Source of the DNA: Spirochaetia bacterium
GTDB taxonomy: Bacteria; Spirochaetota; Spirochaetia; SP-2023
Assembly (NCBI GenBank): GCA_965263295.1
Contig: OZ253665.1
Span: 800,001 to 864,000 of the forward strand
Length of the DNA: 64,000 bases
Direction: 5' to 3'
The translations under genes were made by a program, and so were the position numbers. Positions 1-64,000 of the stretch are shown piece after piece. The notes under the pieces were generated by a model. That model worked only from the letters and a program-made list of their open reading frames with translations. It did no database searches and was not told where the DNA came from. Within the stretch, counting starts at the first letter, position 1. Each line of letters opens with the position of its first letter.

Positions 1-414
1 AATGTAGTCGCTAAAATCAAAGTCGCCAATGGCGCTGATTGGTTCAAAAACCTGAGAATCATACGCCAACTGCGAGCCGATTTCGAAAATATGCGTCAGG
101 TGCGGCGCTTTGCCTTGACGAGCGGCCAAGATGCTTGCGTTTAAAGTCTCGCGATATGAGCCTTTAGATTCGGGAATCAAAATGTATTGACTTTGCGTTT
201 CGTTCCACTGGTCGGCCATCTCCTGTATCCAATTGCCGCGCGCCGTATCACTAAAGATATGCCAAAAATGTATTTCTTTGCGGCTTACTTCCTCTTGATT
301 GTCTAGCTGATCGCTCGGCGGGCCTGCGTCCGAACTGCGCTTGCATGCCAGCCAGGGCAGTGCCAACGTGGCGATGAGGATAATATGGCGCACGGCCTTG
401 AAAGAAAGATTCAT
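1..414 (-). CDS. ABC transporter extracellular solute-binding lipoprotein, UgpB-like (5' part only; runs off the window start)
   Basis: Not in the ORF track; translated by hand. AAGGAG RBS then ATG at 414, MNLSFKAVRHIILIATLALPWLAC (lipobox) ... EIHFWH ... KGSYRETLNASILAARQGKAPHL, typical of family-1 SBPs. Frame open to position 1. Confidence 0.8.
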   Translation of the reverse strand, partial: MNLSFKAVRHIILIATLALPWLACKRSSDAGPPSDQLDNQEEVSRKEIHFWHIFSDTARGNWIQEMADQWNETQSQYILIPESKGSYRETLNASILAARQGKAPHLTHIFEIGSQLAYDSQVFEPISAIGDFDFSDYI

Positions 415-668
415 GTCTTACTCCTTAGTTTTGTCGATAATTCTTTGCTATTTGCAAAGTTATATAAAATATAAAATTAATCATAAAAGTTATATAAAAG
501 GTGTATAAAAAACTTATATAAAGCATGCATAAGATTAATTAAACTTAACGCACCGGCATTCTAATTAGTTCGCGACAAAGTGACAAGTGAAATATAAATG
601 AATGCGAGCTTCCTGGTATTGAAGTTTTTGAATTCTGGTCTTCATTGTGAAATTGGGTTAGAGGAGAA

Positions 669-1733
669 TTAGATGTGGGGTGTATCCGTTGAATATTGTA
701 TTATGACATACGCAATATATGCCAAAATTAACAGAGCTCCGTACCACTTGGGGACAATCCAGTGGCTGCGGCGTAGCTGGGCCAGAAATACCAGGCGCAA
801 ACTCCAGAGTACGAACAGCATCATGGGAAAGTGGATGCGGAAAAACGCGGCTTCTACTGGGATGGGATTGGTGGCGCTGGCGGCGCCTATTACAAATAAG
901 GCGTTGAGGATATCAGCACCCACAATATTGCCAAAGCCCAAAGTTTCGGTTTTTTTACGGATTGACGTCAAAGTGGTCGTCAGCTCTGGCAGTGAGGTAC
1001 CAAAGGCCACCAGCGTGGTGGCGATTATATCCTGGGAGACTTTGAGTCGCAGGGCAAAGATTTCGACTTGAGGCAAGAGGACTCGGCTGCTGGCGACGAC
1101 AAAGATCAAGCCTAAAAGCAGGAAAACAATACTGGCTGGCAGGCTGAGTTCTTCTATATTTTCTTCGCCGTTCAAAGTTGTCGACAACTCTGGCGGATTG
1201 GGTTCTTCTACTTGTTTAAGTTTCGCCTGTTTAATTTTTACCTGTTTAATTTTCACCTGGTGCAAGTAAGTTTGCAGCAAGTAAATCCCCAGTAAACCGA
1301 GCGAAATAAAGCCAAACCATCGCGGCAGTATGTGCTGGGGCAGCAGGAAGGCAAAAAGGACCAGCCCGCTAGCCGAAAGGTCACGCCACCAAGAGGCGCT
1401 GGAAATATTGCGTCTTTCTAGAAGCACGTGCCCGAGTAAAATCAGTAGGCCCATAATTAGGGCTGTGTCGGCGATGATAGAACCGACACCGTTGCCGAGA
1501 GCCAGGCCGCTATCGCCGTAAAAAGCCGCAAATACCGAGACCACCATTTCTGGGATTGTGGTGCCGAGGGAAACAATGGTAGCGCCAATGACTAGCGGCG
1601 AGAGCCCGGTATATCTGGCTAGCGCGGCTGCGCCGTCAACCATTTTGTCGGCCGAAACACCGAGTGCCAGAATGGATACAATGATGCTCAGCAATAGCGC
1701 CCAAGTGGGAAAAGCCTGAAAAAATCCGTACAT
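669..1733 (-). CDS. Calcium/sodium antiporter (CaCA, YrbG-like)
   Basis: Two alpha repeats GTTIPE...GNGVGS and GTSLPE...GNIVGA; about 10 hydrophobic segments. Confidence 0.9.
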   Translation of the reverse strand: MYGFFQAFPTWALLLSIIVSILALGVSADKMVDGAAALARYTGLSPLVIGATIVSLGTTIPEMVVSVFAAFYGDSGLALGNGVGSIIADTALIMGLLILLGHVLLERRNISSASWWRDLSASGLVLFAFLLPQHILPRWFGFISLGLLGIYLLQTYLHQVKIKQVKIKQAKLKQVEEPNPPELSTTLNGEENIEELSLPASIVFLLLGLIFVVASSRVLLPQVEIFALRLKVSQDIIATTLVAFGTSLPELTTTLTSIRKKTETLGFGNIVGADILNALFVIGAASATNPIPVEAAFFRIHFPMMLFVLWSLRLVFLAQLRRSHWIVPKWYGALLILAYIAYVIIQYSTDTPHI

Positions 1734-1771
1734 AACGTTTGACGCAAGTCCTCGTTGTGCTGGGTCTGGGT

Positions 1772-2227
1772 TTAGAGCTGCTGGAGCTTCATCATCTGCT
1801 CAATGCGCAGAGCATGGCGGCCACCTTCAAAAGTGGTGTTTAGATACGCGTCGAGGATGCTTTCGGGGCTTTCGGCATAATCAATGCGCGCGCCAAAGGC
1901 GACGAAGTTGGCGTCATTGTGTTTTTTGGCCATTTCAGCGGCATAGGTATTCTGCGGCAAGGCACAGCGGATACCGCGCATCTTATTCGCCGAAATGGAA
2001 ATGCCAATACCCGTGCCGCAGATCAGCACGCCAAAGGCATAGCCTCCTTTTTGATACTGGCTGCAGGCCTTTTGGGCAAATTCAGCGTAACTGTGGGGCT
2101 CAGAGCCGTGTGCGCCCAAGTCTTCGACCTGGCAGCCTCGTTGTTCCAAATGAATTTTAAGGCGTTGTTTGAGCTCAGGCGAACTGTGATCGCCGGCGAT
2201 AATAACTTTAATGACTTTGTCCAACAT
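1772..2227 (-). CDS. rpiB: Ribose-5-phosphate isomerase B (RpiB/LacAB family)
   Basis: DH, CGTGIG...ANK..GIRCA, HNDAN and FEGGRH motifs. Confidence 0.9.
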   Translation of the reverse strand: MLDKVIKVIIAGDHSSPELKQRLKIHLEQRGCQVEDLGAHGSEPHSYAEFAQKACSQYQKGGYAFGVLICGTGIGISISANKMRGIRCALPQNTYAAEMAKKHNDANFVAFGARIDYAESPESILDAYLNTTFEGGRHALRIEQMMKLQQL

Positions 2228-2262
2228 GCGAAATCCTCAATTTATAATAAATATAATAACTT

Positions 2263-3375
2263 TTATCCAGTTCCGTGTTTCCCGCGCCCGGGCCTTTTAC
2301 TGGATACGCGCTTGCGTCTGGGATATTGATTTCCATAGTTTTCCGTTGTGCGGCCTCTTGACTTCTCTCTTGACATCTCTCTTGGTTTCTCTTTTAGTTC
2401 CCCTCTTGATTTTCTCTTGCGATCAGTTAAATTTTGGCGCTTCCCATCTGGCAAGGTGCCTAGGTTTTGCGGAGATTTGCGCGGCAGCTCGCGCGCGGCA
2501 GCGTCACCAAACGGGCGATCAAACGAACGGTGAAATGGGCGCGCGGGCGCGTTGTAAAGTCCGCGCTGAGCCTTTTTGTGTCGTCCGTCATGTCGAGCCG
2601 ATTGCTGTTTTCGTTTGACGGGGGAGCTCAAGTCTTGTGGGCCTTCGTCAGATTGCAGGGCTTTGAGCTCATAAGGCCGGAGTTTTCTAAACGCGCCGGG
2701 GGCGAGACCACTGAGCTTGACGATGCCAATGCGCAGGCGATGCACGCGTTTGAGCGGAATGTGAAAGTGCTCAAAGACACGGCGAATTTCACGGTTGAGG
2801 CCTTCGGTCAAAACCAAGCGAACTTGACGTTGCCCGATCATTTGGTAACGACGCAATTGGTATTTTACTCCATCAATCGCAATGCCACGCATCCAGTGTC
2901 GCAGGAGAAATTCAGGGATATATTTGCGCGTTTTGACCTCGTACTCTTTTTCCACGCGACGAGAAGGATGTTGCACGGCTTGTGCAAAATCGCCGTCGTT
3001 GGTAAAAAAGATCAGGCCACTGCTATTTTTGTCCAGGCGTCCGACGTGAAATAGGCGCTCGCTGTAAACGGGCCGGATCAGGTCGATGGCGCACGGCCGC
3101 CCCTCTGGGTCGGAGTTGCTCGTCAAGTAGCCTGGGGGCTTGTGCAGGGCCAGATATAGTAGGCTTTGCACTGGACGCGGCTGTATACCGACTCCTTCTG
3201 CCCGCACGCCCTGCCCAGGGCGTACCGGTTGCCAGGCTTCAGTGCAGATTCTGCCATCCAGCTCAACTTTGCCCGCGGCAATCAGTTCGGCGGCCTTGCG
3301 GCGAGAGCAGTGCCCCGATTTTGATATATAGCGTTGAAGGCTGGGATGAGCTTGGGCAGAGCTGGCGGTCTTCAA
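2263..3375 (-). CDS. rRNA pseudouridine synthase, RsuA/RluB family, with basic low-complexity tail
   Basis: S4 domain SRRKA; KPPGY; GRLD catalytic motif; EGLNREIRR. Confidence 0.88.
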   Translation of the reverse strand: MKTASSAQAHPSLQRYISKSGHCSRRKAAELIAAGKVELDGRICTEAWQPVRPGQGVRAEGVGIQPRPVQSLLYLALHKPPGYLTSNSDPEGRPCAIDLIRPVYSERLFHVGRLDKNSSGLIFFTNDGDFAQAVQHPSRRVEKEYEVKTRKYIPEFLLRHWMRGIAIDGVKYQLRRYQMIGQRQVRLVLTEGLNREIRRVFEHFHIPLKRVHRLRIGIVKLSGLAPGAFRKLRPYELKALQSDEGPQDLSSPVKRKQQSARHDGRHKKAQRGLYNAPARPFHRSFDRPFGDAAARELPRKSPQNLGTLPDGKRQNLTDRKRKSRGELKEKPREMSREKSRGRTTENYGNQYPRRKRVSSKRPGRGKHGTG

Positions 3376-4196
3376 TTTGGCTCGGCCTGTTTGGTTGGTT
3401 GTATTGGCTGTTTAGTCGATTGTTCTGCCTTGGTATTTTTCTGGGCACTTTCCTGGATATTCTCTTGGGTATTCTCTTGGGTATTTGGGGGGGCTTTGGC
3501 ATTGTTCTTGGCTCTGCGCTTTGGTTTAGCCTTGAGCCTCTTGAGCTTTTGGGGCCTTTTGGCAGCATCTTGGGTGCTAATTTCTTTCAGAATTCCCAGG
3601 GCATAATTTTTACCCATTGCAAAATCATCATGGCCTTTGTAGACGGAGACTGGAGTTGAAATCATGGTGCGCAAGAAAAAGTTTTCGACGCGATAAATTA
3701 GCTCAAAGTAAATGAAATCTTCAGTTAAGTATTGCAACAATTGGCCCTGAATTCCACCCGATGTCTCAAGCTTGCCCAGGTTTTGGGCATTTTTGACAAA
3801 ACCGTAGGCGGTGCGCATTAAAAAACTGCTGTAGTCATCCAGGCTGACGTTCGGGCGCTTGTTGACAATGTATTGAGTCTGAGCAAAGAAGTCTTCAGCC
3901 TTGTTCGCCCCGAAGAACAGCGACTTAGCCCCCGCGACAAGCTGCTTGCTCATCTGGCTGACTTGAGCTTCATATGGGCTGCCGACTTCGCTGCCCTCTG
4001 GATAGATCTGCCAAGTCTGATCAAAGGGGATAATCAAGATTCCCGCATTTTGATCCTGGCCTTGCAACGGGAATTCGGTAATATTTTTACCCGGCTCAAC
4101 GTTTGCATTTTTGCTGAGGCAACTACTCAAAATAAATGACAAAAGGGCAAACAGCGGGTACATTAGGCTGTATTTTTTTACAGGGAAATACTTCAT
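3372..4196 (-). CDS. Hypothetical lipoprotein
   Basis: AGGAGG RBS; signal peptide ending LSSC; QENT-type repeats near the C-terminus; overlaps the next gene by 4 nt. Confidence 0.65.
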   Translation of the reverse strand: MKYFPVKKYSLMYPLFALLSFILSSCLSKNANVEPGKNITEFPLQGQDQNAGILIIPFDQTWQIYPEGSEVGSPYEAQVSQMSKQLVAGAKSLFFGANKAEDFFAQTQYIVNKRPNVSLDDYSSFLMRTAYGFVKNAQNLGKLETSGGIQGQLLQYLTEDFIYFELIYRVENFFLRTMISTPVSVYKGHDDFAMGKNYALGILKEISTQDAAKRPQKLKRLKAKPKRRAKNNAKAPPNTQENTQENIQESAQKNTKAEQSTKQPIQPTKQAEPN

Positions 4197-4478
4197 ATTT
4201 ACCTCCTGTTCATGCTTGCAAGAATTTTAAATTATTTTAAATTATTTTCAATCATAAAATTGCTTGTTATCCATGTCAAGGTTTTCTCCTGCTCATGTCA
4301 AGCTAGAGTCGAGCCAGAATTGTATTTCCCGCCGTTCAAAAAGATTTCAAGCATTTTTGCCGTTTCATGGCCCAGTTGGCGTGATGACAAGTCTTGCGAT
4401 TTGCCGGCCATAATTTTATGCTTGGTTTTATGCTGAGTTTTTGCTTGCGAAGTCATATTAAGTTTGTCTGGAGGCTTT

Positions 4479-5414
4479 ATGTCTAATCCCACATCCGCGG
4501 CACCGGGGCCGGCAAAGCGACTGAGCGTCTGCGCTTTTTACAAATTTGTGAGATTAGAAGACTATCGGGAATTACAGATGCCGTTGAAAGAGTTCTGCGT
4601 GGAGCAGGGGATCTGCGGGACCATACTGCTGGCCCGCGAGGGTTTTAACGGCACTGTTGCGGGCACTGCCGCCGCAATTGCCGCATTTAAGCGACGCCTA
4701 AATGAAGATGAGCGCTTGCGCGGCAGCGAGATCAAGGATTCCTGGGCTCGCGAAATGCCATTTGGCCGCATGAAAGTGCGTATTAAAAAAGAAATTGTGG
4801 CTTTGGGGGCTCCAGAAATTAATCCGGCAGAGCGCCGAGGGACTTATGTCGCTCCTGAGGAATGGAATGTGAAAGTCCTGGATCGAGGGATTCCGCTGAT
4901 TGATACCCGCAACGATTACGAATGTGTTTTGGGCAGCTTTCCCGGCGCGCTTGACCCGAAGACTAAAACGTTCAGAGAATTCAAAGACTATGTCGCAACG
5001 CTGGATCCAAAGCAGATGCCTGAAGTGGCCATGTTTTGTACTGGCGGCATTCGCTGTGAAAAAGCCTCGGCTTACATGCTGAGCCAGGGTTTTGAGGAAG
5101 TTTATCATCTGAAGGGTGGGATACTTCAATATTTAGAAGATGTGCGCGAAGACAACCGTTGGCAAGGTGAGTGTTTTGTATTTGACGATCGTATTGCCCT
5201 CAGGCAGGGATTGGAGCTCGGCGATTCCAGCCACTGTATGAATTGTCAAAGTTCTCTCAAGCCAGAAGATCTGAGCAAGGGTAAGCATTGGGAATACGGA
5301 GTATCGTGTCGTCACTGTTATAACCAAACTTCTGCGAGGCAAAAGGCGGAGCTGCGGCGCCACTTGCAGCAGAAGCAAAGACAACTGCGATTATCCAGCT
5401 CTGAAGCGGTTTGA
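4479..5414 (+). CDS. trhO: Rhodanese-domain tRNA uridine(34) hydroxylase (UPF0176/TrhO)
   Basis: FYKF, GTILLAREGFNGT, DTRNDYE, MFCTGGIRCEKA, GECFVFDDR. ATG 4479 chosen because GGAGG precedes it. Confidence 0.88.
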   Translation: MSNPTSAAPGPAKRLSVCAFYKFVRLEDYRELQMPLKEFCVEQGICGTILLAREGFNGTVAGTAAAIAAFKRRLNEDERLRGSEIKDSWAREMPFGRMKVRIKKEIVALGAPEINPAERRGTYVAPEEWNVKVLDRGIPLIDTRNDYECVLGSFPGALDPKTKTFREFKDYVATLDPKQMPEVAMFCTGGIRCEKASAYMLSQGFEEVYHLKGGILQYLEDVREDNRWQGECFVFDDRIALRQGLELGDSSHCMNCQSSLKPEDLSKGKHWEYGVSCRHCYNQTSARQKAELRRHLQQKQRQLRLSSSEAV

Positions 5415-5544
5415 CGCGGCGGAGTTAAGTCCAAGCCCGTAAATTATAAGCTAGACGTCAATATTTTGCCAATATTACCAATATATCGCAAATATAGAGT
5501 CATTTGTATTGATAAATACTATCAAATATTTGTGTATTTTTTAC

Positions 5545-5573
5545 TTGATAATTGCTCATATTGTAATTACATT
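5545..5573 (+). promoter_or_regulatory. Putative sigma70 promoter of sdaA
   Basis: TTGATA-17 nt-TACATT; a 12-bp palindrome TCAGATATCTGA at 5589-5600 could be an operator. Confidence 0.4.
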
Positions 5574-5673
5574 TTAAATATATTTTTATCAGATATCTGA
5601 GACACGATTTATAAAATGGTTCAGCAATAATTCTTGTTATAGTTTATGATTATCTTTTCTGGGGGCGACGAAT

Positions 5674-7038
5674 ATGATTAGTGTTTTCGATATTTATAAA
5701 ATCGGAGTGGGCCCTTCCAGTTCCCACACTGTCGGTCCGATGAAGGCGGGTAAACAGTTTGTTGATGATTTGCGCGCACAGGGGAAATTGTGCGACATCA
5801 CGAAAATTACCGTCGATTTATATGGGTCCTTATCACTGACGGGGAGAGGCCACCACACGGATATCGCCATCATTATGGGGCTTGCCGGCAATACCCCTGA
5901 GAAAGTGGATATCGACTCCATTCCGGCCTTCATCGCTCGCGTAGAAGAAACCGAGCGCCTTCCTGTCGGCATGCACGCTCACACCGTATCTTTTCCCAAA
6001 GCCGGCGGCATAAACTTCCACGCGACTAACCTTGAGCGGCATGAAAACGGCATGCAGATCCAAGCCTGGACCAATGATGAAAAAGTGTATTCAAAGACGT
6101 ATTACTCAATTGGCGGTGGTTTCATTGTCGACGCAGAGAACTTTGGCCAAGATGAAGGCGGCGGCATCCCCGTTCCTCACGAATATACTTCCGCTGCGGA
6201 GCTGGTCGCTGAATGTAAAGAGAGCGGCCTTTCTGTAAGCGCATTGGTAATGGAAAATGAATGCGCCTTGCATTCAGATGCCGAGACGCGCACTTACTTT
6301 GCCACCATCTGGAAGACCATGCGCGAATGTATGGATCGCGGCATGAACAAAGAGGGATTTCTTCCCGGCGTGCTGCGTGTCCCGCGCCGGGCGGCGGCAT
6401 TGCGCCGGCAACTGCTGGCTTCGGAAAGCGTGAGCAAGGATCCGATGTCGGTGATGGACTGGGTCAACATGTTCGCGTTCGCCGTAAATGAAGAAAATGC
6501 CGCCGGTGGTCGCGTTGTGACCGCGCCGACGAATGGGGCGTGTGGCATCGTGCCGGCGGTGCTCGCTTATTATGATAAGTTCATCCAGGCGGTAGCGGAG
6601 AAAGACTTGGTCCGTTACTTCGCCGCTTCTGGTGCAATTGGCGTTCTGTACAAGCGCAACGCTTCAATATCTGGTGCTGAAGTGGGCTGTCAGGGCGAAG
6701 TCGGCGTGGCTTGTTCAATGGCGGCGGCAGGTCTGACGGAGTTGATGGGGGGCAACCCCGAACGAGTTTGCATGGCCGCGGAAATCGCCATGGAGCACAA
6801 TTTGGGGCTCCCATGCGACCCTGTGGCCGGTTTGGTGCAGGTACCTTGTATTGAACGCAATGGCATAGCCGCGGTCAAAGCGATCAATTCCTCTCACATG
6901 GCGCTACATCGTTCATCCGAGTCCGTGGTATCTCTGGATAAGGTTATCGAGGCCATGATGGAGATAGGTAAAGACATGAACGCTAAATATCGTGAAACTT
7001 CTCAAGGCGGTTTGGCCATCAAAGTGGCTTGCGAGTGA
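5674..7038 (+). CDS. sdaA: L-serine ammonia-lyase, Fe-S dependent, single chain
   Basis: [57 protein letters not shown]. Confidence 0.95.
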
Positions 7039-7121
7039 AGCTGATCAAAATATTGGCCATAGCCGTATCCCCGGTTCCACAAGAATATAGAAAGATTACG
7101 GCGAAAATATTTGAAAAATAC

Positions 7122-7150
7122 TTGCCAAAGTTGGTTTTGGGCAATATACT
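7122..7150 (+). promoter_or_regulatory. Putative sigma70 promoter of the 7280 lipoprotein gene
   Basis: TTGCCA-17 nt-TATACT; AAGGAGG RBS about 8 nt before ATG 7280. Confidence 0.55.
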
Positions 7151-7279
7151 AGAGCTGTTGTAGGCGCTTCTATTGGCAAGTTTGCCCGTGCCTGCGAACC
7201 AATATTATTATTTTCTATTTCATATCGTTCCTCATTTAAAATTTGTAGCCCACATTCTTTTTATAAGGAGGATACAGAT

Positions 7280-10200
7280 ATGTCATCTGACCTAATTTTT
7301 AAACGGCTCTTTGCCGTCAGCCTTGTGCTTTTGGCCCTGTTTGTTTGGGGTTGTGAGGATGATTCATCCGATTCGGACTCTGGGCCCAAAACATTAATTG
7401 ACCTGGACTCAAAGAGAATTGACGATACCGGGGAAATTCAATTTTATATTGATTCCTTTATTAAAGACGAGTACATCGTCTTGGAAGATAGCGAGCTGGG
7501 CACGGAGGATCTGGCCGATTTTTGGGCTGATGTGGTCGTGCGCTGGGGTCTGCGCCAAAAAATGGCAGACAGTGAGGCGACAGATGAAGCCGCCGAAAAT
7601 TCAGAAGCTGAAGCAAGCGCCTCTGAAGATTCTGCTGAGACTGCGGATGAAATTGCCGAAACTTTCTGGCTGCAGCGGAGTGAAAATTACAATGATGGCG
7701 GCGATGCCACTGAATATCAGATCACGGCGGTAGAGGGTGAAAAACAATTTTTTGTCCTCGATCCTCAGGATTGGAAAGATTATTTGCCTGTTGAATGGTC
7801 CGATATTTCCGCCGGTGAATTAGAGGTGGTGGTTGAGGCTTTCTTGGCCACCCAAACTGCCGAAGGGCAATTCCAGGCCACGGCCAGCATTGAGCTGCCG
7901 GAAAAATTCTCGATGCGGATACAGCCTTGGGCAACTTTAAGTCCTGCCACTGTAGCCGATCCGAAGATATACTGGGAGATTGGCACGACGGGATTCGCAA
8001 ATGGCGAGGATGAGCGCGATGCCGCACTCACGCTTGATGCGGCGCCGACCGCTGTGTCGGTGGGTTCGGATGTGATGGTCGTAGTTTCTGCGAAAGGCGG
8101 TGTAGAATCGATGAGCAGCTTTACCTACGAGTGGCAGTTGCTCGACGAGGATGGAGCAGTGCAGGAGGAAAAGCAGGAAACTACCCAAGGTTCTGCGAAA
8201 TTCACTTTTACAGCTGAAAATCCGGGTATAAAGACGGTAAAAGTTGAGGTCAGCGATGACCGCGATGGTAGGGCGACGGCCGAGCGAAAATTTGATTTCA
8301 AGGTGGCGCCAGCTGGCTTGCGGGTTGTCAACCCGTCGGGATCGCAGATTTTGCAGCTGGCTAGTGGTGAAAAGCCAAGTATGACATTTGAGGCCGTGGT
8401 TGATGGAGAAGCTGATGGGCTAAGTTACACTTGGCATCTGTATGCGCAAGAAGACCAAGACGACCAAGACGACAATGGCGACTGGTCTGAATCGTCCCAT
8501 ATAATAGGCGAGGGAGCGAGCCTGGAGTATGAGTTTCGCGAAAGGGCGGGCCGCTACTTGGTTAAGGTTGAGGCGCAGGATGAGCATGGCCAGGCGGCGC
8601 AGCCGGCATCCGCTGGGGCAGATAGCGTGGAAGTGCAGCTGAATGCGCAGCCGCAGCTGAGCTTTGCGCAGCCGACGGCTGGGAACTCTGGCACGGCCAG
8701 GGCGGGCGAAACTGTCAACTTTGCAGTGACTGTGAGCGACGAGGAATCAAGTGAGGGTTTTAGATACCAGTGGGAGTCCCGGGCACCTGGGGCTGGCGAC
8801 TGGACGCAAGGCGCGCAGACAGAGGCTTTTACGCTGGCAACGAAGGGTTTTGCAGCAAGTGAGGGTCCGTATCAAGTGCGGGTGACGGTTAAGGATGAGG
8901 ACGGCGGCAGTGCCGAGGCGGTTTACCAGTTGACCTTGGAGCCTAACGATGCGCCGGAGATTAACTTTCTGGCTGGCACGGTTGCAGATGGTAAATGGTT
9001 GCAGCTTGAAGACGTGAATGATCCTACGGAGCCGCAGGCCTTTAAAGTTTTGGCTCAGGACGAAGATGGCGGAGAGCTGACCTACAGCTGGGAGGTCAAT
9101 GGTGTGAAGCAGGAAGGCGAAACAGGCCCGGAAGCCAACCTGACCTTGTACTCGCCGCTAAAGGGTTTGAGTCAGGATGAGATTGAAGCGATGAGCGCCA
9201 ATGCGCGCCACGAGGTGGTGGTGATAGCAACGGTGACGGATGACATGGGGGAGAGCGTGTCGCAATTTCGAAAACTGTACGTGAATGTGGCGCCAAGGAT
9301 TGCTAATTTTACGAAGCCTTCAAGCGGAGACTCCAGCACGGCCAGGGTGGGCCAGGATATTGGGTTTGCCGTGAATGTTAGCGACGAGGAATCAAGTGAG
9401 GGTTTTAGATACCAGTGGGAGTACCAGGCACCTGGGGCTGGAGACTGGACGCGAGGCGCGCAGACAGAGGCTTTTACGCTGGCAACGAAGGCACTTGCTT
9501 CAAATGAGGATCCGTATCAGGTGCGGGTGAAGGTCATGGATGAGGACGGCGGCAGTGCCGAGGCAACCTACGGCTTGACCCTGCAGCCCAACCGTGCGCC
9601 AACGCTAGAGTTTGCGGATGGTACGGTGGCGGAAAGCATTTGGCTTGAAGAGTCTGTATGGGAGATTGGGGATCTTAAGAATTGGAGAGTTATAAAAGCT
9701 CGGGTTGATCCTTCTCTGCTGAATCCTACATGGGTGCAGCTTGAGAGCTTGGATCAGGGTACCCAATTATCTGTGGTGGCCCAAGACCTAGATGGCGATG
9801 CTTTGACCTACGACTGGACGGTCAACGGCGAGACTCCGCAGACGAAAGACATCCAGGTGACGAAGACGCTAACCAACGAGACTGTGAAGCTGCAGCTGTA
9901 CTCGCCCGTAAAGGACAAGACAGAAGATCAGATTAAAAGTATGAGCGCTGAAGAGCGCCACAAGGTGGTGGTTGCGGTGACGGTGAGCGATGACATGGCA
10001 AACAGTGATAAGTTAACGCGAACATTGTACGTGAATGTGGCACCGGAGATAGAAGAAATGATTTCGCATAAGGGAAAGTATCATGGCGAATTGCAGTCGA
10101 TCGGAAAGGATCCAGACGGTGGTGATTTTATACCACTTTTTGAGTGGCAGTTTAGGACATATGGTAGCACTGATGATTTTGTAGCCACATCTCCGGCATA

Positions 10201-10342
10201 TATATATCGCTCATTTATGACGCTCGATCCTAATGTACTAGATATGGAGATGCGGATCAGATCGGTAGACCGTCATGGAGGCGTGAGCCAATGGCTCTAT
10301 CATGATCTTTTGCGAGCCGACTACTTTCCCGATTCCCGGTAG
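7280..10342 (+). CDS. Large acidic surface lipoprotein with tandem Ig/PKD-like beta-sandwich repeats
   Basis: Lipobox FVWGC; recurring DxDGxxLTYxW ... YxVxVxVxDxxG and NxAP motifs; paralogous to the ORF at 63206-64000. Confidence 0.8.
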   Translation: MSSDLIFKRLFAVSLVLLALFVWGCEDDSSDSDSGPKTLIDLDSKRIDDTGEIQFYIDSFIKDEYIVLEDSELGTEDLADFWADVVVRWGLRQKMADSEATDEAAENSEAEASASEDSAETADEIAETFWLQRSENYNDGGDATEYQITAVEGEKQFFVLDPQDWKDYLPVEWSDISAGELEVVVEAFLATQTAEGQFQATASIELPEKFSMRIQPWATLSPATVADPKIYWEIGTTGFANGEDERDAALTLDAAPTAVSVGSDVMVVVSAKGGVESMSSFTYEWQLLDEDGAVQEEKQETTQGSAKFTFTAENPGIKTVKVEVSDDRDGRATAERKFDFKVAPAGLRVVNPSGSQILQLASGEKPSMTFEAVVDGEADGLSYTWHLYAQEDQDDQDDNGDWSESSHIIGEGASLEYEFRERAGRYLVKVEAQDEHGQAAQPASAGADSVEVQLNAQPQLSFAQPTAGNSGTARAGETVNFAVTVSDEESSEGFRYQWESRAPGAGDWTQGAQTEAFTLATKGFAASEGPYQVRVTVKDEDGGSAEAVYQLTLEPNDAPEINFLAGTVADGKWLQLEDVNDPTEPQAFKVLAQDEDGGELTYSWEVNGVKQEGETGPEANLTLYSPLKGLSQDEIEAMSANARHEVVVIATVTDDMGESVSQFRKLYVNVAPRIANFTKPSSGDSSTARVGQDIGFAVNVSDEESSEGFRYQWEYQAPGAGDWTRGAQTEAFTLATKALASNEDPYQVRVKVMDEDGGSAEATYGLTLQPNRAPTLEFADGTVAESIWLEESVWEIGDLKNWRVIKARVDPSLLNPTWVQLESLDQGTQLSVVAQDLDGDALTYDWTVNGETPQTKDIQVTKTLTNETVKLQLYSPVKDKTEDQIKSMSAEERHKVVVAVTVSDDMANSDKLTRTLYVNVAPEIEEMISHKGKYHGELQSIGKDPDGGDFIPLFEWQFRTYGSTDDFVATSPAYIYRSFMTLDPNVLDMEMRIRSVDRHGGVSQWLYHDLLRADYFPDSR
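8690..9580 (+). repeat. Intragenic direct duplication of one Ig-like domain (offset 645 bp)
   Basis: agcgacgaggaatcaagtgagggttttagataccagtgggag at 8735 and 9380, with near-identical sequence continuing. Confidence 0.85.
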
Positions 10343-10464
10343 TTGAATACGGGCCAGAGGAACTCTGAGAGGTAACCACGAAAGTACACGAAGACTGCGA
10401 AAGGTCACGAAAGTTAGGCAGGGGAGGCGGGAATTTTCCTTTTGGTGGCAGGGAAAAAGTTAAA

Positions 10465-10602
10465 ATCGATCATCCTGCTTTTGGTCCCGCTATTTATAAA
10501 GTCCAGGCCAGATTGGAAGACGACCATGGTGGAAAAAGTTTGCCGCGAGGTGCTAGGACTAAAAAATTTTACGATGGGTGGGAGAGCTTCCAGCCCTTCT
10601 AG
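10465..10602 (+). pseudogene. Orphan 3' gene fragment (about 45 codons) homologous to the C-terminus of the 63206-64000 ORF
   Basis: Reads IDHPAFGPAIYKVQARLEDDHGGKSLPRGARTKKFYDGWESFQPF* versus IDNPILGPAIYEVQAILTDSYNAESLPRGAKTRKFYDGWEGFKPF*; no start of its own. Confidence 0.9.
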
Positions 10603-10665
10603 AGAGGCGGAGAAGATGGAACGTTAATTGGCATGAATTTCTGCCTGTGATATGACGAGCCGCGC

Positions 10666-10698
10666 AAGCGAGTAGCCTTTAAGGTTGCTCGCTTTTTT
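10666..10698 (+). terminator. Rho-independent terminator after the orphan 3' fragment
   Basis: AAGCGAGTAGCCTT-T-AAGGTTGCTCGCTT hairpin followed by a T run. Confidence 0.8.
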
Positions 10699-11448
10699 GG
10701 TTTTTGGGGGACCACGAAAAGCACGAAAGAGGGCGAAAAGTCACGAAATTTAGGCAGGGAAGCCGCGGGTGGCACGATGGGGAGCCGCGGGTGACAGGGA
10801 AACTTTAAAGGGGACCACGAAAGGGCACGAAGACAGCGAAAGGGCACGAAATCTAGGCTGGGGGGCTGTGGGTGACAGAAAAAAAGGGGCCGGATGGACG
10901 ACGTGAGGCGCGGGGGGCGTCCAGGGAGTAGGCGCGGTGTTTTAGGGTTTTTCGTGTCGTTCGTACTTTTTAGTGTATTTCGTGGTTACTTGGCCCGGAA
11001 CCACGAAAGGCACGAAAGGTGGCGAAAGGTCACGAAATTTAGACGGGGGAGCCGCGGGTGGCACGACGGGGAACTTTGAAAGGGAACCACGAAAGTACAC
11101 GAAAGGTTGCGAAAGGGCACGAAAGTTAGACAGGGGGAGCCGCGGGAGGCACGACGGGGAGCTGCGGGTGACAGGGAAAAAGTAAAAAAAGGGGACGGCA
11201 GCCAGGAAGGGCGTCCAGGCAGCAGGCGCGGTGTTTTAGAATTTTTCGTGTCGTTCGTACTTTTTTTGTGTTTTTTGTGGTTACTTGGCCCGGGACCACG
11301 AAAGGCACGAAAGGTGGCGAAAGGTCACGAAATCTAGGCGGGGGAGCCGCGGGGGGCAGGGAGCCAAGAAGGGCGCGAAGGTCAGAAGAGGTTCTTTTGT
11401 GAAATCCAATCCAATAACGGGTTAATAACTGTAATTTAAATAAAATTC

Positions 11449-11477
11449 TTGAAAAACTATTTTAAGTGTTATATTAT
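11449..11477 (+). promoter_or_regulatory. Putative sigma70 promoter of the sugar ABC cassette
   Basis: TTGAAA-17 nt-TATTAT; AGGAGG before ATG 11556. Confidence 0.45.
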
Positions 11478-11555
11478 AAATACACAAAGTAGGGCCGGGC
11501 TTGAAAAATTATCTTAGCCAATGGGCTTGGGGCTTGGCAATCAGGAGGTGCGTAG

Positions 11556-12824
11556 ATGGGCACAATTTCAATATTCGTTTTGACATTATCTGTCATAACC
11601 GGATCTTTTTTGGGCGGGTGTTCCAAGTCCAAAGAGGGCAATGCAGACAGCGCGAAAAATGTAACGTTAAATATTTGGTGGGCCTCTCAAAGCGAATTTA
11701 AAGAGCCACTCACTGCGGCGATTGAAGAATTTACGGCGGCAAGTCCGAATATAACAATTGAGCCGGAATGGATGCCTAATTTTGACTATTACAACAAATA
11801 TAAAATTGCACTGGCGGGTGACCAGGCTCCAGATATCGTAAAAATAGATCACGTATTCGTGCAGTCGCTGGGTTACAACGATCAGGTTTACGACCTGCTT
11901 GAATTTGGCGCAAACGATGTAAAAGAGCAGTTTATCGCTGCAACCTGGCAAGCCAATATGTACAAAGATCACGTCTACGCACTGCCATTCGACGCAAATA
12001 CATTGGCCCTGATGGTCAACCGGGATTTACTGGCTAAAGCGGGCGTACAGCCGCCTACAACGCTAGACGAGCTTATTTCGGCGTCACTGGCCGTTTCAGA
12101 CTTGGGCGAAAAAGGTGTGTATGGGTTTACAATCCCGTGCGAAGCCGGCAAGAGCGGCTTTTTGTCGTACCAGTTTGTCGGCTGGGTCGCGCGCAATGGC
12201 GGTTCTATCTTAAATGACGATTGGTCGGCATCGGCACTGAACCGGCCTGAAGCCATTAATGCACTTAAACAGTTGCAATCATTAATTGATCAAAAGGCTG
12301 TGCCCGCGAATGTGTTTATGGAAAGTGAATTTTATGCCGGCAAAATCGGCATGCTGGAAATGGGACCGTGGCACGTTCCGACAATCACAGGCCCTGATGC
12401 AACCGCCAACTTTGAGGTCGTGCCACTTGTATCTTTAAAAGATGATGTCGAAACCTACTCGCCACTGGGTCTCTATAGCCTGGCAATTTCAAAGTCTTCG
12501 GCACATCCTGAAGAAGCCTATAAATTTATTGAATTCCTCGCGACCAATGAATCCTTGCAAATTTCTTATTCAAAGGCAACGTATCTGATGCCTTCGCTCA
12601 AGCACGCATACGATGATGAGTTCTACGACAACGAAGTGTGGAAAATATTCGCCGCACAGTTGGAAAAGACGGTATCGAGGCCAGGTTCTCCAGCCTGGCC
12701 GTCAATTGACGAAGCAATCAACAATGCGATCCAAGAAGTATTGACCGCGACAAAGACGCCAGAAGAGGCCCTTGCGGACGCAGATGCCCAAATCAATACA
12801 GAACTAAAAAAACTGGGAAAATAA
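11556..12824 (+). CDS. Carbohydrate ABC transporter solute-binding lipoprotein
   Basis: Lipobox LGGC; APDIV, YALP, NRDLLAKAGV.PPTT.DEL and KTPEEAL motifs of family-1 SBPs. Confidence 0.9.
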   Translation: MGTISIFVLTLSVITGSFLGGCSKSKEGNADSAKNVTLNIWWASQSEFKEPLTAAIEEFTAASPNITIEPEWMPNFDYYNKYKIALAGDQAPDIVKIDHVFVQSLGYNDQVYDLLEFGANDVKEQFIAATWQANMYKDHVYALPFDANTLALMVNRDLLAKAGVQPPTTLDELISASLAVSDLGEKGVYGFTIPCEAGKSGFLSYQFVGWVARNGGSILNDDWSASALNRPEAINALKQLQSLIDQKAVPANVFMESEFYAGKIGMLEMGPWHVPTITGPDATANFEVVPLVSLKDDVETYSPLGLYSLAISKSSAHPEEAYKFIEFLATNESLQISYSKATYLMPSLKHAYDDEFYDNEVWKIFAAQLEKTVSRPGSPAWPSIDEAINNAIQEVLTATKTPEEALADADAQINTELKKLGK

Positions 12825-12847
12825 ATTAATTGTGCAAAGAAAATTAA

Positions 12848-14470
12848 ATGAATGAGAGAAAATTTATAAAGAAAATCTTACCGGGACTGGCGGCGGCATG
12901 TTTAACGGCAGTTTGTGGATGCGAGGATGCCGTTGGGATAGCAGGTTCTCAGATACAAGCGGATAGAACCTACTTTCAAAAACCGGCATATACGGCCACA
13001 TCCTTTAGGGTAATTGATCGCGCTAGTTTGTCCGCAGCAGAAAGACCGATGATTGCCGCTCTACAAGGTATCGTGGCCAATAAAACATCCACTCAAATTT
13101 ACATCACGGATTCGACGATGCGTGATGGCGAGTACCAGGACGGAGATGCTTATCTAATCTGGTTAAATAATTTAAGAGATAGGCATGGAATAGGTTATAC
13201 CGAGGCGGCGAGCGCTGCAGCATTGGTTGATGAATATAAAGAATATATTGATGGTTATATCTTGTACCAGAGCGGAAACAGCTCCATAAATGTCGCTTCT
13301 TCTTTGGCGGGCATATTGAATGCCATTCCTGTGGCAAAAAATATTGAGCTTGATATTTCAGCCTACGGGCTGCGTCAGGTCCTGGATGCCTCAGATAAGG
13401 ACGAAGCCTGGTGCAAGGAAAATTACTGGGATCAATTCAGCCATGACGTAATCATTGAGCAGAAAGAAGAAAATGACCTGTGCCTTAGGGATTTTGCCGC
13501 CATGCACAAGAGTATGGTATTTTTTGACGACACGCCAGACTCCCCATTCCGGACTTCCATTATGGCCAGCATGAACGATGACGCCGCAGTGATGGGCTGG
13601 GGGCAAGTAATCGGTTCGGAAGACCGTTTTATTATGAACAGCAGTCAAAATGGTGTGCATTACCTGCCCCTTGACTGGGGCAAAAACTTATCGGTACTGA
13701 GTGGATTTGATCCAAACCGTTCTTACATTCAAAAAACACAGGGCGAACCTGCATACGAAGAAAACGTGCACTACGTGGCATTTATCGTATCCGATGGCGA
13801 CAATATTCAGTGGACACTCGGCAGGGGCAATGAGAAAAGATGGTGGGGCAGCGATGCGCGTGGCGATTTCGATGTGGGCTGGACATTTCCGCCGGCATTG
13901 ATGGAACTGGCACCAACGGTCCTAAAGTGGTACTACGATACGGCTTCGACAAATGATAATTTCGTTATCGGCCCATCGGGCAGCGGTTTCTTTTTTCCGG
14001 GTGCCTATCCGGCCGCAGAACTTGAATTGGGCCTTGAAAGATTGAATGATTTTATGGGCAGGCTGGACATCAACAGTGTCGTTCTACTGGGATACAACGA
14101 TTGGGACGACACCAAAATGCTTAGTAGATATACAAGTCAGGAGAATATTGACGCTTTATTCTATTTTGAATGGTATGATTTTGGGCTCAATACACACGGC
14201 AGAAAAATTAAGTGGCTCAACGGCAAGCCGGTCATATCTTGTGGCGAGAAGCTGTTCGAAAGAAAAAAGGAATGCTTGGGCAATATCAACAAAGCTTCCA
14301 CAGATGTCTACAACGATGGGGCATATACCGTCGTATATGCCCATGCATGGGAGCCCAACATCATGGATAACATCAAATATGTTGTCGATAATTTAAACCA
14401 AAATGTGAGGGTCGTCACGCCGGCGGCAATGATTAAGATTGTAAATCACTTCTACAACCCCCAATTATGA
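12848..14470 (+). CDS. GxGYxYP-family putative glycoside hydrolase, lipoprotein
   Basis: Lipobox-like VCGC; ALQGIVAN, SDGDNIQW, GPSGSGFFFP (GxGYxYP-like) and HAW motifs. Confidence 0.75.
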   Translation: MNERKFIKKILPGLAAACLTAVCGCEDAVGIAGSQIQADRTYFQKPAYTATSFRVIDRASLSAAERPMIAALQGIVANKTSTQIYITDSTMRDGEYQDGDAYLIWLNNLRDRHGIGYTEAASAAALVDEYKEYIDGYILYQSGNSSINVASSLAGILNAIPVAKNIELDISAYGLRQVLDASDKDEAWCKENYWDQFSHDVIIEQKEENDLCLRDFAAMHKSMVFFDDTPDSPFRTSIMASMNDDAAVMGWGQVIGSEDRFIMNSSQNGVHYLPLDWGKNLSVLSGFDPNRSYIQKTQGEPAYEENVHYVAFIVSDGDNIQWTLGRGNEKRWWGSDARGDFDVGWTFPPALMELAPTVLKWYYDTASTNDNFVIGPSGSGFFFPGAYPAAELELGLERLNDFMGRLDINSVVLLGYNDWDDTKMLSRYTSQENIDALFYFEWYDFGLNTHGRKIKWLNGKPVISCGEKLFERKKECLGNINKASTDVYNDGAYTVVYAHAWEPNIMDNIKYVVDNLNQNVRVVTPAAMIKIVNHFYNPQL

Positions 14471-14573
14471 ACAATGATTGCTTGGCGAGAATGTGCAGAA
14501 TGTGTGGTGAATAATGAGCCCACATGAATCCGGCCAAAGCCGGGAATTATTTGCAGACTAAGAGGGGGAATTG

Positions 14574-15467
14574 ATGAGGCTGGAAAAGCTTAGAGTAAAA
14601 TATAGCAAAGAGATTACAGCGTATAAATTGCTTGGAATACCCCTTGCGTTGTGGGCTATATTCTTCGTATTTGCATTATTCAGAGCGTTCTTCATTAGCC
14701 TGACAGACTGGAATCTGTTACGGGAGGCCTCGTTTGTAGGACTAGACAATTATATTGAAATATTGAGTGATAAAGAAACACTGCAGGTATTCATCAATAC
14801 AATAACCTGGACATTGTTTATTGCGGTTGGGCAAAATGTTATCGGATTATTTATGGCATATATGTTGAACGAGATTCCAAGGGGAGAGGCTTTCTTTAGA
14901 ACAACTTTGTATTGGCCGGTTCTCGTTTCATTGGTTGTTGGCGCAGAAATGATCAAGTATATATTTAATCCAAGTCCTTTTGGCTTAATGAACAGCCTCC
15001 TCATTAAGCTGGGAATGGAGCCCATGGCCTGGTATCAGGATCCCCAAATGGCATTGATTTCGCTGGCCATCTTTCCCATGTTCACAGGCTTTGGAATCAA
15101 GATGATTATTTACTTGGCGGGCATCAAAGGTATTCCCTACAGCATATATGAAGCGGCCGAAATAGATGGAGCGAAAGCCTATCAGCAGTTTGCAAGAATC
15201 ACTTTGCCACTGATAAAACCCATCGTTATTTTAAACTTTGTCATGTCGACAATAGAAGGCTTTAGGGTCTTGGCCCCGATGCAGCTCGTCACCAATGGCG
15301 GACCGATTAACAGTACGGAAACAGTAGTTTTGAGTATTTATAAGCAGGGCTTTATTAAGAATAATATGGGTTATGCATCGGCTTTGGCATTTATCTTGTT
15401 TGCCATCATACTCGTAATTTCTGCCGTGCAGCTAAGGCTGCAAGGAGAGGATACAAGCTATGAATAA
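14574..15467 (+). CDS. Carbohydrate ABC transporter permease 1
   Basis: FVGLDNY; IYLAGIKGIP..IYEAAEIDGA (EAA loop); GYASA. Confidence 0.92.
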   Translation: MRLEKLRVKYSKEITAYKLLGIPLALWAIFFVFALFRAFFISLTDWNLLREASFVGLDNYIEILSDKETLQVFINTITWTLFIAVGQNVIGLFMAYMLNEIPRGEAFFRTTLYWPVLVSLVVGAEMIKYIFNPSPFGLMNSLLIKLGMEPMAWYQDPQMALISLAIFPMFTGFGIKMIIYLAGIKGIPYSIYEAAEIDGAKAYQQFARITLPLIKPIVILNFVMSTIEGFRVLAPMQLVTNGGPINSTETVVLSIYKQGFIKNNMGYASALAFILFAIILVISAVQLRLQGEDTSYE

Positions 15468-16293
15468 ACAGCGTAAAGGCAGTTACATTTTGTTTTACAT
15501 CATTCTGGTTTTTTATTCCGTGATTCAAGTATTCCCATTTTATCTAAAATTGGTGAATTCCTTACAGCCAAGAGATTTCATTCCCGTTTTAGGCCGGCTC
15601 TACTTATATCCTGAAAGCATCAATCTGGCAAATTATATTGAAGCTTGGAATGCCGCTGGTTTAGGGAGAGGCTACATAAACAGTCTGATTTATGTAACGC
15701 TTTACACAGCTATCAGTGCCGTGATTGTGGTCATTGCCGGTTACGTCTTGGCAAAAAAGAAGTTCAGGGGGAATAAATTGATCTTCTTCGCCCTAATATC
15801 AACCATGATGGTTCCCGGCGAAGTTTTGTTTATTCCAAACTACTTGCTTATTAAGGACTTGGGCATGCTGAATAGCCTTGCGGCCCTTATTGTACCGGGG
15901 CTTGTGAATACGTTCGGAATATTCCTGACCAAACAGTTTTTCATGACAATTCCAGATTCGATTCTGGAGTCTGTATATTTAGAAGGGGCTTCAGAGTTGA
16001 CGATAATCAGAAAAATCATGTTTCCATTGGCCGCACCCGCTGTTGCAACATACTCCATCATTACTTACACCTCAATGTGGAACGAATATATCTGGCCTCA
16101 AATCGTACTGACAAAGTCGAGGTTATACCCTGTGCAGTTGGCACTAAAAAGCTTTGATACGGATTTTAAAACGCCCTACTATGACATATTGAATTCAGCC
16201 GGAATGATTATGACTTTTATACCTGTGGTCGTTATATTTTTGATATTCCAAAAGAAATTTGTCGAAGGCGTGAGCTTAACGGGAATCAAGTAG
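15460..16293 (+). CDS. Carbohydrate ABC transporter permease 2
   Basis: AGYVLAK..FRG; IPDSILES...EGASE; WNEYIWP; FQKKFVEG. Confidence 0.92.
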   Translation: MNKQRKGSYILFYIILVFYSVIQVFPFYLKLVNSLQPRDFIPVLGRLYLYPESINLANYIEAWNAAGLGRGYINSLIYVTLYTAISAVIVVIAGYVLAKKKFRGNKLIFFALISTMMVPGEVLFIPNYLLIKDLGMLNSLAALIVPGLVNTFGIFLTKQFFMTIPDSILESVYLEGASELTIIRKIMFPLAAPAVATYSIITYTSMWNEYIWPQIVLTKSRLYPVQLALKSFDTDFKTPYYDILNSAGMIMTFIPVVVIFLIFQKKFVEGVSLTGIK

Positions 16294-16394
16294 GGCTCCA
16301 GAATATTTAGAAACCCAAGCTTGATGGTCTCATCCGTTAATCAGGGCCCTGGGCCTGCTTTTTATTTTGTCGTATTCTTACAGAATTTAATTAT

Positions 16395-17630
16395 CTACTG
16401 TTTGGCCATACGCCTTTTGCGGGCACGGATTTCAATATTATGCGCGGAATCAACGGTTTTTTTAAATTCCTCTAAATCATTGCAATAGATCATGCCTTCT
16501 TCGTTAAGAGACATACAACGATGATCCATCAATTTTTCAAAGGATTCTTCACCGACATCAATAGCAAGCCCACACATTTTTATTAACTCGGTTTTGCCAA
16601 AAGCAAATTGATGCTTGGCACGACGGTCACATTCGACATGTTGCTTGAGTAACTGGGTGAGTAGGGTGTCCCATAGCCGGGTAAGTGGATCCTCAATCAG
16701 GCTGTTGGCAAGCTGTTTGTAAATAGTCCATAAGCGATCTGCCAAGACCGTCAATAATTTAGTCACCAGTTTTTCATTTTGCAGTATGATTTTCTCGAAA
16801 TTGTTTTTATCCACGGCCATAATCTGGGTTTCGCCATAAGCTATGATATTTGCTGTGCGATCTTTATCGTTGAGTAGGCTCATCTCTCCAACAATTTCAC
16901 CAGCATCGAGAATAGCCAAGATCATTTCTTGGGTGTCGATAATTTTAGTGATTTTGACTTTACCACTTTGAATGATATACAGCTCGGAGCCAGGCATGTG
17001 TTCCGCACAGATCATCTCTCCGGACTGGTATGTACGGCTAAAACCTTTCTGGGATTCAACTGTAATGCCTATTTTATCCAGGTAATTTTGAGCTTTTTGT
17101 TTGTGCGAACCTTCGGGATGATTTTCTATATAAGAAGTAAAAACCATGGCTGCATGTTTGGGGTTCTTGGCATTGTAAAAAAATTCACCTGTTTGGAACA
17201 GTTTCTCCGCTACATCCTTGCTATGATCCGCATCGACCATGTTGGCCGCCAATTCGTTGTCATATCGCCGCAGATCGCTGGACAAAGACCGGATAATCTT
17301 TAAGGCGATGGAAGGAGCCTCTAGCACCAGGTCCCCGAATTGAGCACGTTGAACCATAATCATTGAGCAGTCAGTCAAGGTGACAGCTGTCTCGTTGGCC
17401 TCCTGAGAGCTCATGGCACTGATGACACCGAAAAAACTACCGGGGCCGAGAATTTGGCTTTGTATGCCTAACATCTGATTTACGAGTGTTTCAATGCGTA
17501 CTCTACCAGATTGAATGATAAAAAAAGCACCTCCATTTTTCTGACTGTTCGCAGGCTCGTTCTCAATCATGACGTAGGAGCCTGTCCGGAACTTGACAAT
17601 AGATAAAGAACTCTTATTCACAAGCTCCAT
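16395..17630 (-). CDS. Crp/Fnr-like protein with two cyclic-nucleotide-binding domains and a central TPR-like segment
   Basis: FFIIQSGRV...FFG and LYIIQSGKV...GEMSLL..RTA motifs; central helical segment LFQTGEFFY...YIENHPEG. Confidence 0.8.
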   Translation of the reverse strand: MELVNKSSLSIVKFRTGSYVMIENEPANSQKNGGAFFIIQSGRVRIETLVNQMLGIQSQILGPGSFFGVISAMSSQEANETAVTLTDCSMIMVQRAQFGDLVLEAPSIALKIIRSLSSDLRRYDNELAANMVDADHSKDVAEKLFQTGEFFYNAKNPKHAAMVFTSYIENHPEGSHKQKAQNYLDKIGITVESQKGFSRTYQSGEMICAEHMPGSELYIIQSGKVKITKIIDTQEMILAILDAGEIVGEMSLLNDKDRTANIIAYGETQIMAVDKNNFEKIILQNEKLVTKLLTVLADRLWTIYKQLANSLIEDPLTRLWDTLLTQLLKQHVECDRRAKHQFAFGKTELIKMCGLAIDVGEESFEKLMDHRCMSLNEEGMIYCNDLEEFKKTVDSAHNIEIRARKRRMAKQ

Positions 17631-18044
17631 AGCTGCTCCCTCAATAATAAAAGTCTATCATGCTAAAAGTTGCTACGAGCTAGGAAAACTGTTGATTGCT
17701 TCATATTTTTTATGACCAGGCACATTACCATAACAAACTTCATGCAATACTGTAGCTTTAATATTATAGCAATAACAAAGTGTCAGCTGCAAGCTCCAGG
17801 TTGACTTGCTTGCAAAAGGTTATTTTTCTTGTCGTCAATTAATTGGCAGGCATTGCTGCATCGACAGAAATTTCCCAGAAATTTACTCTGAGTTTTTGCT
17901 CATTACTCTTTACTTCGTATTTGTAATTTAGTAGCTTATATCTCTTTATATTTTCAGCTTGGGCGATATTGGCAGGAGTGACATGGAACCTCTAAAGGAA
18001 TGGGAGCCAAATCTGGAATAGGCCGGAATAAAAAAGGAGTATTA

Positions 18045-19100
18045 ATGTTAGCGAAAGATAACCCACAATCTAGCCGCAATTCTACTGGAGGCCATACAGA
18101 CGTAACGGAGACTGATTTTATCCGGAACTTAAAGAGATTTGGCCCGATGTTGATGGGCATACTCAACGTTAGCCCCGACTCATTTTACGATGGCGGCAAA
18201 TACCTGCAACTTGAAGCTGCCGTGATGCACGCTCGGCAAATGGTGGCAGATGGCGCCAATATTATTGATATCGGTGGAGAAAGCACTCGTCCCGGCGCCG
18301 TGCCTGTCGATGTCGAAACCGAATGGCAACGAGTGGGCCCGGTAATGGAAGAACTACTGCCTTGGCTACATACTGAGAACCAGCGCCGTCTCGGCGAAGG
18401 TAAGCCCAGGATTTTCTTGTCGGTGGATACTTACAAGGTCGAAATCGCGCGGCGCAGCTTGGCACTGGGCGCCGACATTATCAATGACGTTTCGGGTGCT
18501 CAGAGCGAGCCGGAAATACTTACCGTGGCGGCAAAGTCGGGAGCCAACTACATTGCGATGCATAATTCATTTATCTTGCCATCTGCACCCGATCAAGCCG
18601 GGGAAGTAAAGGAAGCCGGCCGGCGGCCGACGCCCCATACCCTAAAATCATTTGTCCATTACCCGGCAGATCCGCTGCCGCAAATAGCCATGGAATTGTA
18701 TCAGTTGTACGATACAGCTCGCCTGGCCGGCTGCCATAATATCGTGCTTGATCCGGGCTTGGGTTTTGGCAAGGATGCCGCCTGTAACTGGCAACTTTTG
18801 GCCCAGTTGGAACGCCTGCGGCGCGAATTCTGCCGCGTCGCCACAATGGAACTGGCGCTGTGTCCGCCGATCCTGATCGGAGCTTCCAACAAACGTTTTG
18901 TGCGCCAGTGGCAGGAACAGGAAGAGGGGCAGAACGAGCCTGACCATCAACGCTTTCTCAGTGCTAACCTGACAGCTTGCGCCACCGCTTTGTTGGGCGG
19001 AGCCCAGCTCGTGCGCAGTCACGAAGTGCGTGAGCACTATCGTGTCTTGCGCAGCGTGCGCGAGTTACAACGTTACAACTCCGCAAGCGCGCAGACCTAG
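18045..19100 (+). CDS. folP: Dihydropteroate synthase
   Basis: MGILNVSPDSFYDGG, DIGGESTRPG, SVDTY, INDVSG, DPGLGFGK, SNKRF, RSHEV; start at ATG after AAGGAG. Confidence 0.93.
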   Translation: MLAKDNPQSSRNSTGGHTDVTETDFIRNLKRFGPMLMGILNVSPDSFYDGGKYLQLEAAVMHARQMVADGANIIDIGGESTRPGAVPVDVETEWQRVGPVMEELLPWLHTENQRRLGEGKPRIFLSVDTYKVEIARRSLALGADIINDVSGAQSEPEILTVAAKSGANYIAMHNSFILPSAPDQAGEVKEAGRRPTPHTLKSFVHYPADPLPQIAMELYQLYDTARLAGCHNIVLDPGLGFGKDAACNWQLLAQLERLRREFCRVATMELALCPPILIGASNKRFVRQWQEQEEGQNEPDHQRFLSANLTACATALLGGAQLVRSHEVREHYRVLRSVRELQRYNSASAQT

Positions 19101-19109
19101 TGACCTGGT

Positions 19110-19592
19110 ATGGACAAAATTATTTTTTCCAACCTTCGTTTTTGGGGCTGGCACGGCGCGTTTCGCCACGAGCAGTTGCGCGGCCAGTACTTTGAGCTGG
19201 ACCTTGAATTGAGCTGTGATTTATTGCCCGCCGGGCTGAGCGATCGCCTGGAGGATGGCACAGATTACGGCCGGCTATATGATTGTGTCAAAGCTGTAGT
19301 TTGCGAACGCCGTTTCCGTTTGTTGGAAGCCCTTGGAGATTGTATTTGCCGGGAGATTCTGGAGCGTTTTCCATCTATTTTTGCGATGCGTCTGCGTCTG
19401 CGCAAGCCGCAAGCGCCTTTGGAAGGAGGTATCTTGCCAGATGGGTACTGGGACATGCCCAATGCTTCGTGGAGTGCGGGGGCTGAGCCTGGAGACCAGC
19501 GCGCTTCAGCCCCAATCCCAGCTTGGAATTCTGGAGCTTTTGGTCCGGGTGGCAGTGTCGGCATTGAGATTTTTCGCCGGCGGGAAACTTGA
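19110..19592 (+). CDS. folB: Dihydroneopterin aldolase with C-terminal insertion
   Basis: MDKI...F.G.HG...E...GQ.F..D, DY, LLEAL, KPQAP, VGIEI. Confidence 0.9.
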   Translation: MDKIIFSNLRFWGWHGAFRHEQLRGQYFELDLELSCDLLPAGLSDRLEDGTDYGRLYDCVKAVVCERRFRLLEALGDCICREILERFPSIFAMRLRLRKPQAPLEGGILPDGYWDMPNASWSAGAEPGDQRASAPIPAWNSGAFGPGGSVGIEIFRRRET

Positions 19593-19601
19593 GTGTATTG
19601 A

Positions 19602-20231
19602 ATGAAAATCGGGACAGGATCTGAAGGCCTGCAGCCGTTGCAGGTGGCAGCTTATTTATCGCTAGGAAGCAACCTAGGTCAGCGCGGCGAGAACTTGGAT
19701 CAAGCCTTGCAACTATTGCGGCGGCACCCGGCGGTACAAGGCAGCCAATGTTCGGCCATTTATCAGACTAAGCCCTATGGCCCCGTCGAACAGGATGCGT
19801 TCTGGAATTTTTGCCTGCGCCTAGATTTAGATGAGGCAAAGCTGCTTGACCTGTCGCACAATGCCTGCGGCAACGAAGGCCAAAGCAATGGTCGCCAACG
19901 GGAACTCTGCGCTCACGCCTTGTTGCAATATTGCCTCGACTGTGAGTTGCAGCTAGGCCGCGATCGCAGTGCCCAAATTGTGCATTGGGGGCCGCGCAGC
20001 ATCGACATTGACCTAATCGACTACGAATACATAAAGGTGGATAGCCCACATTTGCACTTGCCACATCCCCATTTTCTGCAGCGACTTTTTGTACTGGTCC
20101 CTTTGGCTGAAATTGCGGACGAGAAATTACTGCGGGCCTATTCGCTGAAAGAGCAGATTCAACGTCTGAAAGTACTGCCTGAGAATCGGGATTGGGGCTT
20201 TCGCCTCAGTGCTGGTTTGCGCCGGGATTAA
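19602..20231 (+). CDS. folK: 6-hydroxymethyl-7,8-dihydropterin pyrophosphokinase
   Basis: YLSLGSNLG, S.IY.T.PYG, WGPRSIDIDLI, LPHP...R.FVLVPLAEI. Confidence 0.92.
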   Translation: MKIGTGSEGLQPLQVAAYLSLGSNLGQRGENLDQALQLLRRHPAVQGSQCSAIYQTKPYGPVEQDAFWNFCLRLDLDEAKLLDLSHNACGNEGQSNGRQRELCAHALLQYCLDCELQLGRDRSAQIVHWGPRSIDIDLIDYEYIKVDSPHLHLPHPHFLQRLFVLVPLAEIADEKLLRAYSLKEQIQRLKVLPENRDWGFRLSAGLRRD

Positions 20232-20458
20232 AGAACAAGACAAAGATTGTGAAAAGTTTTATCAGAGGGAATTCCCACGGTTTTCAAAGTTTGCCCGCCG
20301 GCGAGGCTCTACACTCGGAATTGCTTTAGCCACAGGCCGGTTGAGTATGGAGATGTCGGCTGCTAGGAATATGCGTCCTTTTTCAATACAATTCGCAAAT
20401 TCTATTTTCCTTAAGCATGTGGCCTAAGCCTTTATAAAGCCTTGATAAAACAATACAT

Positions 20459-23400
20459 ATGCCTCACAGAGTTGATTCCTCCGCCTCCTTTCCTCGCTTG
20501 CAATTAATCTTACAGCTGCTTTGGGGGCTCCTGCTTCCCGCATTGTATGTGGAAGCAGGGGCACCGTTATTGAGGGCTCAGGCCCCTGTTGGTGCGGCGG
20601 TGGATGATGCTGGCGATTCACAACGTGAACAACGCTTGCAAGCACTCCGCCTGCGGGCCCAACAGGATGATATTGCTACAGCGAGTTATTTTGAATTGCA
20701 GGAGTTGGCGCGTGAATTGGGCGTCGAGCCGAACAGCGATATCAATACTTTGCGGGCAGCGTTGTACAGCAAATTGGATATTCCGGCGCCGGCCAGTGAG
20801 ATTGCAGACCAAGAAGATCTGGTCATTCGTATTGAATCAGCCCAGAAGGCCAAGGCTTTTACAGTCGAGCGCCAAGAAGATGACAGCGAAGATTATTTTA
20901 AAATCAGCGGGGGTGTCAAAGTTTACATTACAGACAAGCGTGAAGGTTATGAACATAGCGTGTATGCCGACACCATCACGTTCAACCGCAAACAGAATAC
21001 CATACGTGCCGAGGGTCAAGTTATATACATTCAAAAGAAACTTGACAGTAATGATGATAATGACACGGAAAAGTTTACCGGTGACTCTTTGATTTTTCGC
21101 TTGCGCGTCTGGCGCGGAGTTATTTTTTATGGCGTCTTCTCACGCGCCCAGACGACGGAAACTCAGCGCCCGATTGATGTTCATGCCAGTTCCTCCAATC
21201 CAGAAAAGACAAAAGCCGATCCTGAGGCCAATGCCACCGAGGACGACGACTCGTTGTTAGGGGAGAGCGTTCTGGCTCAGAATAATATCCATTATTATTT
21301 TGACGGTGAAAAGATGCGCAAGGGCAGCGACGATGTATTGGTACTGGAAAAGGGAGCTATCTCCACCAGTGAAAGCGAAGAGACGGAGTATTTCCGCCTG
21401 GGATTCCACCGCCTGTGGATTTTTGGCAAGCCAGAGTGGGCCATGCTCAGTGCCACGTTGTATGTCGGTCACATTCCCGTGCTGTACTTGCCCTACTATT
21501 ATCATAATGATAGCCAGATATTGTTCCACCCGGTATTCGGCTTGGGCGAAGCTTACGGTCAATTTATTCAGACAACTACTTATCTTTTGGGCAAGCCAGA
21601 AGCGGGCAGCACGGATTCTTTTTCCTTTTTGCCGGTTAACTCGGGCGCAGACGAAGATAGTGAGCTGAAACTGGAAGCTTTACATCTCGTTGCCGCCGAT
21701 AATGAAGACAAAAAAAAAAGCAAGTTAGGGGCGGACAGTTACCTCAAGTTCATGCTGGATTATTACAGTTATGTCGGAATATTTAGCGGTATAGATGGGA
21801 ATCTGACGGATTTGGGAATTATTGACAGTCTAGTTTTTAATGACTCACTGGCTTATGCCTATTCGCTGGAGGAACGAACTGGCGCCGGCTTTGCCACTGC
21901 GAAACCGTACATCTTGGGCGATGATGGCAAGTACAGCTTGCAGCCGGTTGAAACTAATTTGTTTGGACTGGCGCTACCTTTCCGTTATGGGTTTGAAAAC
22001 AGTTTGAGCAGCGAGAATGATTTTGTGAATATTGACTTCAAGCATTATTCAGATCCGTTTTTTCGCCGTGATTATTTAAACCGCAAGGAAATATTTGACT
22101 GGTTGGGCTATGGCTTAGAGCGCATGCAGAGCGATAACGACAAGCTCCTGGAAAAGTGGCGCAAAAAAGAATCCGTTATTTCCAGCTATAAATGGGAGAT
22201 CGGTTTGAACTTGAGGCCGCGCTTTAGAACTTCACTCATCTCTTCATTTGAACTCAAAGCTTATCTTGCCTCATACTTTGACAAGAAGACTGATTCTGAG
22301 CGCAAAGCCTATGACCCAACGCGTGAATTCTTCTACCCGGACAAGTTTTTTCTCCCAGATACTTCGCTACGTATGTCGGGAACTATTTGGCCTCTGCAAC
22401 AAGACAGTCAACAATCAAAATACAGTGGGGACCTGCCCATCCTAAAAGATTGGAAATATCAGCCCAATTCTGATGAAACCAGCACGGCAACAGATCAGGA
22501 AGCAGCCGCCGCGACTACAGCCGCCGCCAATGCCGACAAAATAATTCAAAAGCCTGAAGGACTTGAAAAGATTAAGCGCGACGAACAAGTTAAAACAGTC
22601 AGTTTTGAGACCACCTACAACCTGACGTCACAAAACCTGATGGAAAGCAATACCGATAATGATCAGTGGACCCGCGTTGAAGATATCGAATTGAACAATA
22701 AGGAATTGAAATTTTCTGGCAGAGAGGCTCTGCAGCTGGTCACGGGCTGGAAAATTTTTGATGACTTTTTGAATATCGACTTGCAGCACAGCCTGGATGC
22801 CCATATTGCACACTACTTCGACATCGCAGACCAAACCGAGGATTCCAACGACCTGACGGCGACGAAGCAAGCTAATAAATGGAACTGGAGTGAAGAATCC
22901 GACATTGTGCTTAGACCGTTTCATCTAATTGACTGGTTTGCCAATACCTCCATCACTCACAATATTCAGGCTGTGATGTATGATTATAAATATAATGTCG
23001 AGAGCCAAAACCATGAAGGTACATTTTTGGACCTAGGACAGTCAGATGCCGAGTTACGCGAGCGTATCACTGCCCATAGTTTGGTTACCTTGCTTGACTT
23101 TCAGCCAATTAAAGATGCTTATAATCCGATTAACAACTTACAAGTCAGCATCAGCATGACGAACGCCCTGCCTCCTTTGGAGTCCGAGAATACTTTAAAA
23201 AATCGCCTGTTTTTTGAATTTTTCCACTGGTCTCATGACGTTTCAATTGAATTCCAACAGAGTGGGGATGACGATCCAGATTTCTACGTTCAGCCGCTGA
23301 ATTATACTTCAATCTATAAGCCCATTGCCAAGGTGGAGCTTAAAAACATGATGATATATAATTTTGAAGCCGAGGCTAGGGGAGAACAGGAACCTCACTT

Positions 23401-24067
23401 TGACAAGGAAGAGATCTCGTTTAATGCCTGGTGGTTTAGTGGCGGGTTGTATTTCCTGTATACCCAACCTTATGTGTGGGACAAACAAAACCTGGGCTGG
23501 GAGGCTAAGGGAGACCTTGAACTGATTCCGGATAAAACCTTTTTGGCTTTTGAGCTGACGACCAAGGAACGTTACTTGTGGAAAAACCGCATGCTGTACT
23601 ATTTTACCTTGAACATGCGTTGGGATCAGGACTTGATTCGCTATAATGAAACTTCCTCTTTAACTTTGGACTTTACGTTCAGTTTCTTTATTTATGAATT
23701 TTTAAACCTTCAGATATCCTACCGCATGAGCAATGAACGGCTCTATCTCTATTATCCCGGCATGAAAGAATTTCTGGGCTTTACACAGGATTACTCCCTT
23801 TTGCAGGACTTATTAAATAGTGTGAGCTTTTGGGACGAGAACTTGCAAAAGAAGGGCTTGTTCAAGATGAAAGACATCCGCGTTTTGGCCATCCATCACT
23901 TGAAGGACTGGGATATGATTTTCGAATTTGCCGGTAAGCCTAAGCAAGTTGGCCGTAATCTGAGCTGGGATTATGCCATCGGTTTCTACCTGCGTTGGAT
24001 ACCCATTCCTTTAATCAAGCGTCATGTCACTTTTGAAAATGATATTTTGCGTACAGATGCGCGTTAG
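20459..24067 (+). CDS. lptD: LptD-like outer-membrane protein (spirochaete type)
   Basis: N-terminal beta-jellyroll-like segment (GGVKV...ADTITFNR...AEGQV), LYVGHIPVLYLPY, P.FG...G.FIQTT, aromatic-rich C-terminal barrel. Confidence 0.6.
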   Translation: MPHRVDSSASFPRLQLILQLLWGLLLPALYVEAGAPLLRAQAPVGAAVDDAGDSQREQRLQALRLRAQQDDIATASYFELQELARELGVEPNSDINTLRAALYSKLDIPAPASEIADQEDLVIRIESAQKAKAFTVERQEDDSEDYFKISGGVKVYITDKREGYEHSVYADTITFNRKQNTIRAEGQVIYIQKKLDSNDDNDTEKFTGDSLIFRLRVWRGVIFYGVFSRAQTTETQRPIDVHASSSNPEKTKADPEANATEDDDSLLGESVLAQNNIHYYFDGEKMRKGSDDVLVLEKGAISTSESEETEYFRLGFHRLWIFGKPEWAMLSATLYVGHIPVLYLPYYYHNDSQILFHPVFGLGEAYGQFIQTTTYLLGKPEAGSTDSFSFLPVNSGADEDSELKLEALHLVAADNEDKKKSKLGADSYLKFMLDYYSYVGIFSGIDGNLTDLGIIDSLVFNDSLAYAYSLEERTGAGFATAKPYILGDDGKYSLQPVETNLFGLALPFRYGFENSLSSENDFVNIDFKHYSDPFFRRDYLNRKEIFDWLGYGLERMQSDNDKLLEKWRKKESVISSYKWEIGLNLRPRFRTSLISSFELKAYLASYFDKKTDSERKAYDPTREFFYPDKFFLPDTSLRMSGTIWPLQQDSQQSKYSGDLPILKDWKYQPNSDETSTATDQEAAAATTAAANADKIIQKPEGLEKIKRDEQVKTVSFETTYNLTSQNLMESNTDNDQWTRVEDIELNNKELKFSGREALQLVTGWKIFDDFLNIDLQHSLDAHIAHYFDIADQTEDSNDLTATKQANKWNWSEESDIVLRPFHLIDWFANTSITHNIQAVMYDYKYNVESQNHEGTFLDLGQSDAELRERITAHSLVTLLDFQPIKDAYNPINNLQVSISMTNALPPLESENTLKNRLFFEFFHWSHDVSIEFQQSGDDDPDFYVQPLNYTSIYKPIAKVELKNMMIYNFEAEARGEQEPHFDKEEISFNAWWFSGGLYFLYTQPYVWDKQNLGWEAKGDLELIPDKTFLAFELTTKERYLWKNRMLYYFTLNMRWDQDLIRYNETSSLTLDFTFSFFIYEFLNLQISYRMSNERLYLYYPGMKEFLGFTQDYSLLQDLLNSVSFWDENLQKKGLFKMKDIRVLAIHHLKDWDMIFEFAGKPKQVGRNLSWDYAIGFYLRWIPIPLIKRHVTFENDILRTDAR

Positions 24068-24403
24068 CTCTCGTCAATTTTTTTTAATGATTTTTTGTAT
24101 CATAAAGAGTTGTTTCATATAATCTGGGCCGGCTTTGGAGCTGGCCTCACTGTTGGCAGAAGTGGGAGGCTAATGGCTAAGAATTGATTATTAATTACGG
24201 CATTGAATTCAATTGCCTGACTTGCCTGAATCCGCTCACAAAGAAGCTGAAATTTAATTTGCCAGGGATTTGCAAGCGACTGGCGATTAAAATTATTGTG
24301 CCGGCACTGAATTGCATTGTGGCTATTGGCCAAACTGGATATAATGCGTTTTTATTCTTCTGTTAAATTCCTCCCTTAACAAGCTGTTGTAGATATTTAG
24401 GAT

Positions 24404-26428
24404 ATGCCCATTGTGAGTGCTCCCCTCAACCCTGAACAACTCGACGCCGTGCAAAACACCGAAGGCCCTTTGTTGATAATCGCTGGAGCGGGTAGCGGCA
24501 AAACCCGTGTCATCATTCAGCGCATTGTGCATCTATTGAAGCGTGGTATTGATTCTCGCAGTATTTTGGCCTTGACCTTTACCAATAAGGCGGCCCAGGA
24601 AATGCGTGAACGCATTGGAGAAGAGATTGGCAAAGGGCAGGCGCGAGGTTTGACTTTGCTAACTTTTCATTCTTTTGGCATGCAGGTTTTACAGCATCAC
24701 GCAAAACTGCTGCGATACAACGGCAATTTCAGTATTTACGATGTCGCGGACGCCCTGAGCTGCCTGAAGGAATCCGCCGCAGAGCTGAAGTGGGATACCG
24801 ATTTTAACCGGCTCAAACAAGGCCAAGAAGTGATTAGCCGCATTAAAATGCAGCGCGCTGAGTGGGACGAAGAAAGCCTGCCGTTCAAAGATTTGTACGA
24901 AGAGTATCACCGCCATTTAAAAGCATATAACGCTTTTGACTTTGACGATTTGATCTGTAGGCCCGTACAGCTTTGGAACGAACACCCCGAAGTGTTGGAG
25001 CGTTATCGGCAGCGCTATCGCTATGTCATGGTCGATGAATTTCAGGATACTTCCATCCTGCAATATCGCCTTCTGCGTCAACTGGTCTCTGTGCACAGAA
25101 ATATCTGTTGTGTCGGCGATGATGATCAGTCTATTTATTCTTGGCGTGGGGCCAATTTTGAAAATATTCGTCTCTTTGAGCGCGATTTTCCCGAGCGCAA
25201 GGAAATTCGCCTGGAGCGCAATTATCGTTCTACGAAAACTATTTTAGACGCGGCCAACGCCGTAATTCGCCACAACCAGCGCCGTAAAGACAAAAACCTG
25301 CGCCCCGAAACGGCTGGAGATGAGAGCCTGATCGTCTGCCATTTCCCCGCGAATGATGAGGATGAGGCGCGCTTTGTCTGCGACACGATCCGTAAAATGC
25401 GCGCGCTGGAACATGTGAAATACGACGAAATTGGCGTGCTTGTGCGTACCAACAAATTGATGCGAACCCTGGAATCCCAGCTATTGGCGGCACGCATGCC
25501 TTATGTCGTCTCTGGTGGACAAAGTTTTTTTCAGCGAACTGAAATTAAGGACCTGATCGCTTATTTGCGCGTGCTGCAAAATCCAGATGACGATGTGAGT
25601 CTCCTGCGTATTATTAACAAACCGAACCGTCGTATCGGGCCTAAATCGGTGGAGAAGCTGCGCAGCTTGGCCCATATACAAAGTTGGAGTCTCTATGAGA
25701 CCATGCGCGATATGGTACTCAACAACGACCCACGCCACCCTGAATTAGTGCAAAGTTGTGCCGATTTTGTGATGCTGCTTGAAGAACTGCGCCCACAATT
25801 TCTGAAAGCGCCAGCTCCCGATGTCAGCCTGGCCCAGCTGAGTCTGACCTTGATTGAAGAAATTGACTACTGGGGCTTTCTGTTACAACAGTTCCCCGCG
25901 CGCCCCGAAGGAGCGAAGCGGCGCTACGAATTGATGACTAGTTTTTGCGAGATGCTCAGACGCTGGGAAACGCATGAAAGCGTTACACCGCGCAGCCTGA
26001 AGTCGTGGCTCAACCGCATTAGCCTAATCACCCGCGACGAGCTGAGCGACGAAAGTGAAGGCAAAATTAGCCTGTCGACTATTCATGCCGTCAAGGGCTT
26101 AGAGTTTGACCTGGTTTTGCTTTGCGGTGTGGAAGAGGGGATTTTGCCGCATTCGCGCTCTCTAGAAGAGCATGCTTACGATGAAGAGGAAGAGCGGCGG
26201 CTGTTTTACGTCGCTGTGACGCGTGCCAAGCGCTGGCTTTACTTGACCAGCTGCCAGAGTCGTATGAAAAATGGGCGGGAGGAAGATTGCCAGGTCTCTG
26301 CGTTTATCAATGAGATTCCCAGCCAGCTTACAAGTGCCGAACTGGAGCTTTCAGAAAATGAAGAAGAAAAAATGCTGGAACAGGCAATGGCGAACTTGCC
26401 TTGGCTGCGCTTGAGCACAGGGAGATAA
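24404..26428 (+). CDS. UvrD/Rep/PcrA family ATP-dependent DNA helicase
   Basis: AGAGSGKT, TFTNKAA, VDEFQDT, VGDDDQSIY, NYRST, TIHAVKGLEF, EERRLFYVAVTRA. Confidence 0.95.
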   Translation: MPIVSAPLNPEQLDAVQNTEGPLLIIAGAGSGKTRVIIQRIVHLLKRGIDSRSILALTFTNKAAQEMRERIGEEIGKGQARGLTLLTFHSFGMQVLQHHAKLLRYNGNFSIYDVADALSCLKESAAELKWDTDFNRLKQGQEVISRIKMQRAEWDEESLPFKDLYEEYHRHLKAYNAFDFDDLICRPVQLWNEHPEVLERYRQRYRYVMVDEFQDTSILQYRLLRQLVSVHRNICCVGDDDQSIYSWRGANFENIRLFERDFPERKEIRLERNYRSTKTILDAANAVIRHNQRRKDKNLRPETAGDESLIVCHFPANDEDEARFVCDTIRKMRALEHVKYDEIGVLVRTNKLMRTLESQLLAARMPYVVSGGQSFFQRTEIKDLIAYLRVLQNPDDDVSLLRIINKPNRRIGPKSVEKLRSLAHIQSWSLYETMRDMVLNNDPRHPELVQSCADFVMLLEELRPQFLKAPAPDVSLAQLSLTLIEEIDYWGFLLQQFPARPEGAKRRYELMTSFCEMLRRWETHESVTPRSLKSWLNRISLITRDELSDESEGKISLSTIHAVKGLEFDLVLLCGVEEGILPHSRSLEEHAYDEEEERRLFYVAVTRAKRWLYLTSCQSRMKNGREEDCQVSAFINEIPSQLTSAELELSENEEEKMLEQAMANLPWLRLSTGR

Positions 26429-26437
26429 TGGATCGAT

Positions 26438-26962
26438 ATGTTTGACGAACAAGATCGGGGTGGACAGAGACGTGAACAAGCCGTCGCCCATCTGAGTGCC
26501 GCGATTTCTTATTTGCGCGATTGTGAGATTCAGGATGCCGAGCCTAGCGCCCGGCGTTGTTTGGAGCTGTTCGCCAACTGGATGCAAAGTGAGAAATCCT
26601 GGCAAGAGCCCGTATTAAGTCTAATGGATGCCAATGGTTACAGCGGTAGCATTGAAGATTCGGGGGCCATATACGGGCTGTGCCCGCATCACCTGGTGCC
26701 ATATTTTGGCAGCTATAATCTACGTTTTACCCCAGGTAAACAAATCTTGGGCCTATCGTCAATTAGTCGGGCAGTGGACGCTTTTTGCCGCCGTGCCCTG
26801 CTGCAAGAAGACTTGACTCAAGAATTAGGTGAGTTTTTTCATCGCAATTTACAGCCTGAATCTCTGGAGTTGCGCATTGCCGCCCGTCACTTTTGCAGGG
26901 AAATGCGCGCGATAAACCACAGCAGCCGGGCGAACGATTTTGTCACCTGTTGGCGAATTTGA
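26438..26962 (+). CDS. folE: Divergent GTP cyclohydrolase I (FolE-like)
   Basis: LCPHHLVPYFG, LGLSS, R...QEDLT and H.C..MR align with FolE motifs CEHH, GLSK, QERLT and H.C..MRG. Confidence 0.75.
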   Translation: MFDEQDRGGQRREQAVAHLSAAISYLRDCEIQDAEPSARRCLELFANWMQSEKSWQEPVLSLMDANGYSGSIEDSGAIYGLCPHHLVPYFGSYNLRFTPGKQILGLSSISRAVDAFCRRALLQEDLTQELGEFFHRNLQPESLELRIAARHFCREMRAINHSSRANDFVTCWRI

Positions 26963-27192
26963 AGGCGGGCGGGCAATTTTTTACCACTAATTTTAGTCTC
27001 CCATGCCGTGCAATTAAGTTCTGTTTGCTCGCTTCTTAGACCTTTAATGGGTATTCAACTGGCATTCAATGGGCATCCTGCGAGCATTCAGGAGGCTGCG
27101 ACGTCAAGCAAAAGGCACAATTCAATTGTTGACAAAGTCAAATATTCGCCCTAACCTTTCGGGGATTATAAATTCGATCAGAGGAGAATTTC

Positions 27193-28011
27193 ATGCCAGA
27201 CAAAGTCGCATTGGTGAGTGGAGCTTCTTCAGGTATTGGCCTGGATACAGCCCGCGATTTGCTAAAAAAAGGGTTCATCGTCTATGGAGCGGCACGCCGT
27301 GTGGACCGGATGCAGCCTTTACTGGAGGGCGGAGGACGAGCTCTGCAACTGGATATTTGCAAGGATGAAGATATTGTTGCCGCGGTGGCACAGATAGAAC
27401 GGGAGGAAGGGCGCCTGGATGTGCTCGTCAACAATGCGGGTTATGGCTCGTATGGGCCCTTGGAAGAAGTGCCGCAGGACGAAGCTCGGCGGCAATTTGA
27501 TGTCAATATCTTTGGACTGGCTCGCCTGACACAAGAAGTACTGCCGCTAATGCGCAAGCAAAAAAGTGGGCGCATCATCAATATTTCTTCGATGGGCGGA
27601 GTGGTCGTTACTCCGTTAGGGAATTGGTATCACGCAACTAAATTCGCCTTGGAGGGGCTTTCTGATACCATGCGCCTGGAACTGGCGCAGTTTGGTATTG
27701 AGGTCATCGTAATTCAGCCGGGAGCCATCGCCACGGAATGGGGCGGCATTGCCGCCGAGGGCATGAAGCCTTATGCCGAAAACGGCGCATACACCGATTT
27801 TACCCGCAAGGTAATCAAGCTTTTTGCAGCAGAGACGCAAGGTTCTCCGACATCTGTAGTCAGCCAGGCGATTTGTCATGCCGCCACGGCACGTAAACCG
27901 AAGACGCGGTATGCCATCGGTAAATTTGCCAAAAGCTATATAAGAATGCGGCGTTTACTCAGCGATCGCGCCTACACTCAAATGATTTTAAGAGTCCTGG
28001 CCAGAGCTTAA
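27193..28011 (+). CDS. Short-chain dehydrogenase/reductase
   Basis: GASSGIG, NNAGYG, SS, YHATK, PG motifs. Confidence 0.92.
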   Translation: MPDKVALVSGASSGIGLDTARDLLKKGFIVYGAARRVDRMQPLLEGGGRALQLDICKDEDIVAAVAQIEREEGRLDVLVNNAGYGSYGPLEEVPQDEARRQFDVNIFGLARLTQEVLPLMRKQKSGRIINISSMGGVVVTPLGNWYHATKFALEGLSDTMRLELAQFGIEVIVIQPGAIATEWGGIAAEGMKPYAENGAYTDFTRKVIKLFAAETQGSPTSVVSQAICHAATARKPKTRYAIGKFAKSYIRMRRLLSDRAYTQMILRVLARA

Positions 28012-28208
28012 GCCTAACATTTGCAGCTCCCCATTTCTTAGCGGGGCTTAATGTCTAGAGGGGCTAATGGGGAAACGAGAGGCTAATACAAAGGCGTCAA
28101 TTGCACCCGCATGCTATTGCATTTGCCGTAATTTTAATTTGCCTCAGTTGCTTAGGCCGGCAAGTATTGCAGGTTCAAGACGCGGTTTCGTTGTGGAACT
28201 TTTAAATC

Positions 28209-30557
28209 TTGAATCACGCCGCGCGATGGGGACCTGACGTGAAGCTGTTTGATGAAGATCAGGCCCAAGGGCCCCGAAAATTTGGAAAGTCTCAAACGGG
28301 GTCCCCAAATATACAGAAATTGAGCCTCGCACCGGTGGAGGCATCCTCATTCGGTACGGACGGAGAGCCTTTGGCCAGCCGCATGCGACCACGAAATCTG
28401 GCTGAATTTGTCGGACAAGCCCACTTGCTGGGCCCACAAGGCTTTCTTCGGCGGGCGTTACGGCAAGAAATGCAAACCACAGTGACCCACAGTGGCCTGG
28501 GGAGTATTATTTTGTGGGGGCCGCCGGGCACGGGCAAGACAACTCTGGCCCGGCTCCTGGCGCACGAGACTCAGCGGACGCTTTTGCAGCTCCGTGCCGT
28601 AATGGATGGCTTGAAGGAGCTGCGAGTTTGTCTGCAGCGGGCCAGGGCTTTGGCTGAGACTGGCGGCGGCCAGGCGCGAGCGCCAATTCTGTTTGTCGAT
28701 GAGATCCACCGCTGGAACAAGGCACAGCAAGATGCCCTGCTGCCATGGCTTGAGTGCGGCACCGTGCTGCTAATCGGGGCGACGACCGAAAACCCGGCCT
28801 TTGAGTTGAATAATGCCTTGCTCAGCCGAGCGCGGGTAATGGAACTTGCCTGCCTGGATGAGTCTGAATTGCGCCTGGTTTTGCAGCGGGCCCTGCAGGA
28901 CGAAGAACGGGGTGTGGCCCGGAGCGGCCTGTGCCTAGAAAATGATGCCGAGCAATATTTATTGCAACACAGCGGCGGCGACGCGCGCCGCCTGCTGAAT
29001 GCTGTCGAATTGCTGGCTTCTGCCTCCAATCCAGGGCGGCAAAAAGTTCCCTTGGGCCGCGATATCGTCAAGAATTATTTACAGCGACAAAATCTCTACG
29101 ATCGCAATGGCGATTGCCATTATGATACCGTCAGCGCGTTTATAAAATCCGTGCGTGGTTCCGATGTCGATTCGGCACTGTATTGGCTTCAGGTCATGCT
29201 TCAGGGAGGCGAAAATCCGCGCTTCATTTGGCGCCGTCTCTTGATCTTGACCGCTGAGGATATCGGCCTGGCTGACCCGCAAGCTTTGGTTCAAGTCCAG
29301 GCTGCGGCTCAAGCCTTTGAATATGTCGGGCTGCCGGAAGGGGAATATTTCTTGAGCCAGGCGACCATTTATTTGTCCTTGGCACCCAAAAGCAACAGTG
29401 TCGGGGCCTTTTGGCAGGCCAAGGCGTTGCTGCGGGAACGAGAGCTGCTGCCTGTACCGCCGCATTTGCGCGAGCAAGCCAAGAGCGAAGCGAAACGCGA
29501 AAGTGTCCGCACTAGTGTGCGAGCTGCTTGCGAGGCCGAACACGGCTATCTTTATCCCCACCGTTTTCCGGGACATTGGGTTGAGCAGAACTACAGCCAC
29601 CCACAACTGCTCGGGCAGATTTACCGGCCTGGTTATGCAATGGAACTACAGGGCTGGGAGGCGCAGCGTTTTGCCCAGCATCAGGTCCGGCTTGAGATAT
29701 GGCACGAAGCCCAGCGCTTGGAACAAAGTTGGCACAGCGGTCAAGATTTGCTTGACGGGCTGCCTCAAGAGCCGCTTCATGAACCACTTCATGGGCATGG
29801 GCCGCGCAGCGAAGACTATTATCAAAATCGCCACGAGATTTTGCTGCTCTGGCAGAACTTGCGCGAAGAGTTGGCAAAATTTGGCATGGCACAGGGTTGG
29901 TCTGGATTGTCCATCAATGTCGATAAACCTGGGAATCAAATTCCTGGGGATCAGATCCCTGATCAAGTGCCACAGCCATCGCCGGAATTCCTGTTACAAG
30001 AATGGCAGCGGCGTTATGCACAGTCTGTCCACCGGGCAAATGGAATCCATGAGACTGGTGGCAAGGGACGGCAGCGAGCCGCGCAGATTTTCGCGCAAGT
30101 TTTATTGCTGCGTTCGCCCGAAAGCTTGTGCGAACTCAAGATAACAGAGCGGGCAGAAAAGCGAGACCAGCTTTGTTACGGGCTTCTTGCAGCTCCCTGG
30201 AAGGCGCGTGAGCTCGCGGCGCAGGAGATTCTACTGATCCTGGATCAACTTTTAGATCAAGGGGGACCACAGTTGCCGCCTGGCGTCAGTGCGGCCGTTT
30301 GCGAACTGCGGCAACAATGTCAGGAGCATTTTGCCGATGCCACTGCAGGACAAGTAAAGTGGCCGAATGACTGGGAACTGCGGCATCAATGGCAACTGGG
30401 TTATAGCCATATCTGCCATGCCAGATTGTGGCGGCGTTACGCCCGCCTGCTCCCTGAGTCTTTGCAGCAAGACTGGTTCGCCTTGCAGGAAGTCTTGCCG
30501 GCCAAGTTAAGTTTTGACTTTTGCAGACATTATATTTTACTGGAGGAGAAAACGTAA
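28209..30557 (+). CDS. rarA: Replication-associated recombination protein A (RarA/MgsA) with long C-terminal extension; start uncertain
   Basis: PLASRMRP, GPPGTGKTT, DEIHRWNKAQQD, GATTENP, SAFIKSVRGSD, EDIGLADP, PKSNS, YLYPH. Confidence 0.9.
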   Translation: MNHAARWGPDVKLFDEDQAQGPRKFGKSQTGSPNIQKLSLAPVEASSFGTDGEPLASRMRPRNLAEFVGQAHLLGPQGFLRRALRQEMQTTVTHSGLGSIILWGPPGTGKTTLARLLAHETQRTLLQLRAVMDGLKELRVCLQRARALAETGGGQARAPILFVDEIHRWNKAQQDALLPWLECGTVLLIGATTENPAFELNNALLSRARVMELACLDESELRLVLQRALQDEERGVARSGLCLENDAEQYLLQHSGGDARRLLNAVELLASASNPGRQKVPLGRDIVKNYLQRQNLYDRNGDCHYDTVSAFIKSVRGSDVDSALYWLQVMLQGGENPRFIWRRLLILTAEDIGLADPQALVQVQAAAQAFEYVGLPEGEYFLSQATIYLSLAPKSNSVGAFWQAKALLRERELLPVPPHLREQAKSEAKRESVRTSVRAACEAEHGYLYPHRFPGHWVEQNYSHPQLLGQIYRPGYAMELQGWEAQRFAQHQVRLEIWHEAQRLEQSWHSGQDLLDGLPQEPLHEPLHGHGPRSEDYYQNRHEILLLWQNLREELAKFGMAQGWSGLSINVDKPGNQIPGDQIPDQVPQPSPEFLLQEWQRRYAQSVHRANGIHETGGKGRQRAAQIFAQVLLLRSPESLCELKITERAEKRDQLCYGLLAAPWKARELAAQEILLILDQLLDQGGPQLPPGVSAAVCELRQQCQEHFADATAGQVKWPNDWELRHQWQLGYSHICHARLWRRYARLLPESLQQDWFALQEVLPAKLSFDFCRHYILLEEKT

Positions 30558-30637
30558 ATTTTATCTAATTCCATTGCAATTACTTATTAATTTTTAATTA
30601 TTTGTTAATTTCTAAACTGATTATTTTTATAAATTAA

Positions 30638-31471
30638 TTAAAAAGTAAAAGCCAAATCTACCCCAAAGCCGACGTGCATGAACAATAAAAGGGTTCCGCT
30701 GCCTCCTGAAAGATCTGCAGGGGCGGACAGACTCAGCAGATCGCTGTGGCCGTTAATACGGAAGTAACTCGGCACAGTCAAAGCATCCTGATATTCGCCT
30801 GAAACAATGACAACGTTAGGGTTGATAACCAGGACGGGGGACAGGGCAATATTGTGGGTAATATTGAGATGATATTTCATGGTAGCCAGGGCGGAACCAT
30901 AAAAATCAAACATATTTGTCGCATCCGTTTGCTCTGCTTCAAGATAAGAACCGGTCAGTAAACCGCCGCCGAATTTGATCTGGATAGCTAGTCCCTGTGC
31001 ATATTGTTGACTGACGTAAAAAGTGAAGCCAAGCATTCCTCCCAGGTTCATAAAGGTATTATCGTCAATGTCTGCAGGTTGAAAGAGTCGGCGAGTCTGC
31101 CCAATTTCGGATGCGTAAAAGGTGGCTCCGAGAACAAGACCAAACATACGGCCTACCAAATGTTCCCACTCCATGTAGAGAAATCCCTGTGACAGACCGA
31201 TGATACTGGTGCTAATCGTATTGCGGTTAACCTCTTCAGGACTAGGGTAATCCAAGGGGTTTGTCTGGCGGTCAAAACTCTGACTTGGGCCCTTGGGTGA
31301 CAGGCCATAATTTGTGTCGTTGCCAAAATCAGAACCGTGATCGGCGCCGGCGCCGGGAATTTCGTCAGGATTCTGTTGCTGCGCATTGAAAGAAGGCGGA
31401 AACGCGAGCAGCAATACTGGCAGCAATATGCCAAACATAAGCAAAGAAGGGCGGAATAGTGTAAAACTCAT
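30638..31471 (-). CDS. Secreted hypothetical protein, probable small outer-membrane beta-barrel
   Basis: GGAG RBS before ATG 31471; signal peptide; alternating beta-strand pattern; ends GFGVDLAFTF (terminal Phe). Confidence 0.6.
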   Translation of the reverse strand: MSFTLFRPSLLMFGILLPVLLLAFPPSFNAQQQNPDEIPGAGADHGSDFGNDTNYGLSPKGPSQSFDRQTNPLDYPSPEEVNRNTISTSIIGLSQGFLYMEWEHLVGRMFGLVLGATFYASEIGQTRRLFQPADIDDNTFMNLGGMLGFTFYVSQQYAQGLAIQIKFGGGLLTGSYLEAEQTDATNMFDFYGSALATMKYHLNITHNIALSPVLVINPNVVIVSGEYQDALTVPSYFRINGHSDLLSLSAPADLSGGSGTLLLFMHVGFGVDLAFTF

Positions 31472-31883
31472 AAAAACTCCAGCAAAAACATTGGCGCTGA
31501 TGATCCACCTCATAGTCATGCGGCCAACAAATGCCACATTATCCAGGATGGCGGGGCGTTGCCAAGCCCCGAAATTGGGTAAAGATACAAACAAAATGTT
31601 TATAATTTAATTCTTTTCTGCGGCCAGACCATAAAGATTGCCGCGGGATCTCATGGCTATGAATTAGCTAGTAATGGCCAAACGGGCTTTGCATTTTGTA
31701 CCAAGATTATTTATTTTCCAAGATTTTATTTCTCAATATTTTATTTCCTATTTCCCAAGACAAATACCCAATTGTGTTTGAATCCATGGACTTTCGTGGA
31801 TTTCCTTGGACTTCCTTTAGAAAAAGCCTGTTCATCAAAATTCTGATGCCGATATAACTATAAAAATGCCGAGATGCACATAG

Positions 31884-32843
31884 GTGATTAGCAAAATCGG
31901 ATTATTCTACAGCAATGGATTGGCGGCCATGGCAGAAAGACAGGCAGCAGAGAAAAACTTGCGCTTGCACAGTTATAATAAGAGCCGCAACCGGGCTAAA
32001 GCCAAGAGCCTACTTTTATATTGTGGCCAAAGTATGCTGTGTTTTCTCATCTTGGGTCATCTGCTTAGCTCAGGCATATTTGAGACCCTCTCATGGCTCT
32101 GGACGCTGCTGTCGCAGCTTGTTACTGCGACTAAGGTTTTAGAGGGTGGGGGCAAGCATTGGGCGCAAAACACGGGCGGAGCTTCCCATTGGCGTGGTTT
32201 TGGAGAACTTCTACTGGGGGCTCCGCTGGGATTTGGACTCAGTCTTCTGCTCGATACGCGCAAAACCCCATTGCGCTCTTGTTTGCCCGTGCCTCTGCTG
32301 CGACAACGCAGCTTGCCCAACGGTACTTTAATTAACATTCCCAACCGCACATTTTTTAGGCAGCCTGATTCTCCACCGCGCGTTTTCCGTGGTCGCCAGC
32401 GCAATTCGCTGTTTTGGTTTTGGCTGGCTTTAGGAATGGGTTTTTTGGTCATCCTCGCTGTCACTGCGCTGTTTTCGCTTGCACTCTATCTATTTCCTCA
32501 GTGGCCAACTTTTCAGAGGGATCAAGTCGATTCAATTCTTGTAACGTATTCCAGTCTGCAGGTTTTTATCGTGCTGGTTGTCGTCCCCGTAATTTTCGAA
32601 GAACTAGTCTTTCGAGGGCGGGGTTTTGCCCTCCTGGCCCGCTCCTGGGGTAGTCGCCATGCCGCTGTCATCAGTAGCCTAATGTTTACATTGGCACATG
32701 CGAGCCCTGTAGAATTCGTTTGCTTGTTACCTCTGGCTTTTTACCTGGGCTGGCTGCGTCATCGCACTGGTTGCCTGGCCTTCACAATGCTGGTTCACTT
32801 GGAAAACAATATCTTTGTCTTCTTAATACAAGTAATTCTTTAA
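31884..32843 (+). CDS. CPBP (CAAX protease family) intramembrane metalloprotease; start uncertain
   Basis: EELVFRG, FTLAH and HLENN motifs. Confidence 0.85.
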   Translation: MISKIGLFYSNGLAAMAERQAAEKNLRLHSYNKSRNRAKAKSLLLYCGQSMLCFLILGHLLSSGIFETLSWLWTLLSQLVTATKVLEGGGKHWAQNTGGASHWRGFGELLLGAPLGFGLSLLLDTRKTPLRSCLPVPLLRQRSLPNGTLINIPNRTFFRQPDSPPRVFRGRQRNSLFWFWLALGMGFLVILAVTALFSLALYLFPQWPTFQRDQVDSILVTYSSLQVFIVLVVVPVIFEELVFRGRGFALLARSWGSRHAAVISSLMFTLAHASPVEFVCLLPLAFYLGWLRHRTGCLAFTMLVHLENNIFVFLIQVIL

Positions 32844-33039
32844 AGGGCCTTTGAAGGCAAGCTATCGGAAAAGGCAAACGATCGGGAAATGATTCATCAA
32901 TGACAATAAAAAGATAATGAACTTGCAAATTTTTTTATAAAACAGTAGCCTAGTCCACAATCTATTCCAATATCTAGCATTGTCAGAACTGTGTACTAAA
33001 TTACAGCAGTGGGCGGCTTAACATTGAGAGGTCTTTAAT

Positions 33040-34209
33040 ATGAAAAAACTTAGCTATTTTACACTGGCAATTTTGGCGTTGTTTGCAGCCTTAATACTAT
33101 TCAACTGCGCTGGAGAGAAAGAAGTTAAAATTGGCTTTATTGGTCCTATGACAGGCGATTATGCCAATTATGGTCAATTGCAAAGCAAGAGTGCGCAACT
33201 CGCTGTTGAGAACTTTAATACAAAAGAGGGCGGCATTGCCGGCAAGCCTGTCAAACTAATTATTGAAGACACCCAGGGCAAGGTAGAAAAGGGCAGTGCC
33301 GCAGCGCAAAAGCTGATTAATGTCGATAAGATCAACGGTTTGGTCGGCCCTGTATTTTCTAGCGTAGCCTTGGCCGTTGCCCAGGACTTTCAAAATGCAA
33401 AAGTTCCCGTAATTGCCGCCTCGGCTACGGCGGTAGAATTCACCGAAAAGGGCGACTACATTTTTCGTACTGTGCCCAGTGACTCTCTACAGTCGAGTGT
33501 CCTAGGCCCTTATATCGCTCAGGAACTGGGCTTTACCGAGATCGCTATCCTATACACCAAAAATGATTACAGCCAGTCACTTGCCGAAAGCGTAACCCAG
33601 AGCTTCCAGCGCTTTGGAGGCGAGGTCTTACTGTCTTTAGGGGCTCCTGAAGGAACCAAAGACTTCCGGACTCAACTGACACAGATTAAAGATACTGCGC
33701 CACAGGCGATCTTTTTGCCCAACTTTATTGCTGAATGTGCCCAAATCATCAAGCAACTCAACGAGATGGGTTCGGAAATTCCTATCATTAGTGCCGATGG
33801 GTTTAATAATAATGAGATTTTCAACTTAGTTGGAGACTTGGCTAATGGCGTGATCTTTTCGGCAAGCCCCAGTAGTTCCTCAGCAGAAGCGTTGGCATTC
33901 AAAGAGAGCTATAACGAAAAGTTTGGCGTCGGCCCGGATGATTTTTCCGCTAACATTTATGATGGTACGACGATCTTGCTGCAAGCTCTGAAAGCGAGTT
34001 ATGACGAGCAAAGTCACAGTGTCGATACCGAAACTTTGCGCCAGGCTATTCAAGATACCAAGGGCTTTCCTGGTGTATCGGGCAATATTGAGTTTGCCAG
34101 CAATGGTGACGTCAAAAAGGGTATTGCGATGATGGTCGCTGTTGGCGGTAGTTTCCAGACCTTGGGGGTCTACACTGTCGATAGCGGTCAGCTGCAGCAG
34201 TTGAAGTAG
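33040..34209 (+). CDS. livK: Branched-chain amino acid ABC transporter binding lipoprotein
   Basis: Lipobox FNC; KIGFIGPMTG, YIFRTVPSD, DFRTQLTQIK, GVSGNIEF. Confidence 0.88.
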   Translation: MKKLSYFTLAILALFAALILFNCAGEKEVKIGFIGPMTGDYANYGQLQSKSAQLAVENFNTKEGGIAGKPVKLIIEDTQGKVEKGSAAAQKLINVDKINGLVGPVFSSVALAVAQDFQNAKVPVIAASATAVEFTEKGDYIFRTVPSDSLQSSVLGPYIAQELGFTEIAILYTKNDYSQSLAESVTQSFQRFGGEVLLSLGAPEGTKDFRTQLTQIKDTAPQAIFLPNFIAECAQIIKQLNEMGSEIPIISADGFNNNEIFNLVGDLANGVIFSASPSSSSAEALAFKESYNEKFGVGPDDFSANIYDGTTILLQALKASYDEQSHSVDTETLRQAIQDTKGFPGVSGNIEFASNGDVKKGIAMMVAVGGSFQTLGVYTVDSGQLQQLK

Positions 34210-34233
34210 GTGTCCTAAATACCAGCCTGTCGT

Positions 34234-34266
34234 AGAAGAGCATTGCCAGGCAATGCTCTTCTTTTT
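34234..34266 (+). terminator. Stem-loop after livK (terminator or mRNA stabiliser)
   Basis: AGAAGAGCATTGCC-A-GGCAATGCTCTTCT followed by Ts. Confidence 0.7.
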
Positions 34267-34319
34267 CTCAGCACATCAAAATTTAGAAAGATTTAGATTT
34301 CAAGAAGGACCGTCTCATC

Positions 34320-35237
34320 ATGCTCTTGCTCCAGTATACGGTAAACGGCCTGTCTATCGGTGCCATTTATGCCCTCATCGCCTTGGGCTATAGTATTGTG
34401 TATGGGATTTTGCAGTTTATCAATTTTGCCCACGGTGGCATCATGATGATTGGGACCTATATTGGATTAGAAGTTTATATGCAGTTCTTGCCATTGGCTG
34501 CAGGCGCTGTGCACCTACAAATTCTATTTTGCCTGATCGCCATTATTATTGCCATGTGCAGCAGTGCCATGCTCGGTTATCTAATTGAGCTTTTGGCCTA
34601 TCGGCCCCTGCGCAACTCACCGCGTTTAGCGCCGCTGCTTTCTGCGGTGGGGATGTCCATCTTACTTGAGAACACGGCCGCTTTGATCTGGGGGACACGC
34701 AACCGCAGCTTTCCAACTCCGTACCCGAATAAACCTCTGCCTTTACTGCACAGCGATGGCAAAGACTTGATCATTTCGACTCACGATCTGGTGGTATTAT
34801 GCATTGCCATTGTCGTGCTGGCAATTACCGACTACGCCACACAGAAAACTCGTTGGGGTAAAAGCTTGCGGGCTACCAGCATGGATTCTCAAGCGGCTTC
34901 CCTTATGGGCATTCCGGTTAATCGGGTAATTTCTTCGGCCTTTATTTTAGGTAGTCTGTTAGCCGCTCTGGCGGGAAGCCTGGCCGCTATGTCCTTTACC
35001 GTTTATCCCACGATGGGAAGTTTGTGGGGGCTGAAGGCCTTTATTGCGGCCGTATTGGGGGGGATTGGCAGTTTGCCAGGAGCCATGTTGGGGGGGCTTT
35101 TGTTGGGGCTACTGGACTCTTTGGGACAGGCCTTTCTCGGCGGTTATAAAGATGTGCTGGCATTTGGCATTTTGCTACTGGTGCTGATCTTTAAGCCTAG
35201 CGGATTGCTGGGGCAGAATATTCGCGAAAAAATCTGA
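34320..35237 (+). CDS. livH: Branched-chain amino acid ABC permease
   Basis: NGLSIGAIYALIALGY, INFAHG, KAFIAAVLGGIG. Confidence 0.93.
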   Translation: MLLLQYTVNGLSIGAIYALIALGYSIVYGILQFINFAHGGIMMIGTYIGLEVYMQFLPLAAGAVHLQILFCLIAIIIAMCSSAMLGYLIELLAYRPLRNSPRLAPLLSAVGMSILLENTAALIWGTRNRSFPTPYPNKPLPLLHSDGKDLIISTHDLVVLCIAIVVLAITDYATQKTRWGKSLRATSMDSQAASLMGIPVNRVISSAFILGSLLAALAGSLAAMSFTVYPTMGSLWGLKAFIAAVLGGIGSLPGAMLGGLLLGLLDSLGQAFLGGYKDVLAFGILLLVLIFKPSGLLGQNIREKI

Positions 35238-35255
35238 CTTGGACGGGGCATAAAT

Positions 35256-36185
35256 ATGTACTACTACTTGCTCTTAGTATTCACTTCCATTGCTATTTAT
35301 TTCATTTTAAGTGTAAGTTTAAATTTGATTGTAGGCTTTACAGGACAACTCTCTTTGGGGCATGCGGCCTTTTTGGCCATTGGTGCTTACGGCGTGGGAA
35401 TATTTACTAAATTTCTGTTTCATTTCCCATTCTGGCCTTGCTGGCTGCTCTCGGCTTTGCTGGCTGCCGCAGTGGCCTTTTTGATGGGTATCCCTATCCT
35501 GCGGCTAAAAGGTGACTACCTGGCCATAGGCACCCTGGGGCTAGGAGAGGTTGTTCGTACCGTTATCCAAAATTGGGACTCTGTGACTCGTGGCCCCATG
35601 GGTATTGCCGGTATCCAGGGGCCGCAACTGTTGTTCAGCGGCGCTTACCTGCGCGACAACATGCTACTCTATACTCTATTTAGCTGGTCGATAGCCATTT
35701 TAATCTACCTGTTTTGTCGGCACCTGGTACGTACCCGACTGGGGCGGGCTATGGAAGCCGTCCGTGAGGATGAGATCGCCGCCAGTTCTGTCGGGATTAA
35801 CCCAATGTATTATAAACTTCTCGCTTTTTCACTTTCTGGTTTTTTTGCCGCCTTGGCTGGAGGTCTCTGGGCCGCACGCTTTGGTACGATCACTGAAAGC
35901 TTGAGTAACTTTGACTACTCCGTACTATTCCTTTCTATGGTTGTCCTGGGAGGCATGGGAAATCTGGGGGGCTCTTTGCTCGGAGCAGTCGTCATTGCTT
36001 TGCTCGATTTTGCTCCACAGATATTTGGTTTGACGAATTTTATCCCTCCAGAAGCCAACCGGATTTTATACGGTTTCTTATTGGTTGTCATGATGATTTA
36101 CCGACCACAGGGTTTTCTTGGCCGCTCCAAGCCAAAGTTTTTGTATGAGCACAGCCCGGCCAAGTCAGGGCAAGGGGAGCAATAA
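35256..36185 (+). CDS. livM: Branched-chain amino acid ABC permease
   Basis: GFTGQLSLGHAAF, LRLKGDYLAI, AVREDEIAA, RPQG. Confidence 0.93.
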   Translation: MYYYLLLVFTSIAIYFILSVSLNLIVGFTGQLSLGHAAFLAIGAYGVGIFTKFLFHFPFWPCWLLSALLAAAVAFLMGIPILRLKGDYLAIGTLGLGEVVRTVIQNWDSVTRGPMGIAGIQGPQLLFSGAYLRDNMLLYTLFSWSIAILIYLFCRHLVRTRLGRAMEAVREDEIAASSVGINPMYYKLLAFSLSGFFAALAGGLWAARFGTITESLSNFDYSVLFLSMVVLGGMGNLGGSLLGAVVIALLDFAPQIFGLTNFIPPEANRILYGFLLVVMMIYRPQGFLGRSKPKFLYEHSPAKSGQGEQ

Positions 36186-37030
36186 TGCATACGACAGGCC
36201 CCGACACCGGCTCTGAAGTGCGGCCTGATTCCGGGGTGCTGCTTCAATGTAGAGATATTTCGCGCCATTATGGCGGCGTCAAAGCACTGCGAAATATTAA
36301 TTTGGAAGTACAACGCGGCGAGATCATGGGGTTAATTGGTCCCAACGGCGCGGGTAAGACGACTTTGTTCAACCTGATCACCGGTATGGATGAGCAGAAT
36401 AGCGGCAGTATTCAATTTTGCACAACGGATCATAAACGACACAGTTTACACGCTCTGCCCCCGCATGCCATTTCTCGTTTGGGTTTGGCACGCACATTTC
36501 AAAACATTCGATTGTTTCGAGATTTAACGGTTCTGGAAAATGTAATGTTGGGGGCCCATTACTTGGCGAGTGAAGCGGGGAAAAACCGTTTTTTGTACGC
36601 GCTGCGCTCCCTGTTGCAGCGCCAGAAAATGGAGCACGAGTTGGTCCGCAATTGCATCAATTGCTTGGAATTTTTTCAGTTAGATCGTTTTAAGGAAGAT
36701 TTGGCCGGGAGTCTACCGTATGGCAAACAAAAAGAGCTGGAGATTGCCCGAGCCCTGGCTAGTCGCCCACAGCTGCTTTTCCTTGACGAGCCCGCAGCGG
36801 GCATGAACCCTAGCGAGACTAAGGAGCTGACTCGCAATATTAAACTTATTCACGAGTTGGGTGTCGCTGTCGTATTAATTGAGCATGACATGCAATTAGT
36901 CATGCAGATTTGTCAACGCATTGCCGTGCTGCATCAGGGACAGAAGATTGCCGATGCTAAGCCAGAAGAGGTCCGCAGTAGCCCCGCAGTCATTGAGGCC
37001 TATTTGGGAAAGGCATACAGCCATGCTTAA
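36185..37030 (+). CDS. livG: Branched-chain amino acid ABC ATPase
   Basis: GPNGAGKTT, RTFQNIRLF, LPYG, LDEPAAG, IEHDM, VIEAYLG. Confidence 0.93.
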   Translation: MHTTGPDTGSEVRPDSGVLLQCRDISRHYGGVKALRNINLEVQRGEIMGLIGPNGAGKTTLFNLITGMDEQNSGSIQFCTTDHKRHSLHALPPHAISRLGLARTFQNIRLFRDLTVLENVMLGAHYLASEAGKNRFLYALRSLLQRQKMEHELVRNCINCLEFFQLDRFKEDLAGSLPYGKQKELEIARALASRPQLLFLDEPAAGMNPSETKELTRNIKLIHELGVAVVLIEHDMQLVMQICQRIAVLHQGQKIADAKPEEVRSSPAVIEAYLGKAYSHA

Positions 37031-37754
37031 GATCGAAAATCTCAATGTATTTTACTCATCCATTCAGGCTCTGCATCGGGTGAGCCTGGAAGTGCAGGCT
37101 GGGAAAATTATCAGTTTGATTGGAGCTAATGGTGCGGGCAAGAGCACTTTATTAAATTGCATCGCCGGGTTATTGCGGCCGAAAAGTGGCCAGGTCAGCT
37201 GGATGAGCCGCAAGATCCATCAAAGCCAAAACAATCAGGTCAAGAGCCTAGAGCCTCACAATGTAGTCGGTCTGGGGCTGGCTCTGGTACCGGAAGGGCG
37301 AAGGATATTTGCCAATCTGAGTGTGCAGGAAAACCTGGAAATGGGGGGCTACACACTGCGTAACAAAAAGTTGTTGCAACAACGAATGGAGAATAAGTAC
37401 GAACTGTTCCCCCGCTTGGCCGAGCGCAGCAAGCAACGAGCCGGTTCACTCTCAGGTGGGGAGCAGCAAATGTTGTGCATCGCCCGCGCTCTGATGACTG
37501 AACCCCAGCTCCTGCTGCTGGATGAACCGAGCCTCGGCTTGGCGCCCTTGATTGTGGAAAATATCATTGAGACAATTGTGAATATTAATCGTAAAGATGG
37601 CATCACAGTCCTTTTGGTCGAACAAAATGCCCGCCTGGCCTTGCAGAATTCACAATATGCCTACGTATTGGAGAATGGTCGCATTGGCCTGCAAGGCCAG
37701 GCGACAAAGCTACTGGAGGATCCGCGCGTGATTCAGGCTTATCTTGGCGCTTGA
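37023..37754 (+). CDS. livF: Branched-chain amino acid ABC ATPase
   Basis: GANGAGKST, VPEGRRIF, LSGGEQQM, LDEPSLGLAP, VEQNA; start at ATG 37023. Confidence 0.93.
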   Translation: MLKIENLNVFYSSIQALHRVSLEVQAGKIISLIGANGAGKSTLLNCIAGLLRPKSGQVSWMSRKIHQSQNNQVKSLEPHNVVGLGLALVPEGRRIFANLSVQENLEMGGYTLRNKKLLQQRMENKYELFPRLAERSKQRAGSLSGGEQQMLCIARALMTEPQLLLLDEPSLGLAPLIVENIIETIVNINRKDGITVLLVEQNARLALQNSQYAYVLENGRIGLQGQATKLLEDPRVIQAYLGA

Positions 37755-37833
37755 GGCGTTTGGGATTTCCGCTACTTTTGTAAAACCTGTCTTTGATTCT
37801 TCGTGTGGCGAATCTACGGCCAATCACGAGTCT

Positions 37834-39084
37834 CTAGCATTCTGTCAATATTGGGAAACGGGCAAAAAGTTCGCCCTCAATTTCCCGGCAGCGCTCTTGC
37901 GGCAACTGATTCAGGTCTATGATGGCATTCAGCACAGCTATTTTTTGAGGGGAATTGAGCAAATGGCGCAATAAACGGCCATAACGCGGAATGCGAAAGA
38001 GCAAAGCCAATTCTATGTCGCTGACTTGATTACTGATGCGCCGCAATATTTGCCGCTGTTGCGCCGAGCCCCGCTCGCGCTCCAGCCAGGTGGCCAATTC
38101 ACGGTCATCACGCATGACACTTCGCAACAATTGCTCTTCTTGTTCCGGTAAAAGGCTGTCTATAATATTGCTTAGGACCCTTGTTCCGCTGATTTCGGGA
38201 TAGCTTTCTTCAACTTCAATGCCATAAAAGTGCTGCCTTTGCTCAAGTTTGCGGCTCAGCCAGTGAAAAGCTCGCAAGGAAGCATCATCGTCTAGCTTTT
38301 GTTTGCTACGGGCGAGGGAGCGCAATAATTCGGTCCGCTTCTGGCGTGGCATTTGCTGCAGGATACGCGAGCGTTCCCGCCGGCTGGCATTCTTCAACAA
38401 CAAGGCCTGGAGTGTAGCATTTGATTCGTCCAGCAAGTATTGAATCTCGTTGTTATCCAGTTCCGAGACAAATTTCTGATAGGGGTTCTGATAATGTTGG
38501 GAGCTTGCTTGCCAGTTTGCCGGCTTTTGCGGGGCAGCCTTTGCTTGGGAGCCTGCCGCCACCTGCGGAGCTTGGTGGATTTCATTGTCCTTGGCAGCGA
38601 CGGGTGCGCGATTTAATGGTGCAGCTGTTACTTTTGTAATGGGAACCTGGCGCGGAGTAAGTGGCTCAGTTGTGCCGTACTGCGCGGACTGCCGTGCTTG
38701 ATCGGCTTTAGCTTGTACCGGCGCCTTTTGCTCTTCCATTTGCAAGGCTTGTGCCTGGTCTTGCACTTGGGGAGCCCCAGATAGGGAATCTTCCCCCAAT
38801 TCGCGGGCAAAAAAATGGTCGAGGGCATGAAGCCCATTTTGTTCACTTTTTTGCTCAATTTCTGGCTCAACTTGATGTTCGTGTGTGAAACCAAATTTCA
38901 CAGATTGCGCACGGGCATCATCGTCATTTGGGACTGGATCTTTTCGCTCTTGCTGGCGTTGATACTGCTGCAGCCCTCGCAGGCGCTGGAATAGACTAGG
39001 CTTGCGCGTTACCGGCTCATCTACAGACGCAACGGCCGGCTTCGTCGGCGCGGGAATTTGAGTATTTTTCTGTGTATCGGGCAT
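37834..39084 (-). CDS. Divergent FliG-like protein with low-complexity N-terminal half
   Basis: C-terminal half aligns by eye with FliG middle and C domains (ISGTRVLSNIIDSL..EQEEQLLRSVMRDDRELA resembles GG....ILN......E..I...L...DPELA). Confidence 0.55.
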   Translation of the reverse strand: MPDTQKNTQIPAPTKPAVASVDEPVTRKPSLFQRLRGLQQYQRQQERKDPVPNDDDARAQSVKFGFTHEHQVEPEIEQKSEQNGLHALDHFFARELGEDSLSGAPQVQDQAQALQMEEQKAPVQAKADQARQSAQYGTTEPLTPRQVPITKVTAAPLNRAPVAAKDNEIHQAPQVAAGSQAKAAPQKPANWQASSQHYQNPYQKFVSELDNNEIQYLLDESNATLQALLLKNASRRERSRILQQMPRQKRTELLRSLARSKQKLDDDASLRAFHWLSRKLEQRQHFYGIEVEESYPEISGTRVLSNIIDSLLPEQEEQLLRSVMRDDRELATWLERERGSAQQRQILRRISNQVSDIELALLFRIPRYGRLLRHLLNSPQKIAVLNAIIDLNQLPQERCREIEGELFARFPILTEC

Positions 39085-39340
39085 TAATGGCAAGATCGCA
39101 CGAAATAGGGCGAAGAAAGGCGAATTTAAAGGAATATAGAGTTATGAAGGCGACAGGCAAAAATCCTGTGCCGCACTCCCGCACTTATTATCGGTTAGTC
39201 TAAAGCTGGACTGACCGGGAAATTTGTGTTTTAGTAATAGTATAAACCTTTATAATTTAATCTTTGCACAATTACTAAGGTTTTGAGAAACGAAAAGTAT
39301 TTTAAAAATATTGCTGCCAATCCTTCATAAGTAATGTGAT

Positions 39341-40417
39341 TTAATGTCTTGTCGAACTGGCCCGCGGGATAAAATGGCAGCTCAGCTTTTGCTTACAAGG
39401 AGAAAGAAAATGCAATAGTGGACGAGTAGATTGTTTAGCTGTTGTTCTAGCCTGACTGAAAGGCTGTCCTGACAATTTGTCCAACAAGCGTGCCAGAGCT
39501 AAAATGCCGATTTCCTGCTTGGGGACTTCCACTGAACTGAGTGGCGGCAAAAAAAGTGGGCTGGCGGGCAAATTGTCGAAACCAACTACGGCGACATCCT
39601 GAGGGATTTGGTAATTAAGGGCGCTTAAAGCCTTAATACAGTTGTATGCAATAAAATCATTAGCACAGATGAGAGCCTCTGGCGGCGGATTCTTCGACAG
39701 AGATTTTTGCATTTCCAAGGCATCCGGATCGTCATAGGGCTCAATGCTGTAACGGCACTTTAAGTCTAGTCCCAATTTATCGCAAGCCATTTCAACGGCT
39801 AGCTCGCGCATATAGAAATTGGGAGTGTTTTGTTTGCTGCCAACAAAGGAAATGGTTTGGCAGCCTTGGCTGGCCAAGTGCTTAACCACTTCAAACAAAA
39901 CATCGGTGTTGTTCATATCGATAAAATCAAAAGGTAGCTCATCGTAAATAGCATCAATAAAGACAGCGGGAGCAGCTAGTTTCTCATTCAGAACCTCAAC
40001 TTCCTTTGCTTCAAGTTCAGTTGCAAGGATGATGTAACCTTGAGGCTTGGTTTGAAGGGGCATTTTTGAAGAGGGAGGGTTTGCAAAGCACGTCAATTTA
40101 TCACAATAAATTGTTTTTATTTCCAACTTAACGTTAGATTCCATTGCATATTGCATCATGCCCATGATGTAACTGTCGATGAAGCTTTGGTGATGGGCAC
40201 CCAATATATGTCCGTGTTTAATTACTTGTAAGACAGTCACGGTTATAGAATAATTTGCCTTAGGCTGTTGCAATCCTTTGTGATAGCCCAAAACAAAGGC
40301 TTGGTTGCGAATTTTCTCGGCCAGTTGCGGGTTAACACCCTTTTTGTGATTCAAAGCGAGCGAGACAGTCGCCGCAGAGACTCCAAGTTTCTGGGCGAGT
40401 TCGCGAATGTTTAGCAT
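39341..40417 (-). CDS. LacI-family transcriptional regulator, divergent from the ribose operon
   Basis: IRELAQKLGVSAATVSLALN helix-turn-helix; IPQDVAVVGFDN; PPLSSV. Confidence 0.9.
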   Translation of the reverse strand: MLNIRELAQKLGVSAATVSLALNHKKGVNPQLAEKIRNQAFVLGYHKGLQQPKANYSITVTVLQVIKHGHILGAHHQSFIDSYIMGMMQYAMESNVKLEIKTIYCDKLTCFANPPSSKMPLQTKPQGYIILATELEAKEVEVLNEKLAAPAVFIDAIYDELPFDFIDMNNTDVLFEVVKHLASQGCQTISFVGSKQNTPNFYMRELAVEMACDKLGLDLKCRYSIEPYDDPDALEMQKSLSKNPPPEALICANDFIAYNCIKALSALNYQIPQDVAVVGFDNLPASPLFLPPLSSVEVPKQEIGILALARLLDKLSGQPFSQARTTAKQSTRPLLHFLSPCKQKLSCHFIPRASSTRH

Positions 40418-40594
40418 GTGTTTAAGTATAATTGGATTTGCCAAAGATTCAATTAAAAACTGTTTTAACTAGTTAATAGAGTAAATAGGATACTTTGGTT
40501 TATGTAAAAATCAATGTTGTTTATTTCGAGCGATTATTTTCTTGCTTTTTCCGTAAACTGGGGTTTAAAATATATTAATCAAGAGGGAATTGGA

Positions 40595-41002
40595 ATGAAA
40601 AAGACGCGATTATTACATCCAGAATTAAGCTATGTAATTAGCTCTTTAGGCCATGGGGATAAAATCGTCATTGCTGATGCCGGCTTGCCTGTCCCGAAGC
40701 CAGTAGACCGGATTGACTTGGCGTTGAGCCAGGGGATACCTTCGTTTATGTCGGTACTTGAAGCTGTATTGAGTGAAATGCACGTAGAGTCGGCAACTCT
40801 GGCGGATGAGCTAAAACTTAACGTAGATGTTTATAATATGATTGTGGAAAAGCTCGCGGCGGCTCAAAGTCAGGCTATTCAAGTGCACAGCTGTAAACAT
40901 GAGCAGTTCAAAAAACTGACTGAAGGCGCCATATGTATCATTCGCACGGGTGAGTTTACGGCATATTCTAATGTTATTCTTTCAGCTGGAGTCGTATTCT
41001 GA
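40595..41002 (+). CDS. rbsD: D-ribose pyranase
   Basis: MKK..LLHPELS, GHGD...IADAGLP, HEQFK, IRTGEFTAYSNVIL. Confidence 0.95.
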   Translation: MKKTRLLHPELSYVISSLGHGDKIVIADAGLPVPKPVDRIDLALSQGIPSFMSVLEAVLSEMHVESATLADELKLNVDVYNMIVEKLAAAQSQAIQVHSCKHEQFKKLTEGAICIIRTGEFTAYSNVILSAGVVF

Positions 41003-42489
41003 TGAAAAAAATTCTCGAACTCAGGGGCATCACAAAACAATTTCCCGCTGTCCAGGCTTTGCAAAATGTAAATATAAATGTATATGAAGGTAAAGTTATG
41101 GGTTTACTCGGCGAGAATGGCGCGGGTAAATCGACGCTGATGAAAGTCCTAACTGGTGTGCACCAACCTAATCGGGGACAAATTTTTTGGGAGGGGGCAG
41201 AAGTTTCTCTGTCTGGTATTTGGGATGCCAAGAAGCTGGGAATATCTATTATACACCAGGAATTGTCTTTGTTGCCAACACTTAGTATTGCTGAAAATAT
41301 CTTTTTAGACAAGCTTCCTGTCAACCGATTGGGCAAAATATGCTGGCGGAAGGTCAATTTGTGGGCAAAGTCACTACTAGAGAAAGTATGCGTGCAAAGA
41401 AATCCATGGGAAATGGTAAAAGAATTAAGTATTAGTGAGCAGCAGTTAGTTGAAATAGCCAAGGCTTTGGCTAAAGATTCTCGCGTTGTCATAATGGATG
41501 AGCCGACAGACTCTTTGACAGATAAGGAAGTTGAAAATCTTTTTGCTATCATACGCAATCTTAAAACTGCGGGAAAGACTATTATCTATATTACACACCG
41601 CTTAAATGAGGTATTTCAAATTTGTGATTATGTTACTATTTTGCGGGATGGCACTTTTGTCTGTGAAGCGCCCTGTGCCGAAATGGATGAAAATAAACTC
41701 ATAAAAGCCATGGTTGGCCGTGAGTTAAATGATCAATTCCCGCGGGTTGAACCGAGCCAAGGTGCCGGAACGATTCTTGAGCTGCAGGATGTTTGCAATG
41801 GCAAACTAGAGCACATTGATTTACAGGTAAAGTCTGGCGAAATTCTGGGGCTATTGGGCTTGATGGGAGCGGGCAGAACGGAGCTGGCAAAAACAATTTA
41901 TGGCTATTATCCGCTAGATTCAGGGCGCATACTGCTGGGGGGCAGGGAGCTGCGCTTACGTTCGCCAGCATCTGGTGTCGCCAACAAAATAGCCTACGTC
42001 TCAGAAGATCGCAAGTCAGATGGTTTAGTTTTACGGCTGGCGATTAAGGACAATATGGTATTGTCCGCGCTCAATAAATTTGAGAATAGATTTAAGAAAA
42101 TCAATATAAAAAAGGAAAGCAAAGCCGTTCAATCTTTTATTGAGGACTTTGGCATCAAGGCGCCTGGAATGCTGTGGCAAGTGGGAATGCTCAGTGGCGG
42201 CAACCAGCAGAAAGTTTCGATTGCAAAAGCTTTGATGGCAGACCCAAAGGTTTTGATACTGGATGAACCGACACGGGGAATAGATGTCGGTGCCAAAAAA
42301 GAGATTTATGATTTGATCAATCGCTTGAAGCTGCAAGGGCTTGCAATAATTCTGATTTCGTCTGAAATGCCGGAAATATTGGGACTTAGCGATAGAATTG
42401 CCGTAATGTGCAACCGGCGAATAACCGGTATTTTTTCTACAAAAGAAACAGAACAGGAGAAATTGTTAAAATATGCAACAGATTTTTAG
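41002..42489 (+). CDS. rbsA: Ribose ABC transporter ATPase
   Basis: GENGAGKSTLMK, MDEPT, MVGR, LSGGNQQKV, DEPTRGIDVGAK. Confidence 0.92.
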   Translation: MKKILELRGITKQFPAVQALQNVNINVYEGKVMGLLGENGAGKSTLMKVLTGVHQPNRGQIFWEGAEVSLSGIWDAKKLGISIIHQELSLLPTLSIAENIFLDKLPVNRLGKICWRKVNLWAKSLLEKVCVQRNPWEMVKELSISEQQLVEIAKALAKDSRVVIMDEPTDSLTDKEVENLFAIIRNLKTAGKTIIYITHRLNEVFQICDYVTILRDGTFVCEAPCAEMDENKLIKAMVGRELNDQFPRVEPSQGAGTILELQDVCNGKLEHIDLQVKSGEILGLLGLMGAGRTELAKTIYGYYPLDSGRILLGGRELRLRSPASGVANKIAYVSEDRKSDGLVLRLAIKDNMVLSALNKFENRFKKINIKKESKAVQSFIEDFGIKAPGMLWQVGMLSGGNQQKVSIAKALMADPKVLILDEPTRGIDVGAKKEIYDLINRLKLQGLAIILISSEMPEILGLSDRIAVMCNRRITGIFSTKETEQEKLLKYATDF

Positions 42490-43465
42490 GTCATTAGCAA
42501 ATAAGATTGAGGGGGAGAGAGTCTTTGAATTAAAACTAAAAAGATTTCTCGTCAAGCAAAGAGCCTTAATCGGCCTTGTATTATTTATGCTGGTAGTTTA
42601 TTGTCTGAGTCCCAGTTTTCTGACGCCGGGCAATATTTTCAACGTTTTACGGCAGATATCGGTCAATTTTGTCCTCGCGATGGGCATGACATTTGTCATT
42701 TTGGCTGGTGGAATTGACCTGGCTGTGGGTTCATTGCTGGCATTTCTGGGTGCTGTCTTTGCCCATTTTATCGTTTCCGGCTCAAGCCTGGGAATGGCCG
42801 TTGTGCTGGTATTGCTCCTGGGTGCCGCGTTTGGTGTTGTCTGCGGGGCTTTGATTAGCCATTACCACTTGCAGCCATTTATTGTGACTTTAATTGGCAT
42901 GACTCTATTTAGAGGCTTGACTCTGATTTTTACAGATGGCAAACCCATTACCATTGACAGTGACAATATGAACCTCGACTTTTTGGGTGGCGGCTCGATC
43001 TTGGGTGTACCCACCCTTGTCTATATTATGGCCATTGTATTTGCAGTTTCATATTATACATTGCACCACATGAGAATCGGACGTTATGTATATGCTTTGG
43101 GCGGCAACGAAGATGCAACGCATTTGTCCGGTATAAATGTGGCTAGAGTCAAGATGTTTGTTTACGGAGTTAGCGGTCTATGCTCTGCACTCGGCGCTGT
43201 TATTTTGGTTTCCCGCCTATTTTCGGCGCAGCCAACGGCAGGTACAGGATATGAATTGGATGCCATCGCCGCAGTAGTCCTGGGAGGAACTAGCCTTTCG
43301 GGAGGTTCAGGGAAGATTGTCGGCACATTGCTAGGGGTTTTGATTTTGGGTTTGCTGGGGAATGCACTCAATATTTTAAATGTGAGCTCTTATTATCAGA
43401 TGGTGATTAAGGCGGCTGTGATTTTGATTGCAATTCTGTCTGATCGAATCGATAAAAAGAAATAA
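42473..43465 (+). CDS. rbsC: Ribose ABC transporter permease
   Basis: GMTFVILAGGIDL, GRYVYALGGNE.A..LSGI, YELDAIAAVVLGGTSL. Confidence 0.92.
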   Translation: MQQIFRSLANKIEGERVFELKLKRFLVKQRALIGLVLFMLVVYCLSPSFLTPGNIFNVLRQISVNFVLAMGMTFVILAGGIDLAVGSLLAFLGAVFAHFIVSGSSLGMAVVLVLLLGAAFGVVCGALISHYHLQPFIVTLIGMTLFRGLTLIFTDGKPITIDSDNMNLDFLGGGSILGVPTLVYIMAIVFAVSYYTLHHMRIGRYVYALGGNEDATHLSGINVARVKMFVYGVSGLCSALGAVILVSRLFSAQPTAGTGYELDAIAAVVLGGTSLSGGSGKIVGTLLGVLILGLLGNALNILNVSSYYQMVIKAAVILIAILSDRIDKKK

Positions 43466-43548
43466 ACTGAAAAGGAGGAAATAAATTGAGGATTTTCTGA
43501 CGACCCCAGATATATAATTTCGTGAATATTTTTTAAGAGGAGATAAAT

Positions 43549-44454
43549 ATGAAAAAAACAAAATTCACAATTGTTGCAGCCCTTTTTTTGCTGATAGCTG
43601 CATCGCAAAATATTTTTGCCCGCGGCAGCTCTACTGGAGGCCAAATTGTCGGTCTGGTTATTTCTACTTTGGATAACCCCTTTTTTGTATCTTTAAAAGA
43701 GGGCGCCGAGGCAGAGGCCAAGAAGCTTGGTTTGAACTTGGTCGTTTTGGATTCTCAAAACGATCCGGCCAAAGAATTGAGTAATGTGGAAGACTTACTT
43801 AGTCGACAGGTGGGTGTCTTGCTCTTGAACCCCGCGGATTCCGACGCTGCCGGGCGCGCGGTAAAACGGGCCAATGACAACAATATTCCCGTCATCACGC
43901 TGGATCGCAGCGCTACTTCTGGCAACGTTGTCAGCCATATTGCTTCGGATAATGTCGCGGGTGGCCAAATGGCGGGCGAATTCATGCTGGAGCAGCTAGG
44001 CAAAGGAGCCAAAGTTGTCGAACTGGAAGGGATTCCGGGTACCACTGCGGCTCGCGATCGCGGTGAGGGTTTTCATGCGGCTGTGGATGATGATTTGCTC
44101 GTTGTCGCCCGGCAAGCGGCGGACTTTGACCGCACAAAGGGGTTAAATGTAATGGAGGACATTCTGCAGGCGCAAGAAGAAATAGACGGTGTCTTCGCCC
44201 ACAATGATGAAATGGCGTTGGGAGCCCTGAGGGCAATTGAAGCCCAATCGAAAGTCAGCGGGGGAATCCTGATTGTCGGCTTTGATGCCACGGATGATGC
44301 TGTCGCTGCCGTCAAAGCTGGCAAGATGGCGGCAAGCGTTGCCCAGCAGCCGCAGCTGATCGGCTCCATAGGCATTGATACGGCCTCCAGAATACTAAAG
44401 GGTGAGCCGGTCGAGAAGTTTGTCCCTGTGGATTTGAGTTTGATTACCCAATAA
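43549..44454 (+). CDS. rbsB: Ribose ABC transporter binding protein
   Basis: [49 protein letters not shown]. Confidence 0.92.
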
Positions 44455-44489
44455 GAATTTTTCTGAAGAATTTTTCTGTATATATGTAT

Positions 44490-44525
44490 TAAAATGAAGT
44501 GAATAAATTTATTCACTTCATTTTA
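44490..44525. repeat. Perfect 36-bp palindrome with no spacer
   Basis: TAAAATGAAGTGAATAAA|TTTATTCACTTCATTTTA. Confidence 0.95.
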
Positions 44526-44583
44526 GGGAAAATACCTAAATTATATTCCCAATAACCTGTGAATATTTTGAAAGATATTTTAT

Positions 44584-45501
44584 ATGTTTGTTAATAATTC
44601 TGATTTTCCTAGAGTCTTGTCTTTTGGCTCATTAAACATTGATTATGTCTACGATTTGCCGCACATCGTGCGCCCAGGAGAAACCCTTGCCGCCAGCCAA
44701 GTCACCATTCATGCCGGCGGCAAGGGGCTGAACCAGAGCCTGGCCATGGCTCGGGCGGGCTTGTCGGTGACGCACGCGGGCAGGGTGGGGCCTCAGGGCC
44801 TTTGGTTGCTAGACGTGCTGACGGAGTCGGGGGTCGACTGCCAAGGCATCCCCTGCTGTGAAGATGAACATACTGGACACGCGATGATTCTAGTTGAAGC
44901 TGGCGGGCAGAATAGTATCGTATTGTACGGTGGCGCCAACCAAGGCTGGACGGAAGCGGCTATTGAGGCCTTGTTCGTTGCCGAGAAGCCGGCCGCCCCC
45001 AAGATATGGAGCGCCGTGGTTTGCCAGAACGAAACCAACGGCCTGGACAAGTTACTGGCCTGTGCGCAGCAGCGGCAAGTGCCCGTGATTTTCAATGCCG
45101 CACCTTACAGTCTCGCCTTGCAACGGCTGGACTTGAGTATCTTGCACACTTTACTGGTCAACGAAACCGAGGCGATAGAGCTGGCCGGCTGTGATGTCAT
45201 TGACGAGGCTTGCGCCCAGCTTAAATGCCGTTACCCCCAATTGCGTCTGGTTGTGACCCTGGGTGGCGACGGCCTGTGGGCCAGCTATCAGGGTCAGGAT
45301 TACCACTTGGCGGCCTTGCCGGCAGACTTGGTCGACAGCACGGCCGCGGGCGACACTTTCACCGGTTACTACGTGGCCTCTATTCTGCGGCAGCAGCCAG
45401 GCGACTTTCTGGCGGCTCTGCACTTAGGCCGTCAAGCGGCGGCGCTTGCCGTGAGCCGTGCCGGCGCGGCGCCTTCCATACCTTATTTGTCAGAACTATA
45501 A
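44584..45501 (+). CDS. rbsK: Ribokinase (PfkB family)
   Basis: GSLNID, GGKGLNQ, NETE, DSTAAGDTF. Confidence 0.9.
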   Translation: MFVNNSDFPRVLSFGSLNIDYVYDLPHIVRPGETLAASQVTIHAGGKGLNQSLAMARAGLSVTHAGRVGPQGLWLLDVLTESGVDCQGIPCCEDEHTGHAMILVEAGGQNSIVLYGGANQGWTEAAIEALFVAEKPAAPKIWSAVVCQNETNGLDKLLACAQQRQVPVIFNAAPYSLALQRLDLSILHTLLVNETEAIELAGCDVIDEACAQLKCRYPQLRLVVTLGGDGLWASYQGQDYHLAALPADLVDSTAAGDTFTGYYVASILRQQPGDFLAALHLGRQAAALAVSRAGAAPSIPYLSEL

Positions 45502-45569
45502 TATCTATCTGTTTTTTACCGGAGCTGCTCCCGCAATATATTTTAAAAATATTTTTAAGGAATTTCACA

Positions 45570-47894
45570 ATGCATTTAAAATACTCTTTATTTTTTTTAC
45601 TTCTAATTTCCACTCACGATGTCGCTTGGGCGAGCGTGGGCCAAGCTGCGGCGGATCTCGTCGAAATTCCCGATATTCATTTCAGGCAATGGTTACAGAA
45701 TCAGATTCCAGAAGCTTTCCCAGGCCAGGGCGACAAGATGGATATCCATTCCGCAGCCGTGACCGGCAGGCGAGCGATACTTGTGGCAGAACAAGGCATA
45801 CAATCGCTGCAAGGGCTAGAATATTTCACGAATTTAAACATATTGGATTGTCGTTATAACGAACTCACCCGGCTCAATGTCACGCGTAATATCAACTTGC
45901 AAAAATTGTTTTGTGGCCATAATTATCTCAGGCAGCTGGAAGTGAGCCAAAATAGGGCCCTGCAAGTTCTCTCTTGCGATGGCAATCGCCTCACGGAACT
46001 GGATATCACGCATAATGCTGAGCTAAAATCATTACATTGCCAGACTAACCGGCTTATAGAGCTGGATTTCCGCCACAATTCCAAGCTGCAAAAATTGTCC
46101 TGTGGCGACAATGACCTTAGGCAACTGAATGTGAGCCACAATAATGATCTGCTATATCTCCGCTGCAATGCCAGTGGGCTAACGCAGCTGGATATCACGC
46201 ATAATTCCAGGCTGAAATCGTTAGATTGCCGTAATAATCAACTGGAAGAGCTGGACCTCAGCCACAACGCGGCCCTGGAATATTTGTCTTGCAATTACAA
46301 TCAACTTACCGGGCTGGATATCACGCACAATTCCAGGCTGCAAAAATTGTTCTGTGGGAGGCATAATGAAATTATAGAGCTGGATCTAAAAAATAATCGC
46401 GAGCTAAGAACATTAAATTGCGAGGGCAACCAACTTGAAGAGCTGGACCTGAGCCACAACGCGGCCCTGGAATATTTGTCCTGCGATGGCAATCGCCTTA
46501 CCCAGCTGGACCTCACGCACAACCCCAAACTGGAGTACTTGTCTTGCAATGCTGCTGCAGCTTTGAGTTTTGAGTACCTGCTTTGCTGCAACAATCGCCT
46601 TACCGAACTGGACCTCACGCACAACCCCAAACTGGAGTACTTGTCTTGCGAACACAATAAACTTACCGGGCTAGATGTCACAAATAATCGCGAGCTAAAA
46701 ACATTAAATTGCGAGGACAACCAAATTGCCGAGCTCAATGTTACCAATAATTCCAGGCTGCAAAAATTGTTCTGTGGCGGCAATAATTTTAAGCAACTGG
46801 ACGTGGGCCAAAACCACGCTCTGGAACTGTTATCTTGCGGTCGCAATTTATTTGAAGAGCTGGATCTGAGCCAGAATGGGGCTTTGGTAAATTTATCCTG
46901 CAGTTATAGTATGCTTGCCGGGCTCGATCTCACACACAATTCCAGGCTGCAAAAATTGTTTTGTGGCTACAATGATTTCAGGCAACTGGACCTGGGCCAA
47001 AATCATGCTTTGGAACTGCTATCTTGCGATGACAATTTACTTGAAGGACTGGACCTGAGCCAAAATCATAATTTAATATCTTTGCGTTGCGGCCATAATC
47101 AGCTCACCGAGCTTGATCTGGCAAATAATGGCGCGCTGGAGACATTAAATTGTGATGACAATCGACTTACACAACTGGATGTCCAGCATAACTCCAAACT
47201 GAGTCGCTTGTCTTGCGCTAATAATCAGCTCACCGGACTGGACGTGAGCCAAAACCATGATCTGGAAGATCTATATTGTAATGACAATCGACTTACACAA
47301 CTGGATATCATGAATAATGCCAAACTCGACGTTTTGTATTGCAGCGATAACCGGCTGACCGAGCTGGATATCACGCATAATGCCAAACTCGGCTATTTGT
47401 CTTGCGCTAATAATCAGCTGACCGAGCTGGATATCACACATCATTCCCAATTGTATAGCTTGTCTTGCGATGGTAACCAAGTTACACAACTGGATGCCCA
47501 GCATAACTCCAAACTGAGTCGCTTGTCTTGCGCTAATAATCAGCTCACCGGACTGGACGTGAGCCAAAACTATGATCTGGAAGATCTATCTTGCGATGAC
47601 AATCGACTTGCCGAGCTGGATTTGAGAAATAATTGGAGGCTGATGCGCCTATCCTGCGAGAATAATCAGCTCACCGGGCTGAATGTAAACCGAAATCATA
47701 GATTAAGATCTTTGCGTTGCGGTCATAATCAACTCACCGAGCTGAATCTGAGCCAAAACGATGACCTGGGATATTTGTCTTGCGCTAATAATCTGTTTGC
47801 AGAGCTCGACGTGAGACGGAATCCTGACCTTAGTAAAAGAGATATCGAGGCAGACAAAGATCTTAAAATAATAACCTGTCCAGAGGGGGACTAA
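45570..47894 (+). CDS. Secreted leucine-rich repeat protein with 31 Cys-containing 21-aa LRRs (InlJ-like repeat type)
   Basis: Signal peptide from ATG 45570; IPD..F and GI.SL.GLEYFT N-cap; LxxLxCxxNxLxxLDxxxNxx repeats counted by hand. Confidence 0.9.
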   Translation: MHLKYSLFFLLLISTHDVAWASVGQAAADLVEIPDIHFRQWLQNQIPEAFPGQGDKMDIHSAAVTGRRAILVAEQGIQSLQGLEYFTNLNILDCRYNELTRLNVTRNINLQKLFCGHNYLRQLEVSQNRALQVLSCDGNRLTELDITHNAELKSLHCQTNRLIELDFRHNSKLQKLSCGDNDLRQLNVSHNNDLLYLRCNASGLTQLDITHNSRLKSLDCRNNQLEELDLSHNAALEYLSCNYNQLTGLDITHNSRLQKLFCGRHNEIIELDLKNNRELRTLNCEGNQLEELDLSHNAALEYLSCDGNRLTQLDLTHNPKLEYLSCNAAAALSFEYLLCCNNRLTELDLTHNPKLEYLSCEHNKLTGLDVTNNRELKTLNCEDNQIAELNVTNNSRLQKLFCGGNNFKQLDVGQNHALELLSCGRNLFEELDLSQNGALVNLSCSYSMLAGLDLTHNSRLQKLFCGYNDFRQLDLGQNHALELLSCDDNLLEGLDLSQNHNLISLRCGHNQLTELDLANNGALETLNCDDNRLTQLDVQHNSKLSRLSCANNQLTGLDVSQNHDLEDLYCNDNRLTQLDIMNNAKLDVLYCSDNRLTELDITHNAKLGYLSCANNQLTELDITHHSQLYSLSCDGNQVTQLDAQHNSKLSRLSCANNQLTGLDVSQNYDLEDLSCDDNRLAELDLRNNWRLMRLSCENNQLTGLNVNRNHRLRSLRCGHNQLTELNLSQNDDLGYLSCANNLFAELDVRRNPDLSKRDIEADKDLKIITCPEGD

Positions 47895-47959
47895 TTGTGC
47901 GGTTAATCCCCCCAAAAAACTTCCCTGAGCTTCCCCCATATCCGCCCATATCCCCCGCT

Positions 47960-48360
47960 CTAGGCCAGTGTGAATACGCGGTAGTCCACCACGCTCAGCA
48001 ATTTCACTGTCGGATCGGGGTTGGTGACCACATTTCCCTCCTCGTCGCCGAGGACAAAATGATGGCCCCCCCCACTCGTCTTGTAGCAGATAATAACGAA
48101 GTCCGGCCCGGCATGCTGGGATTTTTTCACTCTGCGAATGCGCTGGTGGCAAGAAGCTCTGGCTAGAATCAGGTTGAAGAGCTCCACCGGTTCCGCCACC
48201 CAGAAGTTACCCTCAATCCAGTGCTTGTTTTTCCCTTCCGCACAGATGTACTCGACATCAGCTTTGCTTAGGCTGCCTCCATTTTTTTCTGCATAACTGC
48301 ACTCGCAGGCGACATAGCAGCCCCAGCGGGCAAAGCCCGGAATATCTTTGCAGCGTTCAT
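47960..48360 (-). pseudogene. Frameshifted DUF261-like (putative Cys/His hydrolase) gene
   Basis: Long frame KDIPGFARWGCYVAC...GNFWVAEP...HHFVLGDEEGNVVTNPDP is one base out of frame with the ATG at 48360 that follows AAGGAG. Confidence 0.5.
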
Positions 48361-48592
48361 CCGCTCCTTATTTTTATTGCATTAGATATCAGCTATTACA
48401 TATAGTTGATTCATTTATAAAAATAAGATATGGAATTATTACTGTCATTCTGCACAAAAATAAAAAATTTGCATGAAATATCCTGCGCACTGGAACTGGC
48501 GCCGCAAGACGGCTATACTCTGATCGCCGAGCCTCCAATCTCTATCTTTTGCATGGAGCTGCTTTCGCGCGGTATTGTTAAGGAATTTCACA

Positions 48593-49765
48593 ATGAATCC
48601 CGCAACAAATTTCAAAACAAAAAACCTTCCTTTACTGTTTATTGTTTTAATTTTAATTTCCGCTTACGAGGCCGCTGCAGCCAGCACGGGTCAATCCACA
48701 GTTAATCTCGTGGAAATTCCCGATGTTCATTTCAGGCAATGGCTACAGAATCAGATTCCAGGAGCTTTCCCGGGCCAGGGCGACAAGATGGATGCCCAGT
48801 CAGCAGCCGTGATCGGCATGAGAGCCATATTTGTCGAGAAACAACAAGGCATACAATCGCTGCAAGGCCTGGAATATTTCACCGGGTTGCAAGAACTGGC
48901 CTGTTACCATAATGACCTTAGGCAACTCGACCTGAGCCACAATACGGCTCTGGAATATTTAGATTGCCGTGGCAATCGCCTTTCCCAGCTGGATTTGACG
49001 CATAACTCCAAACTGTATAAATTGTCTTGCGACAAGAATCGGCTCACAAAGCTGGACCTGAGCACAAACCATCATCTGGAATCTATCTCTTGCGCTAATA
49101 ATCAAATTACAGAGCTGGATCTGAGCCAAAATGATGTGCTGGAAGATTTGTCTTGCAACCATAACCAGCTTGCGGGGCTTGATGTCACGCATAATGCCAC
49201 ACTGATGCGCTTATCTTGCGACCACAATCAACTTGCCGGGCTGGACCTCACGCATAATGCCACACTGATAGACTTGTCTTGCAGCCACAATCAACTTGCC
49301 GGCCTGGATCTGACGCATAATTTCAAACTGGACGAATTGTCTTGTGACTATAATCAGCTTACAGAACTAGATCTGACGCACAACTCTAAACTGTATAAAT
49401 TGTCCTGCGATCATAATCAATTTGCCGGGCTGGATCTGACAAATAACTTCAAACTGCATGAATTGTCTTGCAGCCACAATCAACTTGCCGGCCTGGATCT
49501 GACGCATAATTTCAAACTGGACGAATTGTCTTGTGACTATAATCAGCTTACAGAACTGGATCTGACGCACAACTCTAAACTGTATAAATTGTCCTGCGAC
49601 CACAATCAACTTGCCGAGCTGGATCTGACAAATAACTTCAAACTGCATGAATTGTTTTGCGCGAATAATCTGCTTACAGAGCTCGACGTGAGCCGGAATC
49701 CTCACCTTAGGAAGAGAGATATCAAAGCCGGTAAAGATGTTAAAATAATCGCCTATGTACGGTGA
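48593..49765 (+). CDS. Secreted leucine-rich repeat protein with 13 Cys-containing 21-aa LRRs, paralog of 45570-47894
   Basis: Same N-cap, C-cap (KRDI.A.KD.KII) and upstream TTAAGGAATTTCACAATG. Confidence 0.9.
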   Translation: MNPATNFKTKNLPLLFIVLILISAYEAAAASTGQSTVNLVEIPDVHFRQWLQNQIPGAFPGQGDKMDAQSAAVIGMRAIFVEKQQGIQSLQGLEYFTGLQELACYHNDLRQLDLSHNTALEYLDCRGNRLSQLDLTHNSKLYKLSCDKNRLTKLDLSTNHHLESISCANNQITELDLSQNDVLEDLSCNHNQLAGLDVTHNATLMRLSCDHNQLAGLDLTHNATLIDLSCSHNQLAGLDLTHNFKLDELSCDYNQLTELDLTHNSKLYKLSCDHNQFAGLDLTNNFKLHELSCSHNQLAGLDLTHNFKLDELSCDYNQLTELDLTHNSKLYKLSCDHNQLAELDLTNNFKLHELFCANNLLTELDVSRNPHLRKRDIKAGKDVKIIAYVR

Positions 49766-49892
49766 CGGGGCTAACAGATGGAAAGAATTATCCCAATCGC
49801 CCAATTGATTTATCCGGGCTGATTGCCCGATTAATTAACCAATGCATTTGCCTGTGGCAATTAGACAGTGGCATTGTGCTAAAGTTTGGGCC

Positions 49893-50390
49893 TTATTGCC
49901 GGGCCAGTTCCTGTAATTTACCATGTGCCAGGTGGCTGCCGTCGTACAGCGTGACGCGTTGGCCGGCTTTCACGCCGTGCCTTTCAAACCAGCCTTGATT
50001 CATTTCCAGGGCGAAACGCATTGGCCACTGCGATGACACCGTACTTTCGTCCAGAGCTTGCATGTCGTGAATTTCTTGGATCACGCCATCTTTATCCAAA
50101 TAAGCAATACTTAGGGGTATCAAGGTATTCTTCATGTAAAAGCCCAGTAATTGATCGCGCTCAAAGCTAAATAGCATGCCGTGCATTTCCGCCATGGACT
50201 GACGAAACATCAGTCCCTTGGCTCGCTGCTCTTGTTTTAGCGCCAATTCGGCTTCCACTACCTGGGTACCCACTCTAAGTTTGATGCTCGGCAGGTTCTG
50301 GCCGTGACTCGGTTGGCAAGCCGCCCAAAACAGCAACGCCGTCAGTACGCTTAGGTTTCTAAAAGAAATTGTAAATATTTTACATGACAT
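49893..50390 (-). CDS. DUF192 family lipoprotein
   Basis: Lipobox AAC; RAKGLMFR, GMLF, MKNTLIPLSIAY, ALEMNQGWF. Confidence 0.9.
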   Translation of the reverse strand: MSCKIFTISFRNLSVLTALLFWAACQPSHGQNLPSIKLRVGTQVVEAELALKQEQRAKGLMFRQSMAEMHGMLFSFERDQLLGFYMKNTLIPLSIAYLDKDGVIQEIHDMQALDESTVSSQWPMRFALEMNQGWFERHGVKAGQRVTLYDGSHLAHGKLQELARQ

Positions 50391-50429
50391 TTAAGAATTC
50401 CTTTGAGTTTTGAGACTGCGACCGTTGGC

Positions 50430-51677
50430 TCAGTTGACGTTGCGGCGGCCTGAATTGAGGGATTTATTATTTGGCAAGTAGGCATTCTCCAGAAAGTAAG
50501 CAAGGGTGCGCAACGGTGCTACGTTTTGACAGATAATCTTAATGATGGAAAGCAGCGGAACGGCCAACAGCATCCCGGCTATGCCCCAGATATAAGCCCA
50601 TATATACAAGGATATCAAGATGAATACCGGACTCAGACGCAATCTGTCGCCTTGTAGTCTAGGTTCAACGAAGTTTCCCATGCAAAATTGAACTCCCCCC
50701 AGTAACAAAATTATGGCCAACAGGTGCGGCAGGTCATCGCTGAACTGAAGCAAGGCAAAAAGCATGACCAAAACCGTGTGCAGCAGTGAACCAATGTTGG
50801 GGATAAAGTTTAAGATAAAACCTAGGATTCCCCAGACCATCGGAAAATCCACCCCTAGCAACCATAAGCCTAGCCCGATCAGACTGCCCGTCAGCAGGCT
50901 GACTACCGTTTTTAGCAACAGATAAGAGCTAATCTGCTCTACGGAATGGCGATAAGCTGAAATGATGGCCTGACTCCTGTGCGGCGCGAAACAGCGCTCA
51001 ATGGTGGCCAAAAATGCCCGCCCTTCCAATAACATAAATAACAAGACAAGAAATGCTGTCAAGCCCAATGTCAAGCCTGAGGACAAAAAGCTAGAGATAC
51101 TGCCAGACATTGAGAGTAAAATACTGCTAGCCGTGTCGAATCCCTTGCTCAGGCTGTCCCAGTTGATGTAGCGCGAGATGTCTATGCCGCGCTGATCAGC
51201 CATTTGTGAAATCGTGTGCAGTAAAGACTGAAGCCTGATATAGTAGCTGGGTAGGGCTTGTAGCAGAGAATTAAAACTGGCCATGGAAAGGAGCAATAAA
51301 AGGGACAGGATCATTAGGTGAAAGGCAATTAGCACGACAGTGCAGCTCAGGCCGTAGGGCAGACCCCAATGGTTCAGGCGTTCAACCCAGGGGAATAACA
51401 TCATAAAAATCAAAATTCCCAGAACAATTGGTATGCTGAAGCTGGCCGTCAGCTTTAGCAGTGTCAGGCACAGGATCAGGACTAGAAAGGCAAGCAGGGA
51501 ATTGGTCAGGCCCAAGTGGCGCAACAATTGTGATTGCTCTCGTTGCACTTGAATTTGCGCTTGGTATATTTGCGCGTCTTCTGCCTTTTGTTGCAGCCGG
51601 CGCTGTTCATCCTGTTTTTTTAGCTCGCCAGACTGTCGGGCACGAGTGAAGGCGTCGGAAATAAAAGGTAGCTTCAA
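50430..51677 (-). CDS. AI-2E family transporter
   Basis: YLLLKT, LNFIPNIG, GNFVEPRLQG, WGIAGMLLAVPL. Confidence 0.88.
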   Translation of the reverse strand: MKLPFISDAFTRARQSGELKKQDEQRRLQQKAEDAQIYQAQIQVQREQSQLLRHLGLTNSLLAFLVLILCLTLLKLTASFSIPIVLGILIFMMLFPWVERLNHWGLPYGLSCTVVLIAFHLMILSLLLLLSMASFNSLLQALPSYYIRLQSLLHTISQMADQRGIDISRYINWDSLSKGFDTASSILLSMSGSISSFLSSGLTLGLTAFLVLLFMLLEGRAFLATIERCFAPHRSQAIISAYRHSVEQISSYLLLKTVVSLLTGSLIGLGLWLLGVDFPMVWGILGFILNFIPNIGSLLHTVLVMLFALLQFSDDLPHLLAIILLLGGVQFCMGNFVEPRLQGDRLRLSPVFILISLYIWAYIWGIAGMLLAVPLLSIIKIICQNVAPLRTLAYFLENAYLPNNKSLNSGRRNVN

Positions 51678-51735
51678 AATCTCTCCTTATCGCTCTCTAA
51701 TCATGTGAGCCGATGTGAGCCTTGGTGTATGCAGT

Positions 51736-53712
51736 TTAATTTGGCGGTGTGGTCGCCTTTTTTATAAAGCTACGCGCAAATAGTTTCAATAGTCGCCGCT
51801 GTTCTGCCGCGCTCCAAGCATCCTCTTTGCGCTGTCGCATTATCATTTCTAAATTATTGCTGTCAATACTCTCAAGCACTGTCCCTTTCGCGGAGAGCAA
51901 GTAGGCCTGCACTCGTTCTCTGCTCCACTGAATTTGTAATCGAAGTACGGGCGCGCTGGTATTGTCTATCAACTCGGCTCCAGAGCGCTTCAGATAAGCA
52001 CCTAGTTGCCGGACGATGCGTTGTTGCTCGGGGCGCTGCGCTACGCTGCCGCTGAGTTGCAACTGTAGGGGTAGGGCTATCCCCTCGTTCTTCAGGGCAG
52101 CCCGGTTAGAGCGGTAGGCCTGCAGCAAATCTTTAAAACGCTGTGCAGGTTCGTGCCGCAGTTTGCTTAATTCAATATAAGCTTGCTCTCTGTCCCCGGC
52201 ATCCCACTTCGGATCCAGCATTTTGATGCTTTGCTCTATCTTTGCGGCGTTGCGTTCTAATATTGCCTCTTTGAGTAGCAAGACCTCTTTTGAAGCCGGA
52301 ATCAGCGCCAAACTTTGCGTTTTTAATTCTTGAAAAAAACGCCGGCGCAATTGAGAACGATCGTCACTGGCTTCGTATAGCTTCTGACTGGAGTCTAGGG
52401 CGTTGCCCTGTTGATAATGTTCTTTGCCGACCTGGTAGGCGAGCAGTTTTTGTCTTACAGATGAATACCAATACAAGCAGCTGTATTTGAGTAAATCCCA
52501 GGTGCGTTGGAAGCTTTCGGCGGTATTGAGCGGTAACAACCAGATTTTTTCCTGACGCAACCCTTTATACAGGGCCGTTCGCAGCTTCATCAACTCTAAT
52601 TCAAAGTTCACAGGGTCGATGCTGTAGGAGGTCATCCATTCTGTTTGCTTGCGAAAACGCAGTTCCAGCTCGCGGAAAAATATCAGAGCTTCTTCGTTCT
52701 GTCCCTGCTCGATTGCCAATTGCACCAAATACAGCAGGGCCAATGGGCTAGGCCGCTGGCTCAACTCCTCCAGGCGTTGCGACTTGATGAAAGCCTCTCT
52801 GGCCTGGCCGAACTTGCGCTGTTGTAAATATAACTCACCCCGCAGCAACTCGTTGGAAGGGACAGAGTCATTTTCAATACTCTTTTCGTTGAACTCCATG
52901 GCCCGGTCAAAATGACGGAAATCGGTCTCTAGCAAGGCATAATTGTAATACACTAGCGCTCGCTGGTCCACGCTATTTTGCAAGTTGTGCAATATAGCTT
53001 CGTCATCGTTGCCGTAGTTATTCCCGCTGAATTGCGTGTAGGTCAAGGCCAGGCTCTGTTCGTAGGCCTTGCGCGACTCCTCGTAGTTATAGGCTGCCGA
53101 GTAAATAATGGCGAGGGTCATCATAATGGAACTGTTGCGTTGTTCTGGCGGGATGGCCAATATGCTCGCCTCAGCCTCGGCGTAACGGTGTAGCTTGTAC
53201 AACAACCAACCATTTTTGCGCCGGGCTTCATTGCGCTCGTAACCATTGCCAGAGCGCTCAAGGAGGCGGTAGCTTTCAACCGCTTCGGCATATTTGCCCA
53301 GGCGATCTTGTAGATTGGCGATGCGGAAGATATAGCGGCTGTTATTTGGCTGTAGCTGTTGGGCCCGTTGGAAGGACTCCAAACTCAGGTGCAACAAATT
53401 CTGCTGCTCATAAAGCTCTCCACTTAAAAAGTACAACAGGGCATTGCGCGGAAACTTTCGCTGGGCTTCTAGCAGCAATTTGAGTGCCAGATTGTAATTG
53501 CGCATCTGTTCGGCCGTGTCAATGCGCTCTAGATATTGCTCTAGCTCCCATTCAGAGGCACTTGAATCTTGGCCTTGCAATCTGGCTGCCGCCCCTGAAA
53601 AGGCCAAAAGGAAGATCCAGCATGATAAACCTAGTAAATATAACTGGGCACACTGTGAACGAGCCGCAGCAGCCCCGCTGTATTTTATGCTAAAAGCTGG
53701 CTTAATCTGCAT
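51736..53712 (-). CDS. Secreted TPR-repeat protein
   Basis: Signal-like N-terminus; several TPR patterns (A..F.RA..L.P, LG.Y.EA...Y). Confidence 0.75.
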   Translation of the reverse strand: MQIKPAFSIKYSGAAAARSQCAQLYLLGLSCWIFLLAFSGAAARLQGQDSSASEWELEQYLERIDTAEQMRNYNLALKLLLEAQRKFPRNALLYFLSGELYEQQNLLHLSLESFQRAQQLQPNNSRYIFRIANLQDRLGKYAEAVESYRLLERSGNGYERNEARRKNGWLLYKLHRYAEAEASILAIPPEQRNSSIMMTLAIIYSAAYNYEESRKAYEQSLALTYTQFSGNNYGNDDEAILHNLQNSVDQRALVYYNYALLETDFRHFDRAMEFNEKSIENDSVPSNELLRGELYLQQRKFGQAREAFIKSQRLEELSQRPSPLALLYLVQLAIEQGQNEEALIFFRELELRFRKQTEWMTSYSIDPVNFELELMKLRTALYKGLRQEKIWLLPLNTAESFQRTWDLLKYSCLYWYSSVRQKLLAYQVGKEHYQQGNALDSSQKLYEASDDRSQLRRRFFQELKTQSLALIPASKEVLLLKEAILERNAAKIEQSIKMLDPKWDAGDREQAYIELSKLRHEPAQRFKDLLQAYRSNRAALKNEGIALPLQLQLSGSVAQRPEQQRIVRQLGAYLKRSGAELIDNTSAPVLRLQIQWSRERVQAYLLSAKGTVLESIDSNNLEMIMRQRKEDAWSAAEQRRLLKLFARSFIKKATTPPN

Positions 53713-56503
53713 TTTCCATTTTCAAGGGAAAGCCGGCCTGCTGTAGAATATCTACAGTCTGGTCTTCTAGCTGTTTGACTTCCTCACTTTGCAAAGTGCC
53801 GTGGCGGTCCGCGAAAATACACTGCAGGGTTAGCCAGCGGGCTGCCGGCAATTCTTTGCCCGGGGCGGGGAAGATGGCGCGGACCAAGACTTTCTGCAAT
53901 AACTCTGTCATGCGCGGATACTTGACTGCGCCTTGTTCCAATGCCTCAATAGCTTGCGATGCCAGAGTCTGTGGCGGCACAAGCACCGTGCAGTCAAATT
54001 CCACACCCGGAAAACGTTGTAGCGCCCGAAACTGCACGTCCCGCTTGCGCGGCAACGGGCCGGTCTGTCCATGTCGTAAATCTTTGGGCGGCAATACCGG
54101 CCCGAATGGAAGACAAGCCATGGCGAGCTTACCTTTGAGTTTTAGCTCATGCAGCAGCGCCGGATGCACGCTAAACAGGTGAGCGCGGTTCAAAGCCAGA
54201 CAGTGCTCACCGGGTGTCGTTGTTTGCCACATTAAACGTTCGTAAGGGTGCACGGCATCCCAATCAGAGGGCAGGAAATCGGGCCAGGTCTCCCAACTGT
54301 TGCGCCAGTCCTGCCCCGGCTTGCGGGATCCGAGGCCAAGATGACGCAGCAGCCGTTGACACAGGTTGCGCAGCTCAAGAATCGGGTTGTCCTGTCTATC
54401 TTCGCTGTAGCTGCAGACCAGCAGTTGCCGTTGTTCCTCAGGGGCCAAAGGCAATGTCGCAGCCGAGTGATAACTGCGCCCCAGTTCAAAAATGCAGAAT
54501 TGACGCAAACGTTGACGATGGGCGTTGCGGCTAATCAGTTCCAGATGAGAAGGAATCAGGCTGGGACGCATGCGATCCTGGTCGGGATTTAATGGCTTGG
54601 CCAGGCACAAAGCCTCGTTGCGATCACTCCAGTGGGCCTGTTCCAGCAATTTGACTCCGATCAGCGGGTAGCTGAGGACTTCCTGGGCCCCGCCGTTCAA
54701 GGCCAGGAAATTGCGGATCTCGCGCTCCAAGTGCTGGTTTGCACTCAAGGAGCTGGGACGGATAGTCGTCAATGGCGAGGTGGGGATGATATTGTCAAAA
54801 CCGATGATGCGGCCCACTTCTTCAATTAGATCTTCTTCCAAGGAAATATCTTTACTGGTACGGAAACTGGGAACCTCCACTTGAATAGTCGCGCCGCGCG
54901 CGTCAATTCGGCTGCGAAAGCCCAAGTTTTCAAAAATCTGGCATACTAGTTGCTGTCCTTTATTCGATTCTTCGTCCGATTCTTTAGCCGATTCTTTGTC
55001 TAATGGGTAGCCCAAAGTCCGCGCGATCCGTGCTGTCGAAGTTTCCAAATGCAGACTCATGCCACCATCCCCGCCCCCGTCGCGGTCATCAGGGGCCTTG
55101 TAGTAGCTTTGTAGCTGGCCACAGACTTGCGCTTCCGGGTGGACTTCCTGCAACAGCTCAACCAAGCGCCACAGACTGCGCTCGATGGAATAGGGATCCA
55201 GTGATTTCTCGTAACGCAGCGATGACTCACTGCGCAAACCCAGGCGCATTGAGGTTTTATGCACGTCAGAAGAATTCCATACCGCCACTTCCAGCAAAAG
55301 GCGCTCGGTATTTTCGTCGACGCTGCTGTGCTGGCCGCCCATGATGCCCGCAATGACTTGAGGGCGAGCCGCGTCGGCCACGACGGTGTCGCCGGGCAAC
55401 AGATTGCGCTGCTGTTCGTCAAGGGTTTGGAAATTTTGGGCTTCTCGAAGGCGATAGACGCAAATCTTATCGCCCCTGAGCTGATCGCGATCGAAAATAT
55501 GATTGGGGATGCCCAATTCAAGCATGACGTAATTAGAGACATCGACCACGCTATTGATGACATTGACTCCGAGCAAGTGCAAACGCCGCTGCAGCCATTG
55601 CGGACTTTGGCCGACGCGGATACCGTCCACGGCCAAGGCGCAATACGAGAGGCAACTGCTTTCCGCTTCAATCTCCAGGCTCACGGGCGACGTATTGGGC
55701 GATGCACGGCTCGTATTCTGCAAGTTCCGCCGCGCGGCTAGCCATTCATCGTCGTAAGGGGCGCGGAATGGACTGGGACCATAGGGAATCAGTTTGCCGG
55801 GCCGAATACTGTCGAGCGCCTTGGCCGTGCTAGCAAAATCCGTATAAACCGGAAACACCGCGCCAAACTCGCGCGCAATACCGTATAGGCCCCACATGTC
55901 GGGGCGATGGGTCAAGGACTTGTTGTCCACGTCCAGGATGAATTCGATAGCGCCCGTCTCGTTGCCATTGAAGGTCAGGGATTCCCCAGGTTTGAGCAGG
56001 CGCGCCACAATTTCAGCAAAGCAGAGACCTAAAGGCAGTGAATGCTCGCCGACAAGTTGACTCAAGTCAATAATGCCTTCATGATTGTCGCTGATGCTAA
56101 GTTCTCGCTCGCTGCACAACATACCGCGCGAAAGCACGCCCATCACTTCCTTGTCTTTGAGGGTGAATGGCTCGCCGTTGTAGCCAGAACGCAGCTCCGT
56201 GCCCGCCGGGGCCCACAAGGTTTTCAGCCCGCTGTATAAATTGTCGGCCCCGCAAACCAGCTGCAGTTCCCCATTGCTAGTGGCAATGGTTGGCAACGAA
56301 AGCTTTTCGGCTTTGGGGTGGCGGTCGATACGCAGAACTTCTACCAGTTGGACTTGACTCCATAACTCAGGCAAAGTCGGATCAATGCAGGCGAGGACGC
56401 GTTCTACTTCACATGAGCCCAAAGTAAACCGGCGGCTAATTTCTGCAATGCTAAGGCTGGGCAACGGGCTATATTGGTCTATCCAGCTCAAGGGTATACG
56501 CAT
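53702..56503 (-). CDS. pheT: Phenylalanyl-tRNA synthetase beta subunit
   Basis: MRIPLSWI, HPKAEKL, VCGADN, SRGMLCSEREL, NSVVDVSNYVMLELG, IAGIMGG, EEDLIEEVGRIIG, MRPSL; start at ATG 56503. Confidence 0.93.
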   Translation of the reverse strand: MRIPLSWIDQYSPLPSLSIAEISRRFTLGSCEVERVLACIDPTLPELWSQVQLVEVLRIDRHPKAEKLSLPTIATSNGELQLVCGADNLYSGLKTLWAPAGTELRSGYNGEPFTLKDKEVMGVLSRGMLCSERELSISDNHEGIIDLSQLVGEHSLPLGLCFAEIVARLLKPGESLTFNGNETGAIEFILDVDNKSLTHRPDMWGLYGIAREFGAVFPVYTDFASTAKALDSIRPGKLIPYGPSPFRAPYDDEWLAARRNLQNTSRASPNTSPVSLEIEAESSCLSYCALAVDGIRVGQSPQWLQRRLHLLGVNVINSVVDVSNYVMLELGIPNHIFDRDQLRGDKICVYRLREAQNFQTLDEQQRNLLPGDTVVADAARPQVIAGIMGGQHSSVDENTERLLLEVAVWNSSDVHKTSMRLGLRSESSLRYEKSLDPYSIERSLWRLVELLQEVHPEAQVCGQLQSYYKAPDDRDGGGDGGMSLHLETSTARIARTLGYPLDKESAKESDEESNKGQQLVCQIFENLGFRSRIDARGATIQVEVPSFRTSKDISLEEDLIEEVGRIIGFDNIIPTSPLTTIRPSSLSANQHLEREIRNFLALNGGAQEVLSYPLIGVKLLEQAHWSDRNEALCLAKPLNPDQDRMRPSLIPSHLELISRNAHRQRLRQFCIFELGRSYHSAATLPLAPEEQRQLLVCSYSEDRQDNPILELRNLCQRLLRHLGLGSRKPGQDWRNSWETWPDFLPSDWDAVHPYERLMWQTTTPGEHCLALNRAHLFSVHPALLHELKLKGKLAMACLPFGPVLPPKDLRHGQTGPLPRKRDVQFRALQRFPGVEFDCTVLVPPQTLASQAIEALEQGAVKYPRMTELLQKVLVRAIFPAPGKELPAARWLTLQCIFADRHGTLQSEEVKQLEDQTVDILQQAGFPLKMENAD

Positions 56504-56642
56504 AGGGAAAACTCCTGGATATCTTTTCAATTTGAGGGCGTTGATTATGAAGAAATCAAAAGCCCGTTGCAAATACAGCAAATACGGCAAATACGGCAAA
56601 CACTCAATCAAAATAGGTCAGAATCGTTCTTTTCGTCCGATA

Positions 56643-57266
56643 ATGTATATTCTGTCTACTAAGTTTCGATGGCTTTGCCATCGTTTTTGTCATTGTTTTT
56701 GTCAATGCTTTTGCCTGGCCGGCGTCTTTTTGTTGTGCACTTGCTTCCTGGCCTGCGCCGGCAATGCCGGCATGCGGCCCATTAAAAGTCGAGTCGATAT
56801 TGCGCTAATCATTCCCAGTGAGTATGCGACCTTGAGTATGCGACTGCATGAAAATTACAATCTCTTGCGCCGGCGTGTCCGCCGCGAGCTGCGGGGGCGC
56901 CCCCGCTTGCAGCTGCACATGGTCACATGGCAAGAATTCCTGCGTAGCAATGCTTATGTCACTTATGATGCCATGATTTACATTGGTTTGTATCGGCACA
57001 TACCATCTGACCTGGCCAATAGCCTGAGCAACCGGCTCGGACGCGGCTTCCTAGAAATGCTTGACTCGCCGGTGTTTAGCCGCTTCAGGCCGCCTAGGCG
57101 CTTTATCTGGCTGCTTTTCGATGAAGCGGCGCTTCTCGATCAGTACCGCCTGCGATATCCGGACAGCTTTTTTGTCACGACGAATACCGGTGCCGAAGCC
57201 CTGCGCGAAGTTTTCGGAAAAAATCTCTATCAATTTTTAGAGCGCCTGCAGGAATTTTACCGCTGA
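56643..57266 (+). CDS. Hypothetical protein, possible lipoprotein with Cys-rich signal region
   Basis: ATG 56643; WLCHRFCHCFCQCFCLAGVFLLCTCFLAC followed by an alpha/beta-like body. Confidence 0.5.
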   Translation: MYILSTKFRWLCHRFCHCFCQCFCLAGVFLLCTCFLACAGNAGMRPIKSRVDIALIIPSEYATLSMRLHENYNLLRRRVRRELRGRPRLQLHMVTWQEFLRSNAYVTYDAMIYIGLYRHIPSDLANSLSNRLGRGFLEMLDSPVFSRFRPPRRFIWLLFDEAALLDQYRLRYPDSFFVTTNTGAEALREVFGKNLYQFLERLQEFYR

Positions 57267-57303
57267 GTGCCATTTCGTGGGAAGTCGCGGGAAGTCGTAG
57301 AGA

Positions 57304-58398
57304 ATGACGAAAAAAATTGCTGTTGGCCCTTTTGACGAATTTGGCCACTTTGCCTTAGAGACTTTTCCACCGCATTTTGCGCTTGCGCGCATGCCATTGG
57401 CAGAATTTGATTTTGTTGATACCCATCAAATAATTCCATCCACCCTTGAAACGACAAGCTTGTCATTCTGGCACCGTCGTCGCCTGGCCCACAGCTGCCG
57501 CATTCTGAATTTGCCCGCCCCGACCGAACTTTTATGGCGCGAATTGGCAGAACTGCGAAAATATTTACATGCGCCAGGAAATATTTTAGAAGCGGAAATC
57601 TTCAGTCTGCGTTATTTTGGCTGCAAGGCAGCCCTTGCGACCTGGTTGTCGGGGCCCGCGGCCCCAGCGGCCGCAGCGATTGCCCATCGAGGCGAGAATT
57701 ATTTATTGCTGCGTCGCCCCAACCCCTATACATTTCCCCATGTATTTTCCCATGCATTTTCCGGCTCGGACTTTTGTTATCTGGGGCGCGTGGGCGTTGC
57801 GCCCGAGCTGCGCAACGAGCTGCCCAACGGACGGAATCGCCTGTGGCGAGCCAAGTGCCAGGCACAAGTGGCATTGTCCGAGAGGCTCGGCCGCTGGCGG
57901 CACGCAAGCCCCGAACTGGCGTCTTGCGACGACTTGCTGATTTTCACGCAGCAGAGAGAAGGACAATCGCCCATGCTGCTTGAAGGCTGCAAAACTAATG
58001 TATTTTTGCTCTTTTGGAATCGGCAGGCACGACGCTTGCACTTGCACACGCCACGTTGTACTTCCAGGCACTTCCTGCACAGTGGCACAACCCGGAATTG
58101 GCTTTGCCACAATTACAAGCGGGTTCCTGGCCTGGAACTGGTTCAGCGGGATCTCAGCCTGGAGGACATGCTCAGTGCGGACGGGTTGTTGCTTTGTAAT
58201 GCCGCGATGGGTTTGCGCCTGGTGCGAGAGTTAAGGCTGCCCACTCGCGCCAATGTCGTTAATCCCACTAATTTTACAAATCTTAACGGGCAATTACGGC
58301 ATTTTAACCTGGGAGGCCAGACCATGATGGACCCGTTTGCAGCCGCTTTTAAGATATTGAGGCAGTTGCTCTGCCTGTACTGGAATACCCAGTTTTAA
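57304..58398 (+). CDS. Divergent class IV PLP aminotransferase-like protein (PabC-like)
   Basis: LLEG..TNVF, LH(S)GTTR and L.LEDM..AD.L.LCNA..G match class IV motifs. Confidence 0.6.
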   Translation: MTKKIAVGPFDEFGHFALETFPPHFALARMPLAEFDFVDTHQIIPSTLETTSLSFWHRRRLAHSCRILNLPAPTELLWRELAELRKYLHAPGNILEAEIFSLRYFGCKAALATWLSGPAAPAAAAIAHRGENYLLLRRPNPYTFPHVFSHAFSGSDFCYLGRVGVAPELRNELPNGRNRLWRAKCQAQVALSERLGRWRHASPELASCDDLLIFTQQREGQSPMLLEGCKTNVFLLFWNRQARRLHLHTPRCTSRHFLHSGTTRNWLCHNYKRVPGLELVQRDLSLEDMLSADGLLLCNAAMGLRLVRELRLPTRANVVNPTNFTNLNGQLRHFNLGGQTMMDPFAAAFKILRQLLCLYWNTQF

Positions 58399-58444
58399 AA
58401 CTGAATCAAAAGCTAAATAAAAATAGCTGGCAAAATATATTCTC

Positions 58445-58472
58445 TTGACATTTGATGGCTTTATGATATGCT
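58445..58472 (+). promoter_or_regulatory. Putative sigma70 promoter
   Basis: TTGACA-16 nt-TATGCT with an extended TG. Confidence 0.5.
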
Positions 58473-58477
58473 GAGCT

Positions 58478-58704
58478 TATCATGTTTATGCCTCGCCGCG
58501 ATTTTTGCCCCCTTCAGATTCTCAATGTTTGCCGTGTCTCCATGCCTCAAGTCATGCTTCAGATTATGGGTGGTTTTCGTATGGGTCATGTGGGAATATT
58601 TTGCAACTTTGCAATTCTGCCTAGGTGGCTTTGTCGTGATTGAGAGCGGTTGAACCGAGTTCTGAATTGAAACGAAGCCACCTCTAAAAGAGGTGGCTTT
58701 TTTT
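58478..58704 (+). ncRNA. Candidate small RNA or leader RNA (unassigned)
   Basis: About 225 nt between a promoter and a strong terminator; complementary TTCAGA/TCTGAA and TCTCAAT/ATTGAGA segments near its ends; no family signature recognised. Confidence 0.3.
58675..58704 (+). terminator. Rho-independent terminator
   Basis: AAGCCACCTCT-AAA-AGAGGTGGCTT followed by a T run. Confidence 0.85.
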
Positions 58705-58756
58705 GGGGCCAAAAATTTTAAAAAGAAAATTTCAAAAAATATTAAGGAGCTGAGAG

Positions 58757-59104
58757 ATGGAAGCCAAAAGACGAATTTGGTACCGTGATGTCACGGCAAC
58801 AGAGGCCTTGTGCCATTGTGGGCAATGGAAAAATCATTGGCTGCGGCACGCACAAAGGGAGTGGCCGCACTTGTGTTGCGTAAAGTCGTGTGTCGACCCG
58901 GCGGAGCAAGCTATTGTCTTGCAGCCGGTAAAGCTGTTTGCCCGCAAAGAACGTTACGTCGTACCCGTCTGTGTGGAGTGCAGCATCCGGCACAGACGCT
59001 TTTTCGATTGGGAACCCAATACGGTATTGGTGCCTCTAAATCCGCAACTGCCTTGCCAAGCTTACGATGAAGCACAGGCAGAGTCGCGGGCTAAAATAGC
59101 CTAG
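58757..59104 (+). CDS. Small Cys-rich hypothetical protein, probably metal-binding
   Basis: AAGGAG RBS; CHCGQWKNHW...CCVKSC...YVVPVCVEC. Confidence 0.65.
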   Translation: MEAKRRIWYRDVTATEALCHCGQWKNHWLRHAQREWPHLCCVKSCVDPAEQAIVLQPVKLFARKERYVVPVCVECSIRHRRFFDWEPNTVLVPLNPQLPCQAYDEAQAESRAKIA

Positions 59105-59120
59105 AATAGCTAGAGATATC

Positions 59121-59171
59121 GGCATCCCTCAAAATCAGGCCTAAAACTGCGCCTGGCTTTGAGGGGGTGCC
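59121..59171. terminator. Hairpin between convergent genes
   Basis: GGCATCCCTCAAAATCAGGC ... GCCTGGCTTTGAGGGGGTGCC imperfect inverted repeat. Confidence 0.6.
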
Positions 59172-59190
59172 CCCAAAGATTCAATAAAGA

Positions 59191-62100
59191 TCAATCCTTC
59201 CGGGGGGGAACAAGGTGGACTTCGTCTATTACACTTTGGCTAAGGTCTGATTTACCATCCCACTCATCCAGTCTCTGATTCACTTTCATAAACCAGAAGG
59301 AGTTCTTATCGCCCCAACGCTTAGGCTTATATTCAGATAACTTAAGAACCAATTGTCCCTGCTCGGTTGCGCTCCAGCTGATATCCGCCTTCAGCTCAAA
59401 CTGCTCATTTCTTTTAATCCAACAACTGCTAGGACTTGTCAAGAGAAGAGCCTTTTCCTTCCAACCCGTCCAACAACCATTCGAGCCAACCATAATTAAG
59501 GATCCCCCCTTACTACTGACCTTGATCTGTTCCTTATTACCATCATTATTTGTTAATTTCCATTCCATTTCTTGGTACTGCTCAGCTATATAAGCGGATT
59601 CAGAACAAATCGCCGGAGAAATAACAGAAAACCACTCAGAGGCTTCACTATAACCGAATCTCCAGAAGAATTTATCATCCTTAATTTCAAGGTAGCGAGA
59701 ATTGTCAGTATATGTTAACTCTTTAAGAAGGAATTTCTTGTTTTTCAGATCCTCTTTTTTCACCTGTCGCCGTTGCGGGACAATAAATGCTCGCAAGTCT
59801 TTTTCTCCTTGTAGCAATTTGAAGGTGACGCCGTCGTTTGTTTTCTTCACTTGGTAAGCTCCTTCCGCGAAAAGGCTACTTAACCCTTCAGTGGCATCTA
59901 TGTTCTTCATGTACAGGACAAGTTGGTCGGCATCGTTCAGGTCGATAGAAAAATGGCCTCGCCAATTTTCGGCTGTCATTTTAGTAAACATGCCGTTGGC
60001 TTGGCTTTTCCACAGTGCGCAGGACAAAACTATGTGGCCATTTTTATCTGCTGGTTCGGCCGCGATATTGGCGAAAGTCAGGCCATATACCGTGCCCTCG
60101 CTCACCGTTTTTTTGCCCAAGGACAGGACATTTTTCTTACTAGCAAAAACTTTGCCAAAATAATTTTTATATTGCTTTTTCAAATTTTCTAGCTTGGCTT
60201 CACTCTTGGTCTGAAAGCCCCCCACGGTCTTAGATGTTTCCTGCGCTGCGCTACCCGTGACGACAGAAGAGACGCTATATCTAATTTCTGATTCCCCATC
60301 CTTGTCTACTGGCTTGGCTGAGATGAATTCAAATTTCAGATCGGAGTCAGTCTGGAATTTATCAAATTCTATATCGGCTTCTTGGGGTTTAGTCCCAAAC
60401 GCGGCCTTGTTCAAAACCTTGATTTTTACGGTTGGTTTGTTTACTTCCTTAGAAATCTTTTTATTCGCAGCCTGAATCTCGGCTTCCAGAGCGCTATCTC
60501 CGATACGGCCTCTAATACCTGAAGGCGGTGGTCCATATTTAGAAATATCATAGGTTTTAGTGGGAGATAAGATTTGCGCAAATTCTTTGCTTTTCTCAAA
60601 GCGGTCCGTCGTGTCGCGACTTTCAGCTGCTTCGGTTCCCGTCTCTGCATCTTCTTCAACAGTGGTCTGATGCTGGACATCCAGAGCGCTATCTCCGATA
60701 CGGCCTCTAATACCTGAAGGCGGTGGTCCATATTTAGAAATATCATAGGTTTTAGTGGGAGATAAGATTTGCGCAAATTCTTTGCTTTTCTCAAAGCGGT
60801 CCGTCGTGTCGCGACTTTCAGCTGCTTCGGTTCCCGTCTCTGCATCTTCTTCAACAGTGGTCTGATGCTGGACATCCAGAGCGCTATCTCCGATACGGCC
60901 TCTAATACCTGAAGGCGGTGGTCCATATTTAGAAATATCATAGGTTTTAGTGGGAGATAAGATTTGCGCAAATTCTTTGCTTTTCTCAAAGCGGTCCGTC
61001 GTGTCGCGACTTTCAGCTGCTTCGGTTCCCGTCTCTGCATCTTCTTCAACAGTGGTCTGATGCTGGACATCCAGAGCGCTATCTCCGATACGGCCTCTAA
61101 TACCTGAAGGCGGTGGTCCATATTTAGAAATATCATAGGTTTTAGTGGGAGATAAGATTTGCGCAAATTCTTTGCTTTTCTCAAAGCGGTCCGTCGTGTC
61201 GCGACTTTCAGCTGCTTCGGTTCCCGTCTCTGCATCTTCTTCAACAGTGGTCTGATGCTGGACATCCAGAGCGCTATCTCCGATACGGCCTCTAATACCT
61301 GAAGGCGGTGGTCCATATTTAGAAATATCATAGGTTTTAGTGGGAGATAAGATTTGCGCAAATTCTTTGCTTTTCTCAAAGCGGTCCGTCGTGTCGCGAC
61401 TTTCAGCTGCTTCGGTTCCCGTCTCTGCATCTTCTTCAACAGTGGTCTGATGCTGGACATCCAGAGCGCTATCTCCGATACGGCCTCTAATACCTGAAGG
61501 CGGTGGTCCATATTTAGAAATATCATCGGTTTCAGTGGCAGATAAGATTTGCGCAAATTCTTTGCTTTTCTCAAAGCGGTCCGTCGTGTCGCGACTTTCA
61601 GCTGCTCCGGTTTCCGTATCTGGCTCTACTTCTTTTTTAACAATTTGAGGTTCTTCAATAGTAGTCTTCGATGTGGACTTGCCCCCGCCAGTCTCGGTTT
61701 CTTCTTTTTCTTCTGTAACAGTCTCACTTGCAGTTTCTTCGGTTCCCGTCTTTGCTACTTCCTCGACAATCTCAGTTGCGGGCGTGCCCTCGCCAGTTTT
61801 TTGGGATTCTGCTTGTTCTTCTGTAACAGCCTCTCTTTCAATTTCTTCGGTTCCCGTATCTGACTCTACTTCTTTTTTAACAATTTGAGATTCTTCTTCA
61901 GTTGTCTCCGATGTGGACTTGCCCCCGCCAGTCTGAAAATCTTCTTTTTCTTCTGAAACAGCGTCACCTGCAATTCCACCCTCTACAGTTTCAGCAATCA
62001 TTTTCGAAACAGTTGTCGGGGGCAGCAAATTCTCATCATTTTGGTCGTTTGCAATTGTCGGACCATTAAGCAACGTCAATTTGGCGGCGACTTCTAGTTC

Positions 62101-62545
62101 CGTATCTTCGTTTATTACTGGCATGCCTGGCGGCGGTATATCCGGCAGATTTAATTGGGCTTTATTGTCATTTTCTTCAACTTGATCTTCATCCCAATGG
62201 TATATCTTCGGCGTGTCTTTTATGCGCAGGCCCCAGAAAATTGAGCACTGATCCCATGTCTTCTTGTCGACGACGCGCTCACCTTCGGCGCGACGGCTAT
62301 CATAGATGAGTTGGCCTTTCAGTTCGAATTTGTCGACAACATATATCTTCTGCGTAGCATCCGCTGCATTAGCATTGACCAGGCTTTCATCCTGTAACTT
62401 AATGCGAAAAACACTTTGGGGGGTTCCTTGGCCTTCTTCGGTATCATTATCATTACAGCCTGCGAGCAGCAGGAAGGCCGATATATATATATATATATAT
62501 ATATATATGGTGACTTAGAAAACTAAAATAATTTTTGCGTGGCAT
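59191..62545 (-). CDS. Large repeat-containing surface lipoprotein, frameshifted at an (AT)14 tract (putative phase-variable gene, OFF as assembled)
   Basis: AAGGAGG, ATG 62545, MPRKNYFSFLSHH(IY)n; the frame after the tract reads SAFLLLAGC NDNDTEE... and is continuous with ORF 59191-62124. Confidence 0.85.
60486..61606 (-). repeat. 195-bp (65-aa) tandem repeat, about 5.75 copies
   Basis: ccagagcgctatctccgatacgg recurs at 60486, 60681, 60876, 61071, 61266 and 61461; copies look identical except the N-terminal one. Confidence 0.97.
62481..62508. repeat. (AT)14 microsatellite inside the signal-peptide coding region
   Basis: 28-nt AT run read directly from the sequence. Confidence 0.97.
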
Positions 62546-62570
62546 CTGCTTGCCTCCTTGGATTCAAAAC

Positions 62571-62602
62571 AGATATCCCATAGATATCCCATAGATATCC
62601 CA
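62571..62602. repeat. Three 11-bp tandem copies of AGATATCCCAT upstream of the RBS
   Basis: agatatcccat-agatatcccat-agatatccca. Confidence 0.9.
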
Positions 62603-62821
62603 AGGGGGCAAAAATTGGGCAGCTAATACAACGCAGGTATTTATCCCACATCTGTGACGCATTTTGAGCCTAGCTCTTCAATGAAATACTATTTTGAATT
62701 AATTAAAATTTGTAGTCTTATTATGCAATAATGATATTTTTAGTCAACAGTTTTGCAAAAATATTATAAATTTTCATATTATTTTAATTTTGTGTATTTC
62801 GTGGTTCCTTTCACAGTCCCT

Positions 62822-63343
62822 GGCCAAGTAACCACGAAATACACTAAAAAGTACGAACGACACGAAAAACCCTAAAACACCGCGCCTACTCCCTGGACGC
62901 CCCCCGCGCCTCACGTCGTCCATCCGGCCCCTTTTTTTCTGTCACCCACAGCCCCCCAGCCTAGATTTCGTGCCCTTTCGCTGTCTTCGTGCCCTTTCGT
63001 GGTCCCCTTTAAAGTTTCCCTGTCACCCGCGGCTCCCCCGTCTAGATTTCGTGACCTTTCGCCGTCTTCGTGCCTTTCGTGGTCCCCCTTTCGTGGTCCC
63101 CCAAAAACCAAAAAAGCGAGCAACCTTAAAGGCTACTCGCTTGCGCGGCTCGTCATATCAACGGCAGAAATTCATGCCAATTAACGTTCCATCTTCTCCG
63201 CCTCTCTAGAAGGGCTTGAAGCCCTCCCACCCATCGTAAAATTTTCTAGTCTTAGCACCTCGCGGCAAACTTTCTGCATTATAGCTATCTGTCAATATGG
63301 CCTGGACTTCATAAATAGCGGGACCCAAAATAGGATTATCAAT
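62822..63343 (-). repeat. Right arm of long inverted repeat (partner 10465-10995), containing a CACGAAA module, terminator and gene 3' end
   Basis: Reverse complement matches the left arm as described for that feature. Confidence 0.92.
63110..63142 (-). terminator. Rho-independent terminator of the 63206-64000 gene
   Basis: Same hairpin and T run as 10666-10698, on the minus strand. Confidence 0.8.
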
Positions 63344-64000
63344 TAGAACTTCATCCTGTATCCTTGAATGGGTTAAGTTCTTCTTTTCATCCCCAGCAGT
63401 CCTCCAATTGGATATCCTATGATAGTACGGAGGATTGAGATGGTCGAAAGTGAAATCGCCCCGGTGTTTTTTATATATCCACCGGACTCTCAACAATTTC
63501 TCTCCCTCGGGGTCTTCTCCTCCAACCAGAGTAAATTTATAATAACGATATCTATAAGACGTTTCAGTTTTTTGCCTCCAGAATCCCGACATCTGAACTG
63601 AAGCCCTAGTGGAACCGTCATATCCCATTTTCACGGTGGAACCGTCATATCCCATTGCCAAAGCGAGACTTCGCGCATGGGGATCTTCTAGAAAACTGCC
63701 ATCGTACCTAAGATATTCCGCTATCATTCTAGTCGGCTGTGTTGGCGCCACGTTTACGTGCACCGTATTGGGAATTGTGCCAGAACTGGCGATACCATCG
63801 CTCACCGTCACCTCAACTACCGCACGGTGGCGATCAGGCATACTCATCGCTGCAATCTCATTCTTACTCAGATCCCTTAGCGGCGAGAACACAGCCAAGC
63901 TTACTTCCCGGCCTGTTTCATCTTGAGGCACGCCATTGACCGCCCAGCTGTAAGTCAACGTATCGCCCTCGGCGTCAGTACCCTCCACAGCGAATTTCAC
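63206..64000 (-). CDS. 3' part of an Ig/PKD-like repeat surface protein, paralog of 7280-10342 (5' end outside the window)
   Basis: DAEGDTLTYSWAVNGV...FSPLRDLSKNEIAAMS..RH..VV.VTVSD...VNVAP matches the repeat domain of the 7280 protein. Confidence 0.85.
   Translation of the reverse strand: MKFAVEGTDAEGDTLTYSWAVNGVPQDETGREVSLAVFSPLRDLSKNEIAAMSMPDRHRAVVEVTVSDGIASSGTIPNTVHVNVAPTQPTRMIAEYLRYDGSFLEDPHARSLALAMGYDGSTVKMGYDGSTRASVQMSGFWRQKTETSYRYRYYKFTLVGGEDPEGEKLLRVRWIYKKHRGDFTFDHLNPPYYHRISNWRTAGDEKKNLTHSRIQDEVLIDNPILGPAIYEVQAILTDSYNAESLPRGAKTRKFYDGWEGFKPF

Follow-up and report, generated by a model that had tools for sequence, protein, structure and literature searches.

The locus of gene A and the distal end of gene B

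The window analysed here is a stretch of 64,000 bp, positions 800001–864000, of the single-contig 2.41-Mb genome G000; coordinates refer to the window unless they are called genome coordinates. It contains one complete lipoprotein gene, A, and near its far end the distal part of a related gene, B (Table 1).

Table 1. Features of the gene A locus and of the part of gene B that lies in the window
Feature	Coordinates	Strand	Remarks
Upstream region (putative promoter and leader)	7104–7279	+	Common to eight class-A family genes; blastn depth 8 from 7104
Gene A, 1020 codons/aa	7280–10342	+	Signal peptide, Cys25, N-terminal domain, six PKD/Ig-like modules, tip
Mosaic stretch of A's last stalk module	9765–10039	+	Sequence match: 89% identical to M2, not B
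A tip, 98 aa	10046–10342	+	Single copy in genome, 45% GC; diverged Y-type module (E 5e-8 to internal Y modules)
One arm of dispersed repeat	10355–10466	+	End overlaps orphan start
Orphan 3′ end of B-type tip, 45 codons + stop	10457–10602	+	No upstream start, no stalk DNA
Terminator-like hairpin + T run	10666–10704	+	Hairpin at 10666–10694; common to A, B, E and M1 loci
Dispersed-repeat cluster	10709–11370		Sequence match; arms inverted, with about 220 nt between them
DNA behind gene B (terminator + repeats)	62797–63205	-	Homologous to 10603–11017
Gene B, 3′ part, last 264 codons	63206–64000	-	Gene continues past window end
Gene B tip, 178 aa	63206–63742	-	Tip after last stalk module

The product of gene A is a predicted lipoprotein, with a basic start, a hydrophobic stretch, Cys25 and an acidic linker that can be read directly at its N-terminus. 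By comparison with profiles of internal modules its order is U, V, Z, X, Z, X and then the tip, and it matches the PKD domain PF00801 (E 6e-20). The locus has unique flanks, sdaA upstream and a sugar-binding-protein gene downstream. Rfam returned no family within the window.

A preliminary description of this DNA had treated the frame at 63206 as a gene; the frame is present, but it represents no more than the 3′ part of gene B. That gene occupies genome positions 863206–867102 on the minus strand, encodes 1298 aa and starts at genome position 867102, outside the window. A and B are inverted relative to each other with 52 kb between them, and they lie on opposite sides of the GC-skew turn at about 840–850 kb. 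The two genes are 98% identical across 7104–9633, so that the stalk domain they had been said to share is indeed shared, but the common part is more than one domain and comprises the promoter plus 2.35 kb of coding DNA. In both genes the last stalk module ends in the motif VNVAP, after which they diverge as described, and their tips (98 and 178 aa) have no significant BLASTP match to each other.

After 9633 the DNA of gene A is unique up to about 9764 and then continues as the mosaic stretch, whose closest match, M2, belongs to the other N-terminal class of the family (see below). An arm of a repeat that occurs genome-wide makes up the roughly 120-bp gap between the A stop codon and the orphan. 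The repeat consensus extends to 10466 and homology to B begins at 10457, with a patch of partial homology between the repeat arm and the B-like DNA at about 10450–10466; from 10457 to 11017 the locus is B-like again, terminator included. We call the hairpin terminator-like because of its position and its presence at four loci, not because of the hairpin scan, which found one at 10666–10694 against 1.8 expected in shuffles. At the E locus the left arm is as in A (97% over 2185 nt) and the same right arm is joined at the terminator, with a third middle between them. A, B and E match on both sides, and they are therefore three loci with two common arms and different middles.

Genes A and B are also on record in further assemblies. 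A search with gene A of genome-contig and metagenome-contig collections, from which near records may be absent, found no related loci.

A ten-gene family of predicted surface lipoproteins

A tblastn search of the genome found ten full-length family genes, all with upstream regions, and thereby bears out the proposal of a polymorphic Ig-type lipoprotein family, to which three remnants belong as well. Eight genes, namely A, B, C (989301), D (1651711), E (2004010), F (2085424), G (2087821) and H (2198562), form class A, which is defined by a common N-terminal domain and upstream region. M1 (74471) and M2 (2294355) differ from these in N-terminus and upstream DNA but have the same modules. Profile comparison gives each gene its own module string.

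The module profiles (types U, V, X, Y and Z) were made from internal modules only, and 8 of the 10 tips match them at E ≤ 1e-3 (E 4e-17 to 1e-3, computed against 17 tips): those of A, B, M1 and M2 are of type Y, that of E is Z, and those of C, F and G are X; the D and H tips have no match to the internal profiles. Thus the tips are mostly diverged stalk modules. Tip GC is below body GC in all ten genes (39–50% vs 48–54%).

A Pfam scan of seven full-length members found PKD-type families (none in H) and never PF02368, and a scan of five tips gave one sub-threshold PKD match only. Both predicted folds are of low confidence (pLDDT 46.6) and consist mostly of strands. Foldseek found nothing for them at E ≤ 0.001, and the best VIA match (Z 6.7, to FnIII/Ig-like sandwiches) is below the level that would mean more than a common arrangement. 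In the ESM Atlas, A residues 776–1020 match PKD clusters at 0.90 and the B tip has weak matches only (0.80). The family comprises predicted surface lipoproteins built of PKD/Ig-like modules, which may, judging from signal peptide and fold class only, act as adhesins or recognition targets.

Of the 4 genomes of the genus, 3 were found to have family genes, as against 0 of 37 more distant genomes searched. G001 and G002 encode homologues of 1000–3600 aa with common N-termini and different ends, and G003 has none. At E ≤ 0.001 the Y-module profile matches 2061 proteins, most of them large and with many repeats, but it has no match in G001–G003; among its matches is P0054, which is the M2 tip with the same shifted end. 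Three FlaA (PF04620) genes are found in G000, and likewise in its three congeners; none occur in 14 control genomes, which identifies G000 as a spirochaete.

Orphan tip ends

Behind gene A lies, as the preliminary description had it, a start-less 45-codon fragment with its own stop and a terminator-like hairpin, which is a variant of the C-terminus of B. The fragment and the end of B are identical at 30 of 45 residues (tblastn 62% over 50 aa, E 1e-16), and apart from these two the 2.4-Mb genome has no copy of this sequence. The orphan sits in an open frame of 77 codons whose only possible starts are two TTG codons inside the fragment itself. A 61-codon frame at 10442–10627 overlaps it in another reading frame and is the sole such frame behind the tip.

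The two versions differ at 21 of 135 coding nucleotides but at only 2 of 117 behind the stop (p = 1e-4), and the orphan fits the internal Y-module profile better than the end of B itself (9.3 vs 0.6 bits). The fit to the profile and the confinement of divergence to the coding part indicate that the orphan is the end of a once-different sister tip and not simply a decayed copy of B. As had been noted, most of the differences (19 of 21) change an amino acid, a share that does not depart significantly from neutral expectation (Fisher p = 0.24).

Contigs of two sequencing runs (X1 and X4) from two studies cross the junction of repeat and orphan unchanged, so it is not an assembly error; X1 is possibly the window's own sample. 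An intact gene ending in the exact version of the orphan was not found in a weak search, which had two candidates and missed B itself. Tips related but not identical to the orphans occur attached to genes in B and E.

Contig depths in X1 are 53 for the A tip, 61–68 for its flanks and 36 for the contig with the B-type tip; the corresponding values are 28, 116–128 and 180 in X3, and no cover, 4.5–5.4 and 2.0 in the low-depth run X4. These values hint at strain differences in tip content, but depth is no copy number and a gap in so shallow a run shows nothing, so we draw no evidence from them.

The further orphan ends that the preliminary description led one to expect do exist. Gene M1 is followed by the last part of an E-like tip (63% over 54 aa, E 2e-17) and then by the same terminator; this remnant, read in another frame, supplies the last codons and stop of M1, and no repeat is found at this junction. 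M2 shows the M1 junction with a small deletion; its share of the remnant measures 57 nt and ends where the repeat interrupts it. The family remnants are therefore three, behind A, M1 and M2. Those of A and M1 consist of the last 45–50 codons only, with no stalk homology upstream and one per locus.

Such ends are not confined to the family. In a genome-wide scan with the last 153 nt of 1386 long frames there were 24 orphan-like copies, 2 of them from the family and the other 22 rows from other genes; orphan ends are therefore enriched in the family and not unique to it. A repeated 314-codon frame, which likely encodes a transposase, accounts for nine of the 24, and various genes account for the others. 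Downstream of 15 family-like frames in 11 regions, which are excerpts of the G001 and G002 genomes, a search revealed no orphan tip. A fragment located 430 nt downstream of H was also considered as an orphan tip and rejected; it is the end of an unrelated ABC ATPase gene.

Variation is concentrated in the tips

Variation within the family is concentrated in the tips. A comparison of C with G shows 3 differences in the 1308 nt of the body, 31 in the 438 nt of the tip and 0 in the 130 nt behind it. The tips of M1 and M2 differ at 46 of 282 nt and the adjacent dead remnant at 0 of 57. Other assemblies contain, as had been suggested, alleles with a preserved stalk and a changed tip: between D and P0027 identity is 92–100% in the body, 24–68% in a tip patch and 90–94% at the end, and between F and P0010 it is 90–100% in the body and falls to 24–68% in the tip. 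H and P0024 are evenly diverged, with no tip-focused pattern. The mosaic genes looked for also exist, in the M2-like last module of A and in P0009, which is of G type but has an F-type patch immediately ahead of its tip. When five proteins of the short class were tested for mosaicism by site compatibility, p was 0.08.

Positive selection on the tips is suggested by dN/dS values of 0.73–2.82 in five tip pairs, but four pairs pooled are not significantly above 1 (p = 0.10), and stalk modules likewise have values near 0.8–1.1. Either selection or the conversion of patches from a population pool could account for the concentration of variation in the tips.

The dispersed repeat and a PF13366 nuclease gene

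The repeat that borders the orphan of gene A forms 65 clusters, 21 kb in all, in the genome, and lies within 300 nt behind 9 of the 10 family genes, compared with 27 of 1087 other long frames. The single PF13366 gene of the genome (genome positions 1901353–1901697) is surrounded by the same repeats. The G000 repeat was not found in G001–G003, and in 12 loci of G001 and G002 one 20-nt match was the only trace of it.

Origin of the tips and their remnants

Recombinational replacement of the 3′ ends of family genes, with the final codons of a former tip remaining as a scar, is the explanation that we consider best and, by a modest measure, probable. In its favour are the B-like flanks of A around an unlike middle and the third middle at E, the M2-like last module of A, the overlap of repeat and B homology at the junction, the second orphan, the sister-tip character of the A orphan, the tip-focused variation among paralogues and alleles, the low GC of the tips, and the repeats behind 9 of the 10 family genes. 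At locus A a B-like gene would have received a donor piece consisting of the last module, the new tip, the stop and the repeat arm. The left crossover would have been homologous, near 9633 in the stalk, and the right one would have used microhomology at 10457–10466, within the old tip; such an imprecise second crossover would leave the last codons of the old tip and its terminator behind. More generally, the conserved stalks could serve as the left-hand homology arm, and the conserved tip end, terminator and repeats as the right-hand arm, in ordinary RecA-type conversion among copies and strains. The orphans would be neither expressed nor a store of alternative tips, although the one at A could allow a B-type tip to be copied back. 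The tips, as the distal and presumably exposed domains, may vary to change or escape recognition by phage, predator or host. The genome contains no donor for the A tip, which we count against replacement, together with the negative outcome of the weak search for an intact gene with the orphan's version of the end, the dN/dS and site-compatibility values short of significance, the orphan ends of genes outside the family, the lack of orphan tips in the regions taken from G001 and G002, and the repeat-less M1 junction.

Deletion is a credible but distinctly less likely origin. On this account A once had a B-like gene as its tandem neighbour, a deletion that ran from the repeat into the tip of this second gene spared only its end, M1 and M2 arose by an out-of-frame deletion within a longer gene, and the variability of the tips is a separate process. 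G and F do stand in tandem with repeats between them, and orphan ends of ordinary genes do occur elsewhere in the genome. The M1 tip is the shortest Y module and directly abuts its remnant, and deletion within one gene fits that junction, with its lack of a repeat, equally well. In G001 a 261-codon frame (L035) jumps from stalk into a non-coding tail common to L031 and L034, as a deletion would produce. What tells against deletion is that B-like DNA flanks the foreign middle of A on either side and that E has the same pattern, for which one replacement needs fewer steps; deletion also leaves the variable tips between identical flanks without an explanation.

A more ambitious proposal is that the PF13366 nuclease, of the PD-(D/E)XK type, cuts the dispersed repeats and so drives tip exchange as a dedicated switch, the orphans being landing pads for switching back. 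We hold this to be improbable. The sole PF13366 gene does lie among the repeats, which stand behind nearly every family gene and at the junction of A, and PF13366 occurs in G000, G001 and G002, where the family is present, and not in G003, where it is absent, although four related genomes carry no statistical weight. A nuclease of a different superfamily that recognises repeats, in the Ssn/NTS system, offers a precedent (PMC11893778). However, cleavage of the repeat is purely putative, the repeat is missing at the M1 junction, and it was not found in G001–G003, yet the family genes of G001 and G002 are varied; perhaps the repeats just accompanied the genes when these were copied. Only a little less doubtful is the broader idea that nuclease and repeat form an undescribed surface-variation system, in which cuts at the repeat would start the exchange of distal domains among ten loci and strains, with orphan and terminator as the retained landing pad for switching back.

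That the A fragment arose by neutral decay from part of a duplicated B, or is the template repeat of a diversity-generating retroelement, is very improbable, even though its share of amino-acid-changing differences is compatible with neutrality: we rejected both because its divergence is uneven, it keeps the family motif better than B does, only 6 of the 21 differences fall at adenines of the fragment, and a PF00078 reverse transcriptase was found in 0 of 4 genomes searched (G000 being 92.6% complete) by a search that was positive in 3 of 14 control genomes.

Comparison with known systems

The Lig proteins of Leptospira (LigA, LigB and LigC) likewise come from a spirochaete and are lipoproteins in which Ig-like domains stand in tandem; the genes ligA and ligB have an identical upstream region and nearly identical first domains and then differ, and duplication and inter-strain recombination have been reported for them (PMC7821625). 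The family described here has a lipoprotein signal peptide, recognised without a predictor, and its paralogues share upstream DNA and N-terminal domains and differ distally. It departs from Lig in its domains, which are PKD-type with no match to the Big_2 domain (PF02368) of Lig, and in having ten genes of two N-terminal classes instead of three genes; its orphan ends and flanking dispersed repeat are not mentioned in the cited portion of the Lig account (PMC7821625).

Rhs and MafB loci also have a conserved body, a variable AT-richer tip and silent tip DNA downstream, and in them a silent tip behind an intact gene is read as the trace of an earlier displacement (PMC2935791); the lower GC of all ten tips extends the likeness to the Rhs/CDI/MafB group. 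In the defining sense, though, the Rhs/CDI layout that had been proposed for this locus does not apply. Rhs orphans keep a piece of the conserved core plus a whole tip, often in long strings, and Rhs tips are non-homologous and conserved between species (PMC2935791). The orphans here start within the tip and hold no core or stalk homology, with a repeat arm (A) or the end of a gene (M1) upstream; the tips are not toxins but homologous modules of Ig-like type, in which variation is patchy; and no immunity gene or similar partner stands behind them, where remnant, terminator and repeats are found instead. With no stalk homology, a length of 45–50 codons only and homologous tips, the orphans cannot become C-termini by one crossover; they have neither stalk DNA nor starts, and so are scars and not reserve cassettes of the Rhs type.

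Silent-cassette systems (Neisseria pilE/pilS, the Mycoplasma synoviae haemagglutinin, Borrelia) resemble the family in their variable regions between conserved potential recombination arms and in their patchwork alleles (as summarised in PMC2935791). They differ in that no single expression site or cassette array of the pilE/pilS or vls type is present here, but ten full genes and three short remnants. The features of diversity-generating retroelements are absent, there being neither a reverse transcriptase nor adenine-focused differences. In Ssn/NTS a nuclease that recognises repeats shapes recombination, and a small nuclease gene is tied to a many-copy repeat around important genes, much as here (PMC11893778); Ssn is a GIY-YIG enzyme (PMC11893778), whereas the putative nuclease here belongs to PF13366, of the PD-(D/E)XK superfamily.

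The family works like Lig diversification with Rhs-like displacement and belongs to neither. A literature search, with subscription literature mostly outside its reach, found no account of such remnants in Ig-type lipoproteins or adhesins; the papers it returned were, by title, on toxins or T6SS or, by abstract, unrelated.

Significance

Were the remnants only deletion debris in a Lig-like family, the case would be ordinary; if it is true that repeat and nuclease drive the exchange, a widespread uncharacterised nuclease family would gain a function. A dead remnant and flanks that stay unchanged beside a diverging tip make selection and conversion testable against each other from strain data alone. 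C-terminal displacement has been described for polymorphic toxins; the finding adds Ig-type lipoproteins that are not toxins, and it reveals tip-focused diversification in a spirochaete genus.

Inverted lipoprotein gene blocks

The sister PKD/Ig-module lipoprotein genes A and B lie in near-identical blocks (window 7104–11017 and genome 862797–867278, respectively) that are inverted relative to each other and 52 kb apart, and the turn in GC skew falls between them. Recombination between A and B could invert the intervening 52 kb. In the lipoprotein gene that follows B (Table), an (AT)14 run lies within the signal-peptide coding region, and the frame of the lipobox is out of register with that of the start; this offset at the (AT)14 run resembles a slipped-strand on/off switch. 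Elsewhere in the window, a Pfam search with the 1202-aa frame at 20459–24067 gave no match.

Dispersed repeat and related loci

The repeat found behind nine of the ten genes of the A/B family also lies behind several other predicted lipoprotein families of this genome, examples of which are listed in the Table. Matches to PF13366, the family of the nuclease encoded at L050, number four in congeneric genome G001 and one in G002, and none was found in G003.

In G001, the truncated family member in region L035 is likely, from its sequence, to have arisen by internal deletion. Two G002 regions, L039 and L040, carry lipoprotein-like paralogues of 330–430 aa as tandem arrays adjoining giant genes, and a short tandem repeat precedes the arrays.

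Table. Features of the window, its genome (G000) and G001
Feature	Location	Remarks
Lipoprotein gene	window 59191–62517, minus	directly behind gene B
Putative glycoside hydrolase lipoprotein, GxGYxYP family	window 12848–14470	adjoins sugar-binding protein gene
PF13366 nuclease gene (L050)	G000 1901353–1901697	embedded in dispersed-repeat arrays
Predicted lipoprotein family	G000 1898167 and 1977078	dispersed repeat behind
Predicted lipoprotein family	G000 462452	dispersed repeat behind
Predicted lipoprotein family	G000 1919922 and 931617	dispersed repeat behind
Predicted lipoproteins, two frames of about 3600 aa	G000	dispersed repeat behind
74-nt copy of 3′ end of ABC ATPase gene	G000 2200461–2200534	430 nt behind gene H, of the A/B family
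Truncated family member	G001 L035:7046–7831	stalk sequence runs into non-coding tail common to regions L031 and L034
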